Virus record (IMG/VR): IMGVR_UViG_3300011422_000016
Location: 1-27,017 of that record
DNA length: 27,017 bases
Reading direction: 5' to 3' (one strand)
Source: a virus
Lineage: Duplodnaviria > Caudoviricetes
Both the position numbers and the translations under genes were made by a program. Below are positions 1-27,017 of the stretch, piece after piece. The notes beneath the pieces are model-generated. The model searched no databases. It was not told where the DNA came from and saw only the letters and a program-made list of their open reading frames with translations. Positions within the stretch are counted from its first letter, which is position 1. The number at the start of each line of letters is the position of its first letter.

Positions 1-1497
1 TACCTGGAAATCCTTCATCGTGAAGGTATCGAAGTAAAACACATGATATGGGACACGATGATTATGTCTCATATGTGTGACGAGAATGTCTTTAGCCACA
101 AGCTAGAGAGTCTCTACCAACTCCACTTCGGAACCGATGCAGCGAAAGAAAAAAAGGCTCTCCGTGAAATCACGAAGAACCTTGGTGGATGGGAGAAGGT
201 TCCCCCACAAGTTATGGACGTGTACGCCTGTAAAGACGCACTAATGACTTGGAACCTCTACAAGATTTTCAAGCTGCGAATGGAGCAGGAGGATCAGCTT
301 GAACTCTATCCCGCCGAAGAAAAATTCTTGCGATGCCTAGGAGAGATTGAGCGGAACGGGATTCTGATCGACATTGAAATGTGTTGTCAGCTTTCCCGAG
401 ATGCTCAAGCTCGTCTAGTAGAACTTCAAGCTTCTCTCGGATTTGATCCGATGAAGCCGAGCCAACTGGCGCATAGGTTGTACGAAGTTCCACCAGTAGG
501 TCTTGGACTTTTACCTGTAGGTCTGTCGAAGCGGACACTCCATGCTCCCATCACTCTCGCCAACGGCAAGACTATCAAGAGCATTCCTATCATGGACGAG
601 CCTAACCTGTCAAGGTATTCTGACCCTGTAGTGTCCGAAGTGTTAGAGTATAGGGGGTTAGTGAAGGCGATTTCTACGTGGTATGACAAGTTCCCACCCA
701 TCGCAGACACTCAGGGGCGACTTCACGCCAACTTCAAGCAGCATGGCACCCGTACCTCACGCCTCTCATGCGAGCTTCCAAACCTCCAACAAATACCGAG
801 AGAATCTTTAGACTCGGCTCCCGTAAAGAAGGTTTTCCGTGCCCGACCAGGATACGAACTCTGGGAATTCGACTACTCACAGATTGAGTATCGCTTGGCA
901 GGAGTTTACGCCGAAGAGGAAGCTATTATTGAAGGCTACAGGTCTGGTGTTGACTTCCATACTCTTACGGCTAACCGAATGGGAGTTGATCGAAACAGTG
1001 TTGCTAAGCATGTTAATTTCGCTATATCTTATGGCAGCGGTCCGAATGGATTGGTCGAAACCTTCTGGAAGTTAGGCCGTAAAGTCATCACCTACGACGA
1101 AGCGAAAGATTTGATTGATAGCTTCTGGGATAACTACCCGAAGCTACAGCAGGTCGTGAAGTATACTGAGCAAGTTGCTCGGACTCGCAAATACATCAAG
1201 ATGTGGGATGGTCGGAGGCGTCGTTTCCGCTTTCCTACAGAAGCACACAAAGGCTTTAACTCTCTGATTCAGGGCGGAGCATTTCGGATCATCCATCAAG
1301 GGATTCGGAATATCCATGAGATTCCTGACAGGGAGTTCTTTATTGTCAACCAGGTCCACGACTCTGTTTGGGCAGAGATTCCTGTAGACAATGCTGATGT
1401 ATGTAAAAAGCAGATCAAGGACTGTCTTGAATGGACAGGAGATAAGTTCGTCCTAGAGTTCCCAACGGAAGAAAAGAGATTGTGGCCGCATGGTTGA
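1..1497 (+). CDS. polA: Phage DNA polymerase, family A (PolA-like), 5' truncated by the window edge
   Basis: Frame is open from base 1 (YLEILHREGIEVKHMIWDTM...). Contains ExoIII-like YACKD, TRTSRLSCELPNLQQIP, motif A FDYSQIEYR, motif B KHVNFAISYG, NSLIQG and motif C VHDS. Confidence 0.96.
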   Translation, partial: YLEILHREGIEVKHMIWDTMIMSHMCDENVFSHKLESLYQLHFGTDAAKEKKALREITKNLGGWEKVPPQVMDVYACKDALMTWNLYKIFKLRMEQEDQLELYPAEEKFLRCLGEIERNGILIDIEMCCQLSRDAQARLVELQASLGFDPMKPSQLAHRLYEVPPVGLGLLPVGLSKRTLHAPITLANGKTIKSIPIMDEPNLSRYSDPVVSEVLEYRGLVKAISTWYDKFPPIADTQGRLHANFKQHGTRTSRLSCELPNLQQIPRESLDSAPVKKVFRARPGYELWEFDYSQIEYRLAGVYAEEEAIIEGYRSGVDFHTLTANRMGVDRNSVAKHVNFAISYGSGPNGLVETFWKLGRKVITYDEAKDLIDSFWDNYPKLQQVVKYTEQVARTRKYIKMWDGRRRRFRFPTEAHKGFNSLIQGGAFRIIHQGIRNIHEIPDREFFIVNQVHDSVWAEIPVDNADVCKKQIKDCLEWTGDKFVLEFPTEEKRLWPHG

Positions 1498-1744
1498 TAT
1501 AATCCGACCGATCAAGTTAAACCAACTACAAAATGAACTGAGTGCGTTAGATTCCCTAACTGCTGTAGCTATTGCTATGGAAGAGGTAGCACTAGCTGAA
1601 GCGTTAGTTATTATCCATGGAAAGGAACGTGCGGCACGTCTTTACATCGAACGTGGGGGTCATATCCGTTTTGATTCAGATGGTGACCCTGTAATTCTTT
1701 GGAGCGACAGTCTACGAAAGAGTTATGATGTTCACAATGTATAG
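1490..1744 (+). CDS. Hypothetical protein (84 aa)
   Basis: Overlaps the polA stop and fills the gap before the resolvase; no recognisable motif. Confidence 0.7.
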   Translation: MVDIIRPIKLNQLQNELSALDSLTAVAIAMEEVALAEALVIIHGKERAARLYIERGGHIRFDSDGDPVILWSDSLRKSYDVHNV

Positions 1745-2162
1745 CTGGGACCCAGGAAAATCTACAGGGTGGTGTTACTTTGAAGATAGTCGGTTACATA
1801 GCTTTGGGACTGTTCAGCTTGATGATCTTGGACCGATGCTTGACGGAATATCGGCGTCTGCGGTCTTTGTTGTCGAGTCCTACTTCGTCAGGCCCAAATC
1901 TGCGGGCGGGTTCGACCATAACTGGAGTTCGCCGGTTACACTCGAAGCAATTGGTGCAATCAAAGCGAGAGCACGTCTAATCGGTGCTGAGGTTGTTATG
2001 CAACAAGCAGCCATTAAGCCTGTAGGGTATGGTTGGGCAAAAATGGTGTATAAAAAAGGACAAAAAAATATACACCACCGAGACGCATTAGCGCATGGGG
2101 TGTATTACTTGGTGAAGCGTAAGTTGATCCAACCTGGGGGACTACAGATTGCCCAAACCTAA
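1725..2162 (+). CDS. RuvC-like Holliday junction resolvase / RNase H-fold nuclease
   Basis: N-terminal WDPGKSTGW, central VVES and C-terminal HHRDALAH match phage RuvC-like acidic catalytic motifs. Exact start uncertain (1725/1728/1737). Confidence 0.82.
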   Translation: MMFTMYSWDPGKSTGWCYFEDSRLHSFGTVQLDDLGPMLDGISASAVFVVESYFVRPKSAGGFDHNWSSPVTLEAIGAIKARARLIGAEVVMQQAAIKPVGYGWAKMVYKKGQKNIHHRDALAHGVYYLVKRKLIQPGGLQIAQT

Positions 2163-2388
2163 GCAGACGATTCAGGACATTGAGCTACTCACTTCTCTCG
2201 GTTATGCCGCGCCCGGCCTCAACTTGCTAAAGTCAATGCAAGTTTCTGAGGACAGAAAACTGAGAGGGGTACTACAGGTGTGGCGATGTTCTAAATGCGG
2301 AGAAGGTAGTCTGTACGAGTCGTTTGTGGAACTGTCGGGGATGGAGTGCTCAAAAGCCCATCCCATGACAATGATGTGGCACTCATAA
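2149..2388 (+). CDS. Hypothetical protein with possible Zn-ribbon (CxxC...CxxxH)
   Basis: TTG start overlapping the previous stop; WRCSKCG and MECSKAHPM motifs. Confidence 0.6.
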   Translation: MPKPKQTIQDIELLTSLGYAAPGLNLLKSMQVSEDRKLRGVLQVWRCSKCGEGSLYESFVELSGMECSKAHPMTMMWHS

Positions 2389-2602
2389 GAGCACCCATCA
2401 TAACCCTGTCGTCATAGGTTGTTCCACCAAACCAACCGAACGAATTCAACTTCACAGCTTCCCATAAACAGTCCTTCTTAACAGGGCAGGCATTGCAGAG
2501 TTTTTTCGCTCTCTGCACTTGTCTGCCTTGTTCTGCGTTCACTATTACGCTCGGTTGTTCTAAACACAAACCACGGGTATACCAATGTGGTGACTGGTCC
2601 AC
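2291..2602 (-). CDS. whiB: WhiB-family Fe-S transcription factor
   Basis: W..RGLC, AKKLCNACPVKKDCL (four Cys) and GWFGG (variant of G[VI]WGG). GTG start preceded by AAAGGGG. Confidence 0.9.
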   Translation of the reverse strand: MDQSPHWYTRGLCLEQPSVIVNAEQGRQVQRAKKLCNACPVKKDCLWEAVKLNSFGWFGGTTYDDRVMMGALMSATSLSWDGLLSTPSPTVPQTTRTDYLLRI

Positions 2603-2687
2603 GCCCTACCCCTTTGTCTGGAGTTGCGGGATAGTCAACTACGAATGAGATACTGTGTCAAATGAGACTGAAATTTGTTAGTCTAGT

Positions 2688-2789
2688 CTACTTGATTAAC
2701 AGCACCCACATAATTAGAAACACGATGATCGCGATTGCAACCATTGCGAGAACCCAAATAGCGTTGATCTGACCAGATTCGTCAGTCAT
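2688..2789 (-). CDS. Small single-TM membrane protein (33 aa), possible holin-like or lysis accessory protein
   Basis: Hand translation MTDESGQINAIWVLAMVAIAIIVFLIMWVLLIK*. ATG overlaps the endolysin 3' end, with AGGTGG upstream. Below the ORF-track cutoff. Confidence 0.65.
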   Translation of the reverse strand: MTDESGQINAIWVLAMVAIAIIVFLIMWVLLIK

Positions 2790-3426
2790 TTGGTCCACCT
2801 TGGTAGCTAGCATCTCCGTAACAGTAAACAAAGCCGTCCTCCGTTAGTAGTCGATAACCATCCCCTGTGCTTGTGCAATGAGCACCTACAACTCTATCTC
2901 CGGGGATAATATCTGGGCCGTCCTGATCCGCTGCACCTGATCCGAAGAAACGTGCATCACCGTAAGTGAATACACCACCATCTTCGGCAAAGATTGTATA
3001 CCCTAGATCACTTGGCGTGTTTTCAATTGTAACTGCTGGCTGGTTAAGCACTCCGATAGCCTCCTGCTTCGGATAGACAACAAACACGCCTTTATCTACA
3101 GCTACATGAATGTGGTCATGGTGATCTGCTACAGCATACTTCGGAACTTGGTGTTCGTTCTTAATGTTGTAGACAACTTGTGGTCCTGCATAGATCAGTT
3201 CATGTAGCCTACGTTCTACAGGGTAGAATGCAAAGAACACGTCGGCCAGTTCATTGCTATCCCAACTTGGTTTCGGCCCAGCAATGTCAATTGCCAACCC
3301 TTTTCCGTTAGTCCCTTGAGAACTATGTCGGCTGCCAGCGTTGTTTGTAACGGTACACGTTACTCTATGAGAGACTCCTGAGTCCCGCATGTATTGCTGG
3401 AGACACTGAACTTCTTTGCTGAGCAT
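2782..3426 (-). CDS. Endolysin: Zn-peptidase (M15-like) catalytic domain plus C-terminal cell-wall-binding repeats
   Basis: SRH...GLAIDI and HHDHIHV metal-binding motifs; two repeats GYTIFAEDGGVFTYGDARFFGS and GYRLLTEDGFVYCYGDASYQG. Confidence 0.82.
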   Translation of the reverse strand: MLSKEVQCLQQYMRDSGVSHRVTCTVTNNAGSRHSSQGTNGKGLAIDIAGPKPSWDSNELADVFFAFYPVERRLHELIYAGPQVVYNIKNEHQVPKYAVADHHDHIHVAVDKGVFVVYPKQEAIGVLNQPAVTIENTPSDLGYTIFAEDGGVFTYGDARFFGSGAADQDGPDIIPGDRVVGAHCTSTGDGYRLLTEDGFVYCYGDASYQGGPND

Positions 3427-3912
3427 TTACAACTCCACATGCCAAGGCTCAAACTTTTTACCTGGCGCTCTAGTTAGCATCGGGAATTTAAGACCGAACT
3501 GAGCAGCATTTGCATGTGCCCATTGTCTTGCTGCGTCATCTGCATAAGCCAAGTCAGCCGCTGTACCTCTCTCATGTTTTGAGTGTCCAGGTTTCGCAGC
3601 TAAATGAGGCTTCTGTTTATAGAGAGCAGCCTGTTGTGCCGTACTTCTCTTACCGGAGGTTACTTTGATCTTTCCACCACTAGCAGCGATAAGTTTCTGT
3701 AAGGCAGTATTAAATACCGCTTCAGTGGCGTTCCCTGGTGACCCTAGAGCCTGCGTACCGGAGGGGGATGGACGCACACCGACGCCAGGTGCAGATAGGG
3801 GCGCAGAGCGAGCCACAGGGGTGTCAGGAATAGCCATAAGGCCCGATAATGCCTGCTGCACCATCTGTTTCGACCGTAACCGTCTTTGAGCGAGGGCTTC
3901 TTTACTTTCCAC
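3427..3912 (-). CDS. M15-family (VanY / D-Ala-D-Ala-type) Zn peptidase, probably virion-associated
   Basis: VTSGKRS...QQAALY, AAKPGHSKHERGTAAD and EPWHVE motifs. Likely GTG start at 3912 (GAGGAAGA upstream) rather than 4020. Confidence 0.85.
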   Translation of the reverse strand: MESKEALAQRRLRSKQMVQQALSGLMAIPDTPVARSAPLSAPGVGVRPSPSGTQALGSPGNATEAVFNTALQKLIAASGGKIKVTSGKRSTAQQAALYKQKPHLAAKPGHSKHERGTAADLAYADDAARQWAHANAAQFGLKFPMLTRAPGKKFEPWHVEL

Positions 3913-6643
3913 TCTTCCTCTTTTCATTGCTCTTCCGAATGAAGTTCTGCAATGAATCCTGTTGACGACGTAGTTCAGATTGCTTCTGTGTTTCCCCAAC
4001 CTCTTGCATACTCGCACCAATAAGCCAGTTCAAGAACGTAATTGCTGGGTCCTTACCTGACTTACCTTCAATATCTTCCTTCAGTTTCCTACCTGTCCGA
4101 ATCTGAGGAATAATATCTGTAGCGAACTTACTGTTGTCCTTGATCGGGGCACCACTGAACAACGTCTTTCCTGTAGCATACTCAAACGGCATCCGAATGA
4201 ATGGACTGGTTTGCGACAGTAGTTGTGCTACGTTCTCAGGTGCAGTTCCAGATACGTTCCCGATCGGATCGGTCATTGGGTTTGGTGGAGTCCAGTAGAT
4301 AGCGTTCTTACCTTCACCTTCACCACGAAGGCTAACTCCTGCCATTTCCCGAATCCACTTCGGAATGATTTGGCCTGTCTCGTTCTTATCTGTCCCTAGC
4401 AAAGTTTCAATTGCACGCTGACCCTTCGGTGCTACAGCTAAACGACCTGGACGCATTGCTGCCATTTCAAGCTGTAGTGGAACATTCTTTCGGAGCCACG
4501 TATAGTACGGAACTACACGTCGCATCGTGTTTTGTTCAAAGGGAGTCAGATCACCATAGTCAATGTTGAACTTACGAACCCGAGCACCTGCTCTTTCAGA
4601 CGCCTTAATTAGTTCAGGGATACTCTTTGCGTGAGCACCCTCTTTCTTATAGGCATCAATGAAGTGAGCTAGACGGGTAACATCTTCACGCTTCTCGGAG
4701 AAACCCCGAACCCCTGACTTTACGGCTCCAATTGCACCCTTGACTTTGCTTGCGTCACCCGACAATTCAGTAGGATAGAAACCTGACTTACCCCCTGCCC
4801 GCTTGTAGTCATCCCAAATTTGTCTGTAGGTTAACTGTCGATCCCCGATGCGAACAGTACCTTTGAGATTGTCTCGTTTGAACAAAACACTCATAGCCTG
4901 CTTGTAACGAAGAGGATTGACTACACCATCCTCATAGTTCAGCACCATATCACCAGCCATATTACGAACGTGGTGACCTGGATTGGCTACAGTCTGTAGG
5001 AACTTAACTTCACTAAGGGACTTGTCAAAGAAACGAAGCATCTTGTTTGCTGCGTAGGGGTTATGCTCCAGCTTCTTGTAGTATTCGATGGACTTGACAA
5101 TTTCCTCAGGGAACCACACATTCTCATCTGTAGCCAAACCCTTTGGCTGAGCTAAACCAAGCCCCTTTCCAGGAGTCCTGCCCTTTGGAAACTTGACACC
5201 GAACTCACCAATAAGGCCCTTCTCAAACTCACGTCCAGCCCTTGCACGATTGAACTTTGCATCGTACAGTTTCAGAGCTTCAACCGAATCTTCTACAGGA
5301 TTGAGTCCAGCTTCCTTCGCTTCACGAAGTGTCTTTTTCTCACCTGCCCTGCGAGCTTCCTTGAATTTCTTGACGTTCGGATTCTTCCAGTTCTTGTAGT
5401 AATGATAGGCGTAATCATCAAGCTGCCCACCCTTGGGAATTGTTCCAAGGTTGTATTCAGAGTTGTTACCGAACTCCTTATAAAGAGTCCGCATCTTTTC
5501 CTGTGCCTCTCCGAGATTAGCCCCCTTTGTACCTAACTCCCCTGCAAGATCAGTTCCTTCGTCAAGGGCATACTGTAACCGAATACGATCAGCTTTTGTC
5601 AGATCGGCAAAAGTCTTGTCGTAGAGTTTCGCTGCATCCTCATGGACAGACACACCAAAACTCTCCGCCATTCGACGGATCGTATTTGTTTCACCTGGGA
5701 ACATACGAGAAGTCTGGAAGTGATTACGAACTTCTCCAACACCTGGAGCCTTTCCAATTACCTCTCCAAGTTTAGCACCACCCTTGTAGAGTTTCTCACT
5801 CCCAACAACTTCCTTGCCCATGATGTTAAGACCGATGCGACCCTTGTTACCAGCCTTGAAAGCTTCTTTCGCTTTATCAGCCTCCTTCAACGCAAAGGAG
5901 TGCATAGCTTCCTCAGCAACCTGCTTTGCAGACTTAGCTCCCTTAGCACCCTTGGAAAGTGCTTCTAGTGGATTAGCAGCTTTGTCTCCGAGAAGAATGT
6001 CTTTCAGAATGGTTGTCTTGGCTACGTCCGCAGCAGTTTTCCCGATCTTAGCAGCCTCTTCACTACGTCTTGCTACAGTGTAGGCTTTGGCTCCTTCGGA
6101 AGCTATCTTTGCAGCCTTGGGAGCTTTAGTAAGTCCAGCACTAAGATAAGTTGTGGGATCAAGAGCGACGTCACCAACAAAACCACCAATACCACGAACA
6201 AGTTTATTCTTGACACCCGCATCTTCCAACACATCGGAATATGTTTTGTAGTCACGACCATGAGTTGCGGCAGCCACATTAGAAACGGCGCCACCAAGTC
6301 CTGCAATCGTGTTCTTTAACTGTTGGCTAGAACCAGCCCCCTTGTTTGCACTCCCCTGGTCTTTCTTGTTCTGCATAAGAGAAGCATGAGCAAAGCCAGA
6401 AGTCAGCGCACCACCTACAGACAGTGTACCAAAAATTTTGTCGATAAGAGTAGGTTTATCTGCCTTCTCAGGCTTTCCACCACGGCCTTCTACCCGACCT
6501 CTTTGCCGAGTTACCTGGGCTTGAAGTCTCTTGGTATCAGCCTTGTCAGGATTAGATTTTCCACCACCCCTATTAGGGACACTGACATTTCGAGTGGTTG
6601 TCTTTTTCCTGTCTGGCTTGCTTACATCCTTCTTCTCAGCCAC
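3902..6643 (-). CDS. Large internal virion / DNA-ejection protein (913 aa)
   Basis: Last and largest of three helical Ala/Gly/Lys-rich genes after the nozzle. GFVGDVALDPTTYL, NPGHHVRN and DYGDLTPFEQ..MRRVVPYYTW motifs resemble podophage ejection / large polyvalent proteins. Confidence 0.7.
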   Translation of the reverse strand: MAEKKDVSKPDRKKTTTRNVSVPNRGGGKSNPDKADTKRLQAQVTRQRGRVEGRGGKPEKADKPTLIDKIFGTLSVGGALTSGFAHASLMQNKKDQGSANKGAGSSQQLKNTIAGLGGAVSNVAAATHGRDYKTYSDVLEDAGVKNKLVRGIGGFVGDVALDPTTYLSAGLTKAPKAAKIASEGAKAYTVARRSEEAAKIGKTAADVAKTTILKDILLGDKAANPLEALSKGAKGAKSAKQVAEEAMHSFALKEADKAKEAFKAGNKGRIGLNIMGKEVVGSEKLYKGGAKLGEVIGKAPGVGEVRNHFQTSRMFPGETNTIRRMAESFGVSVHEDAAKLYDKTFADLTKADRIRLQYALDEGTDLAGELGTKGANLGEAQEKMRTLYKEFGNNSEYNLGTIPKGGQLDDYAYHYYKNWKNPNVKKFKEARRAGEKKTLREAKEAGLNPVEDSVEALKLYDAKFNRARAGREFEKGLIGEFGVKFPKGRTPGKGLGLAQPKGLATDENVWFPEEIVKSIEYYKKLEHNPYAANKMLRFFDKSLSEVKFLQTVANPGHHVRNMAGDMVLNYEDGVVNPLRYKQAMSVLFKRDNLKGTVRIGDRQLTYRQIWDDYKRAGGKSGFYPTELSGDASKVKGAIGAVKSGVRGFSEKREDVTRLAHFIDAYKKEGAHAKSIPELIKASERAGARVRKFNIDYGDLTPFEQNTMRRVVPYYTWLRKNVPLQLEMAAMRPGRLAVAPKGQRAIETLLGTDKNETGQIIPKWIREMAGVSLRGEGEGKNAIYWTPPNPMTDPIGNVSGTAPENVAQLLSQTSPFIRMPFEYATGKTLFSGAPIKDNSKFATDIIPQIRTGRKLKEDIEGKSGKDPAITFLNWLIGASMQEVGETQKQSELRRQQDSLQNFIRKSNEKRKSGK

Positions 6644-8187
6644 TACTTCTTCCCGTAGTAGAGTTGCAGAGCAGACCTAAGAGCTTGTGGATTTAAGGAA
6701 GGATAGTTACCGATATACCCTTGTGCAAGAGTATACGGGTCTACAGAAGGACCAATTCCTCCACCAGAAGAAGCATTGATAGCCTCATTGGAAGAGTTCG
6801 TAATGATCTGATTCACAGCATTACGAACATTCGGTCCAGCAGTAGAATCCCAGTAACCAGCCTGTGGTGAATTAAGGAACCGTTCTAGTGCGGTGTTCGT
6901 ATTTGCACCTGCTCCACCAGCTCCAGAGAGATTCTTCTGGGTTGACGAATTCAGGTTGTCGATCTGAGCCTGTAGCTTCGCACGCTCCATCGGATCAGTT
7001 GTATTAGCCTTTGCTTGGTCCAACTGGAATTTCTGCATATCCAATTGGTAACCCTGGTTGGCTTTATCTACATCAAATCCGAGCCTTGCACGCTGCATTT
7101 CCATGCTCTGTTCCTGCATGTAACGAGCGAAAGCATCTTCGGCATCTTGCCGTTCAGTAGCAGTACGAGCCTGTTGAATGTCGTGCGTCAACTTACGAAC
7201 AGCACTCTGCTTCTGCATCCCCAGGTCAGATTGCTGCCGACCGTAATCAAGTTCCGCACCTTGACCCTGCAACTGAAGTTTGGCTACAGCATCTGCAACC
7301 TGGGTTGCCAAATCCTTTTGGGACTGGGCACCGATGTTCTGTGCTTGTCCAACACCACGCTGAGCAAATGCCTGTTCATTTGCACCCTGAGCAGCTAATG
7401 CACCCTGAACGTTTTGGTTCTGGGCAGTAGAGAATCCCTGTAGCTCAGCAAGTGTATTTTGGAGCCTCTTCTGAGGATCATCTAGGGCGGCAGTTAACCC
7501 GAGCTTTTCAGCATTCGCTCGCATACTTTCGTCAAGACCTTGTTTTGTATTCTGCTGACGAGATAGAAGCTGCTCAAAAACGTCTTGAGTCCCTCGCTTT
7601 GCCGAATCAAAGATACCACCTGTAGCATTTGCGCTCTGCTGGAGAGCCGCAGTTAGCTGGTCATAGATGTTCTTTAGATTCTCCCCCTGCTTTGTACCGT
7701 ATCCCTGTTGAGTCTCAACCCCCTGTTTGGTTGTAGCTTTTGCAGCAGCAAGAGCAGCAGCTAAGGCAGATTCACGGGGCTTGTATTCAATATCACCCTG
7801 AATCATAGCTTCTTGTTCAGGGGTTAACCCGTACTGTCTTGCAGCAGGTGATTGATAACCACCACTGAAAGTCGGTTGTGGAATTCCGCCTCCACCGCTA
7901 GCACTCATTGAGCTAGCACTAAAACCTCCGCCTCCACCACCGCCGCCTCCACCACTTCCACCCTGTAATCCGGCAACAAACGCACCGAAGTTTGCAGGCA
8001 AAGCTTTTTGTGGTGCAGGTGTACCCCAATCTCCACCACCAACATCAAGAAGCGGGTTCTTATCAACTCGGTTGACAGTATTCTTCGGGTTTAGTCCGAG
8101 GTTACTGAGGGTTTTCGGTGGTGCTGGGGGAGCTTTAAGACCGAGAGCTTTCTTTGCCGTAGAAAGAGCTGTCTTGAGAATTGCCAT
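6643..8187 (-). CDS. Internal virion / ejection protein, Gln/Ala-rich coiled coil (514 aa)
   Basis: Long Q/A-rich helical region, poly-Gly linker, GAGG RBS, position in the ejection-gene block. Confidence 0.65.
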   Translation of the reverse strand: MAILKTALSTAKKALGLKAPPAPPKTLSNLGLNPKNTVNRVDKNPLLDVGGGDWGTPAPQKALPANFGAFVAGLQGGSGGGGGGGGGGFSASSMSASGGGGIPQPTFSGGYQSPAARQYGLTPEQEAMIQGDIEYKPRESALAAALAAAKATTKQGVETQQGYGTKQGENLKNIYDQLTAALQQSANATGGIFDSAKRGTQDVFEQLLSRQQNTKQGLDESMRANAEKLGLTAALDDPQKRLQNTLAELQGFSTAQNQNVQGALAAQGANEQAFAQRGVGQAQNIGAQSQKDLATQVADAVAKLQLQGQGAELDYGRQQSDLGMQKQSAVRKLTHDIQQARTATERQDAEDAFARYMQEQSMEMQRARLGFDVDKANQGYQLDMQKFQLDQAKANTTDPMERAKLQAQIDNLNSSTQKNLSGAGGAGANTNTALERFLNSPQAGYWDSTAGPNVRNAVNQIITNSSNEAINASSGGGIGPSVDPYTLAQGYIGNYPSLNPQALRSALQLYYGKK

Positions 8188-8196
8188 TATGACCTC

Positions 8197-8853
8197 TTAC
8201 TTAGGTGTGTTAAAGGCACGTTGGACAGCATCCCAGTCAATTCCGCTGGTAAATGCCTCAGGGGAATCAATCTCAATGAACTGTCCAGAAGCATTCATCG
8301 GAGGAATTTGACCCTGGATCTGCTTGAGTCTCTCTGCTTCTTCTCTAATCCGAGTCTCAGTAGCTTGTCTCTCAGCGTCTTTTTTCGCTCGCTCGGATTG
8401 ACGCTCAGTAACATACTGTGCATGACGACCCTGGAGTTGCCCGAGACTATCACGGAAAGAGTTGAGCGAGTTTGTAAAACCCATCTCGTTCTCTTGTTCG
8501 GCGTTCGCTAATCCTGTCGCAGCTTCACCTGCGGCACGCTGATAGTTCTCGCCAATCTTTCCCTGTTCTCCGATATTGATACCGGAGTGAAGAAGTCCTT
8601 GACCCGCCATACGGTTTGTCAAACCCTCAACTTGCTGTCCCCGTTGGCGACCAAGATCACTCATTTGCTGTTCGTAACCAACCCGATTCTGTCGGTTCGA
8701 CAGGTCAAGTTGGTTCGCATAGTTAGTGATATCTCGGGTACCCTGTGAAACACCAGCCTCAAAGTTAGGATCGTAGTCTTGTTCTGATCCCTGTTGAGGG
8801 TTCATTTTTAGACCACCAAGATACTGTTGGAGTCTTTCAGCCAATGAAGGCAC
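8197..8853 (-). CDS. Internal virion / ejection protein (218 aa)
   Basis: Gln-rich coiled coil with MAGQGLLHSG (A.RG...SG-like) motif, as seen in small podophage ejection proteins; gene position. Confidence 0.6.
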   Translation of the reverse strand: MPSLAERLQQYLGGLKMNPQQGSEQDYDPNFEAGVSQGTRDITNYANQLDLSNRQNRVGYEQQMSDLGRQRGQQVEGLTNRMAGQGLLHSGINIGEQGKIGENYQRAAGEAATGLANAEQENEMGFTNSLNSFRDSLGQLQGRHAQYVTERQSERAKKDAERQATETRIREEAERLKQIQGQIPPMNASGQFIEIDSPEAFTSGIDWDAVQRAFNTPK

Positions 8854-9049
8854 GTCCCCCTCCGATCTTCTTCATCCGACGTGCAATTGCATCACGTCGA
8901 GGGTCTTTGGTAGGAGGACGACCATACTGTTGCCCACCACCACTTTGAGCCGAAGAACTTGCGCTGTTGTAAACATTCTTTCCTCGGGAGAAGATTCCTT
9001 CTAATCCCCTCGGGTCTTTCATCCCCATGAGTCTTTTTTGCAGGTCCAT
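8837..9049 (-). CDS. Small basic hypothetical protein (70 aa), carries the AIxRRM motif
   Basis: Start set at ATG 9049 because of the TAATG overlap with the upstream gene; ends ...RDAIARRMKKIGGGRAFIG. Confidence 0.65.
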   Translation of the reverse strand: MDLQKRLMGMKDPRGLEGIFSRGKNVYNSASSSAQSGGGQQYGRPPTKDPRRDAIARRMKKIGGGRAFIG

Positions 9050-9411
9050 TAATACGCTCCCGTAGCGATCCACTCGACGTCTACAGGGATTACTGAGAGA
9101 GCAAAAGCATTGCTATAGACAAACAATGTAATGTCTCCTGGTTTAGTACCTGTAGGTATTGCCCGAACGATACAACCACCAGCGACAGGAACCGATCTGA
9201 GACTTGCTACTACATGGGTAACGACACGCAACCCTGTAGATAACACCCGAGTACCTGTTACGGATGTTATATCTGGACCCGGTGCAACGTCAACATACGT
9301 TGCAGTGTTTTCCTGTTGTGCAAGAGCGTCGGTAATACGCTTGAAGTTGTAGTCGATGTAGTCGTTCTGAAACTCTGGTTCGGCTGGAAATGGGAGCAGG
9401 TTAATCCGCAT
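9049..9411 (-). CDS. Hypothetical virion protein (120 aa, beta-rich C-terminus)
   Basis: Coupled to its neighbours; short N-terminal helix (NFKRITDAL) followed by a beta-rich domain ending VEWIATG. Confidence 0.7.
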   Translation of the reverse strand: MRINLLPFPAEPEFQNDYIDYNFKRITDALAQQENTATYVDVAPGPDITSVTGTRVLSTGLRVVTHVVASLRSVPVAGGCIVRAIPTGTKPGDITLFVYSNAFALSVIPVDVEWIATGAY

Positions 9412-9577
9412 CGACCAAATCTTCCCAGCCGGGGTATGAAATCAAGTCGTCCTTGATTTTCTCTTGTACGTCTACAGGGAAATCAGCCAGGTAACTATAA
9501 ACGTAGTCTTTTGTAAGAGCCTCGTTAATTACCGACTGAATTTCTTCCCTCGTAGGAATTACATCGTTCTCGTTCAC
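9401..9577 (-). CDS. Small acidic hypothetical protein (58 aa)
   Basis: Hand translation MNENDVIPTREEIQSVINEALTKDYVYSYLADFPVDVQEKIKDDLISYPGWEDLVDAD*. GTGA overlap with the nozzle stop; exactly fills the gap. Confidence 0.6.
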   Translation of the reverse strand: MNENDVIPTREEIQSVINEALTKDYVYSYLADFPVDVQEKIKDDLISYPGWEDLVDAD

Positions 9578-11109
9578 GGTGCCACCGTATTCGGAGGTTG
9601 GAGAGCTTTTCCACGGAACCGAATTGCATACCCGTAAAGGATATGAGGACCTGTGCTAACGAACGTGCTTCTGATTTGGAGGGTACGGAAGTATCCAGGA
9701 CCTGAAACTTTATCCATTTGCCTATCTACTTTGGTTGTGATCGTTCGCTGAGTTACAGTACCCTTCTCAGGAAGAATATCTACAACCATTGTTCCTGCAC
9801 CAGTTGACTCTATAGCTAACCACTTACTTTTCTTCATGAAACTAAGCTGGTCGAAGTCAAACTCTTTGGTCTTTGCTACACAGGGGTAGTTTTGACCTTG
9901 ATCCTGGTAGACAGGAGTTCCGATCCTGAAAATCTTTCCTGTAGGAGTTCTTGTACCAATGTAAAGCCCTCGGTGATCCGCAGAACAATCTACATCGAGC
10001 ATTGGACCAGCAGTAAAATCTGTCCCTGGTGCTGGAATCCACTCTGTCCAAGTACCAGATGCGAAATGATACACATAGTACTTGTATTGAGCACCAACAG
10101 TATCCCATGTATACGTACCCAATTGATTCCAAACAAACACTTCCCAGCTACCCCAAGTTGGTGCGCTTGGGTAAAACTCTAGAGCGAGAATATACATATC
10201 CTCATAAACAACCCCGGTACTCTTGTTCAGAAAAGCTGGGACAGTCTGTTGATCCAGGAATGCAGGCTCAATATCTCCAGAAATACTCACCAAAGATGTG
10301 CCTGTAGTTCGGTATACCCCCTCTGTACTAAGAAAGTAGACGTAATTCTCGAAGTCGTGGGTTGTATATTTAGACGTACAACCAATTTCTGGCGACAGGT
10401 TACGTAGTACCCATGTAGAAGGTTCCCCGCCTGCGTATAATGCCCAAGATGACGAACTCTTAAATAACAGCAGGATTTCCTGTGTGTTGTGCTGCGATGT
10501 AAGCCTGTCACCATCACCTGGATTTACATCAATAAAATTAGTGCTCACCCACCCAGCAGCACTAAAATCACCAGGAAGAGAAAAATACAGACGAGAAGAA
10601 AGCGTACCAATGCCTTTTGTGTTGAGGACAAAGAGCCTATCCTTAAAAACCCTACAGTGAGTTCCGAATGGGGAGCCAGCAATTGCTGTAGCTGCAACGC
10701 CATTCCACTCTATAACTGTAGCATCTGACCGAACCATGTAGAACTTGTTTACGTACTGAACACCGAACTCTACATTACCCCAGGGGCCACCAGGCATTAC
10801 AGTAAAGGTAAGACCCATATCCGCAGAGTAGTAAACATCATTCCCTGCCCTAACAATAAGCTGTTCTACAGTATCAGTCTCAAACCTACCGAGAATGTTA
10901 ACTGCATTAGCTCCAAGAACACCGCCACCGCTGTATCGCTCAACGTATCCACCACGTTTAACAAGCCCACCATCACGACCTATTAGGTAATTAACAGCAG
11001 TAGTTAGCTGATTATCCTTGATTTTACCCGGTGGCTCAGCGATATTTAGGCCATGAAACGTCTTGAAGTCAAGAACTTGATCGTAAACAAATTTTCGTGA
11101 GTCAGCCAC
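9574..11109 (-). CDS. Tail nozzle / head-stabilisation protein (P22 gp10 / T7 gp12-like beta-propeller)
   Basis: FHGLN...N....DGGLVKRGG start, FKDRLFV, SRLYFS, IGCTS and YFLSTEGVY; follows the adaptor gene. Confidence 0.8.
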   Translation of the reverse strand: MADSRKFVYDQVLDFKTFHGLNIAEPPGKIKDNQLTTAVNYLIGRDGGLVKRGGYVERYSGGGVLGANAVNILGRFETDTVEQLIVRAGNDVYYSADMGLTFTVMPGGPWGNVEFGVQYVNKFYMVRSDATVIEWNGVAATAIAGSPFGTHCRVFKDRLFVLNTKGIGTLSSRLYFSLPGDFSAAGWVSTNFIDVNPGDGDRLTSQHNTQEILLLFKSSSSWALYAGGEPSTWVLRNLSPEIGCTSKYTTHDFENYVYFLSTEGVYRTTGTSLVSISGDIEPAFLDQQTVPAFLNKSTGVVYEDMYILALEFYPSAPTWGSWEVFVWNQLGTYTWDTVGAQYKYYVYHFASGTWTEWIPAPGTDFTAGPMLDVDCSADHRGLYIGTRTPTGKIFRIGTPVYQDQGQNYPCVAKTKEFDFDQLSFMKKSKWLAIESTGAGTMVVDILPEKGTVTQRTITTKVDRQMDKVSGPGYFRTLQIRSTFVSTGPHILYGYAIRFRGKALQPPNTVAP

Positions 11110-11735
11110 TATACCTCTCTTACACTTGGGTAAGATTCGGCATACGGATACTGAGAATCGGCTGCGCTTATACCAGACTTCGCTTCGTAAGACTTCTGGT
11201 AGTAACCAGCAGCAGTAAGATCGTCGTCAAGTTCTTTCGCTCGCATCAGACAGTATTCAACCAAATCTTCGTGCATCTCGTCAGGAAGATCGAAAATTTC
11301 CTGGACGCCAAGCATTAACGCAGAAGGTCTGCGTACATATTCTAACTTGAGATTTCCTACACCCGCTTCCGATTGAGAAGGAATCGGATACAGATTGATA
11401 CTACGACCACTAATATAGTAGTGTAGAACACTCCCTGTACCAGTCTCCACATCTCGGTTCGGGTAATCTCGATTGAGTTCTGCCTTTGTCTTTCGTGTGA
11501 GTCCGTACCCATTCCAAGTAACTCTCGTTTCCAACAGAAAGTCCGGGGCTACAGGGTATTGTGCGTCACCCGCTACAACGTCAATCGGCTGGATTGATTC
11601 TAGGGCTTCTGTACGACGAGCAAGAGCAAGTTGACCGTCATTAGCCCAACGAACAATATCATCAACCATAACGACAACTTCACTCTCGTCCCCAAAGATC
11701 GTGGTTACTCTTGTAACAAGCTCAGGAAGGTTCAT
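11109..11735 (-). CDS. Head-to-tail adaptor protein
   Basis: MNLPELVTRV...IVRWANDGQ, INLYPIP and DLPDEMHEDLVEYC, typical of podophage adaptors. Confidence 0.78.
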   Translation of the reverse strand: MNLPELVTRVTTIFGDESEVVVMVDDIVRWANDGQLALARRTEALESIQPIDVVAGDAQYPVAPDFLLETRVTWNGYGLTRKTKAELNRDYPNRDVETGTGSVLHYYISGRSINLYPIPSQSEAGVGNLKLEYVRRPSALMLGVQEIFDLPDEMHEDLVEYCLMRAKELDDDLTAAGYYQKSYEAKSGISAADSQYPYAESYPSVREV

Positions 11736-12451
11736 GGTTTCACCTTCACAATGAATAAAAGCCCTAAGGCATTTCCTACAGAATTTGCCTGAATACCGAG
11801 AGTATCTCCGTGACCATGGTTTGCACCGGATGGACCAGAACTATGGACGTGACCTAACCCTCTATCTGAGGCACCAGTAGTTCCAGGTAATCCGTGACCA
11901 TGATCCTGGTCTGGAGCACCAGAGTATTGACCACCACCAAAAGCAGTATCTACATGGATGTGAACTTGTTGAGCACCAAATGTAGAACCGCCTAAACCAT
12001 GCAAGTGATCTGGAGCACCTTCACCACCAGTATTTCCGTGACCATGGTTAGCATCTCCGGCAGAGACACCGCCAGTTTTGTTGTGTGGGTGACTTCCAAC
12101 TGGTGCTGTAATTGTGGCAGCAATAACCCCTGCGCCAACAAGCATTTTATCTACAGCACTCGGAAGCTTAAACTGTCCACCACCGGGATCAACGTTATTG
12201 TTATACTTGTGCCCAACCTTTGCAAAGTAGTCAGGATAAGTAGCGGTAGGAACTAAAGCTCCATCTGCGATTACCCACTTTGGATCAGTAGGTGCAACAT
12301 CAAGCGTGTACGGAAGCATAATTCCAAGAGGGAGAACTCCTGCAAAAGCATCATCAATCTTCTGCATGTTGTCACTAATATCTGTAACAACATTGACGAT
12401 ATCAGTTCCAGCAGGTTTGCGTAGGCCAAGAATTGCTGTGAGACTTGCCAC
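11732..12451 (-). CDS. Short tail fibre with tail-collar domain and HxH metal-binding needle
   Basis: LPLGIMLPY...WVIADG...YPDYFAKVG...FKLP collar motif; seven HxH motifs; C-terminal LLFIVKV. Confidence 0.82.
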   Translation of the reverse strand: MASLTAILGLRKPAGTDIVNVVTDISDNMQKIDDAFAGVLPLGIMLPYTLDVAPTDPKWVIADGALVPTATYPDYFAKVGHKYNNNVDPGGGQFKLPSAVDKMLVGAGVIAATITAPVGSHPHNKTGGVSAGDANHGHGNTGGEGAPDHLHGLGGSTFGAQQVHIHVDTAFGGGQYSGAPDQDHGHGLPGTTGASDRGLGHVHSSGPSGANHGHGDTLGIQANSVGNALGLLFIVKVKP

Positions 12452-12918
12452 TAGTCGGTATCCTTAACCTCAGCGGGCCGATCGTCGTAGTACGTGGTGT
12501 TTCCTACCTTGTATTTTGACTTGGGGGAGGCAACGATATGCGCCACAATATCCTGAGTCTCTTCGATCTTTTCCTTATAACGCGCCTGCTCGTTGAGAGA
12601 AGCAACGATGTTGGCGGTATCAAGGTTTGTCAGGATATTCTGTTTGTGCGTGTCGGCCTTGTAGATACGGTCCAGAACTCGGTTATCGAGTTCCCAGAAC
12701 GTAAACACAATTCGATCCACTCCGTCCTTACAATTTTCCACCAGTCGAAACGGAGGCTCTCCGATTCTTGCCTCTGACTCTAGGTACTGAATTCGGAGGT
12801 TCGGATCGTACTCGTTGATCTTACGTGCAATGTCAAGAGCATCACGCTCTACATACACGTCACCCAAGTTGACCAACTTCATCTGTCGAAGTTGTTCCCG
12901 AGTTAACTCACTAGGCAT
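12451..12918 (-). CDS. Hypothetical protein (155 aa)
   Basis: Translationally coupled on both sides; no motif assigned. Confidence 0.75.
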   Translation of the reverse strand: MPSELTREQLRQMKLVNLGDVYVERDALDIARKINEYDPNLRIQYLESEARIGEPPFRLVENCKDGVDRIVFTFWELDNRVLDRIYKADTHKQNILTNLDTANIVASLNEQARYKEKIEETQDIVAHIVASPKSKYKVGNTTYYDDRPAEVKDTD

Positions 12919-13286
12919 TACTTCCCCTGTAGTTTATTGATGTGTGCCTGACGAGGACTGACTTTTCCACCACTCTTTGCCAGCCTACGCTTGATAGCTT
13001 CCTGCTGAACATTTTTGATAGCGGCAGGTCTACGAGACTTGGGCCGTTCTTGATTCTGATGCTGCTTCCAAAGAGCTTGGGGCAAGAGGAAGTTCTTCTC
13101 TCCAAAACCAGTTTTGTCATCCTTCGGTGCAGCTTTCTTGACCTTGGTGATTTCAGGTCCACCCTTACCACCAGATGCAAAACCAGACTTGTTCACACTA
13201 CGATCCAGGTCTTTGATCTGCTTTGAATCCAAACCGGCTTCACTTAGCCGCTTCAAGACCTCAATCTGAGTATCTGACAACGCCAT
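12918..13286 (-). CDS. Basic, Lys-rich hypothetical protein (122 aa), carries the AIxRRL motif
   Basis: Strong AAGGAGA RBS; directly downstream of the major capsid gene. Confidence 0.75.
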   Translation of the reverse strand: MALSDTQIEVLKRLSEAGLDSKQIKDLDRSVNKSGFASGGKGGPEITKVKKAAPKDDKTGFGEKNFLLPQALWKQHQNQERPKSRRPAAIKNVQQEAIKRRLAKSGGKVSPRQAHINKLQGK

Positions 13287-13296
13287 TTTCTCTCCT

Positions 13297-13350
13297 TAAA
13301 ACAGTCAGCGAGGGGTACTCCCGAAAGAGTACCCCCTACTGACAGTTTTA
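13297..13350 (-). terminator. Stem-loop / intrinsic terminator-like element after the major capsid gene
   Basis: Minus strand reads TAAAAC-T-GTCAG-TAG-GGGGTACTC-T-TTCG-G-GAGTACCCC-TCG-CTGAC-T-GTTTTA: 9-bp GC-rich core, UUCG loop, extended outer stem and short U-tract. Confidence 0.75.
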
Positions 13351-13357
13351 CTGAGGT

Positions 13358-14548
13358 TTAACCCTCGGTAATGTCGTCAAGTGAAGCCTGGGCATTACGG
13401 GAAGCCGTCCCGATTTCCCAGTATTGACGCATGATGCCTTCCCAAGCGTCGTAATCGTGAACCCACTTAAGAACGGAACCATCGTCATCCGCCCAATGCC
13501 ATTCCTTGTTACGGTACACCTTGAACTTCGACTCGTCGATGAACCGCATCTTGTTCGGAGGGGCATCAACATCTTCCACCATCGGAACTTCTTTTCCGTA
13601 ATGGAAAGCAAGACCGTTGAAACCACCAGCGAATTCCTTGGTGTCTGCGTAACGACGCTGCTGAGTAAGCAGGTTGAAGTACGCACGACGAACACCAAGA
13701 GAACCAAGAATGAGGCTGGTCTTTCCACCGTTGACCCGAACCAAGTCGCAGGTTTCGATCATCAGACCTTCGGAAAGTGCCCGAGGCGTTCCAGCAGCAG
13801 CCGGATTCGGACGGACAATCGAAGCCCACTTCGGTTGTGCAGCCGGAGTAAGACCATGAAGTCCAGCCGTATCATGGATGATCGCACCGAAACCCGAAGG
13901 CTCACGACCATAGTTACCAGTCCGGTAAAGACCTTCCGCCGCCGTTGCAGCAACATCAGCACCGGAATACGTAACAACACCGGCAGCAGAAATTGCTGTA
14001 ATGAGTCGGTTGGAAGCAACCACCGCACCCGTAGCTCTCGTCAGAATATCAACTGCCATTCCGATTTCGAGGTACTGCGGATTTGCAACCGTAACTGTGT
14101 TTACACCGTCAGCCGTAATTGCCGACAGAAGGCCAGTAGCATCACCGTAAACAACTCGGTTGGAATCCTTCGCCAAGTCGTCCTTGATGCCTTCCATTTC
14201 GTCATCCATTGCGGATGCGAAAGCCTGGTAGTTCTTGTCTGCAAGGTTCATCACCTGTCCGGTCATGCGAACACGACCGTAACCGTAACGAAGCGGAACG
14301 TGAACTTCCGCATAACCCTGCTGACCGGCAGCCATAAGCTGCTCGTTCTCGTTTCGATAGCCAATACCCGTGTTACGAGAAACACGGATAGGGAAATCGA
14401 CGTACTTTCCACCAACGGTTTCGGTAACTCCGTCGGAAGTACGCTCGATTCGCTTGAGAGCTACAGTTTCGTTCTGTAGCTGGGACTCGATGCGAGGCCC
14501 GTAAACCTCTTTGAGAATCGCATCGACTGTCGTCATTGTTGACGGCAT
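13358..14548 (-). CDS. Major capsid protein (HK97 fold, 396 aa)
   Basis: Position after the scaffold, AAGGAG RBS, strong codon bias; ILKEVY.P..ESQL N-terminus, GGKYVDFPI, DLAKDSNRVVYGD and VPMVEDVDAP. Confidence 0.9.
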   Translation of the reverse strand: MPSTMTTVDAILKEVYGPRIESQLQNETVALKRIERTSDGVTETVGGKYVDFPIRVSRNTGIGYRNENEQLMAAGQQGYAEVHVPLRYGYGRVRMTGQVMNLADKNYQAFASAMDDEMEGIKDDLAKDSNRVVYGDATGLLSAITADGVNTVTVANPQYLEIGMAVDILTRATGAVVASNRLITAISAAGVVTYSGADVAATAAEGLYRTGNYGREPSGFGAIIHDTAGLHGLTPAAQPKWASIVRPNPAAAGTPRALSEGLMIETCDLVRVNGGKTSLILGSLGVRRAYFNLLTQQRRYADTKEFAGGFNGLAFHYGKEVPMVEDVDAPPNKMRFIDESKFKVYRNKEWHWADDDGSVLKWVHDYDAWEGIMRQYWEIGTASRNAQASLDDITEG

Positions 14549-14570
14549 TGAATCTCCTTGTCACACTCGG

Positions 14571-15488
14571 TTAGGTCCCGTTGTTTGACTGTTCTAACAA
14601 ACCAGCCACGAAATTCTTTAAGTCTTTGCTGGGAACATTCGCGAGATTCTGTGACTCCTGGGGAACAGTTCCTCCACCACCTAAGGTCGGGGGAGTACGC
14701 TGTTTCTGCTGATACGCAGCTAACTGCTGTTGCATCATGGCCTGATATGCCTTTACTGCATCGGCGGGATCAGCACCATTATACATCTTGGCAAGAACAT
14801 AGTCCTCGTCGAATTCACCAAACTCAGCCTTTAGCTGACTCAGTGTTTGCTCTAGTAAACGATCTTCCTCAGCCTGCTGTGATTCCTGCTGCTGAGAAAG
14901 ATAGTTCTGCGCTAGTGCCTGAAGGATTTGTTCCTGCCGCTGAAGCTGCTGCATAATCGCAGGAGGGAGTTCCTGGAATTCTTGTTCCTCACCAGGATCA
15001 CCCAACGGAACTTGTCCATTGGCTCCTGGAGTTGTACCGCCTGGTTTCTGTGGGTTGAAGTATTCATTCAGGGACTCGTAAATCTTACGGGCTTCGTTGT
15101 CATCTTCCAACATGCGATAAAACTGCATCGCCTGTTCGACCTGTTCCAACTCACCAAACTCTTTATACGGCTTGAGTTGGCCCTGTAACTCACTGAACCT
15201 TCGTGATACTCCCGCATCCCACTTCTTGATGTACGGCTCCAGAATCGTGCGGTGTTCATCTGGAGTGTCTTTGAGAAGGCCCTGAACAAATTCACTGTAA
15301 CCGGAAACATCTGCCGGTCCCTGGTCAACTTCTTGTTCTGTTCCCTCTGCTCCGGTGACTTCGGTTTCTGTACCTGTACCTTCTGTGAACGACATTTGGA
15401 AGGAGTGGAGAGAATCTAAGTTCCAGCTATTCTCTAACCACTCGTTTTCAATTGTCGTCAGAAGGCCCTGGGGACCATCCACGTTCAT
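14571..15488 (-). CDS. Capsid scaffolding protein
   Basis: Acidic, Gln-rich coiled coil directly upstream of the MCP; KKWDAGVSRRF and PPTLGGGG near the C-terminus. Start either 15488 or 15395. Confidence 0.8.
   Translation of the reverse strand: MNVDGPQGLLTTIENEWLENSWNLDSLHSFQMSFTEGTGTETEVTGAEGTEQEVDQGPADVSGYSEFVQGLLKDTPDEHRTILEPYIKKWDAGVSRRFSELQGQLKPYKEFGELEQVEQAMQFYRMLEDDNEARKIYESLNEYFNPQKPGGTTPGANGQVPLGDPGEEQEFQELPPAIMQQLQRQEQILQALAQNYLSQQQESQQAEEDRLLEQTLSQLKAEFGEFDEDYVLAKMYNGADPADAVKAYQAMMQQQLAAYQQKQRTPPTLGGGGTVPQESQNLANVPSKDLKNFVAGLLEQSNNGT
15379..15465 (-). repeat. Long imperfect inverted repeat (87-nt hairpin) in the 5' part of the scaffold gene
   Basis: Nested pairings CCTTCTG/CAGAAGG, ACGACA/TGTCGT, TTG/CAA, GAGTGG/CCACTC and AGAGAAT/ATTCTCT around a 13-nt loop. 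Confidence 0.85.
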
Positions 15489-15563
15489 CTATTCTCTTTC
15501 TCGATGGGCTATGCTCTAACCCTACTCAGTAGACGTGAAGCTGTCGCTACAGGTTGAAAAGAA

Positions 15564-15833
15564 TTACTGCTTGATACCCGATCTGAAATCGTTCAGTCGG
15601 ATTGCGTAAACGAGGTCATTGTACGTCATCTTATTCAACTGTGCAGCCGAATAAGTGACAGCATTGATCGCTGTCAGACGTGCCCGCATAGCACCGATCC
15701 CGTCAAGATCATCATAGTCCGGCGGAACCTGCGGGTTTGTGCCAGTATTTCCAGTGATGTTTGTCTTGTTGTTCACACCACCAATACCAGCAATGGTAAC
15801 TCCATGAGGGTTTCCAATCTGATGATCGGCCAC
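15564..15833 (-). CDS. Hypothetical head-module protein (89 aa)
   Basis: GTG start directly after the upstream TAA; LNKMTYNDLVYAIRL C-terminus; lies between portal and scaffold. Confidence 0.72.
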   Translation of the reverse strand: MADHQIGNPHGVTIAGIGGVNNKTNITGNTGTNPQVPPDYDDLDGIGAMRARLTAINAVTYSAAQLNKMTYNDLVYAIRLNDFRSGIKQ

Positions 15834-16004
15834 TTACTTACCTTTCGTCATCCGACGTTGAATTGCGGAATTTGCAATGCGAACTGCTTTTCCTTCATCA
15901 CCCGTCTTACCAAGAACTGAGTTGGCTACAGATGACCATGCCGAGGCTTTATTACCCGTCGCTTTCTTCGTGTGTTTCATTGCGTCGTTCGGGTTCCACG
16001 GCAT
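15834..16004 (-). CDS. Small basic ChaB-like protein (56 aa), carries the AIxRRM motif
   Basis: Hand translation MPWNPNDAMKHTKKATGNKASAWSSVANSVLGKTGDEGKAVRIANSAIQRRMTKGK*. TAATG overlap with the portal stop. MPW...W..VAN..L...GDEG.A.RIA pattern is ChaB-like. Missing from the ORF track. Confidence 0.75.
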   Translation of the reverse strand: MPWNPNDAMKHTKKATGNKASAWSSVANSVLGKTGDEGKAVRIANSAIQRRMTKGK

Positions 16005-17932
16005 TAAACGTTAGCCTCAGCTTTCTCTGGATTTCCTCCGGGTCCACCAGGAGGCGGTTGCTGCTGTTGCTGGGGCATTTGATCGGGATTTGGAAGTTGC
16101 TGTCCTGGGACTGTTTGGACACCCATTGACGCTGCGAGAACGTTTTTGTGCGTCTGTACGTGCTGTTGAAAAATAGCCTTGAGTTCATCTGGCAGATTTT
16201 CATACGCTTGGCGCTTCCTGTAATTGTTATGCTCAAGCATATGAATCTCGTGGTTATCCCAGTCATTGACCGGAATTGGAGCACCCTGGGCCATTTTCAG
16301 GTTTTCTCGCTGAGCTTGGCGAGAATCAACCTGGATTTCCTCGTACAGTTTGGAAGTCTCCGCCATATCTAAGTATCGCAGAGCACGGTCTGGAGTTATC
16401 CAGCCCATCTTTCCAAGTTCTGTAATAAACGCTTGCTTTGCTGCGCGACTTCTAGGTGTAGCTGAACCAGCTTCGATCCTAAGATCAGTGTTGCCACGAA
16501 TATCGGCTTTAGATAGCTCAAAGGATTCATACTGACCATCATCTCCTACCACTTTGACGATGCGAGGTAAATCCCAGAACTGTTGTACGTGCGACAGAGT
16601 ATGTCGTCCGATCCTCTCAACGGCTTCCTCAATTGAGGTAATCGTCGGAGCCAACTTCGTATCATCTGATTCTTGAAGATAGCTGATTGCTGTAGCCGCA
16701 GTTACACCAGAAGGAACCTGGCCCTTGGAAATCTCATGCTGACCTGAAATATCCTGCATATCCAACTTGATCGACTGAATCTGCTCCATGACGTATGTAG
16801 GCAAATTCGTAAGCGGAATTGGTGTAGGAGGTTGATATCCAGGCTGGTAGAGAATGATTAGGCCAGGCTCAGAAGTGACCTTGTTTGTATCAATCGAACC
16901 CTTCTGTGCAGCTAGCTGAGGTTTTGCCATTCGATTTTTAGCTTCGATGATCTGAGAAATCGAACGATTAAGCTCACGCTGTAACGGGATCAAATCATTG
17001 ATGACGGAATCACCATAGAAACGACCTGTAGGAATGTGGTCAATCTTCGTGAAAGGATACTGACCATGCTGGTAGACAAACCCGTTCTCTTCAAGATTCA
17101 GAATAGTGCTTCCTGCCCATGTTACTACAGCACCATTCTTAAACTTCTGACAGGGCTTGATCCAAGCTTCTTTTACCGTTACGTACGATTTTGGTGCAGA
17201 CTCAATCCCCAGAGCGTTGAGGAATCTTTGTTCTAAAAGACCAGAACCTGAGGTTGAATCTGCACCAACCTTTTTGCCATAAAGCCCCTCAACGTATTCG
17301 GGACTCTTAGCAAGACAGTGAATGATGTAGGGCTGATTCTCTAAATCCTCTTCCTGTGGGTCAGGGATATAGATATGAAACGCTGTAACAGGCTCAACCT
17401 TAATTGTACCAGCTACACCATCCGGGCCTACAGTATCCGGCTCATACCAATCCTTGATGAAACTTGACCCACAAAGAAGAGTCCAGAAAATGCTCCTTCG
17501 CATCACTTTGTTGGCTTCCATGACATACCTCTGATACTCAAAGATATTCTCTGCCGCTCTTGCAGCAGCAGTATCCTGGTCATCAGAAGTAGACGGTACA
17601 ACGAAAGCCTGCGGACGTTCTTTAATGCACTTGGAAAGTTCGGTACGAATGATTGGGCGAATCTGGTTCGTAATTAACCGAACTCGCCAAGGGGGTGCAG
17701 GAGGTTCCCATAACCGAGTCAGCCCCGTAGCAGTTCCTGGTGCCCAAACTGCGTACTGGCGACCAAAATAGAAGGCTAGATTGAGATACCATTGCTTCTC
17801 AAACTGCTGACGAGCTTTCCTTGCTCTGTTGAAAAGTCCATCCACGTAAGCAATAATTTCAGCATCCCGAGCAGACTGAAGCAGGGCATTCATGTTGTTG
17901 CCCTGAAGTTCTGTTTCCTCAAGAAGTGTCAT
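16004..17932 (-). CDS. Portal protein (P22-like, 642 aa)
   Basis: WYLNLAFYFGRQY, NQIRPII, YPF...GRFYGDSVINDLIPLQRELN and SGVTAATAISYLQESD; Gln/Pro-rich tail; follows the terminase block. Confidence 0.9.
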   Translation of the reverse strand: MTLLEETELQGNNMNALLQSARDAEIIAYVDGLFNRARKARQQFEKQWYLNLAFYFGRQYAVWAPGTATGLTRLWEPPAPPWRVRLITNQIRPIIRTELSKCIKERPQAFVVPSTSDDQDTAAARAAENIFEYQRYVMEANKVMRRSIFWTLLCGSSFIKDWYEPDTVGPDGVAGTIKVEPVTAFHIYIPDPQEEDLENQPYIIHCLAKSPEYVEGLYGKKVGADSTSGSGLLEQRFLNALGIESAPKSYVTVKEAWIKPCQKFKNGAVVTWAGSTILNLEENGFVYQHGQYPFTKIDHIPTGRFYGDSVINDLIPLQRELNRSISQIIEAKNRMAKPQLAAQKGSIDTNKVTSEPGLIILYQPGYQPPTPIPLTNLPTYVMEQIQSIKLDMQDISGQHEISKGQVPSGVTAATAISYLQESDDTKLAPTITSIEEAVERIGRHTLSHVQQFWDLPRIVKVVGDDGQYESFELSKADIRGNTDLRIEAGSATPRSRAAKQAFITELGKMGWITPDRALRYLDMAETSKLYEEIQVDSRQAQRENLKMAQGAPIPVNDWDNHEIHMLEHNNYRKRQAYENLPDELKAIFQQHVQTHKNVLAASMGVQTVPGQQLPNPDQMPQQQQQPPPGGPGGNPEKAEANV

Positions 17933-18285
17933 TCAGTCCTAAATCCTAGGTCAACTAAATCTTCCATCTCGGTTAGAGTTTCCCCCATGCCTGCTTCCCC
18001 ATAAGCAGCCTGAATCCGTGCTAACTCTGATTCATCGTCAGTACGGATTACACCGTCATCATCAAAGTTCAAGGGTAAACTCCGACGGCTTGCTTGTTCG
18101 TAAGTCGTCCACTCCTTGCTCATTGCTCGATTCAGGAGTCTCTCCCTCTCCCCCTCCCACACTTTCCTCTCTTCCTTCTGCTGATTCAGCAAAAATCGAA
18201 TCAGTAGAAAGCTGCCCAGGCATGACAGGAACAGAAGCAGCGACAGGGTTACTAGCGCCACGTAACCGGGAGTATCCATCCACAA
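17929..18285 (-). CDS. Membrane-anchored hypothetical protein (N-terminal TM helix plus coiled coil)
   Basis: Hydrophobic YVALVTLSLLLFLSCLGSFLLIRFLL followed by ERKVWEGERERLLNRAM; ATGA overlap with the portal start. Start may be ATG 18279. Confidence 0.7.
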   Translation of the reverse strand: MWMDTPGYVALVTLSLLLFLSCLGSFLLIRFLLNQQKEERKVWEGERERLLNRAMSKEWTTYEQASRRSLPLNFDDDGVIRTDDESELARIQAAYGEAGMGETLTEMEDLVDLGFRTE

Positions 18286-18559
18286 CTCTTTCTAGTGCGT
18301 CTTTTTCCACCGTCAGGTCAAACACCTGCTTTTCCAGATGTTCTTTGTGAGCAACCATCTCGCCGACTTTGCCAGGAGTCTCAAAGCCGCACAGACGAGC
18401 CATTTCTGCGAGACACTCGTTGCAGAAATACATACGCCCGTGAAATTCCATGTGGATATCTAAATCCACATAGAATTCACGAGAGGCTGCGGAACAAATG
18501 AAACAGCAACCTGGAATCGCTTCAGGTGCGTTCGTGATCCGAAACCTTTGCTGGCTCAC
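18062..18559 (-). CDS. Zn-finger hypothetical protein (CxxC...CxxC plus coiled coil)
   Basis: PGCCFIC and YFCNECL; GTGA overlap with the upstream gene; acidic disordered tail. Confidence 0.75.
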   Translation of the reverse strand: MSQQRFRITNAPEAIPGCCFICSAASREFYVDLDIHMEFHGRMYFCNECLAEMARLCGFETPGKVGEMVAHKEHLEKQVFDLTVEKDALERVVDGYSRLRGASNPVAASVPVMPGQLSTDSIFAESAEGREESVGGGEGETPESSNEQGVDDLRTSKPSEFTLEL

Positions 18560-19005
18560 TTCTTCTTGGCATCCTTCCCAGTATCAAGGTTGGTCTTGTC
18601 GTTGGTCTTGTCCTCAGAGGAAGTTCCTTCTGGGGTTTCGGTTTCCGAAGGAACCTCACCGGACTCTTCCTTTGCCTTCTGAGTGTTGTCCATTGCCTCT
18701 TGCTCAGCCTTCACCTTTTCGTCGATCTGTTCCTGAGAAAGACCAACGTAGTTCGGGTTGGTTCCAGCAACTTCCTGACCCTCTAAGGTTTCGGCCAACT
18801 CTTCACGTTCCTTCTGCTCAACGTCACTGAGATAAACCCCACCCTGTGCAGCATCAAGAGCGAGATTGACAACATAGTCACCGTCAAAATCACTTTGGCA
18901 GCGAATCGTTGAGGACTCACCAGTCGGTGTCAGAACGTGAATCATCGGGACAACCTCGTCCTGCTGAAAAACTTCTTCGCCGTTGACCTGAATTACTAAA
19001 CCCAT
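18556..19005 (-). CDS. Acidic hypothetical protein (149 aa)
   Basis: AGGAGA RBS; directly downstream of terL. Confidence 0.75.
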   Translation of the reverse strand: MGLVIQVNGEEVFQQDEVVPMIHVLTPTGESSTIRCQSDFDGDYVVNLALDAAQGGVYLSDVEQKEREELAETLEGQEVAGTNPNYVGLSQEQIDEKVKAEQEAMDNTQKAKEESGEVPSETETPEGTSSEDKTNDKTNLDTGKDAKKK

Positions 19006-19016
19006 TGCGTGTTCTC

Positions 19017-20540
19017 CTAGTCGTATTCGAGTGCGTCGTATTCGTGTCTGCGGCCAGCGTTTACAAGCCCCTCGTCAATTCTACCTGTGGCATTTACTGC
19101 TGTAGAGGTACCCGCTGGATATTGCATCGGGGGTACATCCGTACCCGAATCAACCTCTGGACGTGACGCTATCATGTAGCGTAACGCATCACAAGCGTGG
19201 TCGTTTCTTTTATGCGGTTCCTCCTTCTTGTTTTTGTCTCTTGCCACTTTCTTCTGTGCCCACGTCCCCCAACGATATCTCCCCATTTCCCAGATTAGAT
19301 TGACACAGTTACGCGTTATGTAAAGCTTAGTAATTCCCTCATGGTCTTTAATGTAACGCGAGACACGGTTAATTCCAGCCGCCACGTCGTTATTCCCAAG
19401 AACAATAGGAATACCGAACTCGATGTATTCCAATAGAACACTAGTGCCAGTAATTGGATCGACATTACGAATTGAAGGATCACCGACACTGTAAGCAGGC
19501 ATAATATTCGTTCGCGCTTGTTCACAATGTGCTAGGTTCTTTTCGTTGACAACCTTGGCGTGGTAGCTTACAATCTTTCCTGACTCGTAATGTTCGTCGT
19601 ATACGAACATACGCCCATCTTTATCTACCGCAGCCCAGAGCCAACAAGTCGGATTATTAAAACCGTGATCCATGCCATTAAAATGAAGGTATTCAGACGG
19701 TGGGATAAACGGCTCAATAACATTAACTTCCGGCTCAAATTCCTTGTAGATGAGTCCCCCAACCTGAACGAATTTTCCCTTCTTTCTCGCCTCAATCTCA
19801 TCTTTTGTCAATCCCGCTAGGAGGGCGGAGGCTTCACCAAGAGCCAAATACGGATTATCCTCCATCTCAACGACAAAACTCTCGATGATACCCTGGTTCT
19901 CCGGTAGGAGTGATGCAGAATAGATATCATCGAAAAGCCACCCCGACATTCCTTCCAACGGTGTAAGTGTCATCCACATATCACCGTTCTGGTCGAGCAG
20001 ACGCATCTTGTTCTCAACGAAGTAATCATACGGGAATTCCTCGTCAAACCAAATCCAAGAACGACTGGCACCAGCGTGCTTATCAAGTTCTTGGTCGGTT
20101 GAGAGGAACTCGACCGTAGAATCGTTCTCTAACGTGAGAACTCTGGCTTCTTTGTCGTAACCGTGTTCCCAAGAGCCACCTTTGATCGCTGAAAGTGGCA
20201 TCCACCTTGCAAACTCAGGGCGAAGGATTTTTTCGACCGAGTTAACAAAGTCCGATCCGATAATCCGGCCTTGTGTTGGGGGTTTCGGTACTTCCTTGAA
20301 CGGATGTTGGCCGAGGGCGTAAAAAACTCCTTCTGAGGCACCTGCTACAGTCTTACCTGAGCGGTTTCCTCCTAAGAGCGCCCGGATTTTAGCTTCCGAG
20401 GCGTGAAAATTACGCTGTTTTGGGTGTGGAGAGTACCCATGAATGTTCGGTTTCCTTGCAGACCGCCGAAACTGTGCTGCCAGGTCCTGAAACATCTCTT
20501 TCTGGGACTTTTGAGCTTTAGACACTAAGCTATAGTCCAA
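19017..20540 (-). CDS. terL: Terminase large subunit
   Basis: PHPKQ Q-motif, Walker A GGNRSGKT, Walker B WIWFDEE, coupling motif TLTP, nuclease motifs GMDHG and NDHACDALRY. Confidence 0.96.
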   Translation of the reverse strand: MDYSLVSKAQKSQKEMFQDLAAQFRRSARKPNIHGYSPHPKQRNFHASEAKIRALLGGNRSGKTVAGASEGVFYALGQHPFKEVPKPPTQGRIIGSDFVNSVEKILRPEFARWMPLSAIKGGSWEHGYDKEARVLTLENDSTVEFLSTDQELDKHAGASRSWIWFDEEFPYDYFVENKMRLLDQNGDMWMTLTPLEGMSGWLFDDIYSASLLPENQGIIESFVVEMEDNPYLALGEASALLAGLTKDEIEARKKGKFVQVGGLIYKEFEPEVNVIEPFIPPSEYLHFNGMDHGFNNPTCWLWAAVDKDGRMFVYDEHYESGKIVSYHAKVVNEKNLAHCEQARTNIMPAYSVGDPSIRNVDPITGTSVLLEYIEFGIPIVLGNNDVAAGINRVSRYIKDHEGITKLYITRNCVNLIWEMGRYRWGTWAQKKVARDKNKKEEPHKRNDHACDALRYMIASRPEVDSGTDVPPMQYPAGTSTAVNATGRIDEGLVNAGRRHEYDALEYD

Positions 20541-20920
20541 TTCTCTGGCATCCCAAAGGTTGCTCTTATCCCAGGGGGTGCATTATTGTTGTCAAGCAAC
20601 CACTGGAGAGGATTTTCTTCGTCTACAGGAGGCTCTGTTAAATCTAACCGAGTCTCAAGCCAGTTACGTAGTGTTTCACGGACGTTTACATCTTCCGTAA
20701 CCTGGTTTTCGATCTGTGCACGAAGCCTAGCAAATACACCAAGAGCTACAATGTCTCTGTAGCTAAAACGATGATCGTCCCACATATACCAATGGGTATT
20801 CGGTGGTTGGATCAATTCGTTAGGATCAGCTAGTTCAATATTTGGTGCAATCCGAATAAGACGTGCCTGTTTTGGTGTAAGTTGCTGAAAGGCTGATTTT
20901 CTAAGCAGGATTGTAGTCAT
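20525..20920 (-). CDS. Hypothetical protein (131 aa)
   Basis: ATGA overlap with the LamG gene stop; also overlaps the terL start. Confidence 0.7.
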   Translation of the reverse strand: MTTILLRKSAFQQLTPKQARLIRIAPNIELADPNELIQPPNTHWYMWDDHRFSYRDIVALGVFARLRAQIENQVTEDVNVRETLRNWLETRLDLTEPPVDEENPLQWLLDNNNAPPGIRATFGMPENWTIA

Positions 20921-23844
20921 ACGTTTGTTCCAAACTCAGCATCCAGAGCATCAGCCTGTGCTTGACTTAAAGGTGTCTCCCAAAACGCTGCCCCAAAGAA
21001 CTCAAAATGCCCGTAGTTTGCACCACCCGGACCACCACCACGCGAAATTCTTGGGGCAATAGCTGTATTACTAAGACTGAGATTAGTGTTATCTGTTGCT
21101 ACTGTAAATGCTAGTTTATCCGTACTAGCAGATACTGTATCGTTAGAGGTATTACGTACAGCCACAGCAGTTTGTGCCATACCTTTCGAGGGTGTACTAC
21201 CTGAAGATGCAGCAGACATATTATTTGTACCATCACAGGTTTCAAATTTGTCCGATGGAGTTGTATCGGTCCAGAAATCCCATCCTGCCTCAAATGCAAC
21301 CGCAATACCGTTGCGTTTAGTAATCATCAATCCACCACCAAATCCATGATTACGTCTAGCTACAGCTACAGAAAATGAACCGGCTGCGGGTACATTAAAG
21401 AGTGGATGATCGAAGGATTCCATGTAATCATCACCACCAAACAGGAACATCGATCTATCAACGAGAGTAGTTTTCCTACCCGTTGTAGAACGGGTCACAA
21501 TAACAGGTTGTCCTGTAGCTGCATTAACCGGAGTTAAAAGTGGCTCAACAAATGTTGAGAAATCCACATTAAACACAAGGTTACCCAGTGGGGGATTTGT
21601 AAAAGCAGATACAGGAACCGCATCCCAAAGTCTAGCATGGAAAAATCTAGCTGCAAGGAGACTTGAGAAACCGTTCCCACTAGACCCAATTTCTAGACTG
21701 GCATTACTGTTGTAGATCACACCAGGTGTAGTAGCTACGCTCGCACCAATCGGTTCCCAATTAACACCATCGTAACTAAGACCGAACCATGCAACTCCTG
21801 TAGAAGATTGACGGTAAAATCGAACCCAAAGACGTTGTCCATCAACAGCAGAAATAGGGACCGTTGCAACATAGCTAAGAACAGCCGTACCATCAAAGGT
21901 GAGAACAAACCTTAGAATTCCAGATGCCTGTGCCTCAAGTCTATAAGAGGTATTAGGTGCAACTCCCCATTTACCAATTATCGTGCCAACAGATTTCCAA
22001 CTGATGGGAGCTAGTTCCGCCTCAATTGTCATATCTCCAGTAATAACAGGAACATTTGCATTTGCAACGTACATGCTATTACCATTAACAGCAGGCAAAA
22101 ACATACCCTTACCCGCATTTGATCCAGGCGTACTATCGTACTTTAACCAAATTGGATCACCTGAATCTGCCCCAGGACTAGCTGTAGAATTGATTATGAC
22201 GGGCTTACCTGTCAAATCAGTATGCGGATAAACACGTCCAACCCCTTCAGGCCAAACAGAGAAGTCAAGATCAAACTGTAATGCCCCACCAATAACTTTT
22301 CGGTAGGTACAACGCTTGATCCAACCGTTAAACGGAGTCGTACTCGCAGCCTGAACACCAATCTGGATATTGGACATACCACTATAGATGTTTCCAGGGG
22401 TAGTCGCTACGTTAGCACCAAGTTGTGTCCACGCAGCACCAACAGGTTCCGTCGGAGAAGCAGGAGCGGTGAAAAACTTTGTTACACCTGTGGAAGCAAC
22501 TCTTTCTACCCTAAACCACATCATTGTTTTGTCAACAGCACCATTTGCTGTTACTGGTACTGTTGAGGTAGCGAAGAGAGAAGCTCCACCAGTTGTAGAA
22601 TACTCTAACCGAAGAGTACCGTCAGCCTGAACCTTAAAAGCCCAAACCCAATGTAATGGAATATCCCACCTAGAGAACATCGTCTGAGTCACGGCGCTAA
22701 CCCATTGGGTTGCAGCACACTGAACAGCGAGTTCTACATCATACCCACCATTAAAAGCTATTTGATGTGGAGACTGACCATAGAAAAATGGAACACCACA
22801 GCACTCAAACAACCCCTTTACAACAGCACTACGAACAGGAGTGATTTCGACTCGTTTTCCTACCACATCATAGAAAAACGATGTACCATCCCCTCTACCA
22901 ACAAAACTCGTATCCGCAATTACTGTTACCCCAGACTTAAGCCAAAATGCAGATGTTCTACCCTGGCACCCATCTACAGCACTATCGGTCCGATGACCAA
23001 TACTTAGTGACTGTGTGTTAATTGAGATTGCAGTACCAGCATTCAGTACCTGTTCACTAATTAGTGTCCAAGGCCCTGTTGGTTTTGGCGCCTTCTCAAA
23101 CCTTACCGTTCCTGTTGAGCGTACCCGAGTAACCTTGAGGGCACAATCAACAAAACTCGAAAGATCAACAGGTGTTGAGGTTGCTGTTACCGTAGACGCA
23201 CCAATACCAATAACAAGCTCAATAGCTGTTTGAGCAGCATTTGTTTGGAAGAGGTAGCCTGTATTTCCAACACCATTAAACTTCGACATAAGAACATGGC
23301 GTCTTGGGAGCACACTCTCAAGTCGTCCGTACCACATCATCTCTATGTCGTTGGTAATGCTTAAATCAGCATACGAATTAGAAATACGTGGCCCCTCCGT
23401 ATTAGAAAGGGGGTGCCAGCATGTCCCATCAACAACACATGGTACTGAAGTCGCACCAAACTTCATGTGAATTCCTGAACCAGACAGGTCCTTTAATGTT
23501 TCCTGTAGGTACGGATTCCATGCCCCAGCGTGCCAAACTGCTTTCGCAAGTTTTAGCGTTGGTCCTAGAACAACCCCTCCCGGCGGGGGCGTAACAGTAC
23601 CACCACCCCCATAAAGATCATTCTTCCAGAAATCATATTCAGCGTCAGCATGAGACTTTCCTACAGCGCCTGCGCCACGAATATAATTCAGGTAATCGTT
23701 TGATCCCCGAGGGTATGCCTCTGGATGGTCGGCATAAAACCTCTTCAAGAGATCCTGAATTGACTGACTCTTTGTTCCCACTGGATTCGGGTATAAGGCA
23801 AGCAAATCCTTATACATTTCGTCCATCAAAGTTAGACTAGCCAA
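20917..23844 (-). CDS. Large multi-domain LamG / concanavalin A-like lectin protein (975 aa), probable virion adhesion fibre
   Basis: Three recognisable internal repeats (..SKF/SRW/GKW....Y.F......L.L..S..G....ATST.P......W.RV.R..STG...F.....G..WT.IG..V.T.PG.IY.....L.IG) plus a fourth LamG-like C-terminal domain. Confidence 0.75.
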   Translation of the reverse strand: MASLTLMDEMYKDLLALYPNPVGTKSQSIQDLLKRFYADHPEAYPRGSNDYLNYIRGAGAVGKSHADAEYDFWKNDLYGGGGTVTPPPGGVVLGPTLKLAKAVWHAGAWNPYLQETLKDLSGSGIHMKFGATSVPCVVDGTCWHPLSNTEGPRISNSYADLSITNDIEMMWYGRLESVLPRRHVLMSKFNGVGNTGYLFQTNAAQTAIELVIGIGASTVTATSTPVDLSSFVDCALKVTRVRSTGTVRFEKAPKPTGPWTLISEQVLNAGTAISINTQSLSIGHRTDSAVDGCQGRTSAFWLKSGVTVIADTSFVGRGDGTSFFYDVVGKRVEITPVRSAVVKGLFECCGVPFFYGQSPHQIAFNGGYDVELAVQCAATQWVSAVTQTMFSRWDIPLHWVWAFKVQADGTLRLEYSTTGGASLFATSTVPVTANGAVDKTMMWFRVERVASTGVTKFFTAPASPTEPVGAAWTQLGANVATTPGNIYSGMSNIQIGVQAASTTPFNGWIKRCTYRKVIGGALQFDLDFSVWPEGVGRVYPHTDLTGKPVIINSTASPGADSGDPIWLKYDSTPGSNAGKGMFLPAVNGNSMYVANANVPVITGDMTIEAELAPISWKSVGTIIGKWGVAPNTSYRLEAQASGILRFVLTFDGTAVLSYVATVPISAVDGQRLWVRFYRQSSTGVAWFGLSYDGVNWEPIGASVATTPGVIYNSNASLEIGSSGNGFSSLLAARFFHARLWDAVPVSAFTNPPLGNLVFNVDFSTFVEPLLTPVNAATGQPVIVTRSTTGRKTTLVDRSMFLFGGDDYMESFDHPLFNVPAAGSFSVAVARRNHGFGGGLMITKRNGIAVAFEAGWDFWTDTTPSDKFETCDGTNNMSAASSGSTPSKGMAQTAVAVRNTSNDTVSASTDKLAFTVATDNTNLSLSNTAIAPRISRGGGPGGANYGHFEFFGAAFWETPLSQAQADALDAEFGTNV

Positions 23845-24532
23845 TTTTCACCACCTTAACAGCACACAAATAAAACGGACCACTACCACTACTCATATAA
23901 GGACGACAAGCCGCATCAACAGGAAGATTCATCGGTGGAATCGTTACAGATATAGACCAATCTTGATCTGCCATAGAAGCTGGATGCACTACGTGGAAGT
24001 ACGGCTGAGCTTCTACCCCGTTATCCGTAGATTCATCCAACGGAAGAACGTCACCACTCACAGCGTCTTTCCATGCCTCGTCAAAATAATCCTCAAGATA
24101 GTCCCCTGTGAATGTAGGACCAAATCTATACATAATTCTGATGGTTGTGCTATACAACCCAGCAGCCTTTGCCTGGATTGTTGGTCTCGGAGAAGAACTA
24201 ATAGCAGGAATAATTAGTGCAGGATCGTAGATTAAGGACGTTCCAACGGCCTCGATATGCAATGAATCATTACCAGCCTGGATTGCATCCAAGATATCAT
24301 AATCCTCTACAGAATCCGTATAACCACGGACAACAATAGAGTCCCCAACACCTACTGCTCCACCACCCCCACCACCACTTCCACCAGCTTTTACCCAACC
24401 TACCTTTCCATCACCCTGTTCTTTGAGATACAGATCATTTCCGATGTAATCGAAATACCTCTGACCTGGAAGGGCCTCAACAACACCTTCAGGAGTACCA
24501 GTACCTTGTAGAACAACATTCAGATCGGGCAT
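23837..24532 (-). CDS. Fibre/spike-associated hypothetical virion protein (231 aa)
   Basis: N-terminal GTGTPEGVVEALPGQRYFD...LYLKEQGDGKVGW is a module common in phage fibres; poly-Gly hinge; beta-rich C-terminal domain. Confidence 0.65.
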   Translation of the reverse strand: MPDLNVVLQGTGTPEGVVEALPGQRYFDYIGNDLYLKEQGDGKVGWVKAGGSGGGGGGAVGVGDSIVVRGYTDSVEDYDILDAIQAGNDSLHIEAVGTSLIYDPALIIPAISSSPRPTIQAKAAGLYSTTIRIMYRFGPTFTGDYLEDYFDEAWKDAVSGDVLPLDESTDNGVEAQPYFHVVHPASMADQDWSISVTIPPMNLPVDAACRPYMSSGSGPFYLCAVKVVKIG

Positions 24533-25251
24533 CAGATTCCTAACGTTAGATCGGGGGTTTTCTTTTCCGTGTACGAGACTTCAATTATGCCGTTTTCAAC
24601 GGCGGCCATAACATCTTCACGAGAAGTTGGTAATCCTTTTGGCTTGAACCCAGATTCAGTGATTCCTTCTAGGTCCATTGCAATTCTCTCCATAACTTCC
24701 GGAGACACATACCTTGAAACAACGTCCACAACCCGATTGATGATCGTATCAACATTGACTTCGATCTGAAGTCTCGGGTTGTATCTACCCGTCATTTCAA
24801 GGTAGAACTGAATTGCTTTCAGGTCACCGGCTTCTACAGCTTTCGTGATCCCCAACAGAGCGTTAGGCTCTGTGCTTGCAAAAACTTGCTCAGCCCTATT
24901 TTTCAGGTACGTCCTGAAAGCAGGTTGCTGCATCCATCCTTGATATGCTGTCGTTGTTACACCAACAGCTTCAAGTCTCTGACGGACTGTAGATTTGTCA
25001 AGAGTGTTCAACAGAACATTTGCACAGATGATCTGTGTTGGAGTCAAAACCTCTTCATCACCCGTATTGAAATTCACTCCACGGACAATGAGGGATTGAC
25101 GAACAGCATCAACCTTCCAAGCAGCCTTGACCTGTTTGTCAGAGAGGTTTAGTGCTTGAACGATCTTGTCGTCTGTCGGAATTTTCCCGGTATTCCAGAA
25201 CACCTGGTCGATGTACGTTACGATTTTCAGTTGTTCGTCAGTCAGCGCCAT
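24532..25251 (-). CDS. Probable terminase small subunit (HTH-containing)
   Basis: LTPTQ...VGVTTTAYQGWMQQPAF HTH and AVEAGDLKAIQFYLEMTGRY oligomerisation-like segment; upstream of terL. Confidence 0.7.
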   Translation of the reverse strand: MALTDEQLKIVTYIDQVFWNTGKIPTDDKIVQALNLSDKQVKAAWKVDAVRQSLIVRGVNFNTGDEEVLTPTQIICANVLLNTLDKSTVRQRLEAVGVTTTAYQGWMQQPAFRTYLKNRAEQVFASTEPNALLGITKAVEAGDLKAIQFYLEMTGRYNPRLQIEVNVDTIINRVVDVVSRYVSPEVMERIAMDLEGITESGFKPKGLPTSREDVMAAVENGIIEVSYTEKKTPDLTLGI

Positions 25252-25777
25252 AGGCTCGTCGTATCTTCTTCCACTGTGCGAATTCGTCTTGCTGTTCGTT
25301 CATCTGAGCCAACACAATTTCTGACACACCCAAATCTCGCAAAGCCAACTCTACCTGACTTGGCAAAGTAGAAAGCTGCCCATGTTCCAACTTGTAAAGG
25401 AACGCAGGCTGAACACAGATTAGCTTTGCAAGTTTCGTTCGGTTAGAACTCGTATGGGCGTAGACCTGACTGATTGGCGAATGTGTTTGAGTAGGGGAAC
25501 TCAAAGAGAATTGGTCCAATAACAACCTGTTCCGCATGTATTTTCTACACATGGACACGAAGGACTGGTAATCTCTCTGCAACTGAGGCCCATCATAATC
25601 TTGGTCCATGAGATACTCAAGGATGTTTGGAAGAATTCCTTGATAACAGCCTTGTTCGTTGAGCAAAACTGCACTCTCATGAATTCCTACAGCCCTAGCG
25701 AATTTCTCCTGTGTAAGTTTGAGTTGCTTACGAGCAATACGGATAGGGTTTTCTTCTATTAGCTTGTCGGTACTCAC
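25238..25777 (-). CDS. Transcription regulator with two tandem XRE-like HTH domains
   Basis: NPIRIARKQLKLTQEKFARAVGIHESAVLLNEQG and SPISQVY...NRTKLAKLICVQPAFLYKLEHG. Start set at GTG 25777 (GAAAGG RBS); 25831 is an alternative. Confidence 0.78.
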   Translation of the reverse strand: MSTDKLIEENPIRIARKQLKLTQEKFARAVGIHESAVLLNEQGCYQGILPNILEYLMDQDYDGPQLQRDYQSFVSMCRKYMRNRLLLDQFSLSSPTQTHSPISQVYAHTSSNRTKLAKLICVQPAFLYKLEHGQLSTLPSQVELALRDLGVSEIVLAQMNEQQDEFAQWKKIRRAYGAD

Positions 25778-25849
25778 TGTGCGCCTTTCAAGTGACACTG
25801 TTATATAGGGGTATGCGCTCAGGCGTGACACCCCCTCTGACCTGCACTT

Positions 25850-25878
25850 ATGCTACCATAGGCCAAAAACGTAGTCTA
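25850..25878 (-). promoter_or_regulatory. Sigma-70-type leftward promoter for the HTH / morphogenesis unit
   Basis: Minus strand TAGACT-17 nt-TAGCAT, with TG at the extended -10 position. Confidence 0.55.
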
Positions 25879-25900
25879 GGGGAATATAATAATAAACCCC

Positions 25901-25929
25901 TTGACAAAAGGTTAACTGTGTGATACAGT
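25901..25929 (+). promoter_or_regulatory. Strong sigma-70 (SigA) rightward promoter, probably leaderless
   Basis: TTGACA (25901-25906), 17-nt spacer, TGa-TACAGT (-10 at 25924-25929), AT-rich UP-like tract upstream; ATG lies 6 nt downstream of the -10. Confidence 0.85.
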
Positions 25930-25935
25930 GACGCA

Positions 25936-26082
25936 ATGCCACAAGGGAGAGATTACCTCGTTAGGGGGAAGGTCAATTTCGAGTTGAAATTGAAGCTCGA
26001 TAAATACCGTAAAGTTTTCGGTGTGACCGAATCTCAGATCGTAAATATGGCCCTGGAGAAGTTTCTAAATGAGAGAAAATGA
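25936..26082 (+). CDS. Ribbon-helix-helix (CopG/Arc/MetJ-type) DNA-binding protein (48 aa)
   Basis: Hand translation MPQGRDYLVRGKVNFELKLKLDKYRKVFGVTESQIVNMALEKFLNERK*: beta strand, helix, G-x-T-x-S turn, helix. ATGA-coupled to the next gene. Missing from the ORF track. Confidence 0.8.
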   Translation: MPQGRDYLVRGKVNFELKLKLDKYRKVFGVTESQIVNMALEKFLNERK

Positions 26083-26726
26083 CTGAGAAGAAGAGAATTC
26101 TCATTTGGTGGACGAACAACAATGGGAAGATGGGTGTTAAAGTTGACATTGTCCTTAACATCTTCCCTACAGTAATTCTCGGTGATGATATCGTACAGTT
26201 AGATGCGTTCGCCCCAACTATGCATCTCTTCATCAAAGAGTTTCGCCTAGCCTACACGACAGAAGAACTTATTTCATATCTGGAAGATACCATCGAAAGC
26301 TATATGGCGAATATCTATCCAGAGTCGTCGTATGCTACTCGTGAAAAAGCAGCAGAAACACTTGCACCACACCTAATCGACTTCCTAACTCCATACATCG
26401 AACACGTTCGTGAATGTGGGGTTACGGAACCTCCCGAGGAGAAATCTAGTTTAAGTGCGGTTGACCAAATTCTTAAAGAGTCTTACCTCCCCGGACTCAA
26501 GGAACAGTTATCTGCTGACCTTAATACTTCTATTTGGGGTGACGGGGGGAATCCTACCACTCTTGTTGCAAAACCCGCTTCCCACCACGCACCCGGAAGC
26601 GGTTTCGACTTATCAATGGACGCCCACATCAAAGCCCACCAGCATTATTACGACCTACTCAAAGAGTCCTACGATAACATCCCCAAAACCATTGCCAGCA
26701 AACTTCCAAAGGGAGATGAATCTTGA
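26079..26726 (+). CDS. Hypothetical early protein (215 aa) containing a capsid-N-terminus-like segment
   Basis: ATGA coupling to the RHH gene; includes LSAVDQILKESYLPGLKEQL. Confidence 0.7.
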   Translation: MTEKKRILIWWTNNNGKMGVKVDIVLNIFPTVILGDDIVQLDAFAPTMHLFIKEFRLAYTTEELISYLEDTIESYMANIYPESSYATREKAAETLAPHLIDFLTPYIEHVRECGVTEPPEEKSSLSAVDQILKESYLPGLKEQLSADLNTSIWGDGGNPTTLVAKPASHHAPGSGFDLSMDAHIKAHQHYYDLLKESYDNIPKTIASKLPKGDES

Positions 26727-27017
26727 CAGGTACTATGAGCAACTCCGACTCAACGCAGAGAAAGAAAGGGTATCTCGCAGTAAATCCGTTAGAAGCACAA
26801 CTACTACAGTGGTGCCTCCAAAGAGTCAGCGATCAAGTGCTAAGTCCGGCAAATGTTCAGACCAAGCTAGCACTTATGAGCAAATTAGAAGATATGAAAA
26901 TGGTGGTTCCTACGAACGAGGAACCAACCCTAGGTACTTTGGTTTCTATCAGTTTGATAGAGGTACTTGGGAAGCTAACGGCGGAAATCCAGAAACTTGG
27001 GGTTCAGCTAGCCGAGA
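26455..27017 (+). CDS. Membrane-anchored or secreted Rpf-like (resuscitation-promoting factor) lytic transglycosylase, 3' truncated by the window edge
   Basis: Frame open from GTG 26455 to the end. It reads MRLTKFLKSL..., a hydrophobic YLLTLILLFGVTGGILPLLL stretch, a Thr/Pro/Ser-rich linker, then YEQIRRYENGGSY...RYFGFYQFDRGTWEANGG...SASR, matching the Rpf pattern W..IA.CESGG.....GYYG..QF...TW...GG......ASR. GAGGAG lies 13 nt upstream. Confidence 0.85.
   Translation, partial: MRLTKFLKSLTSPDSRNSYLLTLILLFGVTGGILPLLLQNPLPTTHPEAVSTYQWTPTSKPTSIITTYSKSPTITSPKPLPANFQREMNLDRYYEQLRLNAEKERVSRSKSVRSTTTTVVPPKSQRSSAKSGKCSDQASTYEQIRRYENGGSYERGTNPRYFGFYQFDRGTWEANGGNPETWGSASR
26735..27017 (+). CDS. Possible overlapping hypothetical protein (at least 94 aa, 3' truncated)
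   Basis: ATG 8 nt after the stop of 26079..26726; open to the window end (MSNSDSTQRKKGYLAVNPLEAQLLQWCLQRV...EVLGKLTAEIQKLGVQLAE); lies wholly inside the Rpf ORF in another frame. Confidence 0.4.
   Translation, partial: MSNSDSTQRKKGYLAVNPLEAQLLQWCLQRVSDQVLSPANVQTKLALMSKLEDMKMVVPTNEEPTLGTLVSISLIEVLGKLTAEIQKLGVQLAE

Follow-up and report, generated by a model that had tools for sequence, protein, structure and literature searches.

The 27,017-nt window, which is the whole stretch of DNA that was analyzed, comes from a tailed phage and carries near one end an Rpf-like gene, here called B, that lies wholly over two other open reading frames (ORFs) of the same strand, namely ORF A (-1 frame) and ORF C (+1 frame). 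B is a real, intact gene for a predicted Rpf-type lytic transglycosylase. Judged by searches of viral sequence, the enzyme itself is common, and the unusual part is the full overlap, which is kept in a second phage. The features of the locus are given in Table 1.

Table 1. Features of the Rpf locus, numbered as in the window
Feature	Position	Strand	Evidence or remark
SigA-type promoter, TTGACA-17-TACAGT, extended -10 TG	25901..25929	+	10/12 consensus matches
First gene, 48 aa, weakly RelB/repressor-like	25936..26082	+	RelB E 0.011
ORF A, 215-aa ORFan, -1 frame relative to B	26079..26726	+	last 90 codons under B codons 1-90
GAGGAG, likely ribosome-binding site of gene B	26436..26441	+	13 nt before GTG (long); anti-SD duplex -8.7 kcal/mol
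Rpf-like gene B, 209 aa	26455..27017, on to 27084 (L001 5523-6152)	+	L001 completion, PF06737, model
Predicted signal anchor (hydrophobic residues 19-38)	26509..26568	+	helix 13-37 in model
Thr/Pro/Ser linker, residues 40-83	26572..26703	+	C-rich ORF A third positions
Frame junction AAGGGAG, 7 nt, TTGA (C start TTG over A stop TGA)	26709..26726	+	
ORF C, 121 aa, +1 frame	26723..27017 and beyond	+	covers rest of B; protein function doubtful
PF06737 (Rpf) domain, residues 138-209	26866..27017; last 22 codons past window	+	
Putative catalytic Glu148, GAA	26896..26898	+	alignment with RpfB/RpfE motif Glu

A sequence-only reading of the window had claimed an ORF from GTG 26455, and this frame was confirmed to be open to the window end. 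The IMG/VR locus L001, which is 100% identical to the window over 6085 nt and extends it by 630 nt, completes the protein with the C-terminus EEQDRVFATTYARRGSQPWGVC and a stop codon. The truncating stop just past the window that the reading had named as a threat to its claim is absent, and the domain is not truncated since L001 completes the ORF at 209 aa. The check that it had proposed for the full ORF also came out in its favor: the 209-aa protein scored 40 bits with PF06737 against a gathering cut-off of 27 (21.6 bits for the window-cut piece) and is predicted to have a lysozyme/transglycosylase fold. The PDB sequences matched were RpfE, RpfB, and RpfC. The AlphaFold model has a mean pLDDT of 75, with 82-97 by block in the domain, and the best 13 rows among the Foldseek matches listed were all RpfE, RpfC, or RpfB. 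The model domain fits RpfB, RpfC, and RpfE with an rmsd of 2.0-2.4 Å over about 70 columns. The NCBIfam RpfC equivalog NF046107 gave 28.4 bits, far below its cut-off of 200. The residue singled out as putatively catalytic was borne out by alignment, with E148 opposite the motif Glu and unchanged in all 39 of the 39 subfamily members aligned. Where the family usually has a Cys just before this Glu, B has Tyr147; the C-terminal C209 is present and, judging from its place in the protein sequence, C134 could substitute. In M. luteus Rpf, the Cys pair is Cys53/Cys114, and single Cys changes cost only part of the activity according to the review PMC11356341. Strain changes in the Rpf domain were mostly silent in B, showing purifying selection on the predicted domain. 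Since B is a 209-aa ORF bounded by stops, it is not embedded in a tape-measure gene, and the description of a stand-alone Rpf-type enzyme in the non-virion arm is supported.

The minus strand of the window carries the genes for terminase, a P22-like portal, and an SU10-like capsid and adaptor, and the plus strand carries the one for DNA polymerase A. The phage also encodes WhiB (PF02467), and its host is therefore likely an actinobacterium. The WhiB gene (2291-2602, -) does not share a strand with the polymerase arm and has an antisense overlap with a 79-aa ORF (2149-2388, +). Of the strong SigA-type promoter claimed earlier, the site itself is present and directed away from both the HTH and the terS-like genes, but a scan found 4 such sites compared to 2.5 in shuffles, a count that by itself is not significant. 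The ATG of the first gene is 7 nt past the -10 box, its stop overlaps the ATG of ORF A, and its transcript is possibly leaderless. The operon continues 3′ of the Rpf gene with replication-arm genes, namely tRNA-Lys, an exonuclease, and a helicase; the tRNA-Lys(TTT) was located at 763-836 (+) of locus L011. Strain contigs have 88-108-nt blocks 3′ of gene D swapped for other sequence (L001 6310-6572), which, from the contig comparison, is mosaic recombination adjoining the Rpf gene. Sequencing-read comparison covered eight runs; among the rows listed, X9, X10, X19, and X22 had zero differences and X13 and X18 had zero differences over L001 5393-6085.

The placement of B on the strand opposite to virion and lysis genes, also claimed earlier, stands for the virion genes, but the lysis genes are identified by inference only. 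The late arm contains a VanY-type peptidase domain (PF02557) at 3427-3951 (-), directly after a 913-aa late gene, which is possibly an ejected wall-cutting virion protein. A putative endolysin at 2782-3426 (-) had no match in Pfam and NCBIfam searches and weak PHROG matches to tape-measure segments, and a search for its relatives (0/5) was uninformative. Its DGGVFTYGDARFFG repeats may resemble Acidimicrobiia wall-binding repeats, a possible host lead. A 33-aa hydrophobic ORF lies directly downstream, and together the terminal peptidase-like gene and this ORF would resemble a lysis pair.

The enzyme was found widely. Searching 1.84 billion representatives without a profile gave 1246 relatives at E 0.001 or better. 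An N-terminal hydrophobic stretch is present in 123 of the 150 listed and in 50 of the best 55, in line with the predicted export-type architecture that had been proposed; 12 of the best 55 have a lipobox-like motif. In IMG/VR, 349 stretches encode relatives. The best 80 of these stretches plus six loci, with duplicates dropped, gave a set of 76 viral Rpf genes with automatic starts, a few of which are wrong (L013, L074). In this set, 74 genes are stand-alone, and 69 of the 74 have a hydrophobic N-terminus. Stand-alone Rpfs with signal peptides are also carried by the cultured phages prophi79-1 (gp102), Dorin (gp28), BRock (gp43), and Weasels2 (gp46). The implied rarity of B did not survive these counts: a stand-alone exported phage Rpf is true but ordinary, given the cultured-phage cases and the 74 stand-alone viral genes. 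We also noted an Rpf-like secreted gene in a Saccharibacteria MAG (L020 5824-6693; near-identical MAG, L021 5818-6693) and a viral secreted Rpf-like gene (L017 4650-5776) followed directly by two WhiB-like ORFs, with the motif judged by eye.

The hydrophobic N-terminal segment and the Thr/Pro/Ser linker of the earlier reading were both recovered. The 15-residue Kyte-Doolittle mean is 2.41 from residue 20, the N-region before this stretch is basic, and S, T, and P make up 25 of the 44 linker residues. Besides the long linker, the model contains a helix of about 29 residues. Gene B has no lipobox, and no clear Ala-X-Ala cleavage site was seen by eye after the hydrophobic stretch; the nearest candidate, A49, is Val in one strain. 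In one strain, seven bases differ between SD and start codon; GAGGAG and GTG are both retained there, and B codon 2 has changed silently. Two other ways of making the domain were considered. A start at Met88, the only other ATG, was rejected with an SD spacing of 0 nt. An RF2-like +1 frameshift at the A stop, assessed by eye, was dropped as the P-site codon cannot re-pair and G013, the second phage, differs.

One alternative is that the B N-terminus is a shadow of ORF A, with Rpf made signal-less from Met88 or a frameshift, or a decaying relic, and with C empty. Speaking for a genuine B N-terminus, third positions of ORF A are T in 13 of 21 codons over the hydrophobic stretch and C in 25 of 48 over the linker; for comparison, C makes up 19% of third positions in mostly late training genes and 27% in early genes. 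B codons 1-89 have a shadow-like codon score of -0.19 per codon, their synonymous score (-0.169) equals the +1 shadow mean, and 9 of 146 +1 shadow blocks of the genome contain an equally hydrophobic window. All four strain changes in the linker alter B. Changes that are silent in A but alter the B linker count against the B N-terminus, as do the codon scores. On the other side, when the A protein was held fixed and its codons were resampled synonymously, frame B was open in 1-2% of trials and an equally S/T/P-rich linker arose in 37 of 20,000 with early usage (P 0.002) and in 0 of 40,000 with mostly late-gene usage. The 0-nt spacing at Met88, the near-constant signal in homologues, the mostly silent changes in the domain, and the G013 Rpf, which has its own SD, TTG start, and lipobox beneath the same overlap, also speak against a shadow, and we consider it improbable. 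Homologue architecture and the linker test suggest that the B N-terminus is probably genuine, and we are confident, though short of certain, that full-length gene B is real.

The overlap tests were modeled on the description available in Schlub et al. (PMC6188560), using a fixed stretch and not a pooled length distribution. For A over B, openness gave P 0.020 by permutation and 0.0014-0.014 by synonymous resampling (early 0.014, late 0.002). The corresponding values for B over A were 0.048 by codon permutation and 0.012-0.022. For C over B they were 0.074 and 0.18, neither of them significant. The codon score of ORF A in the overlap is +0.20 per codon, and four of the five strain changes there are silent in A. 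From these comparisons, A is real over the overlap and under purifying selection. No ORF A homologues were found beyond its own cluster, nor in 26 related records in a search that had no positive control. Residues 124-147 of ORF A (26448-26519, +; under Rpf codons 1-22) resemble the N-terminus of the phage’s own major capsid family. The only PHROG match of these residues is phrog_14242 (positions 4-27, E 0.028), and a capsid-N profile gave E 0.07; the likeness is weak and could be a capsid-arm mimic or relic.

A strong SD precedes ORF C with a spacing of 7 nt, and the stop of this ORF overlaps the ATG of gene D at 27085-27088. Searches found no homologues of ORF C, and it has neither an N-terminal hydrophobic stretch nor a lipoprotein signal. 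Of 14 base changes between strains in the B/C overlap, 8 are silent in B; in ORF C, 10 residues are altered compared to 2 silent changes, and no frame gains a stop. B thus looks like the constrained frame here, with the C protein unconstrained. In both phages, an open +1 frame over the Rpf domain costs little (P about 0.2), and such a frame is also long in L129 and L142. The reverse arrangement, a real C with Rpf as its shadow, was rejected with a probability of B being open, given C, of at most 1e-4. No structured RNA was detected at the start or junction in any of four stretches (z -0.84 to +0.54). The gene callers’ protein collection contained A and C and none of four start variants of B.

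Next, the layout was compared among 26 records related by capsid or terminase, eight of them near-complete. An Rpf gene is present in one of the 26, G013, whose capsid is 66% identical and which is among the eight; across these genomes the gene is dispensable within the phage group. The G013 locus is syntenic, with terS-like and HTH genes, a divergent TTGACA-17-TACCTT promoter, small first genes, and Rpf. The G013 Rpf has 195 aa, a lipobox, and a canonical GNGYYG motif; over 114 columns, its identity with B is 27%. Its -1 frame holds a 65-codon ORF with a TGATG-overlap start that shares the SD of the Rpf gene, and openness to codon 63 has P 0.018 (early usage) or 0.002 (late usage). This ORF terminates in ATGA, where a 156-codon +1 ORF begins that runs past the Rpf end. 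The protein collection contained the +1 product of G013, and the Rpf and -1 products, as tried, were absent. The same -1/+1 layout is thus shown in the sequences of both phages, and rests on these two. In the promoter-proximal operon of at least three of the relatives inspected, endolysin-like genes are found opposite the virion genes (L053 6509-7291, L052 1728-2528, and L029 622-1407, all -). Amidase-like and CHAP enzymes at the locus in relatives suggest that wall hydrolases of unlike chemistry replace one another in this slot.

The junction may also be kept in position. In the BLASTP alignment, L90-D91 of B stands opposite N64-E65 of G013, and these are the stop positions in both. An ungapped scan favors the register with matching junctions (score 35 vs 13), and six matrix settings gave the exact register in two cases, off by one in one case, and a differing register in three. 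AAAGG precedes both junctions (the G013 counterpart reads AAAGGT...ATGA) and comes from an aligned Arg written as AGG, used for 12-13% of Arg codons here. ORF C and the G013 +1 ORF have no detectable similarity (E 0.28). Among 34 low-GC stand-alone viral Rpf genes, only B and that of G013 place the -1 stop no more than two codons from the last +1 stop, by a criterion set after these two had been seen. A looser filter was passed by L129 and three GC-rich genes; L129 has no -1 ORF of at least 45 aa there. Searches with the G013 protein and alignment A3 found no phage with the layout beyond G013 among the best 80 of the 349 stretches. No overlapped phage Rpf genes were found in the literature covered, mainly non-subscription papers without supplements, and such overlaps may be noted in the annotation tables that accompany phage genome papers.

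The reading of function that we favor, at a little under an even chance, is that the product of the intact overlaid gene is tethered outside the cell at a low dose and loosens the peptidoglycan of the phage’s own host, keeping it growing. Transcription would come from the SigA-type promoter early in infection, since a host-type promoter and an operon leading into tRNA-Lys, exonuclease, and helicase make early expression probable. The weak GTG buried in translated ORF A would limit the Rpf dose. Ribosomes could pass from A to C to D through the stop/start overlaps, and the downstream replication-arm genes would then be translated regardless of Rpf. The predicted anchor would hold the enzyme on the outward side of the infected cell’s membrane, the long linker and the roughly 29-residue helix would lift the domain into the wall, and the loosened wall would promote growth of the infected host. 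A growth-keeping role fits the infection by Rhodococcus phage WC1, in which four of six host rpf genes showed increased expression and which the authors interpret as the phage preventing dormancy (PMC10986025), as well as speculation in PMC1796659; in the available text of these two papers, a stand-alone phage-encoded Rpf was not tested.

The main rival is a lysis helper, in which a tethered enzyme, likened to a signal-anchored endolysin, pre-weakens or finishes the wall at lysis and the overlap keeps its level low before then. The lysis role is kept open by the amidase or CHAP enzymes in the operon of the three relatives: signal-less endolysin-like proteins in L053 and L052 (phrog_1493, E 4e-22 and 9e-20) and a CHAP plus PG_binding protein in L029. 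The Rpf of BRock is three genes from an annotated endolysin, and the phage’s own endolysin is not firmly identified. We nevertheless regard this role as rather unlikely, as the host-type promoter and replication-arm neighbors suggest early expression and the late arm appears to end in its own lysis pair. A lipoprotein of the G013 type would not be expected to come free on membrane depolarization, which also counts against it. Another possible explanation is a released public good, in which cleaved enzyme or released muropeptides wake neighboring dormant hosts for the progeny. Rpfs do resuscitate dormant actinobacteria and need the catalytic Glu, according to the available parts of PMC11356341 and PMC1796659, and cultured-phage Rpfs have classical cleavable signals. 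In B there is no clear cleavage site, A49 varies to Val, and G013 has a lipobox, and this seems very improbable. The likely anchor of B and the lipobox of G013 make the infected cell a likelier target, and action on neighboring cells looks less likely.

Two readings of the overlap itself were considered. Pure compaction holds that the A tail and C are ordinary new proteins over an old Rpf, unconnected to it by regulation, in a genome of roughly 45 kb; it would be compatible with growth, lysis, or public-good functions alike. C has its strong SD, the A overlap is weakly capsid-like, and B third positions over C resemble second codon positions (lnL +8.7 here and +12.5 in G013, values not conditioned on amino acids). 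Conditioning on amino acids left a marginal signal in this phage (P 0.02-0.08) and none in G013 (P 0.5-0.8), and C lacks homologues and is dissimilar to its G013 counterpart; we regard compaction as possible but doubtful. The other reading is a “bypass lane,” in which coupled A and C, whose chief task would be translation itself, occlude the start of a potentially harmful wall hydrolase and carry ribosomes past it, giving dosing of a dormancy-breaking enzyme without polarity, with the layout kept while the overlying proteins diverged past recognition. This we hold unlikely. It would also hide such genes from annotation, and a junction kept at 27% identity would mean unusual selection on the overlap layout and not on the overlying proteins. 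Counts of phage Rpf genes based on called genes are likely too low, as in both phages the +1 ORF is present in the protein collection and the exact Rpf sequences tried are missing from it. Gene B is a further testable case for phage Rpfs countering host dormancy, for which the cultured phages offer easier cases.

Compared to known systems, B resembles the Rpfs of cultured actinophages (the RpfC-like protein of prophi79-1 and those of BRock, Weasels2, and Dorin) in being a small gene separate from the tape measure, with a predicted N-terminal signal and PF06737. In those phages the domain directly follows the signal and has an AxCESGG motif, whereas in B a linker of roughly 100 residues comes first, the C-terminal domain belongs to the ENGG/NPxxFGxYQF subfamily, and the gene is overlapped over its full length. 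Stops are frequent in both other frames of the BRock, Weasels2, and Dorin genes; they are few in the GC-rich prophi79-1 gene, which has no such junction. With the actinobacterial RpfB, RpfC, RpfE, and M. luteus Rpf, B shares the fold, the catalytic Glu, and a C-terminal Cys, but differs in having Tyr147 for Cys, a score far below the RpfC cut-off, and a phage origin. Mycobacteriophage tape-measure proteins contain Rpf “motif 1,” as described in the accessible part of PMC1796659. There the motif is part of a virion protein, whereas B is a separate gene of the non-virion arm with the same domain. The spanin gene Rz1 occupies the +1 frame, and annotation often overlooks it. The locus is not a two-component spanin, as C has no lipoprotein signal and the locus is in the non-virion arm. 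Like the Rz/Rz1 spanins, as far as the available part of PMC6139136 describes them, B is a same-strand, out-of-frame overlap involving an envelope protein; unlike them, the conserved gene B is the overlaid one, and it extends across the point where two ORFs of different frames meet.
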